From Candidatus Nomurabacteria bacterium (GTDB lineage Bacteria; Patescibacteriota; Minisyncoccia; Phycocordibacterales; UBA9973), in the NCBI GenBank assembly GCA_026395995.1, contig JAPLXQ010000010.1:218179-282178 (forward strand): a stretch of DNA of 64,000 nucleotides, in the 5' to 3' direction. This document shows, in pieces, positions 1 to 64,000 of this stretch. Each line of letters opens with the position of its first letter. Within the stretch, counting starts at the first letter, position 1. The notes below the pieces were generated by a model. That model ran no database searches. It had not been told where the DNA came from and saw only the letters and a list, made by a program, of their open reading frames with translations. A program made the translations under genes and the position numbers.

Positions 1-1
1 T

Positions 2-139
2 GGAAAAGAAGACGGAATACTTGGCCCTATTACAGATGGAGCTATAAAAAGAATGCAGAAATATCTAGGTACTTATACTGACGGAATGATTGGTCCTATC
101 ACAAGAGAATTGATTAATAATTCTTGTGGAACTAATTAA
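2..139 (+). CDS. C-terminal fragment of a peptidoglycan-binding (PG_binding_1-like) domain protein, 5-prime partial
   Basis: Frame 2 translates ...GILGPITDGAIKRMQKYLGTYTDGMIGPITRELINNSCGTN*, the tandem G-x-IGP-x-T pattern of PG-binding domains. Runs off the window start. Confidence 0.4.
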   Translation, partial: GKEDGILGPITDGAIKRMQKYLGTYTDGMIGPITRELINNSCGTN

Positions 140-228
140 TTCCTAAAAATTAGGTTTTGTGCTATAATGTAACGGTGCAATTATAAAGTAATGCCTAGGC
201 TTCGGCAGGGCAAATTATGAATTAATAT

Positions 229-420
229 ATGGCTACAGTTTTAAAAGCATTGTGTATGAAGTGTAGAACAGAAAATAAACCAACTATGCGTGATATGGTG
301 AACCCAGTCGTTACAAAAAATGAAAAAGGACGTTATAGTGCAAAAGGTACTTGTACTGTCTGTGGAGGTAATATGTTCAAATTTATGTCTGCAGCTGATG
401 GCGAGGCAATGATGAAATAA
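229..420 (+). CDS. small zinc-ribbon protein (CxxC...CxxC)
   Basis: 63 aa with CMKC and CTVCGG motifs about 30 aa apart. Extended -10 TGCTATAAT upstream near 157-165; hairpin terminator downstream. Confidence 0.5.
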   Translation: MATVLKALCMKCRTENKPTMRDMVNPVVTKNEKGRYSAKGTCTVCGGNMFKFMSAADGEAMMK

Positions 421-437
421 ATTTTAAATAAGAACAA

Positions 438-466
438 AAAAAATCCCTATATGGGATTTTTTTTGT
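438..466 (+). terminator. rho-independent terminator
   Basis: aaatccctatatgggattt hairpin followed by a T-run. Confidence 0.6.
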
Positions 467-699
467 TGTAGTAAAGGTTTAAAATTAGGTAATGATTTTT
501 TTCTGTGTTAAGGTTATGCCATAGTCGCAGATTACTAGAATCTTAAATTTAAATTTTTATGACAGATGAAATAATAACACCAGAAGGTGAAGAAGCGGTA
601 GTGGCTCCAGAAATGGAAGCTCCAGCGACAGAAGAAATTCCAGCTGAAGCAGAAGATGCTATAGAAGAAACAACCCCAGAAGCTGTTGCATAGCAAATC

Positions 700-729
700 A
701 AAAAAAAGACCTTCGGGTCTTTTTTTTTG
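700..729 (+). terminator. rho-independent terminator after a 46-aa acidic small ORF (554..694)
   Basis: agaccttcgggtct stem-loop followed by T9. Confidence 0.55.
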
Positions 730-791
730 ATTATATTTTTTTAAAATAAAAAACCCGACAATAGCCGGATTTTCTTTTTTGTTTTATTTTC

Positions 792-1118
792 TTATCTGCT
801 AAACCACAAGGAAAGGAATTCTCCTAACCCCATGTGATTATGAATAGCTGCAGCTTTATAAAAGCTGAAAGCCATTATGAAAAATAATACTATTCCACCC
901 CATAGGCAGAATTGACCAATCCTTTGCTGCTGCAATTCCGTTTTTTTACCTACGATTAAATAAAAAACAAAAATTACTCCCAACAAAATCGGTATGCCAA
1001 TTAGTGTTGATATGAACGTTTTGTGGTCCATAAATTTAAAAAATAAAGAGTATACTATAATACTCATTATTGCTACAAATGTAATGTAGCCATTGCGAAA
1101 GGTGATTTTTTTTAACAT
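792..1118 (-). CDS. small integral membrane protein, unknown function
   Basis: 108 aa, three predicted hydrophobic helices; driven by the consensus promoter module at 1256-1284. Confidence 0.5.
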   Translation of the reverse strand: MLKKITFRNGYITFVAIMSIIVYSLFFKFMDHKTFISTLIGIPILLGVIFVFYLIVGKKTELQQQRIGQFCLWGGIVLFFIMAFSFYKAAAIHNHMGLGEFLSLWFSR

Positions 1119-1255
1119 TTTTTTTGTGTTTTACTTTTTTTGTCTACTCTTTAGATTTTCGACTTCCTCTTATTTACCGAACAAACTAATGTAATAATTA
1201 GCTCGGTAAATAAGGAGAATAGTAAAACAAATTTCAAGTAACATTAACTCTGTAA

Positions 1256-1284
1256 AGTATAGCATATTAAATTATAAAAGTCAA
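1256..1284 (-). promoter_or_regulatory. near-consensus sigma70-type promoter TTGACT-N17-TGCTATACT (module copy 1)
   Basis: Reverse complement reads cTTGACTtttataatttaatatgcTATACTt; -35 at 1279-1284, -10 at 1256-1261, 17-nt spacer, TGn extension. Confidence 0.6.
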
Positions 1285-1350
1285 GTTAAATAAAACTAAG
1301 CCATATTTTATGGCTCTTGTTAGATTTTTGGGTTATCCACAGGTATTTAC

Positions 1351-1379
1351 TTGCATGTGAACGTTCGTTCACTTATAAT
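1351..1379 (+). promoter_or_regulatory. lexA operon promoter with an embedded Cheo-type LexA box
   Basis: -35 TTGCAT (1351-1356), 17-nt spacer, -10 TATAAT (1374-1379). The spacer holds cGAACgttcGTTCac (1359-1370), matching GAAC-N4-GTTC. Confidence 0.6.
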
Positions 1380-1409
1380 GAATGTATTAGAAATAATATA
1401 TAAAAATTT

Positions 1410-1607
1410 ATGAGTAAAGAACAATATTTAAAAATCATCAATAAGGAATTGCAAAAGGTTAACAAGAAGATCGATGTAAAAATCGTAAAAGGTGAGCAAT
1501 ATTTTCGTGAAGCACGTGAGCATAAAATGCTTCTCAGAAAAGCTCGACAATTTAATGGACAAGGGTTTCTTGGTAGACTTTTTTCCTTTCAATTTTCCTT
1601 TCGTTAA
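1410..1607 (+). CDS. small hypothetical protein co-transcribed upstream of lexA
   Basis: 65-aa ORF between the SOS-box promoter and lexA; basic, no recognisable domain. Confidence 0.3.
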   Translation: MSKEQYLKIINKELQKVNKKIDVKIVKGEQYFREAREHKMLLRKARQFNGQGFLGRLFSFQFSFR

Positions 1608-1647
1608 GAGGAATAAAAGTAAAATAAAAACGTGATACAATAAATCT

Positions 1648-2217
1648 ATGCAAAACGATTACAAAGACAAACTAAATACTTTCTATTCAAAGAACAAAAG
1701 GATGCCGACATACACAGAAATGATGAAACTGTTTTCTTTTAAGTCCAAGAATGCCGTAGCCCGAGTCGTCGATAAAATGATCGAAGCCGGACTCGTAGCC
1801 AAAGACCACCTCGGTCGTTTAGTTCCCGATAAATTTTTAAATGAAGTAGTAATGCTCGGCTCTGTGAAGGCCGGATTTCCGAGTGATGTCGAGGAGCAAA
1901 CTTTTAATGATACAGTAAACCTAGATGATTTTTTAATAGAGAAAAAAGACTCCACATATATGCTCGAAGTGGATGGTGATTCTATGATCGACGCACATAT
2001 TAAAAATGGTGATATGGTTCTCGCTGAACGCACAAACAAAGCTAAAGATGGAGACATTGTGATAGCTGAAGTAGATGGCGAATTTACAATGAAATATTTT
2101 AAACAAAAAGGTGACAAGGTCTGGCTCGAACCAGCCAACAAAAATTTCAAACCAATCTATCCTAAATATGATTTAAAAGTCACAGCTATTGTAAAAGCTG
2201 TCATTAGAAAATACTAA
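1648..2217 (+). CDS. lexA: LexA repressor (S24 peptidase family)
   Basis: N-terminal winged HTH; C-terminal GDSM catalytic Ser motif and downstream Lys (MKYFKQKGDKVWLEP) typical of LexA autocleavage. Confidence 0.85.
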   Translation: MQNDYKDKLNTFYSKNKRMPTYTEMMKLFSFKSKNAVARVVDKMIEAGLVAKDHLGRLVPDKFLNEVVMLGSVKAGFPSDVEEQTFNDTVNLDDFLIEKKDSTYMLEVDGDSMIDAHIKNGDMVLAERTNKAKDGDIVIAEVDGEFTMKYFKQKGDKVWLEPANKNFKPIYPKYDLKVTAIVKAVIRKY

Positions 2218-2254
2218 ATTAGAAAATATTTGAATTTTCTGCTAGTATGACTAT

Positions 2255-2824
2255 ATGAAGATAACTTCTGCAAAATTCGTCAAAGGAGTCGTCGGTGACG
2301 ACGAAATCCTCGGCAATGGCATTCCACAGATTGCTTTTATTGGGCGTTCCAATGTCGGTAAATCAAGTGTGATAAACTCTCTTACTGGAGTAAAAGATTT
2401 AGCTCGCACGAGTTCTTTTCCAGGCCGTACCCAAGAAATAAATCTTTTTCTAATCAATACTAAATTTTACTTAGTAGACTTACCTGGGTATGGTTATGCA
2501 AAAATGTCTAATGCTGGACGAGATGCTATAGCAGAGCTTATCAGCTCATATTTTTTTCATTCGACGTATGTTCAAGAAAAAGTAGTATTGATTATCGATG
2601 CTGTCGTCGGTTTTACTGATAAAGATTTGGGCATGCTCCGAGCACTAGAAGAACATGATAAAAATATAATTATTGTTGCAAACAAAATAGATAAATTAAA
2701 AAAATCTGAATTAAATAAACAACTTAAAAAAATAGGGGATATGACAATGGGGCATATTATTATTCCTTATTCTGCTTTGAAAAAAATCGGAATCAAAGAA
2801 CTCTCCAAAGAAATGCTAAGCTAA
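2255..2824 (+). CDS. engB: ribosome biogenesis GTP-binding protein EngB/YsxC
   Basis: IAFIGRSNVGKSSVINSLTG P-loop and DLPGYGY motif. Confidence 0.85.
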   Translation: MKITSAKFVKGVVGDDEILGNGIPQIAFIGRSNVGKSSVINSLTGVKDLARTSSFPGRTQEINLFLINTKFYLVDLPGYGYAKMSNAGRDAIAELISSYFFHSTYVQEKVVLIIDAVVGFTDKDLGMLRALEEHDKNIIIVANKIDKLKKSELNKQLKKIGDMTMGHIIIPYSALKKIGIKELSKEMLS

Positions 2825-2921
2825 AAAGCCTTGCCCGGTCGCTTATAGCGACGGGGTTGACTTTTAAAGCCTAAACCTGTATAATGGGTTTAGAGTAATT
2901 TGTAAACAAAAACACAAAAAG

Positions 2922-3740
2922 ATGAAAAATATACTGATTTTATTACCGATTTTGGCTGTTACAGCCTTATTTTCATGTAAATCTAGCCAGCAAATAGTGG
3001 CTGAAAAAGAAAAAGTAGCCAAAGTGGACACCTTACTTATTCCTTTAAAGTTAGAGAGAATAAAGAAAGAATTTAATGTGGCAAATGAAGATCTTATAAA
3101 CAAACGCCACGTATTTAATGATGGAGAGATTCGTTTCTCTCGGCCGAATGAGAAAAAGTCTCAAGGAGTTGATGAGAATGATGATGCTTTGGTTCTGAGT
3201 ACTATAAATGAACCGGAGACAGTCATTGTCCCAAATCACACCAAGGGAGTAATTACTGGAATCAATGAAAAAACAAATACCATTTGGGTATGTTTTGATT
3301 CAATCAAAAAAATTACTTTACCTTTTGGCTTAGGGTCTGACGGAAGTTACTTTTTTAACATTAAGTCACCAGAATATGGTGATCGGACAATGTTTGTTTT
3401 TTATAATGATACAAAATATTCTGCAAGTGTATCATATAAAAAAGTATTATTACTTATTAGGGTTAAATACCCAAATAGAGTAAGTAAAAAAGAGATAACT
3501 GCGTCTGGCGTTGAAATATCTTCAGCTTCATCCTCTCCTGAACAGGATACGTACTATCCTGGTTTGAAAAAACAGGAGCCAAAAAAGGATGAACCAAAAA
3601 AGCCGGAAGCTAAATCCGACATTGATGAAATGTTAAAGGAGCTGCAAAAAAAGAAAGACGCAGAACCGGCAAAAAAAGCAGAAGAAAAAAAGCCAGAAGT
3701 TAAATCTGGCCCAAGAAGATCAAGACCGTCTCCTAAATAG
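2922..3740 (+). CDS. lipoprotein with Lys/Glu/Pro-rich low-complexity C-terminal tail
   Basis: Signal peptide with lipobox LFSC; C-terminus KKQEPKKDEPKKPEAKS... repeats. Confidence 0.6.
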   Translation: MKNILILLPILAVTALFSCKSSQQIVAEKEKVAKVDTLLIPLKLERIKKEFNVANEDLINKRHVFNDGEIRFSRPNEKKSQGVDENDDALVLSTINEPETVIVPNHTKGVITGINEKTNTIWVCFDSIKKITLPFGLGSDGSYFFNIKSPEYGDRTMFVFYNDTKYSASVSYKKVLLLIRVKYPNRVSKKEITASGVEISSASSSPEQDTYYPGLKKQEPKKDEPKKPEAKSDIDEMLKELQKKKDAEPAKKAEEKKPEVKSGPRRSRPSPK

Positions 3741-3798
3741 GGGGCGGTTTTTTTATATTTACTATCTATTTTTTAATGAATAGTTTATACTCTGATTA

Positions 3799-4578
3799 AT
3801 GAATCGAAATTACATAAAATTAAAGACTTTTTTATTGGGAATTATTTTAATAAGTCCTGCTGTTTTTCCTAATTTTAGTCTAGCAAAAGATAAAATAGAA
3901 ATTCTTCCAGCCAATGTCCCGATATTGGTATATCATAGTATTTCCATAGATAATAAAAATATAAGCTTAAAGAATCAGCAATTTTTTGTTGAACAAAAAA
4001 TGTTTGAAAAACAAATTCTTTATTTAAAAGAAAAGGGTTATGATATTATTTCCTTTGGTACCCTTGTAGATCATATTTCAAAATCTTTACCATTTGATAA
4101 AAAATCTGTTGTTTTTACTTTTGATGATGGAGATGAAAATCAGTATTTAAATGCTTTTCCAATTCTTAAAAAACATGGAGTCACAGCGACATTTTTTATC
4201 TACACAAATCCTATTGGACGTAATAAACATTTTATGACATGGGAGCAAGTAATAGAGCTCGATAAAGCAGGAATGACGATCGCCGATCATACCAAATATC
4301 ATCCTTTTTTGAGAAAAATTACAGACCCGAAGGTTTTAATTAATGAAATAGTAGATAGTAAAAATATTATAGAGAAAAAGCTAGGTAAAAAAGTTCTATT
4401 TTTTGCGTATCCATTTTATCAAACTAGCCCTGATTCTATTGCTTTATTGAAGAAATCTGGCTATACAGCTGCAAGAGGTGGTTATTATAAGAATTCAAAT
4501 ACCATAGACAGGCTTTTTGAAATGCGAGCAATGGAACCAAACAATAATTTTAAGCAATTTTCATCTATATTCAAATAA
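3799..4578 (+). CDS. polysaccharide deacetylase (NodB homology domain) family protein
   Basis: Signal peptide; VFTFDDGDENQY (TFDDG motif) and HTKYHP His motifs. Confidence 0.75.
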   Translation: MNRNYIKLKTFLLGIILISPAVFPNFSLAKDKIEILPANVPILVYHSISIDNKNISLKNQQFFVEQKMFEKQILYLKEKGYDIISFGTLVDHISKSLPFDKKSVVFTFDDGDENQYLNAFPILKKHGVTATFFIYTNPIGRNKHFMTWEQVIELDKAGMTIADHTKYHPFLRKITDPKVLINEIVDSKNIIEKKLGKKVLFFAYPFYQTSPDSIALLKKSGYTAARGGYYKNSNTIDRLFEMRAMEPNNNFKQFSSIFK

Positions 4579-4585
4579 TAAAAAG

Positions 4586-4594
4586 TGATATAAT
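4586..4594 (+). promoter_or_regulatory. extended -10 element (TGATATAAT) for hpf
   Basis: TGn-TATAAT about 70 nt upstream of the hpf ATG. Confidence 0.45.
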
Positions 4595-4604
4595 CAGTGT
4601 ATGA

Positions 4605-4665
4605 ATCCCGTTAGAAATCGCTAATGGGAAAGTAAAAGATTATTAACTTAAATTTCTAACGGGAT
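4605..4665 (+). promoter_or_regulatory. structured hpf leader: 14-bp perfect inverted repeat ending at the start codon
   Basis: atcccgttagaaat (4605-4618) pairs with atttctaacgggat (4652-4665); the 3-prime arm ends in the AT of the ATG (4664). Would sequester the RBS and start codon. Confidence 0.5.
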
Positions 4666-5047
4666 GAATATAAATATAAAAATAAAAAACATTGAGCCAG
4701 TAGAACCTTTAAATGAATATGTAAACAAGCGTCTTGTTGTTTTGGAAAAATTTATAAAAAATCCAGATACTATTATCTATGTTGAAGTCGGTAAAACTAC
4801 GAACCATCATAAAAATGGAGATGTCTTTAAAGCAGAAATAATGATTGGTTCTGGTGACAGTAAGTTCTTCGCTATTTGCGAGACAGATGATGTCTACAAA
4901 GCTGTTGATGAGGCTAAAGAAGAATTGGTTAGAAAATTCACTTCCAATAAAGATAAAAAACAAACACTTTTCAAACGTGGCGCAAGTAGTGTAAAAAAAA
5001 TGTTAAAAGGTATTTCAGACAGAAACCCTTTTACTTCAAAGTATTAA
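4664..5047 (+). CDS. hpf: ribosome hibernation promoting factor / RaiA family
   Basis: MNINIKIKNIEPVEPLNEYVNKRL... fits the sigma-54 modulation / YfiA fold; length about 127 aa. Confidence 0.8.
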   Translation: MNINIKIKNIEPVEPLNEYVNKRLVVLEKFIKNPDTIIYVEVGKTTNHHKNGDVFKAEIMIGSGDSKFFAICETDDVYKAVDEAKEELVRKFTSNKDKKQTLFKRGASSVKKMLKGISDRNPFTSKY

Positions 5048-5105
5048 TTTTAATAAACAAAGTTTTTAAATAACACTTTTTCGCGGTCACGAAAAAGTGT
5101 TATTT

Positions 5106-5933
5106 TTAATTTTTGTATTCTTGTTCTTTTCCACCTTCAGGAATCACTTTTTTGATTACAAATTTACCATCTTCGAGCTTGGCATCTGTGACGATAATTC
5201 TTTTACCTTCTTTGAAAAAGAAAGTTCTAGGCCATAGGGAATACGCTCGGAATTTATTGTATTTTTGTTCCTCGGAATCTCCTTCATTTAAAAGCCCATC
5301 TTCTTTTTTAATTTTTTTACAGTTTGTAGCTTGTGTTTCATCTTGAATTTGAAGCCCCTGATAAGGGGTTGGGGTTGTATTTAGCGTTTTTATTAAAAGT
5401 TCACCACCAATTTTGATTAATTTTTTACGTAATTCTGTAGCATGTTCATCTGGATTTATAGATACTTTTTCCATGGCGATTATTGGTCCTGTATCCATCT
5501 TATAAACCATTTTTTGAATGGCTATACCTGTCTCAGCGTCACCATTTAAAATAGCTGATTCGACAGGTGAAGCTCCACGGTATTTCGGAAGTAGAGAGTA
5601 ATGAATATTAATAGAACCATACTTAGGTATATTTATAATTTCTTCAGATAAAATTTTTCCGTAAGCGACGACTATAGCGAGTCGAAAGTTGAAAGTTGAA
5701 AGTTTTAAAGTAAATTCAGTATCTAACTTTTCAGGTTGTAAGTACGGAATGTTGTTTTCAATCGCCCATACTTTAGTTGGACTAGGAGTCATCAGCATCT
5801 TTCTTCCTTGAGGCCTATCTGGAGAAGTGATAATTAATGTAGGTGTATATCCATTTATTTTTAAAATAGATAAGGTCTCTGAAGCTACATCAGGTGTACC
5901 AAAAAAAACGAAATTGTAATTATTTGTATTCAC
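5106..5933 (-). CDS. fmt: methionyl-tRNA formyltransferase
   Basis: N-terminal FFGTPDVASETL, SLLPKYRGASPV motif; conserved synteny fmt-def. Confidence 0.9.
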   Translation of the reverse strand: MNTNNYNFVFFGTPDVASETLSILKINGYTPTLIITSPDRPQGRKMLMTPSPTKVWAIENNIPYLQPEKLDTEFTLKLSTFNFRLAIVVAYGKILSEEIINIPKYGSINIHYSLLPKYRGASPVESAILNGDAETGIAIQKMVYKMDTGPIIAMEKVSINPDEHATELRKKLIKIGGELLIKTLNTTPTPYQGLQIQDETQATNCKKIKKEDGLLNEGDSEEQKYNKFRAYSLWPRTFFFKEGKRIIVTDAKLEDGKFVIKKVIPEGGKEQEYKN

Positions 5934-5965
5934 TTTAGAACTTTAAAAACTTTTAACTTTATAAC

Positions 5966-6523
5966 TTATTGAGGTTCTTCTTCTTTTAAATCTTTCGCAT
6001 GATCATGAAAGAGAATACCATTTAAGTGGTCTGTTTCATGTTGAAAAATTTGAGCTAAAAGGCCACTAGCCCCACGAACAAACTTAGCACCATTTTCATC
6101 GTAAGCTTCTATTGTGGCCTTTGTAGAGCGGTATGTCTTGCCATAGAGCCATCGCACAGAAAGGCATCCTTCAGGTACCCATTTTTTTGTACGAGAAAGT
6201 TTTGTAATTTTAGGATTAATAAAAACTAAGTTTTTAGGAATTGATTTTTCTTCTTTCTCTACAGTTTCAGTATTAGATTCTTTTGAATTTATCGCTTTAT
6301 CATCCATGAAATTTTTATCAAAAACTTTACCAGCAACAGTAAAAATTCTAAATGAATAACCAATCTGGGGTGCGGCAATAGCTACACCATCATCTTGTTT
6401 TGTTAAAGCTATGTCCATTTCTTTTAATATTTTTTTTATCTTCAAAGAGCCAATATCTTTTATTGGAATTTCAGCGGCAATTTCTCTTAGAACTTTTTCA
6501 TCTCTTTGGAGAATATCTTTCAT
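5966..6523 (-). CDS. def: peptide deformylase
   Basis: IAAPQIGY, EGCLS and QHETDHLNG (HExxH) motifs. Confidence 0.85.
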   Translation of the reverse strand: MKDILQRDEKVLREIAAEIPIKDIGSLKIKKILKEMDIALTKQDDGVAIAAPQIGYSFRIFTVAGKVFDKNFMDDKAINSKESNTETVEKEEKSIPKNLVFINPKITKLSRTKKWVPEGCLSVRWLYGKTYRSTKATIEAYDENGAKFVRGASGLLAQIFQHETDHLNGILFHDHAKDLKEEEPQ

Positions 6524-6533
6524 TTGCTTAAAT

Positions 6534-7844
6534 TTATTTTTCTTTAATATCTTTTAAATATTCTAGAAGTTTTGTTAATTTCACTGTTTCTTGTGAACGA
6601 TTACTCATATCACGTACAATAACAGAATCTTCTAAAGCCTCTTTTAGTCCAAAAATTAGAGCATAAGGAATTTGTAATTTTTCTGCAATTGCTAGCTGGG
6701 CACCTAATGTATCTTTTGATAGTGATTGAGCCATTGGAATGTGTGCTTTACGTAGCATTTCGGTAACATTTAGACTTTTTAATTTTGCATCACTGCCAAG
6801 TTGAATAAAATATACTTTTGGTTTTTTGATAATACGAGGAGCAAGTTTTTTGTACCAAGGCATTAAAAGTACACGATCTGCAGAAATAGAAATACCTACA
6901 GCTGGAACATCTTTTTTACCACCTAATTGTTTTCCAAGATAATCATATCTACCACCTCCTGCAATAGCCATACCCTTTGTTTCACTTTCTGATTCATCAA
7001 TAATTTCAAAAACTGTACGAGTATAATATGAAAGTCCACGTACAAGACACTTGTTCAAATTGTATTGAATACCCATTTCTTCTAAATATTCTAGTACTTC
7101 TTTGAAGTGTTTTTTACAAGCAGGGCAAAGGAATGAAACAGCATCAGGTGCACCTTCGTTTATGACTTTAGTTTTTTCATCTTTTGAATCTAGGATGCGA
7201 AGTGGATTAGTTTTTAATCTTTCACGGTCAATAGCAGGTAAATCACCAATATGTTTTTTGTAATAATTTACTAATTCCTTTATATATCCATTTCGGCATT
7301 CTTTATCACCAATAGAGTTTATATCGATTGAAAGATTTGTAGCACCTGCTTCTTCTAGAATACTCATTCCGGCTTTAATAATGAGTGCATCCATGATACT
7401 CTTTTCACTGCCAAGTGAGTCTAAATCGAATTGATTAAATTGACGGTAACGTCCTTTTTGTGGATTATCATGTCTAAAGACTGGGCCATATTGATAGAAC
7501 ATCACAGGTTGAGGCATATTTTGCATTCCTTGCTCAATATAAGCACGCATGAGTGATCCTGTATGTTCAGGACGAAGAGCAAGATGATCACCACCTTTTG
7601 TTTTAAGTGTGTACATTTCTTTATCAATGATATCTGTCCCTTCTCCAATACCAGAAGTAAAAGTTTCTTCATGTTCCATGATTGGAGTCTCAATTGGCTT
7701 GAATCCATAATAGATAGCAACTTCTTGGGCTTTTTCAAAAAAACCTTGGAAGCTATAATATTCTTCATTCATTATGTCGCGCATACCTTTTGGAGAAGAT
7801 AAATTTTTTCCTGCCTTCTTTGCTGCTGTACTTGTTTTAGTCAT
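6534..7844 (-). CDS. hisS: histidine--tRNA ligase
   Basis: Class II aaRS motifs: LRPEHTGS, FRHDNPQKGRYRQFNQFDLD, AIAGGGRYD. Confidence 0.9.
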   Translation of the reverse strand: MTKTSTAAKKAGKNLSSPKGMRDIMNEEYYSFQGFFEKAQEVAIYYGFKPIETPIMEHEETFTSGIGEGTDIIDKEMYTLKTKGGDHLALRPEHTGSLMRAYIEQGMQNMPQPVMFYQYGPVFRHDNPQKGRYRQFNQFDLDSLGSEKSIMDALIIKAGMSILEEAGATNLSIDINSIGDKECRNGYIKELVNYYKKHIGDLPAIDRERLKTNPLRILDSKDEKTKVINEGAPDAVSFLCPACKKHFKEVLEYLEEMGIQYNLNKCLVRGLSYYTRTVFEIIDESESETKGMAIAGGGRYDYLGKQLGGKKDVPAVGISISADRVLLMPWYKKLAPRIIKKPKVYFIQLGSDAKLKSLNVTEMLRKAHIPMAQSLSKDTLGAQLAIAEKLQIPYALIFGLKEALEDSVIVRDMSNRSQETVKLTKLLEYLKDIKEK

Positions 7845-7848
7845 AAAT

Positions 7849-8457
7849 TTAATTTAATTGCTTATAATAACCTGGTAAAAAAGATATTTTATTTATTGGC
7901 AAAAGTCTAATGAGTGCTCTTCCAACTAATAATTTTTTAGGAACCGGACCCCAATATCGAGAGTCTGAACTTCCTGAACGATTGTCTCCCATAACAAAGT
8001 ATTCGTCATTATTTAAAACTTTTATAGAGCTGTCTTCAGAATGATTTTTAACATAACTTTGATCAAGATTAAATCCTTCTGGATGTTCTTTGTTTATTAT
8101 TATTGTTTGTTCAGCTTTTACTTTTACAGTTTCACCAGGTAAACCAATAATTCTTTTTATAAAAAATTTAGATGGATCATTTGGATATCTAAAGACTACG
8201 ACATCACCACGTTTTGGGTTTTGTAAATAATAAGTGATTTCATCAACAATTAAATATTGACCATTTTGAAAAGTTGGCACCATTGAAGTACCCGATACAA
8301 TAAAAGGCTGAGCGACAAAGATTCGAATAGGTATGACTATAACAATCGCTATAAAAGCAAAACGCACAAGTTCCCAGAAAGACTCTTTAAATGATTGCTT
8401 CTTTTCTTGGTTTTCAGGTAACATGTTTGCCACTGCTTCTTCATTTTCTTTTTGCAT
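7849..8457 (-). CDS. lepB: signal peptidase I
   Basis: SGTSMVPTF (Ser box), GDNRSGSSDSRYWG box E. Confidence 0.85.
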   Translation of the reverse strand: MQKENEEAVANMLPENQEKKQSFKESFWELVRFAFIAIVIVIPIRIFVAQPFIVSGTSMVPTFQNGQYLIVDEITYYLQNPKRGDVVVFRYPNDPSKFFIKRIIGLPGETVKVKAEQTIIINKEHPEGFNLDQSYVKNHSEDSSIKVLNNDEYFVMGDNRSGSSDSRYWGPVPKKLLVGRALIRLLPINKISFLPGYYKQLN

Positions 8458-8528
8458 TTGAGTATTTTACCATATAATGTCCTTGACACAATGGTTATTA
8501 TTGTTTTGTAATAAAAATTCACCTAACT

Positions 8529-8599
8529 CGCCCCACCCCGTCTGCTATGCATCCACCCCTCCTCATTTTTTACAAAAAAATGAGGAGGGGAATGGGGGT
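8529..8599. repeat. GC-rich palindromic mini-element (CT-arm/GA-arm family) in the lepB-pth divergent region
   Basis: ccccaccccg...cccctcctcattttttacaaaaaaatgaggaggggaatggggg: a 17-bp perfect inverted repeat flanked by CCCCACCCC/GGGGG, in a 30% GC background. Confidence 0.6.
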
Positions 8600-8629
8600 A
8601 AATTTTTTGAAATATGTTATCATAAATAT

Positions 8630-9154
8630 ATGAAATTAATTGTAGGCTTAGGAAATCCTGGTGAACAATATGAAAATACTCGTCACAATACGGGCCGTAT
8701 TATCATTGGAATGATAGAAGATAAAATAAATACAAAAGTAAAATTTTTAATGCCAGATAGTTTTATGAATAATTCTGGAAAAGTTGTAGCGCCACTTATT
8801 AAATCAAAAAAAGATTTGAGTGATTTGATAGTTATATATGATGATGTTGATTTGCCTCTTGGAAAAATTAAAATTTCTTTTAACAGATCTTCTGGTGGGC
8901 ACAATGGTGTCGGCTCAATAATTAAACATTTAAAGACTGAAGAATTTTTACGTATTCGTGTAGGAATTTGCCCTACGACTCCGACAGGGAAATTAAAGAA
9001 ACCAAAAGGGGAAGAAGCAGTATTAAAATTTCTACTTGGTGATTTTAAAAAAGAAGAATTAGTTATACTTAAAAAAGAAAGTAAAAAAATAGCTGAAGCA
9101 ATAGATATAATCTTTGCTGAAGGGAAAGATAAAGCTATGAGTTTATATAATTAA
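8630..9154 (+). CDS. pth: peptidyl-tRNA hydrolase
   Basis: MKLIVGLGNPGEQYENTRHNTG... canonical Pth N-terminus. Start moved to the internal ATG; the upstream part of the tracked ORF only translates the GC-rich element. Confidence 0.85.
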   Translation: MKLIVGLGNPGEQYENTRHNTGRIIIGMIEDKINTKVKFLMPDSFMNNSGKVVAPLIKSKKDLSDLIVIYDDVDLPLGKIKISFNRSSGGHNGVGSIIKHLKTEEFLRIRVGICPTTPTGKLKKPKGEEAVLKFLLGDFKKEELVILKKESKKIAEAIDIIFAEGKDKAMSLYN

Positions 9155-9171
9155 AAATACATAGGTCTCAC

Positions 9172-9618
9172 CTATGTATTTTTTTTAAATTTAATATTTA
9201 GTACACATCCATCTAATTTTTCTTCTACGTCATAGACATCGGCTGTTGTTTTTTTAGAAAAACGTCTTTTTGTTACAATTGTGCAATATGGTTGAAAAAT
9301 TATTTGAAATTTATAATCTTTTCCAGTAAAAATTATTTCTACCGGATCTTTACCCTGATCCCTTCCTTTAAATTCTATTTTGTAATGATTTTTTTGGCAA
9401 AAATAGACATCAGACGAAAGAATTAGTCCACTTAGAATTGCATTATATTTAGATTTTTTATTTTGAAAATCTAAGATAATAATTTTGTTTTTCTTTATGA
9501 TTTCATCTATTTGTATAGAATATTTTTCATAGCCTGTTTTAAATTCATCCTCTATATATATGAAATTTAATTCCTTTATTAAAGAAATGAAATTTTTTAT
9601 TAAATTACTTTTTTCCAT
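9172..9618 (-). CDS. hypothetical protein
   Basis: 148-aa ORF, no recognisable motif. Confidence 0.4.
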   Translation of the reverse strand: MEKSNLIKNFISLIKELNFIYIEDEFKTGYEKYSIQIDEIIKKNKIIILDFQNKKSKYNAILSGLILSSDVYFCQKNHYKIEFKGRDQGKDPVEIIFTGKDYKFQIIFQPYCTIVTKRRFSKKTTADVYDVEEKLDGCVLNIKFKKNT

Positions 9619-9663
9619 TTTTAAAGAAATTAAGTCTTTTCTTCATTCTAGTCTTTTGTTGTG

Positions 9664-9701
9664 TTATGTCAATCAAAAAAATCCCCTTACGGGGATTTTT
9701 T
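9664..9701 (-). terminator. rho-independent terminator of rpsA (17-bp stem)
   Basis: caatcaaaaaaatcccc ttac ggggatttttttgattg, a perfect long inverted repeat. Confidence 0.7.
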
Positions 9702-9711
9702 TGATTGAAGA

Positions 9712-10815
9712 TTATTTCTTATCTTCTAGGTGAGTCAAAGTCATCTTGTGTTCCTTTGGTTCGAATAGAGTTATTTGGAAACTGTAAGTTTTACCAAGTT
9801 CTAATGATTCACGAAGTTTAGCTTCAGAACCAAATGTAGAATTGTGGACGAGTCCAGCAACACCTTCTTTGATAGAAACCAATGCACCGTGCTTATTGTA
9901 CTTGATGACGACACCTTTGATAATGTCACCCTTTTTCAATTTACCTTCATATTCCTTCCAAGGGTTTTCTTTTAATGCCTTGATTGAAAGAGAAATTTTT
10001 CCATCTTTTATTTCAATAATTTTAGCTTTGATTTTGTCGCCAACTTTGAACATTGTACGAGGATCTTCTACGAGGCCCCAGTCTAGTTCAGAAATGTGCA
10101 CTAATCCTTCTAGACCTTCTTCTAATTTCAAGAAGACTCCGAAATCTACTAGTCCTGCGATAGTACAACTTACTTCTTCACCGACAGCATATTTACTAAC
10201 GATCTCTTGTTTTTCTTCTGGATTATTATCTTTTTCAGAGAAAATTAATTTACCTTCTTTTGGTAATGTAGAAATCATTGTGACAGAAAGTTTTGTACCA
10301 ACCAATTTCTTTAATTCTTTTAAGATTTTATCTTTATCAGAATCTTCAACCCTAGGATAGTGTTCAGCTTTTAGTTGTGAAGCTGGTAAGAATCCTTGAA
10401 TTCCTTGCCATTCTAAAATAAGTCCACCCTTGTTTGCATCTTTTACTTCTAGATCCATCAAGACTTTTGATTTGATTGCTTTTTCAGCATCACTCCAAAT
10501 TAGGGCTTGTTTAGCTTCTTTCAAAGACAATTCAATATAACCATCTTCATTTTCTACTTCTACGATTTTTGCTTTGATGATATCACCGAGAGCGATTTTC
10601 TTGATGATGTCTTTTGCATTCATAAACTCACGTCCATAAATGATACCTGTACCAAATGGTGCAAGGTCAATATATACTGATGACTTTTGAACGAGAATGA
10701 CTGGTCCTTCGACTAAAGCTTCAACTTCTGGACGAGTTAGACTTTTGTCTAACATGATCTTCAAAGGTGAATCTATAACTACAACTTCTTCTTCTGTTAC
10801 TGTTGTTTTTTTCAT
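9712..10815 (-). CDS. rpsA: 30S ribosomal protein S1 (four S1 domains)
   Basis: Repeated S1 OB-fold signatures (GDIIKAKIVEVENEDGYIELSLKEA, VGDKIKAKIIEIKDGKISLSIKAL). Confidence 0.8.
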   Translation of the reverse strand: MKKTTVTEEEVVVIDSPLKIMLDKSLTRPEVEALVEGPVILVQKSSVYIDLAPFGTGIIYGREFMNAKDIIKKIALGDIIKAKIVEVENEDGYIELSLKEAKQALIWSDAEKAIKSKVLMDLEVKDANKGGLILEWQGIQGFLPASQLKAEHYPRVEDSDKDKILKELKKLVGTKLSVTMISTLPKEGKLIFSEKDNNPEEKQEIVSKYAVGEEVSCTIAGLVDFGVFLKLEEGLEGLVHISELDWGLVEDPRTMFKVGDKIKAKIIEIKDGKISLSIKALKENPWKEYEGKLKKGDIIKGVVIKYNKHGALVSIKEGVAGLVHNSTFGSEAKLRESLELGKTYSFQITLFEPKEHKMTLTHLEDKK

Positions 10816-10977
10816 ACTTTTTTATAAATTAAAAATCCGCAGTTCATTCAATATGAAAAGCGGATATAAGGCCTAGGTGTCGGAGGGCTGCATGCCCCTT
10901 CGGTGTTACCCTAAATCCAAACTTTTAATATCTAGATACTACTATATAAGAGGGTAAAATGCAAGACTGTTAATTCA

Positions 10978-11030
10978 ACCCGCCCCACCCCTAACCCCTC
11001 CCCAAAATTTGAAGATTTTAGAGAGGGGAT
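10978..11030. repeat. GC-rich palindromic mini-element (same family)
   Basis: cgccccacccctaacccctcccc aaaatttgaagatttta gagagggg; shares the CGCCCCACCCC plus CCCCTCC/GGAGGGG architecture with 8529-8599. A further GC-rich patch lies at 10870-10915. Confidence 0.5.
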
Positions 11031-11105
11031 TAAGAAGCGATGTGAATTGCAAGAGTTATATTTTTATGGTAATGTAATGGAAAATAATCTTTAAAAAAAT
11101 AAGGT

Positions 11106-11546
11106 ATGAGAAAGAATATGTCCTACAAACAAGTTCCATCAGAAATTTTGGTTATTTTAGAAATCGTAAAAAAATTAGAAAAAACAAAAGCTGAAGAACT
11201 TATGATTATGCATCGTGAAATGGATCCTGAAATAGATGAACTAATAAAAAATACTATTTCAAAATTTTCCAAAGAAGAAAGGGAATTTTATGTTAAAACA
11301 GTTAAAGAATTTAATTTTCGTGATAAAAAATATTACAAAGATGCAAAAATAGAAAAAAGTGATTGGTATGATTATATGGACGAGAGATGTAGATTTGCCA
11401 GTCATCTGCTTGATATTATTGATGTAAGATTAAATCCAGATAGAAAATCATACTCTCTGGAAATTGACTTAGGGAATCCTGGTTATTTTAAACCTAAACC
11501 TGAGCCTAAATCATCTACAAGAAGTTTGGGATTAACTTTTGAATAA
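11106..11546 (+). CDS. hypothetical protein
   Basis: 146-aa ORF followed by a strong terminator. Confidence 0.45.
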   Translation: MRKNMSYKQVPSEILVILEIVKKLEKTKAEELMIMHREMDPEIDELIKNTISKFSKEEREFYVKTVKEFNFRDKKYYKDAKIEKSDWYDYMDERCRFASHLLDIIDVRLNPDRKSYSLEIDLGNPGYFKPKPEPKSSTRSLGLTFE

Positions 11547-11558
11547 TGTTGATTTTTA

Positions 11559-11594
11559 GCCCCGCTGACACATGTCAGCGGGGCATTTTATTTT
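11559..11594 (+). terminator. rho-independent terminator
   Basis: gccccgctgacacatgtcagcggggc perfect hairpin followed by ATTTTATTTT. Confidence 0.7.
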
Positions 11595-11629
11595 GTATTT
11601 GTTTATAAAATTTGCTATAATATAGTCCT

Positions 11630-12256
11630 ATGATAATCACATATTTCGGAAAAGAATTTTTTAAGATACAACAAGGAGATATGGTTGTAGCTTTTAATCC
11701 TATTAGTAAAGAGTCCAAAGCTTCAGGTGGGGGCAAATTTGGTGCAGATATTGCACTCGTTACTACTAATCATAAAGATTATAATGGCCTAGGTCAGCTT
11801 TCTCATGGAGAGCGTGAACCTTTTGCTGTTACAGGTCCTGGAGACTATGAAGTTCGAGAAGTTTTCATTAAAGGTTTAATGTCTGATGCAGAACTCGACA
11901 GTAAAAAATATGTTAATACAATTTATTTCTTAACGATTGATGGTATCAATATTGTCTTTTTGGGAGCATTATCAAATCCAGAAATTTCCAAAGAAGTTCG
12001 TGAAGTTATAAATGAACCAGATGTCCTTTTTATTCCAGTCGGCGGTAATGGAGTTTTAGACGCAAAAGTTTCAGCTAAATTAGCATCTTCTCTTGAACCA
12101 AAATTAGTAATTCCTATGGATTATGATAAAGATACATTAAAACATTTTCTAAAAGAAATGGGAGCAGAAAATGCTGAAGTCGTAGACAAATTAACCTTAA
12201 AGAGAAAAGATTTAGATGGAAAAGAAGCCGATGTAATAGTCTTACAATCAGAATAA
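11630..12256 (+). CDS. MBL-fold metal-dependent hydrolase (UPF0173-like)
   Basis: About 208 aa, MIITYFGKEFFKIQ...VTTNHKDYNG pattern of small beta-lactamase-fold hydrolases. Confidence 0.5.
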   Translation: MIITYFGKEFFKIQQGDMVVAFNPISKESKASGGGKFGADIALVTTNHKDYNGLGQLSHGEREPFAVTGPGDYEVREVFIKGLMSDAELDSKKYVNTIYFLTIDGINIVFLGALSNPEISKEVREVINEPDVLFIPVGGNGVLDAKVSAKLASSLEPKLVIPMDYDKDTLKHFLKEMGAENAEVVDKLTLKRKDLDGKEADVIVLQSE

Positions 12257-12273
12257 TAATTTTTTAAAATATT

Positions 12274-12522
12274 ATGATCAAACATATACATAAAACAATT
12301 CATCGATTGAAACAAGAACCAGAAGATGTTCGACAGCATATCGTTCATATTGTGACTTTTGCTTGTGCTGTTATTTTGATAATTCTTTATTTTTATAGTT
12401 TAGGTAAAAAATTAACAGATAAAGAAATACAGACATCTATTCAAAAAGATGCGAAACCTTTTACTGTTTTGAAAGACAATTTAGTAGATGGGTATAAAAG
12501 TATTTCTACATCCGGTAATTAA
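12274..12522 (+). CDS. small membrane protein, unknown
   Basis: 82 aa, one TM helix. Confidence 0.35.
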   Translation: MIKHIHKTIHRLKQEPEDVRQHIVHIVTFACAVILIILYFYSLGKKLTDKEIQTSIQKDAKPFTVLKDNLVDGYKSISTSGN

Positions 12523-12542
12523 TATGTTAATATAATATAGTT

Positions 12543-15014
12543 ATGGCAAAAAAAACTTCACCAACAACTGAAGAAGAACCTCTTATTAACCCAAGCCTAG
12601 GTATTGTGCCAGTTAATATTGTTTCTGAAATGAAAGAATCCTACCTCGCTTATGCGATGTCTGTCATTACTGCGCGCGCGCTTCCTGATGTTCGTGACGG
12701 ATTAAAACCAGTTCACCGTCGTATTTTGTTTGCGATGAATGAAATGGGTCTTACTTCTTCTTCACGTTTCCGTAAATCTGCAGCTGTAGTCGGAGATGTG
12801 CTTGGAAAATATCATCCACATGGTGATGCTTCTGTCTATGATGCTATGGTTAATATGGCGCAAGATTTTTCTTATCGTTACCCTTTGGTAATAGGACAAG
12901 GAAACTTCGGTTCCATCGATGGAGATAATGCTGCTGCTATGCGTTATACCGAAGCTAAGATGTCTAAAGTTTCAAATGAGCTTCTTCGTGATTTAGAAAA
13001 AGAAACTGTTGATTTCAGACCAAACTATGATCAGACTCGTAAAGAGCCTGTAGTTTTTCCTTCTGCTGTTCCAGCACTTTTGTTGAATGGTACTCTCGGT
13101 ATTGCTGTCGGTATGGCGACAAATATTCCTTCACACAATCTCGCAGAAGTCGTCGATGCGACTTTGCATTTGATTGAAAATGATGAAGCGACTACTGAAG
13201 ATTTGATGCAGTTTGTGAAAGGCCCTGATTTTCCTACTGGCGGACTCGTTTATGGCCAAAAAGATATGTTGCATGCTTATTCTACAGGGCGTGGAGGTGT
13301 CGTTTGTCGTGGTGAAGCTGAAATAATTGAGCAAAAAGGTGGAATGTTTCAAATCATTATTACTTCAATTCCTTTTCGTGTAAACAAATCAAATTTGATT
13401 ATGGCTATTGCTGAGCTTGTTCAAGAAAAAAAGATTGAAGGTATTAAAGGTTTGCGTGATGAATCTACAAAAGATATCCGTATTGCTATCGATTTGAAAG
13501 CTGGAGCTTATCCTGAAAAAGTTTTAAATTATATTTACAAAAATACTCAACTCGAACAAAATTTTAATTTCAATATGGTAGCTCTTGTTGACGGTGTTCC
13601 TCAGACTCTTTCATTGAAATCAATTTTATCTGAATTTATTGGTCACCGAAAAGAGGTTGTCAAAAGACGTTCTATTTATGAACTTCGAAGAGCCGAAGAG
13701 CGTGAGCATATTTTACTTGGCTTGAAAAAAGCATTGGATTTTATTGATAAAGTTATCAAGACAATTCGTGCTTCTAAAGATGGAGCAAGTGCTAAGATTG
13801 CTTTGATGAAAGAATTTAAATTCTCCGATTTACAAGCTCAAGCTATTTTGGATATGAAATTACAAAAGCTTGCTGGTCTTGAGAGAAAGCTGATTGAAGA
13901 AGAATTAAAAGAGCGTCAAGCTTTCATTAAAGAGATGAAAGATTTGATTGCTAGTGCAAAGAAAATGTTGAAAGTTGTCTCCGAAGAATTAACAGAAATT
14001 CGTGAAAAATATGCCGACGAAAGACGTACAAAAATAATCAAAGGAGGAGTGAAAGAAATTTCTGAAGATGATCTTGTTCCAGAAAAAGAAACAATGCTAG
14101 TCTTTACTGCTGGTGGCTATATTAAGCGCACTGATCCTGGTGAATACAAATCACAAAAGCGTGGAGGTGTCGGCGTTGTCGACCTTGAAACAAAAGAAGA
14201 AGATTTTGTGACAATGCTCGTGTCTGGTTCTACACATAGTGATTTATTGTTCTTCACAAACTTAGGTAAAGCATATCAAATAAAAATGTATGACATACCA
14301 GAAGGCCGTCGCGCGACAAAAGGAAAATCAATTATGAATTTCTTGTCTTTGGCTGGTGAAGAAAAAGTCACTTCTATTTTGCCAATGCCAAAAGAATTGA
14401 AAAAGAATCCTATTTCTCTAATGCTTGTAACTAAAAATGGAACTGCCAAGAAGATGGCCGGAGAAGCCTTTAAAGATGTTCGCCGAAGTGGACTTATTTC
14501 TATTAAGCTTGATAAAGGTGATGAGCTTGCTTCAGCACTTATTACAGAAAAAGGAGATGAAGTAATGCTCGCTACAAGTGAAGGACAGTCAATCCGATTC
14601 AAAGAATCCGACATTCGTGAAATGGGACGTACTGCAGGAGGTGTGCGTGGAATGAAGCTTGGTAAAGGTGATAGTATTATCGGAGTTGAAGTAATAAAGA
14701 AAGATAATAAAGATGGATCATTCCTTACAATGTCTGCAAATGGACTCGGAAAGAAAACATCACTTAAAGAATATAAAGTACAAAACCGTGGAGGTTCAGG
14801 TATCAAAACTGCAAAAGTCACTCCAAAAACTGGCAAGCTCATCGTAGCGAAAGTTATCACAGGCAATGAAGAAGAATTAATTGCTATGTCTAAAAAAGGA
14901 CAAGTTATCCGTACAGCCCTAAAAGATATTCCATCACTCGGAAGACAAACTCAAGGTGTCACAATCATGCGCCTCCGCGCTGGTGATGGTATTGCATCAC
15001 TCACGTGTGCATAG
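12543..15014 (+). CDS. gyrA: DNA gyrase subunit A
   Basis: [25 protein letters not shown], active-site Tyr region, C-terminal beta-pinwheel repeats. Confidence 0.95.
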
Positions 15015-15023
15015 AATCATTTT

Positions 15024-15557
15024 ATGATTTATTTTGTACGACACGGAGAAAGTGAAGCTAATGTTAGAAATGTCTTTGCTGGACAAAAAGATGATTCGCT
15101 TCTTACTGAAAAAGGTAAGGAACAGGCACTTGCCACTGCTAAAGAAATAAAGAAGGAAAATCTTACTTTCGATCGAATTATTTCTTCGCCACTTCAGAGA
15201 TCTTTAGAAACAGCTAGAATAATTGCAAAAGAAATTGGTTTTGATTTTTCAAACATTATTATAGATAATCGTATTAATGAATATGATATGGGCAGTATTA
15301 CTGGGAAACCTTATGGAGTTATTTCTTCTGAAATTTTAGTGGGTGCTGAAAATGCAGAAAATCCAGAATTATTTAAAGAACGTGTTTATTTTTGTATTAA
15401 AGAATTAAATCAACTACCAGAAAATATATTAGTTGTTAGTCATGCTGGAGTTGGGAGAATATTGGAAACTATAAAAGAAGGTAAAGAAGCAAAATATTTT
15501 TATGATTTACCACCTTTTCCTAATGCTTCTATAATTAAGATAGATTGGATTAAATAA
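15024..15557 (+). CDS. histidine phosphatase family protein (phosphoglycerate mutase-like)
   Basis: MIYFVRHGESEANV (RHGE motif). Confidence 0.75.
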   Translation: MIYFVRHGESEANVRNVFAGQKDDSLLTEKGKEQALATAKEIKKENLTFDRIISSPLQRSLETARIIAKEIGFDFSNIIIDNRINEYDMGSITGKPYGVISSEILVGAENAENPELFKERVYFCIKELNQLPENILVVSHAGVGRILETIKEGKEAKYFYDLPPFPNASIIKIDWIK

Positions 15558-15578
15558 GGTTTTATATTTATTTATAGT

Positions 15579-15599
15579 GTGCAAAGTCGAACTTTGCAC
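15579..15599. repeat. REP-like 21-bp palindrome, copy 1 (inverted relative to copies 2 and 3)
   Basis: gtgcaaagtcgaactttgcac. Confidence 0.7.
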
Positions 15600-15627
15600 A
15601 AATATAATTCTTTTGTATAATTTAATT

Positions 15628-16302
15628 ATGAAAAGTAAAAATATTGCTCCCGAAGAGTATTATCATATTTACAACAGGGGAATGCAAAAACAACCTATTT
15701 TTGAAAATGACTCAGACAGGCTACGTTTTTTATTTTTGATTTTAACCTTTCAAGGTAAAGAACTTATAAAAAATATTAGTCGTGAAGTAAAACAAAATGT
15801 GCAAAGTTCGACTTTGCACATTTCTAAAGAAACAACTAAAAATGTTGCGCAAAATCGACAAGTTGAATTAGTTAGTTTTTGTTTAATGCCAAACCATTTT
15901 CATTTGATTGTAAAAGAAAAAGAAGAAGGTGGAATAGCAAAATATATGCAAAGAATTTTAACTAGCTATACAAAGTATTTTAATAAAAAATATAATAAAA
16001 GCGGACATCTTTTTCAGGGGTCTTATAAGAGTATTTTAATTGAAGATGATCGGCAGTTAATGCATTTGTCTGCCTATATTCATAAAAATCCTTCCGAAAT
16101 TAAAGGTTGGAAAAATAAAGAAGATAAATATTATTGGTCAAGTTATAATGATTATATTTATGAAAATCGTTGGGATGAATTACTTTCACAAAATATTATC
16201 CTAGATAGATATAATATAGATAAAGAAAAGGGAACTTATAAGAAATTCGTCGAAACCAGTTTAGCTAAAGAAACTGTGCAAAGTTCGACTTTGCACAGTT
16301 AA
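15628..16302 (+). CDS. REP-associated tyrosine transposase (RAYT, IS200/IS605 TnpA-like HUH enzyme)
   Basis: YHIYNRG N-terminal motif, HUH motif LMPNHFHLIV, catalytic Tyr region GHLFQGSYKS...YIHKNP; flanked by REP palindromes. Start moved to ATG 15628; the tracked N-terminus translates REP copy 1. Confidence 0.7.
   Translation: MKSKNIAPEEYYHIYNRGMQKQPIFENDSDRLRFLFLILTFQGKELIKNISREVKQNVQSSTLHISKETTKNVAQNRQVELVSFCLMPNHFHLIVKEKEEGGIAKYMQRILTSYTKYFNKKYNKSGHLFQGSYKSILIEDDRQLMHLSAYIHKNPSEIKGWKNKEDKYYWSSYNDYIYENRWDELLSQNIILDRYNIDKEKGTYKKFVETSLAKETVQSSTLHS
15799..15819. repeat. REP-like palindrome, copy 2, inside the RAYT ORF
   Basis: gtgcaaagttcgactttgcac, encodes ..VQSSTLHIS.. in frame. Confidence 0.7.
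16276..16296. repeat. REP-like palindrome, copy 3, at the RAYT 3-prime end
   Basis: gtgcaaagttcgactttgcac, encodes the C-terminal ..VQSSTLHS*. Confidence 0.7.
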
Positions 16303-16309
16303 AAAAAAT

Positions 16310-17236
16310 ATGATTCCAAAACATAATATTTCTAGTTTAGAAGGTAAAGAATTAGAAAAGGCCATCAAAAATGACTTTGGTTTTGAGATTACAAATACAG
16401 AAAAAATAACAAAAGGATATTCTAATCAAGTTTATAAAGGAAATCTTGAAAATAAAAATGTTTTCATAAGGATGAATAAAGACCCTAGAGTGTTCGAAGC
16501 AGAAGTTCTTGGATATAAAAGATTTGAAGAACAAGGTATACCTGTACCAAAAATAATTGCCTATAAAGAAAATCCTTCATCAATTGGACTTCCTGCAATG
16601 ATCATGTCTTCAGCTGAAGGCAATATTATTCCCGAACTAAAGCTGTCTCCAGAAGAAAAGGATATTGTTTTTGAAAATGTAGGAAAATTGTTAAAAAAAA
16701 TTAATGAAACTAAGTTAAAAGGCTACGGTCCTTTAAAGGTAGAGAATGGAGAATTGGTTGGTAAATTTTCAACATATAAAGAGCAAGATGAATCACGCGG
16801 AGAATATAATAAAAAAGTTTTTGATTTTGCAGTAGAAAAGAATTATATAATTGGTGAAGATATTGAAAAAGTTAAAAAAGTATATGAAGAAATTAGTTTA
16901 TTAAATATAGGAAATCAGACATCACTATTGCATCATGATATGCACAGAGGACATTTTTTTGTTAAAGGGACTGAAATATCAGGAATTATTGACCTAGGAG
17001 CTTTGATGGCTGGTGATCCACGATATGATATAGCAATAAGTTTGGCTCATCAACATCCTAGAGAGCAAGAAGCTTTTAAAAAAGGTTATGGTGAATTAGC
17101 TAATGACCCAATGGTGAATAAATATTTAATTACTGTTTTAGTAAGAAAAATATTTTTTAGAAATAAAGACCATGTAAAAGGAAATGTCGAAGCGTTACTT
17201 CCAACCCTAAAGGATGCTTTGGAAAAATTATCTTAA
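16310..17236 (+). CDS. aminoglycoside/choline-kinase-like phosphotransferase (APH family)
   Basis: Catalytic HHDMHRGHFFV (Brenner motif) and IDLGALMAGDPRYDIA (DxG-like) motifs. Confidence 0.65.
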   Translation: MIPKHNISSLEGKELEKAIKNDFGFEITNTEKITKGYSNQVYKGNLENKNVFIRMNKDPRVFEAEVLGYKRFEEQGIPVPKIIAYKENPSSIGLPAMIMSSAEGNIIPELKLSPEEKDIVFENVGKLLKKINETKLKGYGPLKVENGELVGKFSTYKEQDESRGEYNKKVFDFAVEKNYIIGEDIEKVKKVYEEISLLNIGNQTSLLHHDMHRGHFFVKGTEISGIIDLGALMAGDPRYDIAISLAHQHPREQEAFKKGYGELANDPMVNKYLITVLVRKIFFRNKDHVKGNVEALLPTLKDALEKLS

Positions 17237-17240
17237 AATT

Positions 17241-17723
17241 ATGTCCGAAGATGAATTAAAAAAATTAATAAAAGAAGATAAATATCAGGTTTTTGTTTTT
17301 GAATCAAAAGCACATTTTCCATTTGTTTTTGCATCACACCCTTGGTTTGTCATAAACAAAAAAGGAGTTATTTCTCGCTATGAAGTTGTTTATAAAAAGG
17401 ATTGTTGTCCTGGAAAAAGTTTTGGACATATTCATTTGAATGCTTTGCCTCCACATAAAGGAATTAGAATTTTTAGTTTTTATGAAAATTTATTTTGGAA
17501 ATCAAAATTACTTGGATTTCTAGAAGGGGATATAAATTCTACTGCACAAAAAGCTGTTTATTTTATAGAAAATTCTAGACACAGTTATCCTCACTTAGAT
17601 AAATATGTGCTCACTGGTCCAAATAGTAATACTTATTTACAATGGGTTCTCAACGCTTTTCCAGAATTAAATATAAAACTCGGTTCTAGATTTATTGGAA
17701 AAGACTATAAGGCTATTGTTTAA
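17241..17723 (+). CDS. hypothetical protein
   Basis: ORF overlapping the end of the kinase gene; start probably MSEDELKK; no recognisable domain. Confidence 0.4.
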   Translation: MSEDELKKLIKEDKYQVFVFESKAHFPFVFASHPWFVINKKGVISRYEVVYKKDCCPGKSFGHIHLNALPPHKGIRIFSFYENLFWKSKLLGFLEGDINSTAQKAVYFIENSRHSYPHLDKYVLTGPNSNTYLQWVLNAFPELNIKLGSRFIGKDYKAIV

Positions 17724-17748
17724 TCAATATTCTTGGTATAATTAAACT

Positions 17749-18273
17749 ATGTTTGCTGATCCAGTAAAAATTTTACAAAGTTTTGGTTTAGGGGATAGTA
17801 TGATCGTAGCTGACCTCGGAGCAGGTTCAGGTTTTTATTCTATTGCGGCTGCAAAAATGGTTCCGAATGGTAAGGTTTATGTTGTAGAAGTTCAAAAAGA
17901 TTTTTTGACAACAGTCAAAACAAAAGCAGAAACAGAGCACCTTAGAAATTTGGAATATATTTGGGGAGATATTGAAAAAATAGGAGGCACAAAAATTGCT
18001 GATAGAGTAGCTGACGTTGTCATTATTTCCAATGTTTTATTTTTAGCTGAAAATAAAAAAAAGATTATTGAAGAAGCTAAAAGAATTTTAAAATATGAAG
18101 GACGTGTTTTACTCATTGAATGGTCAGATGCTTCTTCGGCTTTAGGGCCACGTGCTGGTTTTGTATTTAATCCAATAAAAGCAAAAGAAATGTTTTTAGC
18201 TGAAGGTTTTACTTTTGAGCGAGACATATCAGCAGGAGAACATCATTATGGTATAATGTTTAAAAAACAATGA
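17749..18273 (+). CDS. class I SAM-dependent methyltransferase
   Basis: Motif I VADLGAGSGFYS; motif II/post-I acidic residues. Confidence 0.65.
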   Translation: MFADPVKILQSFGLGDSMIVADLGAGSGFYSIAAAKMVPNGKVYVVEVQKDFLTTVKTKAETEHLRNLEYIWGDIEKIGGTKIADRVADVVIISNVLFLAENKKKIIEEAKRILKYEGRVLLIEWSDASSALGPRAGFVFNPIKAKEMFLAEGFTFERDISAGEHHYGIMFKKQ

Positions 18274-19562
18274 AAGGAAATAATTTTCAACTAATACTTT
18301 TAATAATATTTATTGTCGGAGCTGTTTTTGGTATTTTAGTTTTTGCTGGCCTTGTTCCATTTGGTCAACCAGCAAAGACAGGACCCGTCGGTACCGTCGT
18401 CCTTTGGGGTACTGTGAAGCAGTCTTCTTTAGGAAGAGCTTTAGCTGATTTTGGCCACATCAGTACCAATGTTAATTTAAAATATGTAGAAAAAAATCCC
18501 TTAACTTTTGATCATGATTTATTAGAAGCTTTAGCTTCTGGTGTTGGTCCAGACCTTTTTATACTACCTGACGATTTGATTTTGCATTATAAAGATAAGA
18601 TAGCACTTATACCGTATGCTTCTTATTCTGAAGCAACTTTTAAAAACACTTTTGCTGGAGCTGGAGAAATTTATCTTAGTTCAAAAGGTATTTTAGCTTT
18701 ACCATTATCTGTAGATCCTTTGATTATGTATTACAATCGTACTGTTTTAGATGCTAATAATATAACCAATCCACCAGCCTATTGGGATGATTTGCAAAAT
18801 ATTGTTCCCTTAGTTACAAAGAAAGATATATCTGGAAAAATAATAAATAGTGGAGTAGCATTAGGTCAATTTACAAATATTGAACATGCTAAAGATATTA
18901 TCTCGACACTTTTTATGCAGGCTGGTAGTACTATCGTTCAAGAAAAAGGTGGATTTTTAAATTCAACTTTAAGTGCTTTGAGTAACTCAGCTAATCCAGG
19001 AACTATTTTAAGTTTTTATACTCAATTTGCCGATCCTCTTAGTCCTTTTTATTCTTGGAACAGATCTCTTCCTAATTCCAAAGATTCATTTAGTGCCAAT
19101 AATTTAACTTTTTATTTTGGTTTTGCTAGTGAACTTCCATATTTAACTAATAAGAATCCTAATTTAAATTTTTATATTACTTCAATTCCACAAATTAAAA
19201 ACTCTAGCCTAAAAGTTACATTTGGTAAAACTCAAGGTATTGCTGTCTCAACTTTTTCAAAAAATAAAGCTTCAGCTTTTTCTGTTGCTGGGCTTTTGGC
19301 TTCTGGTGATTTTGCAAAACAATTTTCTGACTCTTTGTTAGTTGCACCAGCTAGGCGTGATTTATTGGCAGTAAAACCAACAGATGCATATTTTCCTATT
19401 TTTTATAGTTCTGCTTTGTATGCTAAAAGTTGGCTTGATCCTTCTGCTGTTGATACAGATTCTATTTTTAGTGGAATGGTAGATAATGTTTTATCAAATA
19501 CTTTACCAGCCAAAGAAGCTGTCTTAGATGCTTCTGCCAAATTAGATTTATTATTACACTAA
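18270..19562 (+). CDS. membrane-anchored extracellular solute-binding-like protein
   Basis: N-terminal TM anchor; GTVVLWG...PDLFILPDD...YYNRTVL resembles family-1 ABC substrate-binding proteins. Confidence 0.4.
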   Translation: MKGNNFQLILLIIFIVGAVFGILVFAGLVPFGQPAKTGPVGTVVLWGTVKQSSLGRALADFGHISTNVNLKYVEKNPLTFDHDLLEALASGVGPDLFILPDDLILHYKDKIALIPYASYSEATFKNTFAGAGEIYLSSKGILALPLSVDPLIMYYNRTVLDANNITNPPAYWDDLQNIVPLVTKKDISGKIINSGVALGQFTNIEHAKDIISTLFMQAGSTIVQEKGGFLNSTLSALSNSANPGTILSFYTQFADPLSPFYSWNRSLPNSKDSFSANNLTFYFGFASELPYLTNKNPNLNFYITSIPQIKNSSLKVTFGKTQGIAVSTFSKNKASAFSVAGLLASGDFAKQFSDSLLVAPARRDLLAVKPTDAYFPIFYSSALYAKSWLDPSAVDTDSIFSGMVDNVLSNTLPAKEAVLDASAKLDLLLH

Positions 19563-19568
19563 TCAATC

Positions 19569-21158
19569 ATGAAAATATTTATGAAAATTTTTTGCACACG
19601 TCTTATATTAGTAGTATTTTTAATTTTAATCTCTTTTGGATTGTCTAAAAAAGTTTTTGCTAGTGGAGTTCTTGCTACTATACCTACAGCTACAACTGTA
19701 TCTGTAGGTGGTAGTGGATTTACTAGTGGTGTTTCATACCAAATCACTTTGTACGATCATTTAACTTCATCAAACATTAATCATACATTTGCTACAGCAA
19801 CCGGTAACAATGGATCTTTCGGAGTTACTTTCTCTAATCTAACCCCTAGTCATAGCTATGATATTATGGCCACTTTACAATCAAACGGTACACCAGCTAG
19901 TGGTATTACCAATTTTTCAACCATAGCCGCTCCGACAGTTGTCACACTTACTGCGACTCCTTCGACTCTTATAACAGGACAATCAACAGTAACGACATTA
20001 GCTTGGAGTGCGACAAATGTTACAGGTAGTTGTATTGCTGCTAGTAATCCTAATATAATTGCTGTTTGGGATAACGCGCATAAAGCACTTTCTGGAACAC
20101 AGCAAGTTACTGTCGTAGCTTCTAATAATTTTACTCTTACTTGTACTAATTCATCAGGAAATGTCGTAGGACAGGCACAAGCACATATAACAGTCTCTGC
20201 TGGTGGAGGCTCAGTCTCTGCTCCTACTGCAAATCCTTTACCTGGTACTTTTACTGGAACTCAAAATGTAACACTTTCTAGTGCTACTAGTGGAGCGACT
20301 TTTAGATATGTTTTAGATTCATCTACACCTAATTGTTCTATGGGTCTTACGACAAATCCAGTAAATATTCAATCAACAACTACAATTCGAGCTATTGCTT
20401 GTGATTCCCATGGAGTAGCTTCTCCTGTTTCTTCTTTGACTTATACTATAAATACTTCAGGAGGAGGTAATCCACCTCCACCACCTTCTGGTGGTCCGAC
20501 AACTTCCGGACTTTTAGTGGCGAATGATCCTACTTCAGCTATGGTGACTTTGACTATAAGTGGAATTCCTAATAATTATTCTACTTTTGATTTAAGTGTT
20601 TATAATGAACCAGGCACAAATTCTTATTATCAAACACATTCTATTTCTCAAGATGGATTTGGTGGGGCAGAAGATTATTTTAATGGTTTAGCTCCAAGTG
20701 GTTCATATAAGGCCTATGTTTCAGATAGTAGTGGAACAAACTTAGTAACACCGGTCACTTTTTCAACCTTAGCTACAGACCCAATCGTTGTCGGTGGTAA
20801 TGGCAGTAATACTAGTGGGGGAAATGTAACTTCTGCTACTAGTCTTTCTAGCCCTGCTGGTGGCCTTGTGCCTGAGTGTACTAGTACAAAAGGTTGCCAA
20901 TGGAAAGAATTATTAAGTCTTGTGAATAAGGTAGTAAAATTTATTCTTTTTGCCTTAGGTATACCTATTGCTGCTATTATGTTTATGTATGCTGGTTTTA
21001 AATTAATAACTTCTGGTGGTAATCCTAGCGAATTGACTAAGGCTAAAGGTGTTTTCGGTTCTGTTTTTATGGGTATTGTTTTAGCTGCAGCTGCTTGGCT
21101 TATCATTAATGTCGTTTTGACTACTTTAGGCTATGATGGGTCTTGGATTGGATTCTAA
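19569..21158 (+). CDS. large Thr/Ser-rich surface protein with C-terminal VirB2/TrbC-like pilin hairpin
   Basis: Signal peptide, Ig-like T/S-rich repeats, PPPPPSGGPTT linker. C-terminus FILFALGIPIAAIMFMYAGFKLITSGGNPSELTKAKG...IVLAAAAWLIINV is a two-helix hairpin with a charged loop. Confidence 0.55.
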   Translation: MKIFMKIFCTRLILVVFLILISFGLSKKVFASGVLATIPTATTVSVGGSGFTSGVSYQITLYDHLTSSNINHTFATATGNNGSFGVTFSNLTPSHSYDIMATLQSNGTPASGITNFSTIAAPTVVTLTATPSTLITGQSTVTTLAWSATNVTGSCIAASNPNIIAVWDNAHKALSGTQQVTVVASNNFTLTCTNSSGNVVGQAQAHITVSAGGGSVSAPTANPLPGTFTGTQNVTLSSATSGATFRYVLDSSTPNCSMGLTTNPVNIQSTTTIRAIACDSHGVASPVSSLTYTINTSGGGNPPPPPSGGPTTSGLLVANDPTSAMVTLTISGIPNNYSTFDLSVYNEPGTNSYYQTHSISQDGFGGAEDYFNGLAPSGSYKAYVSDSSGTNLVTPVTFSTLATDPIVVGGNGSNTSGGNVTSATSLSSPAGGLVPECTSTKGCQWKELLSLVNKVVKFILFALGIPIAAIMFMYAGFKLITSGGNPSELTKAKGVFGSVFMGIVLAAAAWLIINVVLTTLGYDGSWIGF

Positions 21159-21177
21159 TTTAAGTTATAATATATCT

Positions 21178-21549
21178 ATGAAAAATATCATTCAAAAAAA
21201 TATCTCAAAAATTTCTTTAGCTACTTATATAGTATTATTTCCAGTTATTTCTTTTGCTACTGCGACGATTACTCCTTGTGAAGTTTCTGGTGCAGTCTGT
21301 AATCCTATAAGTGCAAATAATATTAATGATTTTATAAAAGCTATTCTTGAAGGTGCGATAAAGATCGGCATACCTATCATTGCTTTAGCTATTATTTATT
21401 CTGGTTTTCTTTTTGTAAAAGCTCAAGGTAAACCAGAAGATTTAAAAACCGCGAAAAATGCAATTATGTATACCTTGCTCGGTGCTGCTTTATTACTCGG
21501 AGCTTGGGCTTTAGCTCAGCTTATATCAGAGACTGTTTTAGCTTTATAA
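21178..21549 (+). CDS. pilin-like small membrane protein (VirB2/TrbC-like two-helix family), paralog 2
   Basis: IGIPIIALAIIYSGFLFVKAQGKPEDLKTAKNAIMYTLLGAALLLGAWAL parallels the C-terminus of the preceding large protein. Confidence 0.5.
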   Translation: MKNIIQKNISKISLATYIVLFPVISFATATITPCEVSGAVCNPISANNINDFIKAILEGAIKIGIPIIALAIIYSGFLFVKAQGKPEDLKTAKNAIMYTLLGAALLLGAWALAQLISETVLAL

Positions 21550-21556
21550 TAAAATT

Positions 21557-21886
21557 ATGAAAAATAATATTAAAAATCTTTTTGCTGCTTGTGTTTTGAC
21601 TCCTCCGAATACTTTTAAAAGTTTTGTAGAATATATTATTTGTAATATTAATAAATCTGTCATACCTCTGATTATTTCTCTAGCGGTTACTATGTTTGTC
21701 TGGGGTATTATTCAATATTTGGTTGGTGCCAACGAAGAAGTAAAAAGAGAAAAAGGTAAATACTTTATGTTATGGGGGATTATCGGCTTAATGGTAATGA
21801 TTTCTGTATGGGGCCTCGTACGGGTTTTTGGTAGCACTATTGGTGTTCAAAATGTCATTCCCCAGGTTCAAAATACTTCTATATAA
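21557..21886 (+). CDS. pilin-like small membrane protein, paralog 3
   Basis: IPLIISLAVTMFVWGIIQYLVGANEEVKREKGKYFMLWGIIGLMVMISVWGLV. Confidence 0.5.
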   Translation: MKNNIKNLFAACVLTPPNTFKSFVEYIICNINKSVIPLIISLAVTMFVWGIIQYLVGANEEVKREKGKYFMLWGIIGLMVMISVWGLVRVFGSTIGVQNVIPQVQNTSI

Positions 21887-21889
21887 AAT

Positions 21890-22231
21890 ATGAAAAATAA
21901 TGTAAAAATAAATGTTTATAAAAATATGTTTGCTATTTGCACAGTAGGTTCAAGTCCTAAAATTTCAAGTGTCCTAGATTATATTACTTGTATTATTGCT
22001 AAAGGTATTTGGCCTATTTTACTCTCATCCTCTATTGTAGTCTTCATATGGGGTGTCTTGCAGTATGCTTTAAACCCACAAGATGTAAAAAAAAAGGCAG
22101 AAGGTAGGAGTTTTATGCTTTGGGGTTTATTTGCTTTGACAGTGATTATCTCTATTTGGGGCTTTGTAAATATTGTCATTGGAACCTTTCAATTAAACAA
22201 TGCTAATCCCAGTATTCAGACTGTTGTCTAG
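21890..22231 (+). CDS. pilin-like small membrane protein, paralog 4
   Basis: WPILLSSSIVVFIWGVLQYAL...KKKAEGRSFMLWGLFALTVIISIWGFV. Confidence 0.5.
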   Translation: MKNNVKINVYKNMFAICTVGSSPKISSVLDYITCIIAKGIWPILLSSSIVVFIWGVLQYALNPQDVKKKAEGRSFMLWGLFALTVIISIWGFVNIVIGTFQLNNANPSIQTVV

Positions 22232-22355
22232 TAGCATTTGTTTTTGTCTTTATGGTATAATTAACCTAACCTAATCACTTAGGACATTATTATTAAGAGG
22301 TCGTTTCGTTTATTAATTATTAATAGTCTCGATAAAATCGAGAAAAAATATAAAT

Positions 22356-22736
22356 ATGAAGAAAAAAATTGTTGGTTTAGTTAGTCTTTCAGCATTGGCA
22401 CCTTTATTTGCCTTTGCCCAAGTAACAAACTGTGGTACTGGTGGAAATATTGAGTTTATTCTTTGTAAAGCAGGTCAACTTATTAACTCAATAATACCTG
22501 TTTTAATATCATTGGGTGTTGTTTACTTTATCTGGGGAGTTATTTCTTATGCTATTGGAAAGGATGAAGAAGCTAAAAAAGAAGGACGTGGAAGAATCAT
22601 TAATGGTCTTATCGCTCTTCTTGTTATCGTTTCAATCTGGGGATTAGTTGGTATTTTGCAAAATGCTACAGGAGTAGATCAAGCTACTTCATTCCAAGAT
22701 GTGCCTTGTATTGCTGGCCCAGGATCTACTTGTTAA
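22356..22736 (+). CDS. pilin-like small membrane protein, paralog 5
   Basis: Signal peptide; IPVLISLGVVYFIWGVISYAIGKDEEAKKEGRGRIINGLIALLVIVSIWGLV; C-terminal Cys pair. Confidence 0.5.
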   Translation: MKKKIVGLVSLSALAPLFAFAQVTNCGTGGNIEFILCKAGQLINSIIPVLISLGVVYFIWGVISYAIGKDEEAKKEGRGRIINGLIALLVIVSIWGLVGILQNATGVDQATSFQDVPCIAGPGSTC

Positions 22737-22751
22737 GTTTGAAATAAAATT

Positions 22752-23105
22752 ATGTCTTTAATTAATGTAGCTTATGCTGGTGAAAGTTTAGATCAATTCA
22801 TAAAGAATGTGGATAAACTTATCATTAATCCACTTATTATATTGATTTTTGCTTTAGCTATCGCGATTTTTCTTTGGGGAGTATTTCAATTTATTGCTAA
22901 TACTGAAAAAGAAGATGAACGTAGTAAGGGTAAAAAGCATATGTTATTTGGGATTATTGGTATCACTATTATGATGGCAGTGTGGACTCTTTTAAGTATT
23001 CTTTTGAATACTTTAAATATCAGTCCAAATGAAATAAATCCACAACAGGGGACAGTGCATTTAAATGATTACACTCCTTCTACACCGACTGGATTATTGC
23101 AATAA
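22752..23105 (+). CDS. pilin-like small membrane protein, paralog 6
   Basis: PLIILIFALAIAIFLWGVFQFIANTEKEDERSKGKKHMLFGIIGITIMMAVWTLL. Confidence 0.5.
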   Translation: MSLINVAYAGESLDQFIKNVDKLIINPLIILIFALAIAIFLWGVFQFIANTEKEDERSKGKKHMLFGIIGITIMMAVWTLLSILLNTLNISPNEINPQQGTVHLNDYTPSTPTGLLQ

Positions 23106-23126
23106 GTTATATTAAATAAAATATAA

Positions 23127-23165
23127 AAATAAAAAGTCCCCTCGCGATGTGCGAGGGGACTTTGT
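23127..23165. terminator. bidirectional rho-independent terminator
   Basis: aaaagtcccctcgcgatgtgcgaggggactttgttttt between convergent genes. Confidence 0.65.
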
Positions 23166-23193
23166 TTTTACTTGCCCAATATTGGGCTTTAAT

Positions 23194-23613
23194 TTAACAG
23201 TGCTTAAGTAGCCTTATTAGGGTTCCTGGAGGCCCTGTTACTCTCCAGGTACCAGTGTGAATATTTCCACCTATGATGTTGATATCTCCTTTTCCTATGT
23301 AGGGAATTGGAGTACGACTTCCAGGAGGATAAAAATTCACCGGCACACCTTCGGTATCAACATCGAACACGTAATTTATTTTTATAAATACTTCACCATT
23401 TGGACCAATAAATTGGTCCGGCATCCTTACAAGACAAGGTCCTGTTGTTGTCGTTGTTTGATTGCCACTGGAAACATTCGTGTCTCCAGTGGTTGGCGGA
23501 TTAGTATTGTTTGTATTTGTAGCTTTACTGGCATCAAAATCGTTTCCGAATATGAGCCAAAATATTACAAACGCAGCAACAATTCCAATTCCTGCTTTTT
23601 GATTCTGTTTCAT
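23194..23613 (-). CDS. secreted/membrane-anchored hypothetical protein
   Basis: N-terminal TM/signal, Thr/Asn-rich linker, Cys near both ends. Confidence 0.45.
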   Translation of the reverse strand: MKQNQKAGIGIVAAFVIFWLIFGNDFDASKATNTNNTNPPTTGDTNVSSGNQTTTTTGPCLVRMPDQFIGPNGEVFIKINYVFDVDTEGVPVNFYPPGSRTPIPYIGKGDINIIGGNIHTGTWRVTGPPGTLIRLLKHC

Positions 23614-23636
23614 TCTCTAGTTTTTTTAAGTTTCAC

Positions 23637-24656
23637 TTATTCTTTTTTCTTGCCTTTTTTTGTTGTGGGGGCAAAACCTCCACCCATACCGACACCTCCA
23701 ACCATGTAAACATCTGATCCTTTTGGAACATCAATTTTCATTTCTGTGTAGCCAGGTTTACCAAATTTCATAAAAGGAATAATTGCATTTTTTGGTACAC
23801 CAGCTTTCAGGTATTCTTTAAAAGCTAATCCGTCTTGTTCAGCTGTTACTACTGGAAGCATAATTCTTCTGGTTTCAGCATCGGGAGAGCTATTTTTTAA
23901 GATCATTTCCAGGACAACACCGTGCTGTCTTTGAAAGTCTATAAAAATTTGTTTATTCTTGTTTGCAATTCCTTCAGCTTGGTCAGCAAAAACTTGTTCT
24001 ACAACATCTGCTTCTTTGTTTAAAACATTGATTGTGTTTTTAGAGTAGTAAGTAGAAAAAATTGAACCTACTTTAAACTCAGCAGCTCTTCCAATCGCCC
24101 CATCTTCATAAGAAGAAAAGCGTTTGAATTTTTCAGAGGCTTCATGTGGTGTTCCGGAAGTGTCAGGATACATTATTAAGATGAACCTTGCGTCCATGTT
24201 TAATGTCTGAACAATAGTACCCCATTTTTCAGTAATATCCACAGAGATAGCCCTATGAAGCTCCCAAAATTTTTCTTCTTTGATTCCTTTAAGATTTTTC
24301 CTTTTTTCAATACTTTCAAAAAATGGAATTGTCCAATGTAAACCAGGAAAAAAAACTCTACGTTCTTTACCAATTGAATCAAAACCGAGAGCCCCTCGAA
24401 AATCATCTACACTTACAGAATTTATGCCTGCATAATATGACAATCCAAAAAGTACCCCAGCGATTACAAATGATAAATAGTGAAATATTTTGAATAGTTC
24501 AGGTGTTACATATTTATCACCGAGCTTCCAAATTATTATCCACAATAAAACAAAATAAACTATATTCCAGAGGTACACCTTAGGCGGTACCACTGTTGAG
24601 GGAATAGTTAAATCCCTTTCTGTTGTTTTGGCTGAATTGCCATTTACTTGTACCAT
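23637..24656 (-). CDS. SPFH/band-7-like membrane protein
   Basis: N-terminal TM helices, then VSVDDFRGALGFDSIGKERRVFFPGLHWTIPFFE, resembling the SPFH core; Gly-rich KK tail. Confidence 0.45.
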   Translation of the reverse strand: MVQVNGNSAKTTERDLTIPSTVVPPKVYLWNIVYFVLLWIIIWKLGDKYVTPELFKIFHYLSFVIAGVLFGLSYYAGINSVSVDDFRGALGFDSIGKERRVFFPGLHWTIPFFESIEKRKNLKGIKEEKFWELHRAISVDITEKWGTIVQTLNMDARFILIMYPDTSGTPHEASEKFKRFSSYEDGAIGRAAEFKVGSIFSTYYSKNTINVLNKEADVVEQVFADQAEGIANKNKQIFIDFQRQHGVVLEMILKNSSPDAETRRIMLPVVTAEQDGLAFKEYLKAGVPKNAIIPFMKFGKPGYTEMKIDVPKGSDVYMVGGVGMGGGFAPTTKKGKKKE

Positions 24657-24710
24657 TTCTTGTATGAATTAAATTAATTAATTATTTGTTTAAAAACTTT
24701 TCTTGTGTTA

Positions 24711-24739
24711 AGTATAGCATATACAAACTAAAAAGTCAA
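24711..24739 (-). promoter_or_regulatory. consensus promoter module copy 2 (TTGACT-N17-TGCTATACT)
   Basis: Reverse complement reads gcTTGACTttttagtttgtatatgcTATACTt. Overlaps hairpin gtcaagcttttggcttgac (24735-24753), the probable terminator of the upstream minus-strand gene. Confidence 0.6.
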
Positions 24740-24788
24740 GCTTTTGGCTTGACTTTTTAGGCTTATTTATAAGGGTATTTTTACCTAA

Positions 24789-24813
24789 AATCCCCCTGAT
24801 AAGGGGGACAAAG
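24789..24813. repeat. small GC-rich palindrome (tccccc tgataa ggggga)
   Basis: Member or relative of the CT/GA-arm GC-rich element family; intergenic. Confidence 0.4.
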
Positions 24814-24826
24814 GGGGTTGTATTAG

Positions 24827-25579
24827 TTAGGCTTTCTTTAAAGCTAAATTTTTATCTTTCTTAGCTATAAAGAGCATTCTCCAGAAGAAGACGAAGAATA
24901 AGATTAATATACCGAGTAAGATCCATTGAAGGAAAGTAGAAGGCATAAATCCTGATCCTAGGGCATTCGCTGTCAGATTACTGTTTGTATTTGAAACTGC
25001 AGTTTTGCTAGTAGTAGCTTTTTTTGCAGTCGTAGCAGTATTTGCTGGTGGATAATCTCCGACAGGGTTTCCAGATGAGGCTACTGTTCCTACGGCTGAA
25101 GTATTATTGGTTAGATTTAAATAAGCAGCGTTTGAGATATATCCATTGTTTGGGTTGTAAATAGAAACAATGTAAGTACCTACTGTGCCCATATCTGCTG
25201 GATAAATATTCATACGTAAGTGAGTAGAGTTTATATAAGTAGTAGGTCTGTCATAACTATTAAATCTAGCTACAGAATCTTGTGAGAAATTTACTCCTGT
25301 GATATCGATAGTCTTTACAGCAGTACTTCCATAAACCATTGAATCAGGACTTATAGAATAAATCGCTGGTACAGCATAAGAACTAGAATTATTATTGCTA
25401 TTACCGTTGTTATTATTATTTGAGTTTGAATTTCCTGAATTAGAACTACCTGGTCCAGACCAATAATAAACATAAGCACTAGCCTTTGCAGGTATAAATA
25501 CCACCGCCACGAAAACTAAAGTTATTATTAATGTTGAAAGTAAACTATATTTATTTGTGTTGTTTATTTTATTCATCAT
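24827..25579 (-). CDS. secreted Asn/Ser-rich protein with C-terminal TM anchor
   Basis: Signal peptide, NSNSNNNNNGNSNNNSSS low-complexity, C-terminal hydrophobic helix plus basic tail. Confidence 0.45.
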   Translation of the reverse strand: MMNKINNTNKYSLLSTLIITLVFVAVVFIPAKASAYVYYWSGPGSSNSGNSNSNNNNNGNSNNNSSSYAVPAIYSISPDSMVYGSTAVKTIDITGVNFSQDSVARFNSYDRPTTYINSTHLRMNIYPADMGTVGTYIVSIYNPNNGYISNAAYLNLTNNTSAVGTVASSGNPVGDYPPANTATTAKKATTSKTAVSNTNSNLTANALGSGFMPSTFLQWILLGILILFFVFFWRMLFIAKKDKNLALKKA

Positions 25580-25585
25580 ACTACA

Positions 25586-25614
25586 AGTATAGCATATATG
25601 AATTTAAAAGTCAA
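25586..25614 (-). promoter_or_regulatory. consensus promoter module copy 3
   Basis: Reverse complement reads gaCTTGACTtttaaattcatatatgcTATACTtg; the -10 abuts the start codon (leaderless or very short leader). Confidence 0.55.
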
Positions 25615-25641
25615 GTCCTATTAATAAATTATTAAAACCCT

Positions 25642-26778
25642 TTATTTATGGCTTATTTTTGTTATTTTTTCTATTTGATTTCCTAGTTTGTTGTTTATGC
25701 TCTTGTAGAGTTGTTTTAAATGGTCAAAAATTAAAAATAGATGATAACTGTCTACAAAGTATCTTTTTTCAAATTTTAAAAGTCTTTTTGTTATCCATAA
25801 AGCAAAAAAACCAATTATTATTCCAAATAATACATCGACACCATAATGTTCCAGTGTATACATTGTTCCTATTAATTCAGCAACTACCCAAGGTATTGCA
25901 ATAATAGCAACAGGTGGCCAAAGTTCTATAATACTAACAACTGAGATTATACCCCAAGCCGCATGCATGCTAGGGAAAGTACTTATTGCCAATGATCCAC
26001 CTGCTGGATCAATCCAGTGATTTCCAATTGCTGAAATATTTTTTTGCATTCTTGGTGATATTTGCGTAATGTTGATTACATTTTGTATCTCTACTGATAT
26101 CTTAGTATTTAAAATATTTTTTAAATACATTGAATCTGGTGAAATTGCTGGAAATTTTATCCAAATAGGTAAACTAATTAAAAATGCTAAAAAATAAGCA
26201 ATTAGAAATTTTCTATAAATTTCTTTGTTTGAAAATAAGCTAATAAAAATAATTACAAGAATAATAGGGAATAAGTATATATAAGAATTATAAAATATTT
26301 GACTTAAAATATTTGAATGTATTATATGGTAAAAGGAAAAAGGTAAATATGAGCCAAATAAAACCTTATCAGTGTGCATCAAAAACTCAGAGACTTGTGC
26401 TGTGTGTATAGGGTCTGCTGAAATAAAGATTGTTTTTATTTCAAACGCCATTGCTACTGCGCTAATATATAGTATTCCAAATATAAATAAAAAACTTCTA
26501 ATATTAAAGGATGTTTTATTTTGATGATTATCTTTCTTATAAATTATAAGTATTATAGAGAATAATAAATATATAAAAACAAAAATAAGTATTACTGAAA
26601 TAATGTTATTTTCCAAAAAGGCAGAAATAAAATCTTGAGCTGAAGAATGATTAATACATTGTATTGTTTGATATAAATAACAGTTAAAATATTTTATTCC
26701 AATCATTATAAAAAAAATAATTGAAGGTAAAAGAATCACATATACTTCTATCGGAAATATAGAAAGAAATTTTTTCAT
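25642..26778 (-). CDS. polytopic membrane protein with C-terminal PAP2-like phosphatase motifs
   Basis: Many TM helices; SFPSMHAAWG resembles the PAP2 SGH motif. Confidence 0.45.
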   Translation of the reverse strand: MKKFLSIFPIEVYVILLPSIIFFIMIGIKYFNCYLYQTIQCINHSSAQDFISAFLENNIISVILIFVFIYLLFSIILIIYKKDNHQNKTSFNIRSFLFIFGILYISAVAMAFEIKTIFISADPIHTAQVSEFLMHTDKVLFGSYLPFSFYHIIHSNILSQIFYNSYIYLFPIILVIIFISLFSNKEIYRKFLIAYFLAFLISLPIWIKFPAISPDSMYLKNILNTKISVEIQNVINITQISPRMQKNISAIGNHWIDPAGGSLAISTFPSMHAAWGIISVVSIIELWPPVAIIAIPWVVAELIGTMYTLEHYGVDVLFGIIIGFFALWITKRLLKFEKRYFVDSYHLFLIFDHLKQLYKSINNKLGNQIEKITKISHK

Positions 26779-26799
26779 TTATTTATTATAACAAATTTG

Positions 26800-26881
26800 T
26801 GCTGGAGGAGGGACTCGAACCCTCAAACCTTGCGGTACTAGTTCCTAAGACTAGCGCGTATACCAATTCCGCCACTCCAGC
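26800..26881 (-). tRNA. tRNA-Leu (anticodon TAG)
   Basis: Sense gctggagtggcggaattggtatacgcgctagtcttaggaactagtaccgcaaggtttgagggttcgagtccctcctccagca; long variable arm, loop cuUAGga. Confidence 0.8.
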
Positions 26882-26885
26882 AATG

Positions 26886-26958
26886 TGCACCCAGCAGGGA
26901 TCGAACCTGCGACATTCTCCTTAAGAGGGAGCTACTCTACCAGCTGAGTTATGGGTGC
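26886..26958 (-). tRNA. tRNA-Lys (anticodon CTT)
   Basis: Cloverleaf with acceptor gcaccca/tgggtgc, anticodon loop ctCTTaa. Confidence 0.7.
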
Positions 26959-27060
26959 ATATATTACTTCTATCTTTCTTTCAACTTACAAATTACTATT
27001 TTTCTCGTCCTACCAAAACAGTTATGGGTGCTTTTCAAAAAATCAAAAATTTGATTTCTG

Positions 27061-27079
27061 GTGCCCGGAGTGGGGGTCG
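27061..27079. repeat. 19-bp direct repeat of the tRNA-Leu(TAA) 3-prime end (second copy 27179-27197)
   Basis: gtgcccggagtgggggtcg occurs twice, about 100 bp apart, bracketing a short non-tRNA insert. Confidence 0.65.
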
Positions 27080-27179
27080 GCTATTACATAGCCAGGTGCT
27101 TTTCAATTTACTACGTAAATAATGAAAAGCCTTTCGACTCCCCACACGAAAGCAAAGCAGTTTGCTTTCTTCCGTGCTG

Positions 27180-27261
27180 TGCCCGGAGTGGGGGTCGAAC
27201 CCACATCCCTTGCGAGACACGATTTTAAGTCGTGCGCGTATACCAATTCCGCCATCCGGGC
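27180..27261 (-). tRNA. tRNA-Leu (anticodon TAA)
   Basis: Acceptor gcccgga/tccgggc, long variable arm, loop ctTAAaa. Confidence 0.8.
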
Positions 27262-27378
27262 AATGTATTTAATTATAAATTAAAAATATTAATTAACAAC
27301 CTATCGCTGGTTCAGCTTCGCTTCACATCAGCGATTTCATTCTGAACCGGCAAAAAATTAAAACTATTTAATTTTTTG

Positions 27379-27450
27379 AGGCCTGGGACGGAATTGAACC
27401 GTCGTATATTCCTTTTGCAGAGGAATGCCTTACCACTTGGCTACCAGGCC
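27379..27450 (-). tRNA. tRNA-Cys (anticodon GCA)
   Basis: Acceptor ggcctgg/ccaggcc, loop ctGCAaa. Confidence 0.8.
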
Positions 27451-27483
27451 CGAATACCGTAAACCTTGTTTTCCACCTATCCC

Positions 27484-27516
27484 TCTCCTTTACTAAGGCG
27501 GGTGAGGTGCTTATTT
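27484..27516. repeat. GC-rich CT/GA-arm mini-element (intergenic copy)
   Basis: cctatccctctcctttactaaggcgggtgaggtg; closely related to the copy inside infB. Confidence 0.5.
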
Positions 27517-27519
27517 ATC

Positions 27520-27843
27520 TTACTTTTCTCTAAGCAATTCGTCAATCTTTTGTCTATTCTTTTCTCCTTTATCTATCTCGACTTCTAAAAAAGGAATATG
27601 TTTGGTTTCCATATTCTTTTTCAAGAACTCACGCATTTCTGGTCTTTTTCTTTTTGCGAAGAGTAAAGCTGTCTTTTCTTGAGAGTCAGGAAGCACACTG
27701 ATAAAAATTGTAGCCTTTTTTAAATCAGGGGAGACACTGATGCTGGTCACAGATATCAAAGAAGCAGAAGTACTTTCTTTGTTTAAGAAATTAGCTGTCA
27801 GTTCTTTTATTAATTTTTCCACCTTTTCAGTTCTTTGTGACAT
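27520..27843 (-). CDS. rbfA: ribosome-binding factor A
   Basis: KH-like RbfA pattern; immediately downstream of infB (conserved synteny). Start moved to the internal Met to avoid a 47-nt overlap with infB. Confidence 0.7.
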   Translation of the reverse strand: MSQRTEKVEKLIKELTANFLNKESTSASLISVTSISVSPDLKKATIFISVLPDSQEKTALLFAKRKRPEMREFLKKNMETKHIPFLEVEIDKGEKNRQKIDELLREK

Positions 27844-27847
27844 AATT

Positions 27848-29347
27848 TTATTTTTGGACGACAGCGAAACACTCGATAATATCTCCGGCGACAATTTCTA
27901 TTTTTGATTCAATCATCATACCACACTCGTCACCTTCGAGAGCAGCACTCGTCTTTGTCTTGCCTTTTTCCAAGTTTACTATTTTTCCACGACCAATTTC
28001 AAAATCTCTTCTTATTATTTTGACTACTTGGTCTAAAATTATTTTACCTTCTGTTACTTTTCCTCCGACTATTTGTTTTTCTTTTGTACGAGAAAAAGCT
28101 TTTATTATTTTCAATTTACCAATAGTCTCTACTGTCTCTATTCTTGGGCGTCTCTTCTCCATCTCTTCTTTTAGCCAATCAGTCATTTTGTATATAATAT
28201 CAAAAGTAGAAAGTGTAATATTTAATTTGTCTGCTAGGTCGATGGCATTTTTATCAGCTTTCATATTAAAAGCGATAATGATAGCATTCTCTCCAGCAAT
28301 TGCATTTTTCACATCAGATTCAGAGATTGGTCCGATACCTCTTTGGACTATTCTAAATTCAGCACTTTCACTGTTTATTTTACTTATTTCTTTTTCAATA
28401 GCTTCGAGTGATCCACCAGCATCAGCTTTTAAGATAATAGGAATCATTTTTTTATCTGATTTTACCCCCTCTCCTTTATAAGGAGAGGGCTGGGGTGAGG
28501 TTCTTTCTGAATTTTTTTCTAAATCTTTTTTGTTCTCAAAAGCCATAAATTCACTACCGACTTTTGGTACTTTGTCGAAGCCTACGAGGCGGACAGGGGA
28601 TGAAAAGGTCGATTCACCTATTACTTTTCCTAAAAAGTTTTCCATAATACGTGTACCACAAGAAGCATCTTCTACTGCTACTATCATTCCTTTTTTCAGA
28701 CTTCCGTTTTTAATTATCAAAGTCGCTTGAATACCTCTTTTAGAATCCAAATTTGCTTCAAGTACAAAGCCACTAGCAGGTAGAGACGTGTCTCCGGTAA
28801 AGCTTTCCATTTCAGCTAAGACTAAAATCAAAGAAAGCAATTCATCGACACCAGTGCCGACTTTTGCAGATACCAATACAAATGGAGTTTGTCCTCCAAA
28901 GTTTTCAAGATATATTTCGTGTTCAGCTAAGTTTATTTTTGTACGTTCAATATCAGCTCCTGGTTTATCAATTTTATTGATAGCGACGATACAAGGTGTA
29001 TTACTTTCTACGATTGTTTTATAAGCTTCGATGGTTTGAGGTTTTACTCCGTCTTCAGCTGAAACCATAAGAATTGCAATGTCTGCGATTTTAGCCCCAC
29101 GTTCACGCATTTTAGAAAAAGCTTCATGTCCAGGAGTATCGAGAAAAGTTATTTTTTTATCTTTCCCATTTTCGTCTTTATGAATTACTTCATAAGCAGA
29201 AATGTGTTGAGTTATACCTCCAGCTTCACGGTCGACAATATTTGTCTTGCGAATATAATCTAGCAAGGTTGATTTACCGTGGTCGATATGACCCATCACT
29301 GCGACCACTGGAGGTCTCTCTATTAGATTGTTTTTTTTATTTTCCAT
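27848..29347 (-). CDS. infB: translation initiation factor IF-2 (short form)
   Basis: G domain [30 protein letters not shown], domain II, and C-terminal IF2 domains. Contains an in-frame GC-rich palindromic insertion (28458-28498). Confidence 0.9.
28458..28498. repeat. GC-rich palindromic mini-element inserted in-frame within infB
   Basis: accccctctcctttataaggagagggctggggtgagg; on the coding strand it translates to [13 protein letters not shown] in the inter-domain linker. Confidence 0.6.
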
Positions 29348-29354
29348 AATAAGG

Positions 29355-29813
29355 TTATTTTATTTCAGCTTTCATTAAAGCTTCTTTTTCTTCAGTACTC
29401 AATTCATATTCTGATTTTCCATTTTTAATTGGTTTTGCAAAGACACTCATTCTTTCACGTGAATATAAACTAGATATAACGACACCGTCATTTTCTTCAT
29501 TTAATAATCCAATAGCAAAACTTTGGTTTGAACCTTGGTCGGGGAATGGGTTAAAGCGAACTGTTTCAAGCCCACGGATACTTTGTTTTAGTTTTTTGTT
29601 TATTACTGCTATTTCTTCTTCTGTATTTACTTTAGCTTCTTTTAATTTTTTTATATCTTCTGATAAAAGATAGATAGTATCTTCTAAATCTTTAGCCTTT
29701 TTACCCATAAAAAAATGAGCTAAACGCTTTTCTGTTTTGACTATCCAAAAGAGCATCGCCAATAGGCCAAGTCCAGCTAAAACAAAAAAAGCGATTTCGA
29801 GCTTTATATTCAT
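29355..29813 (-). CDS. membrane-anchored hypothetical protein
   Basis: N-terminal TM helix, coiled-coil-like middle region. Confidence 0.45.
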   Translation of the reverse strand: MNIKLEIAFFVLAGLGLLAMLFWIVKTEKRLAHFFMGKKAKDLEDTIYLLSEDIKKLKEAKVNTEEEIAVINKKLKQSIRGLETVRFNPFPDQGSNQSFAIGLLNEENDGVVISSLYSRERMSVFAKPIKNGKSEYELSTEEKEALMKAEIK

Positions 29814-29836
29814 ATAATTTAATATATACTATATAA

Positions 29837-31006
29837 GTGTTAAAATCAACCAAAAAACTTAATAAAATATACTTAGATTACGCTTCAGCTACCCCTATGG
29901 ATATAAATGTTTTAAAAGTACTCACTAAAGCCTTGAAGGAAAATTTTGCTAATGCTAGTGCTATTCATGATATGGCTGTCGAAAATAAGAAAGTTCTTGA
30001 TAATGCCCGTAAGGATGTGGCACGTTTTTTTGATGCTCATAGTAATGAAATCTTTTTTACGAGTGGATCTACTGAAAGTAACAATATTGTAATTCAAAAT
30101 TTTAAAAATATAGTTACGACAAACATAGAGCATGCTTCAATACTGGAACCCGCTCATTTGGTGAATACAACTTTTGTTGGGGTTGAATCAAATGGACTAA
30201 TAAATCCGAAGAAAATAAAAAAGGCGCTGACTTTGGAAACAGAATTAGTTTCTGTAATGTATGCAAACAATGAAATCGGCACAATACAGCCAATAAAAGA
30301 AATAGTGAAAGAAATTCGTCATTTTAATAAAACAAATAATACAAAAATTTTATTCCATACTGATGCGACACAAGCTGTGAATTATTTAGATATGAATGTT
30401 GAAAGACTCGGTGTAGACCTTATGTCTTTCAATGCTGGGAAAATTTATGGACCGAAGGGGATAGGGGCTTTGTATATTCGTCGCCGTACTCCGATTAAAA
30501 AAATAATTTTTGGTGGAGATCAAGAAAATGGAATGCGTGCCGGGACAGAAAATCTACCAGCTATTTTAGCTTTTGCTGAAGCCTTGAAAATTACAGAAAA
30601 AATAAAAGATAAAGAGGTCAAAAGATTAAAGAAATTACAAGAATATTTTATAAAGAAATTAAAAACTTTAGATAAAAATATTATTTTAAACGGTGATATA
30701 GAAAATAGGTTACCAAATAACATAAATATCACTATTCCTAAGATACCGAGTGATTTGCTCGTAATAGAGCTTTCAGCTAGAGGTGTGATGGTATCTGCGA
30801 AAAGTACCTGTAAATCAGGGGATGAAAAAGCTTCACATGTTATTCAAGCCATTCGTGAGTCTGAGCAAGGGGAGTCCTTACTCAATAAAGAAGTTGACGG
30901 ATCAATACGTTTTTCTATGGGACGTGAGACTACAAAACAAGACATTGATTATACTTTAAAGTCTCTTTCTCAAATTTTGTCTAAATTAAAAAAGTGGTAT
31001 ACTTAG
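29837..31006 (+). CDS. cysteine desulfurase (class V aminotransferase, IscS/NifS-like)
   Basis: YLDYASATP N-terminus, PLP-Lys region SFNAGKIYGPKGIGALYIRR, catalytic Cys loop SAKSTCKSG. Confidence 0.8.
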   Translation: MLKSTKKLNKIYLDYASATPMDINVLKVLTKALKENFANASAIHDMAVENKKVLDNARKDVARFFDAHSNEIFFTSGSTESNNIVIQNFKNIVTTNIEHASILEPAHLVNTTFVGVESNGLINPKKIKKALTLETELVSVMYANNEIGTIQPIKEIVKEIRHFNKTNNTKILFHTDATQAVNYLDMNVERLGVDLMSFNAGKIYGPKGIGALYIRRRTPIKKIIFGGDQENGMRAGTENLPAILAFAEALKITEKIKDKEVKRLKKLQEYFIKKLKTLDKNIILNGDIENRLPNNINITIPKIPSDLLVIELSARGVMVSAKSTCKSGDEKASHVIQAIRESEQGESLLNKEVDGSIRFSMGRETTKQDIDYTLKSLSQILSKLKKWYT

Positions 31007-31009
31007 GTT

Positions 31010-31543
31010 ATGGAAATGAAAGAATTAAACAAATCGCAACTTATATTATTAGCTCTGCTAATTTCTTTTGTGACGTCTATCGCCACAGGTATTTCGACTG
31101 TGACTTTGATGCAACAAGCACCACCATCTATCACTACTCCAATACAAAAAATAATCAGACAAACTGTTGAAAAAATTGTTCCATCTGATACAAAAGGTGA
31201 TGCGCTTACAGCTGATCAACAAAAATTACTTGAAAACTTAAAAGCCATCCAACCTCTTACTGTCTCTTTATTCTTAAAGGGAGATGCCATAAAGAAGATT
31301 GATGACAAGATTTTGGGCACAGGATTATTTTTAGGTAATGATAAGGTTGTTATTTCTTCTGTTATATCTCAACCAAAAGACGGGGAAGTATACATCGTAA
31401 AAAGTGTTTTAGGGGAACAAAAAATTTCAAAGATTATAGCTGATAAAGATTTCACCGTCGTCGAGCTTGCCCCAGTCGTCGCTACACCTACACCAGATAC
31501 TACAACTACTGGCACTACTCCAGCCATTCCTACAGTTCAGTAA
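31010..31543 (+). CDS. membrane-anchored hypothetical protein with Thr/Pro-rich tail
   Basis: N-terminal TM; C-terminal ATPTPDTTTTGTTPAIPTVQ. Confidence 0.4.
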   Translation: MEMKELNKSQLILLALLISFVTSIATGISTVTLMQQAPPSITTPIQKIIRQTVEKIVPSDTKGDALTADQQKLLENLKAIQPLTVSLFLKGDAIKKIDDKILGTGLFLGNDKVVISSVISQPKDGEVYIVKSVLGEQKISKIIADKDFTVVELAPVVATPTPDTTTTGTTPAIPTVQ

Positions 31544-31578
31544 TTTGACTTATTAATTTTTAATGTTATTGTATAAAT

Positions 31579-34242
31579 ATGCCACCACTAAATAGATTTA
31601 CAACTAAAGCTAAAGAAGCTATTAAAAAAGCGCACGAACTCGCTATTGAACGTGGGCAAAATCATGTATCTGCTATGCATTTACTTTCAGCACTTCTTTT
31701 ACAAGAAGAAAGTATTGTTCTTTCCATTTTAGATAAAATGGAAATTGATACAATGCTTTTGACCGACTCTGTTTTAGAAGCGATTGAAATTCCTGAAACT
31801 CGCTCGACTCTTTCGCCTGCATATCAAATATATTTGACTCCTGATATGGCGACAGCACTTGAGCAATCTGCAAAAACTGCGGAAACAATGAAAGATGAAT
31901 TTGTATCTACAGAACATCTTTTTATTTCTTTACTTGAAATACAAAGTGATACACATGAAATGCTGACTCGTTTTAAAATCTTCAAAGAAAATGTCGTAAA
32001 AATATTAGAAGATCTTCGTTCACAAGGACATGACAATGCTTCCACTCCAAAGAAAAATAAATTAATTACAAAATATACTCGCAACCTTACAAAGCTCGCT
32101 CGCGAAGATAAGCTTGATCCTGTCATTGGTCGTGATACAGAAATAATGCGTATAATGCAAATACTTTCTCGTCGTACAAAAAATAATCCTATTTTAATAG
32201 GTGAAGCTGGTACAGGAAAAACAGCTGTCGTCGAAGGTTTAGCAAATAGAATTGCCAAGGGTGATGTCTCTGAATCACTTCGTGATAAAGAAATTGTCTC
32301 TCTAGATCTCGGCTCTATGATTGCGGGCACAAAATACCGTGGAGAATTTGAAGAACGTTTGAATGGTTTGATGAAAGAAATAGAAAGAGCTGAAGGAAAA
32401 ATAATTCTTTTTATTGATGAAATACATACTATTGTCGGAGCAGGTGGAGCCGAAGGGACTCTTGATGCTTCCAATATGCTAAAGCCTGCACTTTCTCGTG
32501 GAGAACTTCGGGCTATCGGTGCGACAACTTTGAAAGAATATCAAAAACATATTGAAAAAGATCCTGCATTGGCTCGTCGTTTTCAGCCTGTCTATGTCGA
32601 TGAACCAAATATCGAAGATGCAATTACAATTCTTCGTGGACTTAAAGAGCGTTATGAGCTTTTTCATGGTGTCCGAATTACCGATGATGCAATTTTGTCT
32701 GCTGTGAATTTAAGTGCACGATATATCACAAATAGATTTCTACCAGACAAGGCTATCGATCTTATAGACGAAGCTTCTTCGTCCTTAAAAATTGCTATTG
32801 AAAACAAACCAAAAGAACTCGAAGATGCACATAGAAAAATAATGCGTTTGGAAATTGAAAAAGAAGCTTTGAAAAAAGAGACTGATGCCAAAAGTCGTGT
32901 AAAAGAAATTGATAATGCTATTGGTAATTTACAAGAGAAAACAAAAGAACTCGAACTTAAATGGAAAAATGAGAAGTCTACAGTCTTAGAGATTCGTTCG
33001 ATTAAAAAAGAATTGGAAACTCTTCGTGTGGAAGCTGAAAATGCAGAAATGCGTGCCGATCTTGCCTTGGCTGCAGAAATTCGTTATGGAAAAATTCCTG
33101 AATTGAAAAAGGAATTGGAAAGTAAATTACTTCGTTTAAAGAAATTACAAAAGTCTCGCCGAATCTTGAAAGAAGAAATTACAGCGGAAGACATTGCCGA
33201 AGTTGTAGCTCGCTGGACTGGAATTCCACTTACAAAAATGATGGAAGAAGAACGTGCAAAACTCGCCCGAATGGAGGAAGAATTGGCTAAACGCGTTATT
33301 GGTCAAAAGGAGGCTATTACTCGTGTGGCAGACGTTATACGCCGTTCTCGTGCTGGTATTTCAGACCCAAATAGACCAATCGGTTCATTTATATTCCTCG
33401 GTCCTACGGGTGTCGGAAAGACAGAGCTTACGAAGTCTTTAGCTCAATTTATGTTCAATGATGATCGCGCACTTATTCGTGTCGATATGTCTGAGTTTAT
33501 GGAACGTCACAGTGTCTCAAAACTTATTGGTTCACCACCAGGATATGTCGGTTATGAAGAAGCCGGACAGCTGACAGAATCAGTCCGTCATCGCCCTTAT
33601 GCTGTGATTCTTTTTGATGAAATTGAAAAAGCTCATCCAGAAGTTTTCAATATGCTTTTACAAGTTCTCGATGAAGGACGCCTGACAGATGGAAAAGGAA
33701 GAATTGTAAATTTCAAAAATACAATTATTATTTTGACTTCAAACATTGGCTCACAATTTGTAGAGAAAATGGAATCAATTGGTTTCTCAAATAATTCTGC
33801 TATTGAAAATTATTCTCAAACAAAAGATAAGGTCATGGAAAGTTTGAAAGATCATTTTTCTCCAGAATTTTTGAATCGTCTAGACGAGACTATTGTCTTT
33901 GATGTTCTTTCTCCAGAAGCTATACGTGAAATTGTAAACTTGAGAATCCAGGTTGTCGTCGAAAGATTAAAAGTAAAGGAAATTGGTTTTGAAATTTCTG
34001 AACAAGCTTTGGATTACTTGGCAAAAGAAGGTTACGATCCACATTTCGGTGCTCGCCCTATAAATAGACTGATTCAAACTAAAATCCTTAATCCCGTAGC
34101 TTCATATATTATTTCCAAGGGTACAAAGAAAGGGGATAAAGTATATGTCACAATGAAAAACAATGAGCTTAATATTGAAACTAAAAAATCCAAAATCAAA
34201 AGTCCTTTTGTCTCAAAAGCTAAAGTAGAAAAAAGTAAGTAA
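31579..34242 (+). CDS. clpB: ATP-dependent chaperone ClpB
   Basis: Two AAA+ modules (GEAGTGKTA / GPTGVGKTE Walker A), middle coiled-coil domain, Clp N domain. Confidence 0.9.
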
Positions 34243-34296
34243 AATAAAATCTAAAAAAGATGCAAAAAATTTGATTTTATGTTATTTTATATGAAT

Positions 34297-34379
34297 GCGT
34301 CGGTGGTAGAGTGGTCAATTACAACAGACTGTAAATCTGTCGCCTTCGGGCTACGAAGGTTCAAATCCTTCCCGACGCA
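34297..34379 (+). tRNA. tRNA-Tyr (anticodon GTA)
   Basis: Acceptor gcgtcgg/ccgacgc, loop ctGTAaa, long variable arm typical of bacterial tRNA-Tyr. Confidence 0.8.
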
Positions 34380-34383
34380 CAAA

Positions 34384-34420
34384 AAAATTCCTTAATTAGT
34401 TAAGGAATTTTGCATTTTAT
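34384..34420 (+). terminator. hairpin terminator
   Basis: aaattccttaattagttaaggaatttt. Confidence 0.5.
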
Positions 34421-34506
34421 CTTCATATAGACTTCATTGTCGTTAAGGTATTATTAATTTATGAAAATTACAAAACAATTTTTATTATTAATAACTTTAA
34501 ATAAAT

Positions 34507-35730
34507 ATGAATAATCCATTTCAAAACGCAATGCATCAGCTCGAAAGAGCTACAAAGGTACAAAAATTTAGCTCAGAATTTATGTCACGTCTCGCTCAAC
34601 CAGAGAGAGAAATTAGAATAGCTATTCCAATAGTTATGGACGATGGCTTATTAAAAGTTTTTGAAGGCTATAGGGTTCAATATAATAGTGCCCGTGGTCC
34701 TTATAAGGGTGGTATTAGATATCATCAAGATACTGAAATTAACGAAGTAAAAGCTTTGGCTTTTTGGATGGCGCTGAAATGTGCTGTCGCAAATATTCCA
34801 ATGGGTGGAGGTAAAGGTGGTGTCACTGTCGACCCAAGAGAATTATCAAAAAATGAAATTGAAAAACTTTCACGTGGATGGGTTCGATTGATGGCTCAAA
34901 ATATTGGTCCAAAAGTCGATGTACCGGCACCTGATATGAATACTACTCCAGAAATTATGTCTTGGATGTCTGATGAATATTCAAAAATAACAGGAGATAA
35001 AACAAATGCCACATTTACAGGTAAGCCAATAGAAAATGGTGGATCAGAAGGCCGAGGTCCAGCTACAGGGCTCGGTGGATTTTATGTATTTGATATTCTT
35101 CGTCAAAAAATGAATTTACCAGAATCATGCAATATAGTTATTCAAGGATTTGGAAATGTCGGTGGTAATGCTGCAAATATTTTTTATAAAAATGGACATA
35201 AAATAATTGCCTTGTCAGATGTCGAAGGTGGAATTCTTAAAGAAGATGGAATCGATATAACAGCTTTAAATGAATATCGAAAAGTAAATGGAAAAATTAT
35301 AGATTTTCCTGGGTCTAGAAAAATATCTAATGATGAATTATTAACTCTAGAATGTGATGTACTTATTCCAGCTGCACTAGAAAGCCAGATTACAGAAAAA
35401 AATGCTAAAGATATAAAAGCAAAACTTGTCATGGAGCTAGCAAACGGTCCCACTACTCCAGAAGCAGATGATATTTTATTTGGACGTAATATTCCTGTCA
35501 TACCAGATATTTTAGCAAATGCTGGTGGGGTGACTGTTTCGACTTTTGAATGGGAACAAAATCTAAAAGGGGAACATTGGGGCGAAGATGAAGTATTTTC
35601 AAAGCTTAAGGTAATCATGGAAACTGAAGCCTTGGGGATTTATGAAAAAGCAAAAATACTCAATACTGACATGCGTCGATCTGCGTTTATTATAGCCTTA
35701 GAAAGGATAGAAAAGGCAACAAAGATATAA
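34507..35730 (+). CDS. gdhA: Glu/Leu/Phe/Val dehydrogenase family protein (short form, probable glutamate dehydrogenase)
   Basis: Substrate-binding K-rich glycine motif IPMGGGKGGV, dinucleotide-binding GFGNVGG. Confidence 0.8.
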   Translation: MNNPFQNAMHQLERATKVQKFSSEFMSRLAQPEREIRIAIPIVMDDGLLKVFEGYRVQYNSARGPYKGGIRYHQDTEINEVKALAFWMALKCAVANIPMGGGKGGVTVDPRELSKNEIEKLSRGWVRLMAQNIGPKVDVPAPDMNTTPEIMSWMSDEYSKITGDKTNATFTGKPIENGGSEGRGPATGLGGFYVFDILRQKMNLPESCNIVIQGFGNVGGNAANIFYKNGHKIIALSDVEGGILKEDGIDITALNEYRKVNGKIIDFPGSRKISNDELLTLECDVLIPAALESQITEKNAKDIKAKLVMELANGPTTPEADDILFGRNIPVIPDILANAGGVTVSTFEWEQNLKGEHWGEDEVFSKLKVIMETEALGIYEKAKILNTDMRRSAFIIALERIEKATKI

Positions 35731-35777
35731 AGTGATATTTAGTTGCATTTTTTGGGCTTTTGTATTAAGATAGTCAT

Positions 35778-35942
35778 ATGTCAAACGATAGACTTTTTAG
35801 ATTAAAATGCAGTACTTGCAAGAACGCCAATTATTACAGTACTAAAAATAAGAAACTCGTCACTAAAAAGATTGAGCTTTTGAAGTTTTGTAAAACTTGC
35901 CGAAAGAAAACTAAACACAAAGAAGCCAAAATTACTGGCTAA
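35778..35942 (+). CDS. rpmG: 50S ribosomal protein L33 (missed by the 60-aa ORF cutoff)
   Basis: MSNDRLFRLKCSTCKNANYYSTKNKKLVTKKIELLKFCKTCRKKTKHKEAKITG: two CxxC pairs and the KHKE tail typical of L33; terminator follows at 35959-35984. Confidence 0.7.
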   Translation: MSNDRLFRLKCSTCKNANYYSTKNKKLVTKKIELLKFCKTCRKKTKHKEAKITG

Positions 35943-35958
35943 TACTGTTATAAATATT

Positions 35959-35984
35959 ACCGCCTTCAGGCGGTTTATTTATTT
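35959..35984 (+). terminator. rho-independent terminator of rpmG
   Basis: accgccttcaggcggt followed by TTATTTATTT. Confidence 0.65.
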
Positions 35985-36130
35985 AATATAGAAATAATTT
36001 TAAATTTTTAATTCTTGTGATATAATAAGGTCGGCAGTAAATGTTTGCTGCTTGCTCTTTATTTTTTAGGGATCAATTCGTAATGATTTGGTCCTAGGGG
36101 GTACGTAATTTATTAATTTTGCGCTATCCC

Positions 36131-36160
36131 TGCTCCTCCGATTTTATCGGAGGACGTGGG
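36131..36160. repeat. GC-rich CT/GA-arm palindrome (tcctccgat ttt atcggagga) within a structured 300-bp intergenic region
   Basis: 9-bp perfect inverted repeat flanked by ccc/ggg; the 35985-36281 region also carries an extended -10 (tgatataat at 36018-36026) and several further hairpins. Confidence 0.45.
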
Positions 36161-36281
36161 CGATTTATAGTCGGTATAATTTTGGAGTTCAACTCTCCAG
36201 TCGTCCTCAATTTTAGTTCGTAAAATAGTTTAGTATTTCATTTTTTGTTTGTTGTAGTATAATAGTTATGTAACCCTATGA

Positions 36282-36950
36282 GTGGGTTTTATTATGAAAA
36301 AAGATTTACAACAAAAAGCAAAGAAATTAAGAGCTGAGGGTTATTCAATTAAAGAACTTCAGAATATTTTAAATGTATCAAAGAGTACAATTTCTTTATG
36401 GGTAAGAGATATTGAACTTTCTAAAGATGCTCAAATACGCATTCAAAATAATTACACAAAAGGTCAATTGGCTTCTCAAAAAACTATACAAAAACAAACT
36501 CAAGAAAAAAATATTTTAGCTGATAGTTTCGCAGAAAATATTATCAAACAAATAGATATTTCTTTTGAAAATTCATTAGTATTGTGTTCGATGATATATC
36601 AGTGTGAGGGTAGTAAAAACATAAAAGATTCTGTTACTTTTACAAATTCTGATCCAGCTCTAATAAAGAATTTCTTGTTCTTTTTTAGAAAAAGTTTTCA
36701 TTTAGATGAAAGTAAATTCAGAGTTTTAATGCACTTACATAGTTATCATAATGAAAATACGCAAAAGAAATTTTGGTCTAATATTACAAATATTCCCACA
36801 AAAAATTTTTTAAAAACTTTCAATAAAGAAAGTACTGGTTCTTATAAAAAAGAAGGGTATCAAGGATGTATTCAAGTTCGTTATCGTGATGTTGTAATGG
36901 GTAGAAAAATTCAAGCGGTTGCAAAAAAGTTTATGGAAAGGTATAAATAG
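36282..36950 (+). CDS. HTH-domain protein with putative single-motif LAGLIDADG-like endonuclease domain (paralog A)
   Basis: N-terminal HTH (KKLRAEGYSIKELQNILNVSKSTISLWV); core LVLCSMIYQCEGSK...NSDP...FLFFFRKSF is homologous to 61541-62167 and resembles LAGLIDADG helix plus beta-sheet. Ends 8 nt before tRNA-Trp. Confidence 0.4.
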   Translation: MGFIMKKDLQQKAKKLRAEGYSIKELQNILNVSKSTISLWVRDIELSKDAQIRIQNNYTKGQLASQKTIQKQTQEKNILADSFAENIIKQIDISFENSLVLCSMIYQCEGSKNIKDSVTFTNSDPALIKNFLFFFRKSFHLDESKFRVLMHLHSYHNENTQKKFWSNITNIPTKNFLKTFNKESTGSYKKEGYQGCIQVRYRDVVMGRKIQAVAKKFMERYK

Positions 36951-36957
36951 TATGCAC

Positions 36958-37028
36958 GGGCCTATAGTTCAGTGGTAGAATAAACGTCTCCAACACGTTT
37001 GACCGGGGTTCGAATCCTCGTGGGCCCG
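36958..37028 (+). tRNA. tRNA-Trp (anticodon CCA)
   Basis: Acceptor gggccta/tgggccc, loop ctCCAac. Confidence 0.75.
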
Positions 37029-37051
37029 CAAAAATTTGATATACTAGTTAC

Positions 37052-37465
37052 ATGGAAAAAGAACATCTAAAAGTGAATGTGGCTGTAGGTGTCGTCATTA
37101 AACAAAACGACAAATATCTTTTAGTGCAAGAAAAAAAGCCTAGTGCTTATGGTCTTTGGTGTTTACCAGCAGGTAGAGTCGATATTGGTGAATCAATCGA
37201 ACAAGCAGCAATAAGAGAAGTAAAAGAAGAAACAGGGTATGATATAGAGCTGATAAAAGAGCTAGCTGTTTTCCATCCTATGACAAATCCTACTGAGGCT
37301 GTAAAACATGCTTTTGAAGCAAAAATAATAGGTGGAGAATTAAATTTTCCAAAAGATGAAATGCTTGATGCTAGATGGTTTACATTTGAGGAAATAAAAC
37401 AAATGGAAGACAAACTTAGAAATGAATGGATATTCAAATCTATAACTATATTAGAAGGTAAATAG
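37052..37465 (+). CDS. NUDIX hydrolase
   Basis: Nudix box GRVDIGESIEQAAIREVKEETGY. Confidence 0.75.
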   Translation: MEKEHLKVNVAVGVVIKQNDKYLLVQEKKPSAYGLWCLPAGRVDIGESIEQAAIREVKEETGYDIELIKELAVFHPMTNPTEAVKHAFEAKIIGGELNFPKDEMLDARWFTFEEIKQMEDKLRNEWIFKSITILEGK

Positions 37466-37482
37466 ACTTTCCCAACAAGAGT

Positions 37483-37510
37483 GGTTCCAACAGCCAATAC
37501 ACTGCCCGCA
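37483..37510. repeat. 28-bp direct repeat, copy 1 (second copy 38133-38161)
   Basis: ggttccaacagccaa(t/c)(c)acactgcccgca found just after the stop of two consecutive genes. Confidence 0.6.
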
Positions 37511-37538
37511 TCTTTTTTTTTGATGTATAATTACAGCT

Positions 37539-38111
37539 ATGAAGAAAAATTTAGCTTTTGATTTTGATGATGTTCTTTGCGATACAACCAAAGCATTTTT
37601 ACTATTTCACAAGAAAAAATATGGAAGTACGATTCCTTATACCACTGCTAAAGTTGTATTATATAAAAACTTACACATTAGTGAAAAAGAAGAAGATAAA
37701 AGATGGAACGAATTCTTTCAAGATACAACATTTTGCTATCCTGCTCCATCAAAAAATCTTATAGAAATACTGCAAATACTCAAGAAGGATTACCGTCTAA
37801 TAGTAATATCAGCTCGAGATAAAAAATGGCAATATAATGTCTTTTCTTGGATAGAAAAATACGTGCCTAATGTTTTTGAAGAAATTATATTTCTTGATAG
37901 TAGGGGAGTTAAAAAGAGTAAAGGGATGATTTGCAGAAAAAATAAAACAATAGCCTTAATTGAAGACGACCCAGAGCACATAAAATCATGTGTTGATTTT
38001 GAAATGCCAGTTATTGTTTTTGACAGACCTTGGAACAAAAAACTTAAGAAAAGTATACCGAGGATTAAAAGTCTATCTCAAATAAAAAAGATACTATCTA
38101 CAAAATTTTAA
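37539..38111 (+). CDS. HAD-superfamily 5-prime(3-prime)-deoxyribonucleotidase-like hydrolase
   Basis: HAD motif I FDFDDVLCDT. Confidence 0.55.
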   Translation: MKKNLAFDFDDVLCDTTKAFLLFHKKKYGSTIPYTTAKVVLYKNLHISEKEEDKRWNEFFQDTTFCYPAPSKNLIEILQILKKDYRLIVISARDKKWQYNVFSWIEKYVPNVFEEIIFLDSRGVKKSKGMICRKNKTIALIEDDPEHIKSCVDFEMPVIVFDRPWNKKLKKSIPRIKSLSQIKKILSTKF

Positions 38112-38132
38112 CCCTTATTTATCAATAAACCC

Positions 38133-38161
38133 GGTTCCAACAGCCAACCACACTGCCCGCA
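38133..38161. repeat. 28/29-bp direct repeat, copy 2
   Basis: ggttccaacagccaaccacactgcccgca, followed by terminator hairpin aaaagagcttaaatggctctttttt. Confidence 0.6.
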
Positions 38162-38265
38162 ATGATACAAAAAAGAGCTTAAATGGCTCTTTTTTGTATT
38201 TATATTTTAGTTGATTATTTTAGGTAAAAGTATTAAGGTTAAAGAAAACAGTAAATTTAAAAAAA

Positions 38266-38877
38266 ATGAAATATATTTTTGATTTAAAATACTCTGAGCT
38301 TGCGCCAGATGTTATAAAAAGTTTATCAGAATTACCTAGGACTGGCTGGGTAGATAGAAAAGTTACAAACCCTGAAACAGTCCAAGAGCATATTATTGCT
38401 GTAAGAGAATTAGTTATTTCAGAGATACAAAATCTAGATGATTTTTCTCCTCAAGAAATAAATGAAACATTAGATATGTTAGAGGTTCATGACTGGCCAG
38501 AATCAGATAAAAAAGTTGGTGATATTGTAATTGTTACATACGATCTAGAAGAGAAGAAAAGATTGAAAGAATTAAAATTCAAACTCGAACTTGAAGCGAT
38601 GACTAAAATTTGTACTCCGCTTGGAGAGAGGGGCAGAAGAATTTTTGATTTATGGATGAGGTTCGAAAAGAAAGAGGATCGTATTTCAATTTTTGCTAAT
38701 CAAGTAGATAAATATCAACCTTTTGAAAAGGCATTTGAATATGAAGAAAGAGGTGAAAAGAAAGTATCAACTCAGGAATTTATTGATTATTCAGAAAAAG
38801 TCATAGTATATCCTGCTTTATTGAGAAGACTAGAAAATCTTAAGCTAAAATTAGCTAATTTAAAAAAGAGCCACTAG
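38266..38877 (+). CDS. HD-domain phosphohydrolase (YfbR-like 5-prime-deoxynucleotidase family)
   Basis: H...HD pattern (ETVQEHIIAV ... EVHDWPESD). Confidence 0.55.
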   Translation: MKYIFDLKYSELAPDVIKSLSELPRTGWVDRKVTNPETVQEHIIAVRELVISEIQNLDDFSPQEINETLDMLEVHDWPESDKKVGDIVIVTYDLEEKKRLKELKFKLELEAMTKICTPLGERGRRIFDLWMRFEKKEDRISIFANQVDKYQPFEKAFEYEERGEKKVSTQEFIDYSEKVIVYPALLRRLENLKLKLANLKKSH

Positions 38878-38892
38878 AGGCTCTTTTTATTG
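38866..38892 (+). terminator. hairpin terminator
   Basis: aagagccactagaggctctt followed by a T-run. Confidence 0.5.
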
Positions 38893-39022
38893 TTAATAGT
38901 CTTGAAAAATCATTACATTTATGATAATCTTTGTTTATTGGTGTGTTTGTCGGCGTAGTTGTTTTGGTATATAACATTAAATACTAAACATACGTTGCTT
39001 AAAAATATAAATAGGTTTTCAT

Positions 39023-39095
39023 GTCGGCGTAGCTCAGTTGGTAGAGCATAGCACTCATAAAGCTAAGGTCACAGGTTCAATCCCTGTCGCCGACA
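39023..39095 (+). tRNA. tRNA-Met or Ile2 (anticodon CAT; elongator-type)
   Basis: Acceptor gtcggcg/cgccgac, loop ctCATaa; lacks initiator features. Confidence 0.7.
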
Positions 39096-39154
39096 CAAAT
39101 TATAAGAAGTATATAGGGTAGTATATATTACTGTCACCATGATATAATATATAG

Positions 39155-39826
39155 GTGCCAGTCTATAAAAAGGTAAATAAAGATTTTTTTAAAAAATGGT
39201 CACCTGAAATGGCTTATGTTTTAGGTTTTTTATTTGCTGATGGAAATATTGTTCATACAAAAAGAAATACTTGGTTTTGGTCTTTACAAATTACCGATAA
39301 GGATATTTTAATAAAGATAAAAAAAGAAATTAATTCATCACATAAGGTTTCGTTTAAAAAGAAGGTTTTAAATAATAAACAGTTGTATCGTTTACAGATT
39401 GGAAGCAAAGAAATGTGTGAAGATTTAATTAAATTAGGTTTAACTCCACAAAAAAGTAAAACAATGATATTTCCACAAGTTCCAGAAAAATATTTTTCTG
39501 ATTTTTTGCGTGGTTATTTTGATGGAGATGGTGGAGTTTGGTTTGGTTTAAAAAATAAAAAAAATATTAATCAATCTTATGTAATTAATGTTTGCTTTAC
39601 TTCAGGTAGTAAAGATTTTTTAATCTTCCTGAGAGGTATTTTGAATAAAAAATCTATTTTAGGTGGTTCTTTGGTAGAAAAAGAAAGAGGGTTTGATTTA
39701 AAATATAGTATCAAAAATTCTTTGATTTTATATAAAATAATGTATAATAGTAATGTTCTCAAAAATAACCTGTTTTTAGAAAGAAAAAGAGCTATTTTTG
39801 AGAAGTTTATATGTTTGCGATCGTAG
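39155..39826 (+). CDS. LAGLIDADG homing endonuclease (double-motif, single-chain type)
   Basis: Two motifs: LGFLFADGNI and LRGYFDGDGGVWF. The stop codon overlaps the first 10 nt of the intron-containing tRNA. Confidence 0.7.
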   Translation: MPVYKKVNKDFFKKWSPEMAYVLGFLFADGNIVHTKRNTWFWSLQITDKDILIKIKKEINSSHKVSFKKKVLNNKQLYRLQIGSKEMCEDLIKLGLTPQKSKTMIFPQVPEKYFSDFLRGYFDGDGGVWFGLKNKKNINQSYVINVCFTSGSKDFLIFLRGILNKKSILGGSLVEKERGFDLKYSIKNSLILYKIMYNSNVLKNNLFLERKRAIFEKFICLRS

Positions 39827-40130
39827 CTCAACTGGTTAGAGCACCCGCCTGTAGATTCGTGCAGCTTTCTGTCGAAATGGCAGATTGAAACTCTTTGGGA
39901 TATCGGTGAAGGCTAAGTTTGCCGTTTTGGTGAATATGCGAATACCGAGGGAACCCTTCCACATTTTTACTTTATAATAAATAAGTAAAGAGAAGGGGCG
40001 CCGTAGAGACTAGATACCGAAGCACCTAAATTCATTTTAATGAACACGGTGAAGATATAGTCCACGCCTTTATGAAAATATTGGATTTAGTGCACGTGGG
40101 AGGTTGCCGGTTCAAGCCCGGTCGATCGCG
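39817..40130 (+). tRNA. tRNA-Asp (anticodon GTC) interrupted by a group I-like intron; exons 39817-39852 and 40093-40130
   Basis: The exons assemble into a cloverleaf with acceptor gcgatcg/cgatcgc, D-arm gctcaactggttagagc, anticodon stem cccgc/gtggg, loop ctGT|Cac, discriminator G; the intron sits between anticodon positions 35 and 36. Confidence 0.6.
39853..40092 (+). other. group I-like intron (about 240 nt) within the tRNA-Asp anticodon loop
   Basis: The 5-prime splice site follows U and the intron ends in G; gtgcagc can pair with exon ccugu (P1); P7 halves AGACTAg... and AAGATATAGTCc match the conserved R/S elements; size matches known bacterial tRNA group I introns. Confidence 0.6.
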
Positions 40131-40206
40131 CAAATGAAAAACACCTATTTAAGTATAGGTGTTTTTCTGTATAGTGATTGGATAGGAGAACTGGTATAAT
40201 CATTTT

Positions 40207-40722
40207 ATGAAACTACTACTTGTTATTAAAGATAAAGATATTTTCCCCAATGAAGTGTCTAAAGAAGATGTAGTTTATAAAATTCGTTCCGCTGTGAAAG
40301 CTATTGTTAAAGATTCACATGGAAAGATTGCATTGGTTGGTACAAAATATAGATTATTGCCTGGTGGTGGAGTTGAAGAAGGAGAGACTTTTGTAAATGC
40401 AGTTAAGAGGGAATGTCGTGAAGAAGTCGGTTGTAATATAGAGATTGATAAAGAAATTGGTTTCACGGAAGAATATAGAGCACAAATTGAAAGACATCAA
40501 CAAACACATTTTTTTCTTGCGCATGTTGTCGGAGAAAAAGGTAAACCAGAAACAACTCAAAATGATGAACAGGGGATAGAAGTTGATTGGTATGAGTTAG
40601 ATTCTGCTATTGCTCTACTCGAGAAAGAAGTAATAGAAATACCATTTTTAAGTTACCATTCATGTTTTAATGTTAGAACTCATTTAGTAATTTTAAGGGA
40701 ATTAAAGAAATTAGCAGAATAA
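40207..40722 (+). CDS. NUDIX hydrolase
   Basis: Nudix box GGGVEEGETFVNAVKRECREEVG. Confidence 0.75.
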   Translation: MKLLLVIKDKDIFPNEVSKEDVVYKIRSAVKAIVKDSHGKIALVGTKYRLLPGGGVEEGETFVNAVKRECREEVGCNIEIDKEIGFTEEYRAQIERHQQTHFFLAHVVGEKGKPETTQNDEQGIEVDWYELDSAIALLEKEVIEIPFLSYHSCFNVRTHLVILRELKKLAE

Positions 40723-40764
40723 ATAAATAAAATCGGCCAGCTATTTAGCTGGCCGATTAAGTAT

Positions 40765-41475
40765 TTATTTTTTTAATTTTTTTTCGTTGAAAAATTCTAT
40801 GAATTTTTCAACGACAGGAATATTACCATTAAGGATTTCATAAATATCTGAACCTCTCAATAACTCATAAGTAATTGTTGGTATATCTCTTTCATAGCCT
40901 GCATATGTGCCAAGGCATCCTGGAGTAGGGTAGCCCATTTCATCACCCCTAGTTATTTTTTTATAAGGTGATACTTCAAACAAGGCATTTGCTAAATCTA
41001 TGACTCCTGTCTCATCTTTACCATTTGCATTGATCTGTGGTTCTTTAAATGAATGTAGGGTCAAGATTGCTTTTGGTTTGTAATTATTAATTAAATAAAT
41101 TAATCCCTGGTTTTCAGGTTCACTACCAGCGAAAGGTCCCGGAGGATAACGCTTGTTGAATGCTTCAGCATTCCAGTCCAGTGTCGGGAGATTCCGATTA
41201 AGGTCAACCCCTTTTCCGTTTGTACGTTGCCCTAAAGCTAGTCCATCAGGATTTGTTCTTGGTACCAATAGTACATTTATATTTGCATATGGAAACCTTA
41301 TTCTCCAAGGTGTTTCAAAATGTTCTGCCAACCAAAGCCCTTCTATTTCGTCACCGTGAACAGTGGCTAAAATTAGAACTAATGGTAAGTTTTGCTTTTT
41401 TCTGTTTTTAAAGTATAATTGTGCAATTAAATTATTATTTAATGCCGACTTTCCGTAAATAATATTTCGTTTCAT
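40765..41475 (-). CDS. M14-family zinc carboxypeptidase-like protein (MpaA / gamma-D-Glu-DAP peptidase-like)
   Basis: HGDE zinc motif, NPDG, DLNRN, LHSF motifs. Confidence 0.6.
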   Translation of the reverse strand: MKRNIIYGKSALNNNLIAQLYFKNRKKQNLPLVLILATVHGDEIEGLWLAEHFETPWRIRFPYANINVLLVPRTNPDGLALGQRTNGKGVDLNRNLPTLDWNAEAFNKRYPPGPFAGSEPENQGLIYLINNYKPKAILTLHSFKEPQINANGKDETGVIDLANALFEVSPYKKITRGDEMGYPTPGCLGTYAGYERDIPTITYELLRGSDIYEILNGNIPVVEKFIEFFNEKKLKK

Positions 41476-41571
41476 TCTCAGTATTTTTAATTGTTTTTCT
41501 TAAAAGTAACATGTTTGTGTATTTGAGTCAAATCGTTTTGTTTTTAAAAATAAAAATGATATAGTTTTGTT

Positions 41572-43341
41572 ATGAAAAAAGAAAAAACATCATGGAATTT
41601 TGGTTTATTATATAAAAATGAAAAAGACCCACAAATCGAAAAAGACATGCAAGAAATAGAAAATCTTTGCGGTAATTTTGAAAAAAAATATAAAAAATTA
41701 GTTTTTATAAAAAATCCATTAATACTTTCTAAGGCTATGGATGATTACGAAAAGCTTTGCGGATCTTTAAATAAAAGTAAACCATGGTGGTATTTTACAT
41801 TACGTAAAGATATAAATGCTATGGATGAAATAGCACAATCAGCAAGTACAAAATTTCAACAAAGAATTACTGTGGCTACAAATAAAATAACTTTTTTTAC
41901 TCTTGAAATAGGAAAAATTCCAGCACAAAAACAAAAATCTTTTCTTGCAAATAAATCTCTTTTAAAATATTCTTATTTTTTGGGGCGTATTTTTGAAACA
42001 GCAAAATATAGTTTATCTGAAAAAGAAGAACAATTAAAAGATTTACTTTCACAGTCTAGTTATGAAATGTGGGTTGATGGACAAGAAAAAGTTTTAAACC
42101 AGCAAACAGTAGAACATAAAGGTAAACAAATTCCTATTTCACAGGCTATGAATATATTGGCAGATTTACCTAAAAAAGATAGAAGGGATCTACATCAATT
42201 GATTTTGAAATCTTTAAAATCAATTAGCTATTTTGCTGAAGCAGAAATGAATGCCATCTGTAATTATAAAAAAGTTAATAGTGATCTTCGTGGTTTTAAA
42301 AAACCATATAGTTCTACTATTCTTGCTTATGAAAATGATGAAAAAACAATTGAGACTCTTGTGAGTACTGTCACAAAAGGTTTTAAAGTTAGTCGTCGTT
42401 TTTACAAACTTCATTCAGAACTTTTAGGTGAAAAACAAATTACACTGGCTGACCGTGGTGTGAAGATAGGAGAAATAAAAAAGAAATTTGATTTTAATAC
42501 TTCTGTTGAAATTGTTTCAAGGGCATTTACTAGTGTTGATAAAAAATATGCAGATATGTTGCATAGTTTTATTTCAAACGAACAGTTTGATGTTTACCCT
42601 AAAAAGGGTAAAAGAGGGGGAGCATATTGTTGGGGTATGGGTTCATTGCCAATATTTGTTTTATTGAATCATTCAGACAATATTAGGTCAGTAGAAACAT
42701 TAGCTCATGAAATGGGTCATGCTATTCATGGTGAGCTCAGTAGAACGCAACCGGTTTTGTATCGTGGGCATCCTATCTCTACCGCTGAAGTTGCTAGTAC
42801 CTTTTTTGAACAAGTTGCTATCAATAGTATGGAATCATTACTTTCAGATGAAGAGAAAATAATTTTTCTTCATAATAAAATAATGGGTGATATCACTACT
42901 ATTTTTAGGCAAATAGCGTTATTTAATTTTGAATGTGAATTACATCAAAAAATTGCTACTGAGGGTCAAGTATCAAAAGAAGAAATATCACGTCTTATGG
43001 CAAAAAATTTAAGATCATATCTCGGTGATTCTGTAAAAGTAGAAGATGAAGATGGGTATTGTTTTGTGAGCTGGTCACATATACGTCGCTTTTTTTATGT
43101 TTATTCATATGCTTATGGACAGCTAATTAGTCGCGCATTATTTGAGAATTGGAAAAAAGACCCAGCATATGCTAAAAAAGTAGAACAATTTTTATCTGCT
43201 GGACGATCAATGAGCCCTAAAGATATTTTTAAATCTATCGGTATAGATACTTCTGATCCAAAGTTTTTTGAAACAGGAATTAAAAGTATTGAAAATGATA
43301 TTAAAAAGCTTGAGCTTCTTGCAAAAAAGTTTAAAAAATAA
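41572..43341 (+). CDS. pepF: oligoendopeptidase F (M3B family)
   Basis: HEMGHAIH zinc motif; length and overall pattern of M3B. Confidence 0.8.
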   Translation: MKKEKTSWNFGLLYKNEKDPQIEKDMQEIENLCGNFEKKYKKLVFIKNPLILSKAMDDYEKLCGSLNKSKPWWYFTLRKDINAMDEIAQSASTKFQQRITVATNKITFFTLEIGKIPAQKQKSFLANKSLLKYSYFLGRIFETAKYSLSEKEEQLKDLLSQSSYEMWVDGQEKVLNQQTVEHKGKQIPISQAMNILADLPKKDRRDLHQLILKSLKSISYFAEAEMNAICNYKKVNSDLRGFKKPYSSTILAYENDEKTIETLVSTVTKGFKVSRRFYKLHSELLGEKQITLADRGVKIGEIKKKFDFNTSVEIVSRAFTSVDKKYADMLHSFISNEQFDVYPKKGKRGGAYCWGMGSLPIFVLLNHSDNIRSVETLAHEMGHAIHGELSRTQPVLYRGHPISTAEVASTFFEQVAINSMESLLSDEEKIIFLHNKIMGDITTIFRQIALFNFECELHQKIATEGQVSKEEISRLMAKNLRSYLGDSVKVEDEDGYCFVSWSHIRRFFYVYSYAYGQLISRALFENWKKDPAYAKKVEQFLSAGRSMSPKDIFKSIGIDTSDPKFFETGIKSIENDIKKLELLAKKFKK

Positions 43342-43358
43342 TACTTATTTACTAAAGC

Positions 43359-43399
43359 AAAAACATAAAAACCTATATTATATAGGTTTTTATGTTTTT
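43359..43399 (+). terminator. rho-independent terminator of pepF
   Basis: aaaacctatattatataggtttttatgttttt. Confidence 0.6.
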
Positions 43400-43463
43400 G
43401 CTTGACTTTATATTTATATTGTATTAGACTATAATTCTCGTTCATTGAAATATAAATAACTTG

Positions 43464-43505
43464 CCACCAGAAGAAAGCTTTTTTGGAAGGTTTTCTTCTG
43501 GTGGT
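43464..43505 (+). promoter_or_regulatory. 13-bp perfect inverted repeat in the leader of the downstream gene
   Basis: ccaccagaagaaa gcttttttggaaggt tttcttctggtgg; overlaps the spurious N-terminus of the tracked ORF. Confidence 0.4.
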
Positions 43506-43575
43506 GAAATTGACATGGCGTCTTTATTTACTACATCAGAGTAAAAATAAAAACATTAAATTTTTTAAAAAAATT

Positions 43576-44196
43576 ATGGAAGAAGTAGTAGGAGTAGTAG
43601 AACAAAAAAAACCAAGTATTTTAAAAACAATTGGGGTTACAATTAAAAACCCACAATTAGCTTTAAGGGCAATTTCGCTCAGTAAAGTAAAAAGAAAAAA
43701 AGTTTTGGACTTGATCGAACCAAAAGCACGACTAAGAAGCGGTCTGCGTGTTTGTGATCAAAACGATGTCAGGTACAAAACAAGTTTGTCTTGTAATTTC
43801 AGCAATAGTTTAAAAAGAAACTTTGTGATTTATGGAGAAAAAAATGTTGTATATAACATTGTACCAGAAAAACTAACCACATATTGCTTCAAAAAAACAA
43901 AAAATAGGACGGTAATCGATGGTTCTGATTTTGCTTCAGAATTGAAAGGCAAAAAAAATACTGGAATAAAAATCCGGAAATTACTTGTGAAAAATCCTGA
44001 ATTGGTTGATTCAAGATTTAAAACTACTGGTAATGAAGCACTTATCTATTTAATGTTTTTTGATTCAAAAATGCAATCAAAAAAAGATAAATGGATACCT
44101 TCAATGTATATTCATGATGGCGTAGCATATAGCTACGACATAAATATTGAAACATCATTGAATAGCAATTGTATTGCTGTGATCATGAAATCTTAA
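43576..44196 (+). CDS. hypothetical protein
   Basis: ORF; start placed at MEEVVG downstream of the leader hairpin; no recognisable domain. Confidence 0.4.
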   Translation: MEEVVGVVEQKKPSILKTIGVTIKNPQLALRAISLSKVKRKKVLDLIEPKARLRSGLRVCDQNDVRYKTSLSCNFSNSLKRNFVIYGEKNVVYNIVPEKLTTYCFKKTKNRTVIDGSDFASELKGKKNTGIKIRKLLVKNPELVDSRFKTTGNEALIYLMFFDSKMQSKKDKWIPSMYIHDGVAYSYDINIETSLNSNCIAVIMKS

Positions 44197-44221
44197 GTGT
44201 AAGTTATATTGGCTACACTTA

Positions 44222-44251
44222 AAAGCCTCGCAAATTGCGGGGCTTTTTTAT
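44222..44251 (+). terminator. hairpin terminator
   Basis: agcctcgcaaattgcggggct followed by TTTTTAT. Confidence 0.55.
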
Positions 44252-44292
44252 TGTCAAAATTTATTTGACTTGTCTGTCTCTATTTAGTATAA

Positions 44293-45654
<1,362 letters not shown>

Positions 45655-45657
45655 GTT

Positions 45658-45698
45658 ATTGCCCGGCGATTATATAATCGCCGGGCAATTTTATTTTG
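45658..45698 (+). terminator. rho-independent terminator of purA
   Basis: attgcccggcgattatataatcgccgggcaat followed by TTTATTTT. Confidence 0.7.
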
Positions 45699-45740
45699 AA
45701 TTTTTTTTAAAATAGAGTAGTATTTTACTGTAGTTGATAT

Positions 45741-45812
45741 GCCATCGTAGCTTAGTGGTAAAGCACTCCCTTGGTAAAGGAGAGAGCGTGAGTCCGATTC
45801 TCACCGATGGCT
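45741..45812 (+). tRNA. tRNA-Thr (anticodon GGT)
   Basis: Acceptor gccatcg/cgatggc, loop ttGGTaa. Confidence 0.7.
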
Positions 45813-45852
45813 CATTTAAAGTTTTTTAAATATTATCTGTTATAATAAAAAG

Positions 45853-46377
45853 ATGATATATAATATACACCCAATTTTTGTGCATTTTCCAATCGCTTTA
45901 TTATTCATTTATTCAGTTATTAAAATTCTACCATTTAAAAAATGGCTACCATTAATATCTTGGATACAAATAGAAAGAGCTTTATTATTTTTTGGTGTCT
46001 TGGGAGCTTTTGCTGCTTTGGGTACAGGTGAACTAGGTGAAAAATTATATCGTTCAAAACGTCAGTTGATTGAAATACATTCTGTCTTTGCTGGTATCGC
46101 TACTTGGGTGTACGTAGCACTTTTAGTAGGAGAAATTCTTTTTATTTTAAATAATTCGTATCCAGATTTAGTTCAAAAGATAAAGTCAGAAAAAATAAAA
46201 ACTATTTTAGTTAAATTAGAAAAATTTCTATGTGCTGAGACTTTTTCTAAAATTCTAGCTCTTTTAGGGTTTGTAGCTATTTTTGTAACAGGAATTTTGG
46301 GTGGAGCAATAGTCTATGGCTCTACAGCTGACCCTGTAGCTGGTCTTCTTTTAAAATTGTTTGGTATTAATTTATAA
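45853..46377 (+). CDS. polytopic membrane protein, unknown (DUF2231-like)
   Basis: Four or five hydrophobic helices. Confidence 0.4.
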   Translation: MIYNIHPIFVHFPIALLFIYSVIKILPFKKWLPLISWIQIERALLFFGVLGAFAALGTGELGEKLYRSKRQLIEIHSVFAGIATWVYVALLVGEILFILNNSYPDLVQKIKSEKIKTILVKLEKFLCAETFSKILALLGFVAIFVTGILGGAIVYGSTADPVAGLLLKLFGINL

Positions 46378-47031
46378 TTAATACGTTACTCCTGGAATTA
46401 CAAAAAATCCATAAAGGACGACAGCAAAATTTATTATTGAATGACTGATAATAATCAGTGGTAAACTCGGATATCTCATATACATAATAGCGAAGCCAAG
46501 ACCGCCGACAAAAGCGAGAGGTAGGCCTATTAGTGGATTTGGAAAAATAGAATGTAAGAACATAAAAATCAAAGCGTTCACAATGACTACAATCCAAGGC
46601 TTGGAAATTAATTTTCCAAGAGCGGGGATTAGGTATCCACGATAGCCGACTTCTTGAAAAAGAGAAACAATAAAAAATCCATAAAGAAAATGGCTATGAC
46701 GCCACCAATTGGCGACTTCTTCATTACCAATTTTTTCACCAAAGAATGATATAAATACCACTGTGGCTAATGTAAATATTGTGTAAGGTATAATAAATTT
46801 TTTAATACGATAATTACTAATACCGAGCATTATAAAAGTCCATTTTTCAGCTATAAGTACTATAAATAAAAGACTGACTAAAATTACTAAAATATAGATT
46901 CTTTGATTAAGTGAAATTATTCCTATATCAATAAATAAAACTGGTAAAATAAAAACAATAAAAATTTGAGCAATGAGCTCTCTTTTGCTTGTTTTGATAT
47001 TTTCTATCATATATTGGATTTGATCGTTCAT
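46378..47031 (-). CDS. CPBP-family intramembrane glutamic endopeptidase (CAAX protease-like)
   Basis: EEVGYRGYL (EExxxR), FMFLHSIFPN (FxxxH), C-terminal HSIINF motifs. Confidence 0.6.
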   Translation of the reverse strand: MNDQIQYMIENIKTSKRELIAQIFIVFILPVLFIDIGIISLNQRIYILVILVSLLFIVLIAEKWTFIMLGISNYRIKKFIIPYTIFTLATVVFISFFGEKIGNEEVANWWRHSHFLYGFFIVSLFQEVGYRGYLIPALGKLISKPWIVVIVNALIFMFLHSIFPNPLIGLPLAFVGGLGFAIMYMRYPSLPLIIISHSIINFAVVLYGFFVIPGVTY

Positions 47032-47047
47032 AGTGATATAGTACCAT

Positions 47048-47118
47048 AATATCGTTAGCCGATATAGTTCAGTGGTAGAACATTGCTTTCGTAAAGCAGT
47101 AACGTGGGTCCGATTCCC
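47048..47118 (+). tRNA. tRNA-Thr (anticodon CGT)
   Basis: Acceptor gccgata/tttcggc (one mismatch), loop ttCGTaa. Confidence 0.65.
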
Positions 47119-47149
47119 ACTTTCGGCTCTAAAATGTTAGAATTCTTTT

Positions 47150-48037
47150 ATGCTAGAAGACACAAATCAAATTGAGCAAAAAATAAAAGAATTGGAGGAA
47201 AAAATGATCCTTCCAGATTTTTGGTCTGACAAGGTACAAGCTCAGTCTATAATAAAACACCTGGCGGAACTTAAAGATAAAAAAGAAGGTCTTGGTAAGT
47301 ACGACAAAGGTTCAGCAATTATTTCTATTTTCTCTGGAGCAGGAGGGGATGATGCTGAAGATTTTTCCAATATTCTTTTTGAAATGTATATGAAGTATGC
47401 CAAGCGTATTGGTTTTGGAATTACCTTTATTGATGAACATAAAAACGATCATGGGGGATACAGAAATGTTTCTTTTGAAATTTCTGGTAAGGGGGCATAT
47501 GGTAAATTGAAAAATGAATCGGGTGTACATCGGCTCGTGCGCATTTCACCATTCAATGCAAAAAAAATGCGTCACACTTCTTTTTCATTGGTAGAAGTTT
47601 TGCCAAAGTTTTCAAAAATGGATGAAAAAGATTTTGTCATACCGGAAGCTGATTTAAAAATAGAATTTGCTCGTGCGGGTGGTCCAGGAGGACAAAATGT
47701 GAACAAGCGTGAGACAGCAGTGCGCATAGTCCATACTCCGACAGGTCTCGCGGTGCATGCCTCTGGAGAGCGAAGCCAAGAACAAAATCGTGAACAAGCT
47801 ATGAGTATTCTTTGTGCCAAGATTTTCAAGAAAGCTCAAGAAGAAAAAAAGACTTTTGAAGAAAGTATGAAAATTTCTAAAGGGACAGAAATAGAATGGG
47901 GAAGTCAGATTCGTTCTTATGTCCTTCATCCATACAAAATGGTCAAAGACCATCGCACTGACGCTGAGACCTCAAATGTAGATGCTGTCCTCGAAGGTGA
48001 TTTAGATATTTTCATTGAAGCGGAAAAGAATCTGTAA
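47150..48037 (+). CDS. prfB: peptide chain release factor 2 (N-terminally short form)
   Basis: SPF tripeptide (RISPFN) and GGQ motif; no upstream frame-0 ORF with a CUU-UGA shift site (the tRNA ends 31 nt upstream). Confidence 0.85.
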
Positions 48038-48056
48038 AATAGACTCATTTTAAATC

Positions 48057-48085
48057 TTGACTTTTTACTAGTATAGTGCTATACT
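48057..48085 (+). promoter_or_regulatory. consensus promoter module copy 4 (TTGACT-N17-TGCTATACT), plus strand
   Basis: -35 at 48057-48062, -10 at 48080-48085; followed by a 130-nt leader containing an imperfect 18-bp inverted repeat (gtttagttttaggaattc ... gaattcttggaactaaac). Confidence 0.6.
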
Positions 48086-48221
48086 ATATGAGAGGTAAGG
48101 TTCTTTGAAAATATGGTCGTTTTGGGCTTGTTGTTTAGTTTTAGGAATTCTGATTTTTCTTGAATTCTTGGAACTAAACAATAAAAACAAAATAATCAAA
48201 AATAAATAAACAAACTTTAAA

Positions 48222-48878
48222 ATGGGAAAAACAATCAACATAGCAGATTTCAAAAAATTTCTGACTATCAACGGTATCACCGATCTCTCTGAAAATCAAA
48301 TGGAAAAATTGGCTAAAGATTCTTTTGAATCAGCTGATGATTTACAATTTTTTAAAAAATTCGGAAGACCAAGAATACGAATCAAACAGACACAATTTTC
48401 TTCTATTGAAGAAATAATAGAGGTAGGAGGACTCAACGATGGCTACTATTTACATGTGGTCGAGAACGAATTTAGCCGCAAAAAAATTTTTGCCCCAGTA
48501 ACAAATACCAATGAAGAAGAGTTGGTATTATATTGGGAAGGCGAAGGTAAGGTAATTCCTCCAGGTGGTGCTGATATTTATAAATATTTCAAATCGAAAG
48601 GTTTTGAAGTTATTGAAAAAGCTCATCCGTCACTTTTGATTAATGCAATATGGGTTCTTACCGAAGCAAAGTTAAGAGAAATAGGAATTCCAAGTAACGT
48701 GAGGATTGTTCTTCCAATAGAAGAAGATTCTTTGCTTTCTATCAAGGATCGTGGCTTGAATTACGTGAGTGTTGACCGTTATGATGGTAAACGCAGATTT
48801 GAATTTAACTGTTGTGGTGTCTACTGGAGTGGTCGCTCAGCCTTTCTTCTCCGTAAGATTAAACCTTTAGAAGTTTAA
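48222..48878 (+). CDS. hypothetical protein
   Basis: 218-aa ORF, no recognisable domain; first gene of a hypothetical-protein island. Confidence 0.45.
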   Translation: MGKTINIADFKKFLTINGITDLSENQMEKLAKDSFESADDLQFFKKFGRPRIRIKQTQFSSIEEIIEVGGLNDGYYLHVVENEFSRKKIFAPVTNTNEEELVLYWEGEGKVIPPGGADIYKYFKSKGFEVIEKAHPSLLINAIWVLTEAKLREIGIPSNVRIVLPIEEDSLLSIKDRGLNYVSVDRYDGKRRFEFNCCGVYWSGRSAFLLRKIKPLEV

Positions 48879-49011
48879 TGTTTGTTTAATTAATTATTAT
48901 TTAATCCCTTAAGCTCTAAAGAGTTTAAGGGATTTTATTTTGCGCGCATTGACTTAACCAGTTTTTAGCAGTAAAGTAAAGAAAATATACATACATTAAA
49001 AACTAAAGGAA

Positions 49012-49260
49012 ATGGAACCAAAGTATGGTGATAATTCAATTATCATATCTGGAAAATACAAGTTTACTCTTGTTAAAAATCTTCCAGTAAAATATTTATT
49101 GGATGTTTACGATGGAAGAATTAGTCATGATAAACGATTAACAGCTTATGTAAAAGAAAATATTGAAAAAATTAAAGCCAGATTAAATGGCAAAAAAGTT
49201 GTTGAAAAAAATGTGACAAGATTGCTTATATATCGAGAGAAGAAGCCAGATTTAATTTAA
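49012..49260 (+). CDS. hypothetical small protein (cassette unit 1)
   Basis: 82-aa ORF, followed by a 41-aa CxxC-containing ORF (49275-49400). Confidence 0.35.
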   Translation: MEPKYGDNSIIISGKYKFTLVKNLPVKYLLDVYDGRISHDKRLTAYVKENIEKIKARLNGKKVVEKNVTRLLIYREKKPDLI

Positions 49261-49393
49261 AAAGAATAAGAGAAATGGAAGAGCAGGTTCACAAAAAACC
49301 AATACGTTCATATGAGTGTGAAAAATGCAGTGCTTGGCATTTAACCTCAATGCCATATGAAGTCTGGAAAGAATTAGAAAAAAATCAAAAAAA

Positions 49394-49440
49394 TAAATAA
49401 TATATTAACCCCCTTGTTCGCTGTTATGGCGACTTGGGGG
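49394..49440 (+). repeat. conserved 3-prime flank element / terminator-like repeat, copy 1
   Basis: attaacccccttgttcgctgttatggcgacttgggggttttaattt; near-identical copy at 50411-50458. Confidence 0.55.
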
Positions 49441-49464
49441 TTTTAATTTATTTAATTTTTCAAA

Positions 49465-49487
49465 CCCCACAGGATAATCCTGTGGGG
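49465..49487 (+). terminator. perfect hairpin ccccacaggataatcctgtgggg
   Basis: 9-bp GC-rich stem; lacks a clear T-tail. Confidence 0.35.
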
Positions 49488-49633
49488 TAAGTTCAATCTA
49501 CGCTATAGCTGAGATGTAAAATATCTCACTTTCTGCTATCGCTAGGACTGGTGAGTGTTTTAATTATAATCTTTACTTATATATTTTTTGGTGGTAAGGT
49601 AAAGAAAATAAATCTTACATTAAAAACTAAAAA

Positions 49634-50413
49634 ATGACACAAGAAAATATAAGTATTTTGAAAAATACCACCTCAGAACAGTGGCACAGCTGGATCTCTG
49701 ATAAGTTAAATGGAAATTTTGTTTATCCTGCTTTTGATACTGATATTGCTGATGGGCTTGGATATATATTTACCCAATTTAAATCAGCAGAAATTTCTTC
49801 TGAGCAATATCAAAAAGCCTTGTTTAAAAAATTGCTTGAGATATTAAAAGATAAAAAAGAAATATCAGAGAAGAAGATGGAATACATAAAAAGATTAATG
49901 ACGGCCACTGGTTGTATTAATGAAGTTCTGGTAGTGGATGAGCTGATTGAAATATTTCTAACAAAAGAATACGAAGATATAATCTTGCCTCCATATGATG
50001 ACTTTAGCGATGATTTAAAATCATTAGTTTTAAATAGATTGGCGCGTAGCAATATAAACAATGAACAAATATTAAACAATATAGACAATTATTGTTTGAA
50101 GTCCCTTGTTAAATATTTATATAAAAATTCACAGTTCTGTGGTGAATATTTAAGATTCACTCGTTTGAAATATGGTATAGATAAGTTTTTTGATAGATTT
50201 CTTCTTGTTGTAGATGATGAGAACTTTTCAAAATCTATGAAGTCTATGTTAATAGACCAAATGGAAGAATGTAAATTTTGGAATAAAGATACTTTTCAGC
50301 AAACTTTTGATGATCATTTGCCAAATTTAAAATTAAATTGTTATTTTGAGTCACCTAAATTTGTTGATGAGTTAATATTTAGAATGAATAATTATAATTC
50401 ATTTGCTAAATAA
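49634..50413 (+). CDS. hypothetical protein (cassette unit 2)
   Basis: 259-aa ORF, no recognisable domain; its 5-prime flank resembles that of the 49012 unit. Confidence 0.45.
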   Translation: MTQENISILKNTTSEQWHSWISDKLNGNFVYPAFDTDIADGLGYIFTQFKSAEISSEQYQKALFKKLLEILKDKKEISEKKMEYIKRLMTATGCINEVLVVDELIEIFLTKEYEDIILPPYDDFSDDLKSLVLNRLARSNINNEQILNNIDNYCLKSLVKYLYKNSQFCGEYLRFTRLKYGIDKFFDRFLLVVDDENFSKSMKSMLIDQMEECKFWNKDTFQQTFDDHLPNLKLNCYFESPKFVDELIFRMNNYNSFAK

Positions 50414-50458
50414 TAATATTAACCTCCTTGTTCGCTTTTATAGCGGGCTCGGGGGTTT
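50411..50458 (+). repeat. conserved 3-prime flank element, copy 2
   Basis: attaacctccttgttcgcttttatagcgggctcgggggttttatttt. Confidence 0.55.
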
Positions 50459-50516
50459 TATTTTGTCTTCTTGTCTTAAATTTTTGTTTTCTGATATAAT
50501 AGATGGATATTCTATT

Positions 50517-51197
50517 ATGATTAATTTCAATAATGTTTCAAAAGTGTATAGTCAAGATTCTGTGGCATTACGAGATGTGAATTTTTCAGTCTCCGCAGGT
50601 GAATTCATATCTGTCGTTGGACATTCTGGTGCTGGAAAGAGTACTTTAATTAAAATGGTATTAGCCGATGAAAAACCAACAGAAGGTACAGTCTTTTTTG
50701 AATCTGTTGATATCCACAAACTAGGAAATAAAGAACTCACAAAGCTTCGCCGAAGAATTGGAGCTGTTTTTCAGGATTTTCGTCTTTTGCCAAACAAAAC
50801 TGCTTATGAAAACATAGCTTTTGCTATGGAAGCCTCTGGAAAAACTGATGAAGAAATAGCTAGTGATGTGCCTCATGTGCTAGAACTTGTCGATTTGACC
50901 AATAGATTGAGCCATTTTCCACACCAAATGTCTGGTGGAGAAAAACAACGCCTTGCTATTGCTCGCGCTATTATCAACCAGCCTGAATTAATCATTGCCG
51001 ATGAACCGACAGGTAATCTGGATCCTGTGAATGCTTTTGAAGTGATACAAATTTTGAAAAAGATAAATGATCTGGGTACAACGGTTATTTTGACTACTCA
51101 CAATAGGGGCGTAGTCGAATCCATCGGCAAACGTGTCATTACAATGGAAAAAGGTAAAATAATTAGAGATGATAAAGATGGTAAGTATGTGATATAA
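50517..51197 (+). CDS. ftsE: cell-division ABC transporter ATP-binding protein FtsE
   Basis: Walker [10 protein letters not shown], signature LSGGEKQR, Walker [12 protein letters not shown]; extended -10 TGATATAAT at 50491-50500. Start moved to MINFNNV. Confidence 0.85.
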
Positions 51198-51209
51198 TAA
51201 AAATAAATT

Positions 51210-52127
51210 ATGACAGAATTAAAACGAATAATTAAAGCCGGATTTGTAAATTTTTCCAGAAATGGAATTATTTCATGGTCTGCAGTTTTAATCATTACGA
51301 TCACTCTTTCAGTAATCGGTTCACTTATTTTCCTGCAAGCAGTATTACATTCTTCTTTAGATCAAATGAAAGAGAAAGTAGATATAACTATTTATTTTAA
51401 TACAGGAGCACAAGATTCTGAAATGATGGCCCTAAAAGCCAATATTGAAAAATTACCAGAAGTAGCAAGTACAGAATTTGTCTCTTCAGCTGAAGCATTG
51501 CAGACTTTCCGTGATCGTCACAAAGATGATTATCCTACTATCCAAGCTCTCGATGAAATAGGAATAAATCCACTCGGTGCCTTTTTGAATATCAAAGCAA
51601 AAGAAATAAATCAATATGAAAGTATTTCCAATTTCTTGAAGAGTGATAATGTCTTAGTTTCTGGTTCAAATTCTATTATTGATAAAGTAAACTATAATCA
51701 AAATAAATTAGTCATTGATCGTTTGAGTTCAATAATAAACGGAGCAGAAAAACTTGGCTTTATTGTGACTCTAATCTTCATCTTAATATCTTTAATTATT
51801 GCTTATAACACTATTCGTTTGGCTATCTTTATGTCTCGTGAAGAGATTTCCGTTATGCGTTTAGTCGGAGCAAGTAAATTGCGTATTCGAGGTCCATTTA
51901 TGGTAGAAGGCGCTATTTATGGTTTAATAGCCACCGTGATAACAATGCTTATTTTTTGGCCATCGACAGTCTGGTTTGGTAGTCATATGACCTTATTCTT
52001 AGGAATGAATATTTATGATTATTTTACTTCAAATTTCTTTCAAATTTTCTTTATTGTGCTATTATCAGGGATTCTGCTTGGGATGATATCTTCCTCTTTT
52101 GCAGTACGTAGGTATTTAAATAAGTAA
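51210..52127 (+). CDS. ftsX: cell-division permease FtsX
   Basis: Follows ftsE; four TM helices with a large extracellular loop; FtsX-like C-terminal TM block. Confidence 0.8.
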   Translation: MTELKRIIKAGFVNFSRNGIISWSAVLIITITLSVIGSLIFLQAVLHSSLDQMKEKVDITIYFNTGAQDSEMMALKANIEKLPEVASTEFVSSAEALQTFRDRHKDDYPTIQALDEIGINPLGAFLNIKAKEINQYESISNFLKSDNVLVSGSNSIIDKVNYNQNKLVIDRLSSIINGAEKLGFIVTLIFILISLIIAYNTIRLAIFMSREEISVMRLVGASKLRIRGPFMVEGAIYGLIATVITMLIFWPSTVWFGSHMTLFLGMNIYDYFTSNFFQIFFIVLLSGILLGMISSSFAVRRYLNK

Positions 52128-52138
52128 TTAAAAATAAA

Positions 52139-53791
52139 ATGGCTAAAGAAAATACAAAATATATTTTTGTGGTGGGTGGTGTTATTTCTGGAGTAGGAAA
52201 AGGTATTACTTCCTCCTCAATTGGTCTTATCTTAAAAAATCGTGGACTCAATGTCACAGCGATAAAAATAGATCCATATATCAATGTGGACGCAGGAACA
52301 ATGAATCCGACAGAGCATGGAGAAGTTTTTGTGTTGGGAGATGGAGATGAGACAGATCAAGATATGGGTAATTATGAAAGATTTTTAGATGTGAATCTGA
52401 CTCGTACAAACTATATGACGACTGGCCGTGTATATCAGGCTGTTATTGAAAAAGAACGCAATTTGGAATACAAGGGTAAGTGTGTCCAAGTCGTTCCTCA
52501 TATTCCAATGGAAATAGTCGGACGTATTAAAAAAGCAGCTACTGATGCTAAGGCTGATGTAGTAATGATTGAAATCGGTGGTACTGTCGGAGAATATGAA
52601 AATATTTTATATTTAGAAGCTGCTAGAATGCTAAAAATTGAAAATCCTCATGATGTTATTTTTGTAATGGTTTCTTATTTGCCGACTCCTTCAAAAGTGG
52701 GTGAGATGAAAACCAAGCCGACACAGCATGCATCAAGATTACTTAATGGTTCAGGAATTCAAGCTGATATTTTAATTGCTCGTGCTGATACACCACTAGA
52801 CGAAAAGAGAAAAGAAAAACTAGCAATGTTTTGTAATATTCCTATGGACCGAATAATCTCTGCACCAGATGTAGACAGTATTTACGATATACCTTTAAAT
52901 TTTGAAAAAGAAAAATTGTCTGAAAAACTTTGTGAAATAATGGGTGTAGCTTGTAAAAAACCAGATGAGAAAAATTGGCTTGCTTGGAAAAATTTCACCA
53001 AGAAGGTTCATAAAAATAAGGACACTTTGAAAATTGCGATGATTGGAAAATATTTTGAGACAGGGGACTTTGTCCTTTCTGATTCATATCTTTCTGTTAT
53101 TGAGGCTGTGAAATATTCAGCTTATGCTCAAAATAAAAAGCCAGTTATTTCTTGGCTTATTTCTACTGATTTTGAAAAATCACCAGTAAAATTGAAAGAA
53201 TTAAAAAACTACGATGGAATCATTGTACCAGGAGGATTCGGTTCGCGTGGAATAGAAGGAATAATAAGTGTTATTAAATTTGCTCGTGAAAATAAAATTC
53301 CATATTTTGGACTTTGTTATGGTATGCAACTTCTCGTGATTGAATATTCTAGAAATATTTTAGGTTTGAAGGATGCCAATACTGCTGAAGTAAATCCAAG
53401 CTCAAAAAATTTGGTTGTCGATGTAATGGAAGATCAAAAAGAGTTATTGAAAAAGAATGTTTACGGAGGTTCAATGCGTCTTGGTAGTTACAATGCTGTA
53501 TTGTCCAAGGGAAGTATTGCAGAAAATTCTTATGGAAAGAAAGAAATAATTGAGCGCCATAGGCATCGTTATGAAGTGAATAATTTTTATGTAGAAGAGT
53601 TAGAGAAGAAAGGTTTAGTGTTTTCTGGTAAATCTCCAAATGGAAAACTTATGGAAATAGCCGAATTACCTAAAAAGGTACATCCATTTTTCTTAGCTGT
53701 TCAATTTCATCCAGAATTTCTAGCTCGTCCACTCACACCCCATCCACTTTTTACAGCTTTTATAAAAGCTTGTGTTAATAAAAAGAAGTAA
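52139..53791 (+). CDS. pyrG: CTP synthase
   Basis: N-terminal IFVVGGVISGVGKGI, C-terminal glutamine amidotransferase with GLCYGMQ and HRHRYEVN. Confidence 0.9.
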   Translation: MAKENTKYIFVVGGVISGVGKGITSSSIGLILKNRGLNVTAIKIDPYINVDAGTMNPTEHGEVFVLGDGDETDQDMGNYERFLDVNLTRTNYMTTGRVYQAVIEKERNLEYKGKCVQVVPHIPMEIVGRIKKAATDAKADVVMIEIGGTVGEYENILYLEAARMLKIENPHDVIFVMVSYLPTPSKVGEMKTKPTQHASRLLNGSGIQADILIARADTPLDEKRKEKLAMFCNIPMDRIISAPDVDSIYDIPLNFEKEKLSEKLCEIMGVACKKPDEKNWLAWKNFTKKVHKNKDTLKIAMIGKYFETGDFVLSDSYLSVIEAVKYSAYAQNKKPVISWLISTDFEKSPVKLKELKNYDGIIVPGGFGSRGIEGIISVIKFARENKIPYFGLCYGMQLLVIEYSRNILGLKDANTAEVNPSSKNLVVDVMEDQKELLKKNVYGGSMRLGSYNAVLSKGSIAENSYGKKEIIERHRHRYEVNNFYVEELEKKGLVFSGKSPNGKLMEIAELPKKVHPFFLAVQFHPEFLARPLTPHPLFTAFIKACVNKKK

Positions 53792-53803
53792 TATAATTTA
53801 AGT

Positions 53804-54232
53804 ATGGAACAAACTAATCAAGAAAATAAAATAAATTACCAAGGTCATTATTATGGAAAAATAATTCGTTCGATTTTTATTGTCGGTGGTCTCGTAATGC
53901 TTCTTTCTTTTCCGTTTTTTAGTAGTTTGATAAATTTACCAATATATATACCAATTATTACTATTATTCTTTTTGTTGTTATTGGTGGACTTATCAATCC
54001 TTTATCAAAATGGATTTTTATTGCCGGATCTATTATCCCAGTACTTGCTCTGACAATGTTTGAATATTATGCTTTCAATACTTATCAAAATATTTCAAAT
54101 TTAAACTCGATGAGTGTAGCATTTTTCTGGATCAACCAAGCTTTAGCCTTGATGTTTTTCTTTGCTACATATCTATCAGTCAAAACCCTCCGCGCAATGA
54201 TGCAAGGAAAAATGGTTGACGATACTGAATAA
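53804..54232 (+). CDS. membrane protein, unknown
   Basis: 142 aa, three or four TM helices. Confidence 0.4.
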   Translation: MEQTNQENKINYQGHYYGKIIRSIFIVGGLVMLLSFPFFSSLINLPIYIPIITIILFVVIGGLINPLSKWIFIAGSIIPVLALTMFEYYAFNTYQNISNLNSMSVAFFWINQALALMFFFATYLSVKTLRAMMQGKMVDDTE

Positions 54233-54237
54233 TATTG

Positions 54238-54308
54238 CTGCCAGACCTGGACTCGAACCAAGATAGTCTCCTTCAGAGGGAGATGTCCTACCATTAGACG
54301 ATCTGGCA
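54238..54308 (-). tRNA. tRNA-Gln (anticodon CTG)
   Basis: Sense tgccagatcgtctaatggtaggacatctccctctgaaggagactatcttggttcgagtccaggtctggcag; U1-A72, loop ctCTGaa. Confidence 0.65.
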
Positions 54309-54430
54309 ATGTTTATATTCTGTCTTTTAAAAACCTTCTTCCAAATCGATTCTTTAAATCTTCTGTATACCCTATATAAAGATTTTCATCTTTTGAACTT
54401 TTTAAAACATAAGTGTAATACATCTTGTTT

Positions 54431-54495
54431 ATGTCCTACCATTACCCGCCCGCAACGCCTGAGCTTGCGATGGCGGGCGGGGACGATCTGGCAAT
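54431..54495. repeat. partial duplicate of the tRNA-Gln 5-prime region, itself split by a 38-bp GC-rich palindrome
   Basis: atgtcctaccatta + cccgcccgcaacgcctgagcttgcgatggcgggcgggg + acgatctggcaat reproduces 54283-54310 of the tRNA, with the palindrome replacing a single G. Confidence 0.6.
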
Positions 54496-54566
54496 ACTTT
54501 AACAGTAGCTTAAAAAAGCTAATTATTCAACTTTATTTTATTATTGTGCTATTATAGTACAATAAA

Positions 54567-55154
54567 ATGATTCCAAAAATAACGAACATTATCCGTTTTA
54601 TCAGGGAAACGATTAAACATCCACAACAAAATGGTGCTATTGCTCCGAGCTCTAAAAAACTCGCAATTTTAATTACACAAAAAGCTGAACTAGATAATGC
54701 AAAAGTAATTGTGGAAATAGGTTCTGGTGACGGTGTTTTTACTAAAGAAATTTTTAAAAAAATTAATAATAAAGTTCCTTATTTTGCCATTGAAATTAAT
54801 AAATTTTTTGTTGATCAATTTAAAAAAACTTATCCAAATTTAACAATCTATCATGATAGTGCTCAAAATATTGATAAGTGTTTAGTAAAGTCTGGACATA
54901 CAAAATGCGACCGAGTTATTTCTGGTCTTCCTTGGACAGCCTTTGACGAAAAAATGCAAAAAGATATTATTACAAAAATTTATAATTCATTAGAAGAAGG
55001 TGGTCTTTTTGTAACCTTCTCTTATTATCCTTTGAATAATTTACCAGATGGAAAGGCTTTTCATAAAACATTGAATAGTTTATTTAAAAGTGTAAATAAA
55101 TCTGAAGTTGTCTTAAATTTCCCTCCAGCTTTTGTATATATTTGTAGAAAATAA
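54567..55154 (+). CDS. class I SAM-dependent methyltransferase-like protein
   Basis: Motif I IVEIGSGDGVFT. Confidence 0.5.
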   Translation: MIPKITNIIRFIRETIKHPQQNGAIAPSSKKLAILITQKAELDNAKVIVEIGSGDGVFTKEIFKKINNKVPYFAIEINKFFVDQFKKTYPNLTIYHDSAQNIDKCLVKSGHTKCDRVISGLPWTAFDEKMQKDIITKIYNSLEEGGLFVTFSYYPLNNLPDGKAFHKTLNSLFKSVNKSEVVLNFPPAFVYICRK

Positions 55155-55199
55155 TTAATTCACACAGACTTCATTATTCTGTGGTACAATAAGCTTAAT

Positions 55200-56852
55200 A
55201 TGAAAAATTTCTTAAATACAATAAAATTGTACGTGTTTGGGCATAAAATTTTGAGTGTTATTTTATTAATAGTACTTATTTTTATTGGACGTTATGTTTA
55301 TCAAAAAGTTACTAGTACTGCCGGTGATACTAGATATATCACTACTAAGGTTGAAAAAGGCACTATTATTGCTTCTGTTACTGGTACAGGTCAAGTGAGT
55401 ACTTCCGATCAAATTGATATCAAGTCAAAAGTTTCTGGCGAAATAACTTGGGTTGGTGTTTCTGCTGGTCAAACAGTTAGCCAAGGCCAATCTCTTCTTA
55501 ATATTGATTCCAAAAATGCACAAAAAGCTGTACGTGATGCACAAGTAAATCTCGAAGGTGCAAAGATTTCTTTAGAAAAATTAAAAATACAAAATTCAAA
55601 TCAAAATTTAAGTGCTGATTTATTAAAAGCTTATGACGATGCTATTAGTTCTGTCGCTGTGACATTTTCTGATTTAACATCTCAGCTAAACGGATTGGAT
55701 ACTATTTTAGCACAACAAAATCTTTCCGATAATGTCGCACGAGTCAGTGGTACTACAGCTTTAAATTATAGAAATAAAGCAGAGTCTTCATACTATGAAG
55801 CCAAGAATTCATTTGAAAAAAGTAGAATAAATTTTGTTGATATTAATCATAACTCACCAAAAACTGATATTGAAAACATTTTAAATAAAACATACGATAC
55901 GACTTCTGTTTTAATTGATGCTATAAAAAATACTAAAAATTTTGTAGATTATATTGCTGAAGATACTAATACTGTCACTACGTTTATTTCTAATCAATCT
56001 ACGCTCGCGTCTTATCTTGATGCAATGAATAGTCATTTTTCTAGTCTTAGTTTGATTAAAAAGACTATTCAAGATAGTAAAGATTCTTTTTCAAATAGTG
56101 ATTTAGATATTCAGTCAGCAGAATTAAGTATCAAACAAAAAGAAAATGCATTGCAAGATGCAAAAGATAATTTAGCAGATTACACTGTCCGAGCACCTTT
56201 TTCTGGTGTAATTACTGTTTTAAATGCAAAACTTGGCGATACTGTACCGTCTACAGTGGCAACTATTATTACAAATCATCAGCTAGCTGAAATATCTTTA
56301 AATGAAGTAGATGTTGCTAAAATAAAAATTGGTGAAAAATCTATTCTCACTTTTGATGCAATTCCTGATTTGAGTATTTCTGGAAAAGTGGAAGAGGTTG
56401 ATTCTGTCGGAGCTATTGCTTCTGGAGTCGTTACTTATAATATTAAAGTGAGTTTCGATACTCAAGATTCTAGAGTGAAACCTAGTATGAGTGTGTCAGC
56501 AGCGATTATTACTGATATTAAAAAAGATGTATTGCTTGTGCCAAATAGCGCAGTAAAATCAAATAATAATGGTAGTTATGTAGAAATGTTTAATATACCA
56601 TTACCAAAAGCTACTGATGGATTACAGGGAAGGATTTCAACAATTACTCCAAATAAAATTCAAGTTCAAGCAGGTTTATCAAATGATTCACAAACAGAAA
56701 TTATTTCAGGAATTAAAGAAGGAGATGAAGTGGTTTCTCGTACTATTTTACCTTCAGCAGTCAAATCAGCTACTACGACCCCTAGTCTTTTTGGTTCTTC
56801 ATCTGGAAGTGGAAATAGGGCTCCTGCAGGTGCCACTCCTCGTGGTAATTAA
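55200..56852 (+). CDS. efflux transporter periplasmic adaptor subunit (MacA/HlyD family)
   Basis: N-terminal TM, long coiled-coil, lipoyl/beta-barrel motifs (VRAPFSGVITVLNAKLGDTV). Confidence 0.7.
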   Translation: MKNFLNTIKLYVFGHKILSVILLIVLIFIGRYVYQKVTSTAGDTRYITTKVEKGTIIASVTGTGQVSTSDQIDIKSKVSGEITWVGVSAGQTVSQGQSLLNIDSKNAQKAVRDAQVNLEGAKISLEKLKIQNSNQNLSADLLKAYDDAISSVAVTFSDLTSQLNGLDTILAQQNLSDNVARVSGTTALNYRNKAESSYYEAKNSFEKSRINFVDINHNSPKTDIENILNKTYDTTSVLIDAIKNTKNFVDYIAEDTNTVTTFISNQSTLASYLDAMNSHFSSLSLIKKTIQDSKDSFSNSDLDIQSAELSIKQKENALQDAKDNLADYTVRAPFSGVITVLNAKLGDTVPSTVATIITNHQLAEISLNEVDVAKIKIGEKSILTFDAIPDLSISGKVEEVDSVGAIASGVVTYNIKVSFDTQDSRVKPSMSVSAAIITDIKKDVLLVPNSAVKSNNNGSYVEMFNIPLPKATDGLQGRISTITPNKIQVQAGLSNDSQTEIISGIKEGDEVVSRTILPSAVKSATTTPSLFGSSSGSGNRAPAGATPRGN

Positions 56853-56858
56853 AATAAG

Positions 56859-57560
56859 ATGATTGAAGTAAAAGATTTAACAAAAACATACAAGACAGGT
56901 GATGTAGAATTTCAAGCCTTGAAAGGCGTGAGTTTTACAATTGCTGATGGAGAATTTGTGGCTATTATGGGTCCATCTGGATCTGGTAAATCAACACTGA
57001 TGCATATTTTAGGAGCACTGGATAATCCTAGCAGTGGAACTTATTTTTTAGACGGAAAAAATATTGCGTCTTTTTCTGACGACGAGTTGGCAGATATTCG
57101 CAAAGACAAAATAGGTTTCGTTTTCCAATCTTTTAATTTACTTCCTAGAACGACAGTCTTACGAAATGTAATGTTACCAATGGTTTATAATGGTATTTCA
57201 GTCGAAGAAAGAGAAAATCGAGCGAAACATGCACTCGTAGCTGCTGGTCTTGATGAAGAACATTTCCTTCATCTTTCAAATCAAATTTCTGGTGGACAAA
57301 TTCAACGTGTGGCTATTGCTCGGGCTCTTGTAAATGATCCATCACTTATTTTAGCTGATGAACCGACAGGGAATTTGGATTCTAAAACAGGAGAAATCGT
57401 TCTGGGGACTTTTGAAAAATTAAATAAAGAACTTGGACGCACAATTATTTTAATTACACATGAGCAAGATGTGGCTGAACATGCAGATAGAATTATTTTT
57501 ATTAAAGATGGTCAAATTTTGTATGATAAACCAACACAAAAGAGATTGGCTAAAAAATAA
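56859..57560 (+). CDS. ABC transporter ATP-binding protein (MacB/LolD-type)
   Basis: GPSGSGKST, LSGGQIQR (variant), [11 protein letters not shown]. Confidence 0.85.
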   Translation: MIEVKDLTKTYKTGDVEFQALKGVSFTIADGEFVAIMGPSGSGKSTLMHILGALDNPSSGTYFLDGKNIASFSDDELADIRKDKIGFVFQSFNLLPRTTVLRNVMLPMVYNGISVEERENRAKHALVAAGLDEEHFLHLSNQISGGQIQRVAIARALVNDPSLILADEPTGNLDSKTGEIVLGTFEKLNKELGRTIILITHEQDVAEHADRIIFIKDGQILYDKPTQKRLAKK

Positions 57561-57561
57561 T

Positions 57562-58770
57562 ATGAAAACTACAGATATATTACATGAAACATATTCTTCA
57601 CTTCTTGCGAACAAGGCTCGGTCTGGTTTGACGATGCTAGGTATTATTATTGGTATTGCTTCTGTAATAGCGATGATTTCGATTGGTAATGGGGCAAAGG
57701 CTTCCATTCAATCAAGTATTGAAGGTCTTGGTTCTAATCTTTTAACAATTCTTCCGGGGATTGTGCAACCAGGCAGAGGAATTGTTTCCTCTGGAAGAGG
57801 TACAGCACAAACTTTAAAAAATACAGACATTGCTGTAATTCAATCACTCGACGGTATAGGTGCTATTTCTCCAGAGGTCTCAAGACGTTTTCAAATTGTT
57901 GCTACAGGGAATAATACCAATACGACTGTGACTGGAGCAACTCCTGAATATATGACTGTACATAATCTTGTGATTGGTGATGGATCATTTATTTCTGATT
58001 CTAACCAAAGAAGTATTGGTCGGCAAGCAGTCCTAGGTGCTACTGTTGCTACAGACCTTTTCCCTGATCAAAGTCCTATTGGTAAATCAATTCGTATTAA
58101 TAAAGTAAATTTTACTGTTATTGGAGTCGTTGCGGCTAAAGGTGGCGCAGGATTTTCTGGACCAGATGATATGGTTTTTGTACCACTTTCGACAATGCAA
58201 AAAATTCTTTCTGGTGCAGATTATCTTTCTACAATGTCAGTTAGTGTTACTAATAAAGATGATATGAGTGCTGTAAAAGATGCTGCTACAATTGCGCTTC
58301 TCAATAAACATAATGTGGCTGAAGCAGATTTTTCAATTATTTCTCAAGAAGATATTTTAGGGACACTTTCACAAGTGATAAATACTTTTACGATTTTTCT
58401 CGCAGCGATTGCCTCAATCTCTTTGCTTGTCGGAGGAATTGGAATTATGAATATGATGCTGACGACTGTGACTGAACGTACAAAAGAAATTGGTTTACGA
58501 AAAGCTATCGGGGCGAAAAGACGAGATATAAATATGCAATTTTTAGCTGAAGCTGTGGCTCTGACATTTACCGGAGGAGTAATAGGAGTAATTCTTGGGT
58601 GGCTGATATCATTTGGAGTGAGTGCGACAGGGCTCGTGCAAACGCAAGTCTCACTTTCTTCTGTTCTGTTGGCTTTCGGCGTGTCGGCCTTGATTGGAAT
58701 AATTTTTGGATATTATCCTGCTCGTCGTGCTGGAATGCTAAACCCAATAGATGCTTTGAGGTACGAATAA
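57562..58770 (+). CDS. ABC transporter permease (MacB/FtsX-like fold)
   Basis: N-terminal TM, large periplasmic domain, C-terminal three-TM FtsX block. Start moved to MKTTDIL. Confidence 0.8.
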   Translation: MKTTDILHETYSSLLANKARSGLTMLGIIIGIASVIAMISIGNGAKASIQSSIEGLGSNLLTILPGIVQPGRGIVSSGRGTAQTLKNTDIAVIQSLDGIGAISPEVSRRFQIVATGNNTNTTVTGATPEYMTVHNLVIGDGSFISDSNQRSIGRQAVLGATVATDLFPDQSPIGKSIRINKVNFTVIGVVAAKGGAGFSGPDDMVFVPLSTMQKILSGADYLSTMSVSVTNKDDMSAVKDAATIALLNKHNVAEADFSIISQEDILGTLSQVINTFTIFLAAIASISLLVGGIGIMNMMLTTVTERTKEIGLRKAIGAKRRDINMQFLAEAVALTFTGGVIGVILGWLISFGVSATGLVQTQVSLSSVLLAFGVSALIGIIFGYYPARRAGMLNPIDALRYE

Positions 58771-58826
58771 AAAGCTCCTAATCTATGGAGCTTTTTTTGT
58801 TTTTCTGCTAAGATAGAGTTTATATT

Positions 58827-60665
58827 ATGGATTTAAAGAAAATTAGAAATTTTAGTATCATAGCACACATTGACCACGGGAAATCTACCTTGGCTGATAG
58901 AATGCTCGAAATAACTCATACGATTGAGACACGTAAAATGCGTGACCAGGTTCTTGATTCTATGGAGCTTGAACGAGAAAGAGGTATTACTATCAAAATG
59001 CAACCAGTGCGTATGGAATATAAGATGCACCCCCTCCCAACCTCCCCCTTAGCGAAGGGGGAGGAGAACACCACATACACTTTAAACCTTATAGATACTC
59101 CAGGACATATAGACTTTTCCTATGAAGTTTCTCGTGCTTTAAAGGCCGTAGAAGGGTCTATTTTGCTCGTTGACTCAACTCAGGGGGTCCAGGCTCAAAC
59201 ACTTACTACACTCGCTATGGCTCGTGAGGGAGGGCTTAAAATCATCCCTGTACTCTCAAAAATAGACTCACCACTTTCTCGTGTAGATGATGTCAAAGAT
59301 GAAGTTATAAAGCTTTTAGATTGTGATCCAGATGAGATACTTCTCGTTTCTGGACGTACAGGCGAAGGTGTAGAAAATCTTTTAAATGAAGTCATAAAAA
59401 GAGTGCCACCTCCAGTCGAAACTTTTATAGACACCACTAGTTGCCGTGCACTTATTTTTGATTTTAAATATTCAAATCACAAGGGTGTGATTGTTTATGT
59501 GCGAGTTCTTGATGGAAAAATTTCCAAAAATGAAAATTTACTTTTTTCTGTTTCTAAAGAAAAATTTACCTCACTCGAAGTTGGAACATTTTCTCCAGAA
59601 GAAACTCCTTGTGAATTTTTAAAAGCAGGTGAGACAGGATATATTGTGACTGGTATTAAAAAGCCTGGTATTGCGAGCGTCGGAGATACTATTACATTAT
59701 TGAAAAATCCATTGCCAGAACTTCCTGGATATATGCAACCTCGCCCTGTCGTCTGGGCTTCAGTTTTCCCTGAAGATGCAGATCAATTTAACGATTTGAA
59801 AGCAGCCCTCGGCAAACTTCGTCTTTCTGATTCATCTTTTTCTTACGAAGAAGAGTCTAGTGGATCACTCGGACGTGGTTTTCGTTGTGGTTTTCTTGGT
59901 ATGCTTCATTTGGAAATTGTTATTGAAAGATTGAAAAGAGAATTTAATTTGGCCTTAGTGGTGACTACTCCATCTATTACTTATGAAGTGACTTTAAATA
60001 ATGGTAAAAAAGAAAAAATATATTCACCATATTTTTTCCCTGAAGAGGGAAACATAAAAGAAGTTTTTGAGCCTTGGGTTTTTGTAAAAATTATTACCCC
60101 ATCTATTTATCTTGGTCCAATAATGCAATTGCTTTTTGTGCATGAAGCAGAAGTGGGTGAGACAGAAAGTTTTGGAGACAATCGCTCATCAATATCACTC
60201 AAAATGCCACTACGTGAATTGATGCGAAACTTTTTTGATGAATTGAAATCTGTCTCTTCTGGTTATGCTTCTATTTCCTATGAAATTGCTGAAATGCGTG
60301 AAGCCAATGTGACTCGTTTAGACTTGCTTGTGGCTGAAGAAATTATCCCAGCTTTCTCTCGAGTTGTATCTAGAAAAAGAGTTCAAGAAGATGCTGAAGA
60401 AGCCGTAGAAAAATTACATAAACTTTTACCAAGGCAAATGTTTGCGACAAAAATCCAAGGTAAAGCCTTGGGTAAAATTATCTCCTCAAAAACCACTCAA
60501 GCTTTTATGAAAGATGTGACACAGCATATGTATGGAGGAGATATTACTCGTAAAATGAAGCTTCGAGAAAAACAAAAGAAAGGTAAAAAGAAGATGAAAG
60601 AGCGTGGACGCGTAAATATACCTCAAGAGGTTTTTCTTAAGATGATGAGAAGTGGGGAAAATTAA
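58827..60665 (+). CDS. lepA: elongation factor 4 (LepA)
   Basis: [21 protein letters not shown], LepA-specific C-terminal domain. Carries an in-frame GC-rich palindromic insertion (59028-59072) in the G domain. Confidence 0.9.
   Translation: [612 protein letters not shown]
59028..59072. repeat. GC-rich palindromic mini-element inserted in-frame within lepA
   Basis: gcaccccctcccaacctcccccttagcgaagggggaggagaac; stem ctccccctt/aagggggag; encodes [14 protein letters not shown] where LepA orthologs have only a few residues. Confidence 0.6.
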
Positions 60666-60813
60666 GATAGAGCTTTAAGCTCTATCTTAACGGAATATTG
60701 GTGTATAAAGTAAGATCATACTAACGATTATAAAGACGCATAAAACTGTCCAGATAACTTGTATTTTCTTTTTGTGTTTCTTGTGTAAAAGCATATACTT
60801 ATATTAGCAAATT

Positions 60814-61191
60814 ATGAAGAATTTTCAAGAGCAAAATATTTTTAGTAGAATTATACATTCCAAACTTGGTCTGATTTTTTTGGCTATTTTTATTATATTT
60901 TTCAGTTGGAATGTCATAAGATTTGCTGGAAAAGATAAAGAAATTATTAAAAATAAAAATATATCAGCAGACAAAATAACACAATTACAACAAGAAAAAG
61001 ATAGGCTGACAAAAGATATAAACAATCTAAATACACAGAGCGGTGTAGAAGAAACGATTCGTGACAAATTCGGTTTGGCGAAAGAAGGTGAGGGGATGAT
61101 CGTGGTAGTAGATACTCAAGATCAAACAACTGATCCAAATATTCAAGCAAATACTACTATTTTGTCTAAAATAAAAGGGTGGTTTAAATAA
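60814..61191 (+). CDS. septum formation initiator family protein (FtsB/DivIC-like)
   Basis: Single TM plus coiled coil (ITQLQQEKDRLTKDINNL) and the conserved C-terminal DKFGLAKEGE motif. Confidence 0.55.
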   Translation: MKNFQEQNIFSRIIHSKLGLIFLAIFIIFFSWNVIRFAGKDKEIIKNKNISADKITQLQQEKDRLTKDINNLNTQSGVEETIRDKFGLAKEGEGMIVVVDTQDQTTDPNIQANTTILSKIKGWFK

Positions 61192-61240
61192 AATACTTTA
61201 TGATATAATGTAAGTCTTAATAATTAATTTTAAATAATTT

Positions 61241-61480
61241 ATGAAAAATGTAACAATATATTCAACACCGACATGTCATTTTTGTCACTTAGCAAAGGAC
61301 TTTTTTAAGGCAAATAACGTGGCTTATACAGAATACGATGTAGCTGCAGATATGGAAAAGAGGAAAGAAGTCGTTGAAAAAAGTGGTCAAATGGGCGTGC
61401 CAGTTATAATTATTGGAGAAGATTTAATTGTCGGTTTCAATAAACCAAAAGTAGCTGAATTGCTCGGAATAGCCATATAA
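61241..61480 (+). CDS. glutaredoxin-like protein (NrdH/Grx family)
   Basis: CHFC redox motif after IYSTPT; thioredoxin-fold length. Confidence 0.65.
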   Translation: MKNVTIYSTPTCHFCHLAKDFFKANNVAYTEYDVAADMEKRKEVVEKSGQMGVPVIIIGEDLIVGFNKPKVAELLGIAI

Positions 61481-61540
61481 CATATAAGAACTTACTTAAT
61501 GTCCCTAGATTTGTTTAAGGTTCTATGTTAATATTAAATT

Positions 61541-62167
61541 ATGAGAGGTATACAAACTTCTAATAAAATAGTTCAAGAAATTAAAAAACTTAGATCTGAA
61601 GGGGATAGTATTCTTGAGATATCAAAAATAGTTGGTAAAAGTAAGTCTATTGTTTCAAAATACGTTAAAGATATAAAAATTCTTCCACAGTATGAATATC
61701 TTCTAAAAGAAAAACAAGGAGGTAGTAAGTCGCGTTCTTTAAAAGAGTGGAAGGATTCAGAGATAAAATCAAAAAAAATAATTAATACTCTTTCTAGTAA
61801 AGAAAAATTATTAATTCTAGCATGTTTATATTGGGGAGAAGGAACTAAAACTGAACTTAATATTATAAATAGTGATCCAGAAATGCTTCGGGTTTTTATA
61901 ATTTCTTTAAAAGAATTAGGAATAGATAATTCTAAAATAAAAGCAACAATAAGAATTTATGAAGATTTAAAAGATAACGATATTATTAATTTTTGGTCAA
62001 AGGCTATTGATCTTCCAAAAGAATGTTTTAAAGGTATTAATTTATTAAAAGGTAAAAAAGTTGGTAAATTAAAACATGGTATGTGTAGAATAAGGGTTGA
62101 AAAAAGTAAAGATTACTTTAAACTAATTATGTCTATAATAGAAAGAATTAAAGACTTGTCCTTATAG
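61541..62167 (+). CDS. HTH-domain protein with putative single-motif LAGLIDADG-like endonuclease domain (paralog B)
   Basis: HTH (KKLRSEGDSILEISKIVGKSKSIVSKYV); LILACLYWGEGTKTELNIINSDPEMLRVFIISLKELGI resembles the LAGLIDADG helix plus following beta-sheet. The stop overlaps tRNA-Arg by 10 nt. Confidence 0.4.
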   Translation: MRGIQTSNKIVQEIKKLRSEGDSILEISKIVGKSKSIVSKYVKDIKILPQYEYLLKEKQGGSKSRSLKEWKDSEIKSKKIINTLSSKEKLLILACLYWGEGTKTELNIINSDPEMLRVFIISLKELGIDNSKIKATIRIYEDLKDNDIINFWSKAIDLPKECFKGINLLKGKKVGKLKHGMCRIRVEKSKDYFKLIMSIIERIKDLSL

Positions 62168-62229
62168 TTCAATGGATAGAATAGCTCACTCCTAACGAGC
62201 TGATTCAGGTTCGACTCCTGATAAGGACA
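62158..62229 (+). tRNA. tRNA-Arg (anticodon CCT)
   Basis: Acceptor gtcctta/taaggac, loop ctCCTaa. Confidence 0.65.
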
Positions 62230-62278
62230 CCTTAAACGAACTATTTGAAATTTAAAATTTTTATGATAGTATATTCTT

Positions 62279-62536
62279 ATGAATCCAGAAGAGAAACAAA
62301 TGTTGCAAGAAGCCTTAACCCTTTCTAGGGATAATAATTCTATTCTTCGTACAATGAGAAGAAATCAACGTTGGGCATCTGTGATGCGTGTTATTTACTG
62401 GGTCATAATCATAGGTATTTCTTATGGTGCATATGTTTACACACAGCCGTATTTAGACAAAGCTGCTACTCTTTTCAAATCTTCCCAAGCTCAGCTTGAT
62501 AGTTTGAAAGGTTTGAGCGATAAATTTAAATATTAG
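62279..62536 (+). CDS. small membrane protein, unknown
   Basis: 85 aa, one TM helix. Confidence 0.35.
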   Translation: MNPEEKQMLQEALTLSRDNNSILRTMRRNQRWASVMRVIYWVIIIGISYGAYVYTQPYLDKAATLFKSSQAQLDSLKGLSDKFKY

Positions 62537-62541
62537 TTTTT

Positions 62542-62556
62542 AAGCCAAGATAGCTG
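62542..62556. repeat. 15-bp direct repeat of the tRNA-Phe 5-prime end (second copy 62593-62607)
   Basis: taagccaagatagct is duplicated 51 bp upstream of the tRNA. Confidence 0.55.
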
Positions 62557-62595
62557 TTTTAGTAAATAACGCAGAATTTTAAAATTAAATAATAA

Positions 62596-62668
62596 GCCAA
62601 GATAGCTCAGTTGGTAGAGCGCTCCCCTGAAGAGGGAGATGTCCCCAGTTCAAATCTGGGTCTTGGCA
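62596..62668 (+). tRNA. tRNA-Phe (anticodon GAA)
   Basis: Acceptor gccaaga/tcttggc, loop ctGAAga. Confidence 0.8.
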
Positions 62669-62678
62669 CACTAAAATA

Positions 62679-62702
62679 AAAAACCGCTTAGAGCGGTTTT
62701 TT
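62679..62702. terminator. bidirectional rho-independent terminator
   Basis: aaaaaccgcttagagcggtttttt. Confidence 0.65.
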
Positions 62703-62707
62703 ATTTT

Positions 62708-63199
62708 TTATATAGATTTTACTTTTACGTTCTTTTTCTTTTCTTTATCTATTTTGGGAAGTTTGAGAGTGAGGAGTCCGTGGCGTTCTGTGGCTTCGGC
62801 ATCATCTGGTTCTACTTCAGCGGGCAGGGAAAGAGTTCTAGAAAAAGTACCCCAGTAGAGTTCTTTAGCAAAATAATTTTCTTCGTTGATAGTACGAGAT
62901 TCTTCTCTTTTACCACGAATAGTGATCATATCACGAGCAATTGTGATTTCTAGATCTTCAGGGCGCACACCAGCCACCATTGTCTGCACAATGATATCTG
63001 AAGGAGTTTGGTACACGTCGACAGTGAGCTCAGCCTCTTCGACTTCTTCTTCCATCCAAGCAGGAGCTTGGCCTGTTTTACCACCTTTACTTTGCACAGA
63101 GATTTTTTTTACATCTCGAGGACTTTCTTCTTCGACATATTCTTCTTCTACACCTCTACCTGTTAACCTTTCGAAAAATGATCTTTTTTTATTAAACAT
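62708..63199 (-). CDS. Hsp20/alpha-crystallin family small heat-shock protein
   Basis: Alpha-crystallin domain (VDVYQTPSDIIVQTMVAGVRPEDLEITIARDMITIRGKRE ... GLLTLKLPK). Confidence 0.8.
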   Translation of the reverse strand: MFNKKRSFFERLTGRGVEEEYVEEESPRDVKKISVQSKGGKTGQAPAWMEEEVEEAELTVDVYQTPSDIIVQTMVAGVRPEDLEITIARDMITIRGKREESRTINEENYFAKELYWGTFSRTLSLPAEVEPDDAEATERHGLLTLKLPKIDKEKKKNVKVKSI

Positions 63200-63202
63200 A
63201 AA

Positions 63203-63916
63203 TTAATTTATTTTTTTAAGACGAAATTTATATTCGTCGCTCATTCTTCTTAGTTTTTCAATAAGAAGAATATTTATAATAGTTACGACCCATAGAAAAC
63301 CAAAAACTTTTAAAAAATTATTACTACTATCCATTATAAAAAAATTAAAGGCACTATGCAAGGTGATAGCCATTAATATTCCAAAAATGAAATAAATTTT
63401 CTTTGCAAAATAGTTCATGTAGAAACATAGACCTAAAGAAATACCTATCAAGCCACTCGAAACAGCATGTAATAAAGTCGATCCTAGAAATCGTAATTGA
63501 GTAGTGAGTAGGTTTACAGTAGCATGATCTAGGGATAATGGTTTTACAAGGAAAAGAACATTTTCAAGGGCAGCAAATCCTAAAGCCCCTGTGATGAGAT
63601 AAATAGCCCAGTCTTTAGGTTCTTTGATTAAAGAGGTTCTACCTATAATTAGTAAAACAGCTATATATTTTATAATTTCTTCTGCTCCAGCCCAAGAAAT
63701 TATTTGATAAGTAGAATTAGAGACATGAGACTGAATAAATTGTTCTATTGGTAATACAAAAACAACTGAAATCATTCCTATAACAAAGCACATAAACAGA
63801 ACTCCTCGTGGCTCTGTTTTTTTCTCATCTTCACGTAACCAAAACCATAGCCAAACTAAAGCAGGTAAAATACCTGCTAAAATGGCGATTCCAAATGTTT
63901 TTGGGTTATTAATCAT
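63203..63916 (-). CDS. PrsW-family intramembrane metalloprotease
   Basis: AGAEEIIKY (EExxK), GFAALENVLF, STLLHAVSSG motifs in polytopic membrane topology. Confidence 0.55.
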   Translation of the reverse strand: MINNPKTFGIAILAGILPALVWLWFWLREDEKKTEPRGVLFMCFVIGMISVVFVLPIEQFIQSHVSNSTYQIISWAGAEEIIKYIAVLLIIGRTSLIKEPKDWAIYLITGALGFAALENVLFLVKPLSLDHATVNLLTTQLRFLGSTLLHAVSSGLIGISLGLCFYMNYFAKKIYFIFGILMAITLHSAFNFFIMDSSNNFLKVFGFLWVVTIINILLIEKLRRMSDEYKFRLKKIN

Positions 63917-64000
63917 TATTTGGGTTTACCCTGAGCGTAGTCGAAGGGCCAGTTTTCAACTATTAAAAGATTTTTGTTTGGTATAGGTAGCATAGACCAA
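63916..64000 (-). CDS. 3-prime end of an unidentified minus-strand gene (partial)
   Basis: Open frame ending ...ENWPFDYAQGKPK*, with a TAATG stop/start overlap to the PrsW-like gene. Confidence 0.3.
   Translation of the reverse strand, partial: WSMLPIPNKNLLIVENWPFDYAQGKPK

What the first reader, a model, noticed from the sequence alone, without database searches (positions are those of the whole stretch)
59028..59072. Second in-frame GC-rich palindrome inside lepA encoding a near-identical peptide
lepA carries gcaccccctcccaacctcccccttagcgaagggggaggagaac, with a 9-bp perfect stem ctccccctt/aagggggag.

- It sits between the conserved ...RMEYK and [12 protein letters not shown] blocks of the G domain and adds [14 protein letters not shown].
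- The peptide has the same flavour as the infB insert (P-x-P-SP-[LY]-x-KGE).
- So the same element family has entered two different essential translation-GTPase genes in the same orientation and frame.
Basis: partly seen in the sequence, partly recalled or inferred. Interest (0 to 1): 0.7.

Follow-up and report, generated by a model that had tools for sequence, protein, structure and literature searches.

The report
Orphan end of a nuclease cassette in lepA
The GC-rich palindrome inside lepA is a real, recent, in-frame 36-base insertion, and it matches the repeat that flanks a widespread family of small endonuclease genes (DUF559) that sit in-frame inside essential genes in many bacteria.

Summary
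At 59041-59064 lepA has a perfect 10-bp (not 9-bp) stem, CCTCCCCCTT/AAGGGGGAGG, with loop AGCG. A C-rich "arm", CACCCCCTCCC (59028-59038), precedes it. No such palindrome appeared in 100 shuffles. LepA proteins 94-97% identical lack it; the net gain is 12 codons.

The host is an AT-rich (about 32% GC) Nomurabacteria/Patescibacteria genome. The insert lies at the tip of the beta-hairpin between switch I and the DTPGH motif. About 25 of 84 related lepA genes carry some, mostly palindromic, insert in this loop.

The infB segment (28467-28501, minus strand) has the same arm-plus-hairpin build.

The same unit flanks DUF559 (Vsr-like endonuclease) ORFs as inverted repeats. In 80 metagenomic DUF559 loci such hairpins are 74-fold enriched next to the ORF. 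A model built only from those flanks picks out infB (E 6.5e-6) and lepA (E 0.029) as the two best hits in the window. Whole cassettes sit in-frame in leuS and other genes.

The lepA insert is most likely an ORF-less solo end of such a cassette, read through as a passenger loop. The transfer mechanism is inferred, not shown.

"Same frame" does not, and the peptide likeness is compositional.

The parts
58827..60665 (+). lepA (elongation factor 4), 612 aa, the host gene of the insert
   Evidence: ORF. Homologues up to 97% identical carry Pfam GTP_EFTU, EFG_C and LepA_C. It aligns to solved EF4 structures 5imq, 4w2e and 3cb4.
59025..59072 (+). Rearranged loop segment: a net +36 nt (+12 codons) relative to lepA of relatives 94-97% identical. 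Exact insertion borders are blurred by local changes (KM...ENTT versus KSGGEN).
   Evidence: DNA and protein alignments with L001, L002, L006, L007 and L008.
59028..59038 (+). C-rich arm CACCCCCTCCC of the unit, followed by spacer AA at 59039-59040
   Evidence: It matches arms next to DUF559-flanking hairpins (L156 and L164 ACCCCCTCCCTA; L074 TACCCCCACCCTC; L089 GACCCCCTCCAA).
59041..59064 (+). Perfect hairpin CCTCCCCCTT-AGCG-AAGGGGGAGG, with the pyrimidine arm first
   Evidence: Identical arms occur in L074 lepA (a second site), upstream of the DUF559 ORF in L185, and in viral contigs L088-L091.
27848..29347 (-). infB (IF2), 499 aa, host of the second unit
   Evidence: A 100% identical protein, P0163, comes from a Candidatus Nomurabacteria MAG.
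28467..28501 (-). Second unit: arm ACCTCACCCC (28501-28492), spacer AG, hairpin CCCTCTCCTT-ATA-AAGGAGAGGG (28489-28467)
   Evidence: nhmmer E 3.6e-6 against the lepA long-form model and E 6.5e-6 against the DUF559-flank model. It is near-identical to the unit next to the DUF559 ORF in L063. An orthologous copy is in L217.
27471..27510 (-). Possible degenerate intergenic copy (CACCTCACCCGCCTTAGTAAAGGAGAGGGATAGGTG). Low confidence.
   Evidence: Read directly. Only a weak nhmmer hit, E 4.8.
24786..24820 (-). Possible related intergenic hairpin (CAACCCCCTTTG-TCCCCCT-TATC-AGGGGGA-TTTT), terminator-like. Low confidence.
   Evidence: It was not recovered by either profile.

Best explanation
The lepA insert is a solo, ORF-less copy of a roughly 36-nt repeat unit. 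The unit is a C-rich arm, a 2-4 nt spacer and a GC-rich hairpin whose 5' arm is all pyrimidine and whose 3' arm is all purine. In many bacteria two such units in inverted orientation flank a small DUF559 (PF04480, Vsr-like PD-(D/E)XK endonuclease) ORF. The whole cassette often sits in-frame in a surface loop of a conserved gene.

The window carries two solo units, one in lepA (arm type CCCCCTCC) and one in infB (arm type CCTCACCCC), and no DUF559 gene in its 64 kb. The lepA copy arrived recently. It lies at the tip of the G-domain beta-hairpin between switch I and DTPGH. It keeps the reading frame and has no stop codon. It is most likely translated as a proline/serine then lysine/glycine/glutamate loop that the protein tolerates: a passenger, not an adaptation.

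What is shown: the insertion, the family relationship, the link to DUF559 flanks, the recurrence of inserts at this loop, and the wide distribution of the unit.

What is inferred: that solo units derive from cassettes by loss of the ORF or are copied in trans like MITEs. Also inferred is that spread is started by the endonuclease and completed by recombinational repair. The second inference would explain why target sequence is replaced rather than simply interrupted, and why no target-site duplication is seen.
For: Insertion:
- Relatives with 94-97% identical LepA lack it.

Family:
- Long forms (arm, hairpin, GCC-AAA-GGC hairpin, inverse arm; about 56 nt) occur at the same lepA loop in L003, L004, L032, L055 and L070.
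- L040 has the reverse complement there, with 1 mismatch.
- A long form also occurs at a second lepA site in L048, L061 and L074, with the window's hairpin arms in L074.
- A long form sits in leuS of L082.

DUF559 link:
- In the Synechocystis plasmid a DUF559 ORF splitting pglX is bounded by CCTCACCCC-GG-CCCTCTCCC...GGAGAGGG on one side and CCTCCC-AGGAGAGGGG-CTAGA-GGTGAGGT on the other.
- L077 leuS is one 946-aa ORF with DUF559 at residues 266-368 (E 2.7e-30), flanked by such units.
- In L063 a DUF559 ORF is followed by a unit near-identical to the window's infB unit.
- In 80 metagenomic DUF559 loci a perfect hairpin of this type lies within 150 nt upstream in 56 of 77, downstream in 52 of 73, and on both sides in 39 of 70.
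- The hairpin density is 4.3 per kb near the ORF against 0.058 per kb further away.
- The loops of the two hairpins are reverse complements of each other, so they are true inverted repeats.
- A profile built only from 74 DUF559-flank units gives infB (E 6.5e-6) and lepA (E 0.029) as the two best hits in the window, both arm-first on the coding strand.

In-frame cassettes:
- 19 of the 80 DUF559 ORFs are embedded with at least 100 aa of open frame on both sides, many in LeuRS at one site.

Loop as landing site:
- About 25 of 84 lepA genes have inserts here, scattered on the tree with empty sister taxa.
- One LepA (P0052/L216) carries a different nuclease (PF13366) with its own inverted repeats in-frame at this loop.

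Translation:
- All inserts at the loop keep the frame and lack stops.

Breadth:
- The unit occurs in viral contigs of 34-61% GC and in plasmids of cyanobacteria, Bacteroidota and Proteobacteria.
Against: - The lepA match to both profiles is marginal (E 0.02-0.04) and rests largely on the hairpin plus an 11-nt arm.
- No DUF559 gene is in the 64-kb window, and the rest of the genome could not be read.
- No target-site duplication, excision footprint or presence/absence polymorphism was seen, so mobility of solo units is inferred from distribution only.
- The reverse-orientation copy in L040 could arise by in-place inversion through the terminal repeats rather than by a second insertion.
- Same-site recurrence could reflect homologous recombination between lepA alleles, or tolerance of that loop, rather than targeting.
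- DUF559 nuclease activity on these sequences is untested.
- The direction of derivation is not resolved: cassette to solo unit, or solo unit as the target of the ORF.
- Translation of the insert is not shown by protein data.
- The AlphaFold model was too poor to use (pLDDT 54).
Confidence: 0.68

Rival explanations
1. The units are an independent family of small palindromic repeats, comparable to REP elements or cyanobacterial small dispersed repeats, that spread by their own unknown route. DUF559 ORFs are secondary: homing endonuclease genes that target the units and insert into them. On this reading the lepA insert is a repeat copy that never had an ORF.
For: Solo units far outnumber ORF-bearing ones: 38 viral stretches had none with DUF559, and only 2 DUF559 genes occur in 1.48 Mb of relatives. 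Two arrangements exist, arms inside (47 units) and arms outside (27 units), as expected if an ORF landed at different points of a pre-existing unit pair. Units also nest inside the DUF559 ORF itself (L135, P0125).
Against: It gives no mechanism for unit spread. The loops of the two flanking hairpins are exact reverse complements, which is typical of the ends of one element. LeuRS shows the same cassette at one site across distant hosts, which looks like homing of the whole cassette.
Confidence: 0.2
2. The insert is kept for a function of its own. Either it is a lineage-specific extension of the LepA G-domain hairpin, or it is an mRNA hairpin (-21 kcal/mol) that hides a Shine-Dalgarno-like GGAGG and paces translation between switch I and the G3 motif.
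For: The stem is perfect, the frame is kept, and the RNA is stable. The older infB unit has changed less (33 of 36 nt) than its gene (80% identity) since the split from L217.
Against: It is absent from relatives 94-97% identical, which have a normal LepA. Inserts at this loop are unrelated in sequence and length across lineages, and sister taxa are empty. The same unit occurs in unrelated genes and in intergenic DNA. The 33-of-36 difference is not significant.
Confidence: 0.05
3. The palindrome arose in place by replication template switching or quasi-palindrome correction, with no mobile element involved.
For: Nearly all indels in these LepA genes are palindromic and of many different sequences. 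The target loop looks rewritten rather than cleanly interrupted.
Against: The arm plus hairpin matches units in unrelated genomes almost base for base. One example is L089 GACCCCCTCCAACCTCCCCCTTCGCAAGGGGGAGG; L074, L156, L164 and L185 also match. None of the 70% GC sequence could be templated from the AT-rich flanks.
Confidence: 0.03
4. It is an assembly or binning artefact in a metagenome-assembled genome.
For: The exact 612-aa LepA is not on record in the indexed collection, and the source contig could not be fetched.
Against: It is in frame, free of stops, and placed exactly in a permissive loop. Equivalent inserts occur in dozens of independent assemblies. The companion infB unit is seen in independent assemblies (P0163, P0164, L217).
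Confidence: 0.02

Closest known systems
Rickettsia palindromic elements (RPE)
   Same: Both are palindromic repeats inserted in-frame into unrelated, often essential, genes of a small AT-rich genome, and both add a tolerated peptide. For RPEs see PMC10969869, read.
   Different: RPEs are about 100-150 bp, restricted to Rickettsia, unrelated in sequence, and have no known linked nuclease gene. This unit is about 36 nt (long form about 56 nt) and 70% GC. It is found across phyla and flanks DUF559 ORFs.
REP/REPIN elements with their RAYT transposase
   Same: Both are a short hairpin with a conserved non-palindromic 'head'. Both have many ORF-less copies plus a few copies flanking a single enzyme gene (PMC3116915).
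   Different: REPs are extragenic, carry GTAG or CGTC heads (PMC3733652 abstract), and go with an HUH tyrosine transposase. Here copies are often intragenic, the head is a 9-11 nt C-rich arm, and the partner is a PD-(D/E)XK Vsr-like nuclease.
[quoted passage not shown]
   Same: The ORF-less long forms have terminal inverted arms identical to the ends of an ORF-bearing relative.
   Different: No target-site duplication was seen. The window copies have only one arm. The partner protein is not a recognised transposase.
Inteins and homing-endonuclease genes, including the Vsr-like family (I-Bth0305I, 'fractured genes')
   Same: Both involve in-frame occupation of conserved sites of essential genes with a patchy distribution. 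The Vsr/DUF559 clade already includes a homing endonuclease (PMC3424549, PMC2677866).
   Different: There is no Hint splicing domain, so the insert stays in the protein. The described Vsr-like homing enzymes are free-standing between split inteins or inside group I introns, not read through in-frame with palindromic ends.
Yeast and fungal mitochondrial GC clusters; cyanobacterial small dispersed repeats (Elhai et al. 2008)
   Same: Both are GC-rich mini-palindromes spreading in AT-rich genomes, sometimes inside coding regions and nested in one another. This comparison is from my own knowledge; the Elhai paper was not held.
   Different: No sequence relationship was tested, and no DUF559 link is known to me for either.

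Membership tests
Terminal-repeat unit of DUF559 cassettes (grouping proposed here) | A C-rich arm 2-4 nt upstream of a GC-rich hairpin whose pyrimidine arm comes first | tested here: met
   59028-59064: CACCCCCTCCC-AA-CCTCCCCCTT-AGCG-AAGGGGGAGG. The same build is seen in 74 DUF559-flank units.
Terminal-repeat unit of DUF559 cassettes (grouping proposed here) | Significant match to a profile built only from DUF559-flanking units | tested here: inconclusive
   lepA E 0.029 is marginal, though it is the second-best hit in the window. infB E 6.5e-6 is clearly met.
Terminal-repeat unit of DUF559 cassettes (grouping proposed here) | Adjacent DUF559 ORF, or one elsewhere in the genome | tested here: not met
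   No DUF559 homologue is in the 64-kb window. The rest of the genome could not be reached. The copy is therefore called a solo unit.
MITE | Terminal inverted repeats at both ends | tested here: not met
   The window copies have one arm only. Long forms in other genomes do have both arms.
MITE | Target-site duplication | tested here: not met
   None is visible against empty sites. The target loop is partly replaced instead.
MITE | Shares its ends with an autonomous element | tested here: met
   The ends of DUF559 cassettes match. However, DUF559 is not a proven transposase.
Rickettsia palindromic elements | In-frame insertion in protein-coding genes | tested here: met
Rickettsia palindromic elements | Length of about 100-150 bp and membership of an RPE sequence family | tested here: not met
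   The length is 36 nt. Sequence comparison with RPE consensus sequences was not run.
REP/REPIN-RAYT | GTAG or CGTC head tetranucleotide and an extragenic location | tested here: not met
   The head is CACCCCCTCCC or ACCTCACCCC, and both window copies are intragenic.
REP/REPIN-RAYT | Association with an IS200-like tyrosine transposase | tested here: not met
   The associated ORFs are PF04480 DUF559.
Intein | Hint protein-splicing domain | tested here: not met
   A 12-codon insert cannot hold one. The full cassette in L077 LeuRS shows only DUF559 between the synthetase domains.
Intrinsic terminator | GC-rich hairpin followed by a T run | tested here: not met
   The hairpin is followed by AGAACACCACA, and the scan did not call it.
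Known RNA family (Rfam 15) | Match to a covariance model | tested here: not met
   The window yields only tRNAs. Multi-copy loci L094 and L127 give nothing at E <= 1.

The most novel reading that the evidence does not exclude
DUF559 (Vsr-like) endonuclease ORFs bounded by arm-plus-hairpin inverted repeats would form an undescribed class of selfish element. The element colonises loops of essential genes in-frame, with no splicing domain, and uses the host gene's own expression. It is spread across bacterial phyla and their viruses. Its orphan ends would be a general source of proline/serine and glycine/glutamate-rich peptide insertions in conserved proteins such as LepA, IF2 and LeuRS, including those of candidate-phyla-radiation bacteria.
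Probability: 0.45. Interest if true: 0.85.

Novelty: new variant of a known kind. Interest (0 to 1): 0.7.

Why it matters
If correct, a protein family with no assigned role (DUF559, very common in genome annotations) gains a concrete and testable one. It would be the nuclease of an element that behaves like an intein or homing gene but leaves its sequence in the host protein.

It would also explain a familiar nuisance: the GC-rich "PSP...GEG" peptides and palindromes that litter annotations of cyanobacteria, Bacteroidota and candidate-phyla genomes.

It would give a mechanism for how loops of highly conserved translation proteins gain new segments. It also warns that indels in marker genes such as lepA, infB and leuS can be horizontally acquired and recurrent, and so are poor phylogenetic characters.

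Tried and rejected
- Exact look-ups of the window's LepA, the neighbouring ABC ATPase and the IF2 protein P0163 found no contig, so genome-wide copy number and population polymorphism could not be assessed. The only hit, L215, stops short of the insert.
- The AlphaFold model of LepA came out at pLDDT 54, and 25-40 in the G domain. It was used only for the strand-coil-strand pattern around residues 61-88.
- The DUF559-flank profile is too short for a census: only 5 hits at E < 0.01 in 1.48 Mb.
- The idea that pyrimidine/purine arms are specially stop-free was tested. 78% of unit frames are open against 50% for random window segments, but shuffled units reach 75%, so it is a composition effect.
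- Rfam gave no family.
- Full-text searches for the motif strings, DUF559, Patescibacteria palindromes, and LeuRS with an endonuclease found no description of this element.
- The Elhai 2008 paper is not held.
- The first alignment for the metagenome scan was too divergent and had to be narrowed. This biases the 80 loci toward relatives of the LeuRS-borne DUF559.
- DNA for the empty-site IF2 relative P0166 was unavailable.
- The hit at 62622 is a tRNA anticodon stem, not a unit.
Full report
**1. The observation**

- The perfect stem is 10 bp, not 9: CCTCCCCCTT (59041-59050), loop AGCG, AAGGGGGAGG (59055-59064).
- The pattern is unique in the window and did not occur in 100 dinucleotide-preserving shuffles.
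- The window averages about 32% GC, while this 55-nt stretch reaches 70%.
- The hairpin is stable as DNA (-12 kcal/mol, z -4.2) and as RNA (-21 kcal/mol, z -2.4).
- It has no T tail and is not called as a terminator.
- It lies in frame in a 612-aa lepA (58827-60665) and encodes [14 protein letters not shown].
- The infB counterpart is real. On the minus strand at 28501-28467 it reads ACCTCACCCC-AG-CCCTCTCCTT-ATA-AAGGAGAGGG, within infB 27848-29347.

**2. It is an insertion, and a recent one**

The organism is a Nomurabacteria-like member of the Patescibacteria.
- LepA proteins 94-97% identical to the window's (L006, L001/L002, L007, L008) have 10 residues (EFKSGGENYV/T) between VRM and LNLIDTPGH. 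The window has 22, a net gain of 36 nt.
- The borders are not clean. KSGGEN has become KM...ENTT, so the loop looks partly rewritten rather than simply interrupted.
- Aligned to solved EF4 structures (5imq, 4w2e), the insert falls between ...VRVTYRAK and DGEEYVFHLIDTPGH. From textbook knowledge of translational GTPases, this is the turn of the beta-hairpin between switch I and the G3 motif.
- My AlphaFold model was too poor to add more than a strand-coil-strand pattern there.

**3. The loop is a recurrent landing site**

- Of 84 related lepA loci, 59 have the canonical 10 residues and about 25 carry an insert at exactly this point. Most of the inserts are palindromic.
- On a neighbour-joining tree the insert-bearing genes are scattered and their sisters are empty: WIN/L006, L040/L036, L003/L050, L004/L084.
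- Other, weaker indel sites exist in LepA, near residues 135, 200, 395 and 451. Their inserts are also mostly palindromes of several unrelated families.
- All inserts at the main loop keep the frame and lack stops. This argues that they are translated rather than removed.

**4. The family**

- Six lepA genes (L003, L004, L032, L055, L070, and L040 in reverse orientation) carry a roughly 56-nt long form at this loop: ACCTCACCCCCAG-CCCCTCTCCT..AGGAGAGGG-TGGCCAAAGGCCG-GGTGAGGT. This is two inverse arms enclosing a pyrimidine/purine hairpin and a small GCC-AAA-GGC hairpin.
- The window's infB segment is the arm-plus-hairpin part of this type (E 3.6e-6).
- A second type has the same build but different letters: TACCCCCACCCTC-CTCCCCCTT-GGT-AAGGGGGAG-GTGCCAAAGGCG-GAGGGGGTA. 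It sits at the second LepA site in L074, L061 and L048.
- The window's lepA insert is the arm-plus-hairpin part of that second type, with stem arms identical to L074. The profile match is only E 0.02-0.04.
- Both window copies are therefore short forms of one architecture, each with the arm 5' on the coding strand.
- The reading frames differ by one base. The shared P/S...K/G/E flavour is what any C/T run followed by an A/G run encodes.
- In 1.48 Mb of relatives, 26 of 27 perfect GC-rich homopurine/homopyrimidine hairpins have the pyrimidine arm first, and 22 lie inside long ORFs.

**5. The unit is not confined to this phylum**

- The arm-plus-hairpin motif of the infB type occurs in 38 viral-contig stretches with 34-61% GC, with up to five copies in 7 kb.
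- The lepA-type hairpin with its arm occurs in viral contigs of 54-60% GC. One example is L089: GACCCCCTCCAACCTCCCCCTTCGCAAGGGGGAGG.
- BLAST against plasmids finds the unit in cyanobacteria (Pseudanabaena, Planktothrix, Leptolyngbya, Synechocystis, Nostoc, Tolypothrix), Prevotella, Hymenobacter, Cupriavidus, Azospirillum and others.
- No Rfam family matches.

**6. The link to DUF559**

Some plasmid matches lay under genes annotated as DUF559. Individual cases:
- In Synechocystis sp. B12, a 148-aa DUF559 ORF splits a BREX pglX gene. A unit sits at each end, arms outward.
- In Pseudanabaena, a DUF559 domain sits in-frame in a 1621-aa protein, with units arms inward.
- In a Paceibacterota genome (L077), leuS is one 946-aa ORF. 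Pfam DUF559 (E 2.7e-30) occupies residues 266-368, between the catalytic and editing domains, bounded by CAACCCCTCCC-TAA-CCCTCCCC-GAA-GGAGAGGG and CCCTCTCC-TTT-GGGGAGGG-TTT-GGGAGGGGTT.
- In L063, a DUF559 ORF is followed by a unit almost identical to the window's infB unit.

I then fetched 80 metagenomic DUF559 loci.
- A perfect GC-rich pyrimidine-first hairpin lies within 150 nt upstream in 56 of 77 and downstream in 52 of 73. It lies on both sides in 39 of 70.
- Hairpin density is 4.3 per kb next to the ORF against 0.058 per kb further out, a 74-fold difference.
- The loops of the two hairpins are reverse complements, so they are genuine inverted repeats.
- Most hairpins have a C-rich or G-rich arm on one side. 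Forty-seven units have the arm inward and 27 outward.
- A profile built only from these 74 flank units, searched against the window, returns infB (E 6.5e-6) and lepA (E 0.029) as its two best hits.
- Nineteen of the 80 ORFs are embedded in long open frames on both sides. Many are in LeuRS at one site, in hosts that look as different as Patescibacteria and Bacteroidota.
- At that LeuRS loop I also found empty sites and a solo long form in L082.
- One LepA (P0052/L216) carries a different nuclease (PF13366) with its own inverted repeats, in-frame, at the very loop under study.

**7. Interpretation**

The best reading is that the lepA insert is a solo end of a DUF559 cassette family, carried through translation as a tolerated loop.

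Shown:
- the insertion;
- the shared architecture;
- the enrichment at DUF559 borders;
- the in-frame cassettes;
- the recurrence at this loop.

Inferred:
- Solo units descend from cassettes or are copied in trans.
- The nuclease starts the transfer.
- Repair from a donor copy completes the transfer.

The repair idea fits two observations. No target-site duplication is seen. Target sequence is replaced rather than interrupted. In lepA the loop is rewritten, and in infB the unit replaces about 18 residues of a variable linker with no net gain in length.

The infB copy is older. It is shared with a relative whose gene is only 80% identical at the nucleotide level (33 of 36 unit bases are conserved, and the stem now has a mismatch). 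It is absent from two other relatives at 89-90% protein identity.

**8. Caveats and rivals**

- The lepA profile scores are marginal.
- No DUF559 gene is in the window.
- I could not reach the rest of the genome.
- The reverse-oriented copy in L040 could be an in-place inversion.
- Recurrence at one loop could come from recombination between alleles across the very conserved flanks, or from tolerance alone.
- The main rival is that units are an independent repeat family and DUF559 ORFs home into them (about 0.2).
- Adaptive function, local template switching and assembly artefact are each unlikely, for the reasons given under the rival explanations.

**9. Relation to what is known**

- In behaviour the unit resembles Rickettsia palindromic elements (in-frame palindromes in essential genes; PMC10969869).
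- It also resembles REP/REPIN elements with their RAYT gene (hairpin with a head, many orphans, a few flanking one enzyme gene; PMC3116915).
- The full cassette resembles an intein or homing gene in its niche. The Vsr/DUF559 clade is already known to include a homing endonuclease (PMC3424549, PMC2677866).
- It fails the defining tests of each: size and taxon for RPE, head motif and transposase type for REP, both-end repeats and target duplication for MITE, and the splicing domain for inteins.
- Nine full-text searches found no description of DUF559 cassettes with these ends, or of such inserts in Patescibacteria. The library is incomplete, so prior description cannot be excluded.

**10. Verdict**

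I rate it a new variant of a known kind, with interest 0.7. The wider reading, a non-splicing in-frame nuclease element whose orphan ends seed peptide insertions in conserved proteins, has roughly even odds and would be of high interest.

Noticed in passing
window 54433-54498 (with 54300-54310 and 54485-54495): A 78% GC palindrome (CCCGCCCGC...GCGGGCGGG) lies just upstream of tRNA-Gln (54237-54308, minus strand). It is bracketed by an 11-nt direct repeat, GATCTGGCAAT. The RNA fold is -30.9 kcal/mol (z -3.2). It has no Rfam hit and no second tRNA. It might be a small insertion at the tRNA end.
   Followed up: partly
window 61541-62167 (+): A 208-aa ORF between tRNA genes has a LAGLIDADG-like 'LYWGEG' motif but no Pfam match. 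It could be a divergent homing endonuclease.
   Followed up: partly
L216 660-1200 (LepA P0052, 760 aa): A PF13366 (PDDEXK_3, GxxExxY) nuclease domain is inserted in-frame at the same LepA loop. It is bounded by its own inverted repeats, AACGCAGACTGA/TCAGTCTGCGTT.
   Followed up: partly
L077 1451-4291; L135-L148, L170, L171; L082 1202-1288: The LeuRS loop between NWIGxSxG and TTRPDT is empty (14-20 aa) in most relatives. It holds a solo long-form unit in L082. It holds a full in-frame DUF559 cassette in L077 and in many metagenomic LeuRS genes, including Bacteroidota-like ones.
   Followed up: partly
L084 and L004 (leuS): Other LeuRS genes carry unrelated domains inserted in-frame: a 194-aa hydrolase-like segment in L084 and a NUDIX domain in L004.
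   Followed up: no
L135 (leuS DUF559 region); protein P0125: A unit is nested inside the DUF559 ORF itself (…RRNNPSLTLPEGEGKNSKSFHFRRQH…). The units therefore also invade their presumed parent gene.
   Followed up: no
L030, L044, L061, L077 (lepA near window residue 395); L047, L064, L044 (near residue 200): Several further, unrelated palindrome families sit in-frame at other LepA loops. Examples are ACCCGCACACT...AGTGTGCGGGT and TTTCGGACGTTGGAC...GTCCAACGTCCGAAA.
   Followed up: partly
window 8519-8590: A C-rich stretch with two CACCCC motifs is followed by a perfect 16-bp hairpin, CCCCTCCTCATTTTTT/AAAAAATGAGGAGGGG. It looks like a terminator, and any relation to the unit family is unknown.
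   Followed up: no
L094 (5 copies in 7.3 kb) and L127 (4 copies in 10 kb), viral contigs: Dense same-strand arrays of the infB-type unit occur in contigs classed as viral. No DUF559 ORF was detected in them.
   Followed up: partly
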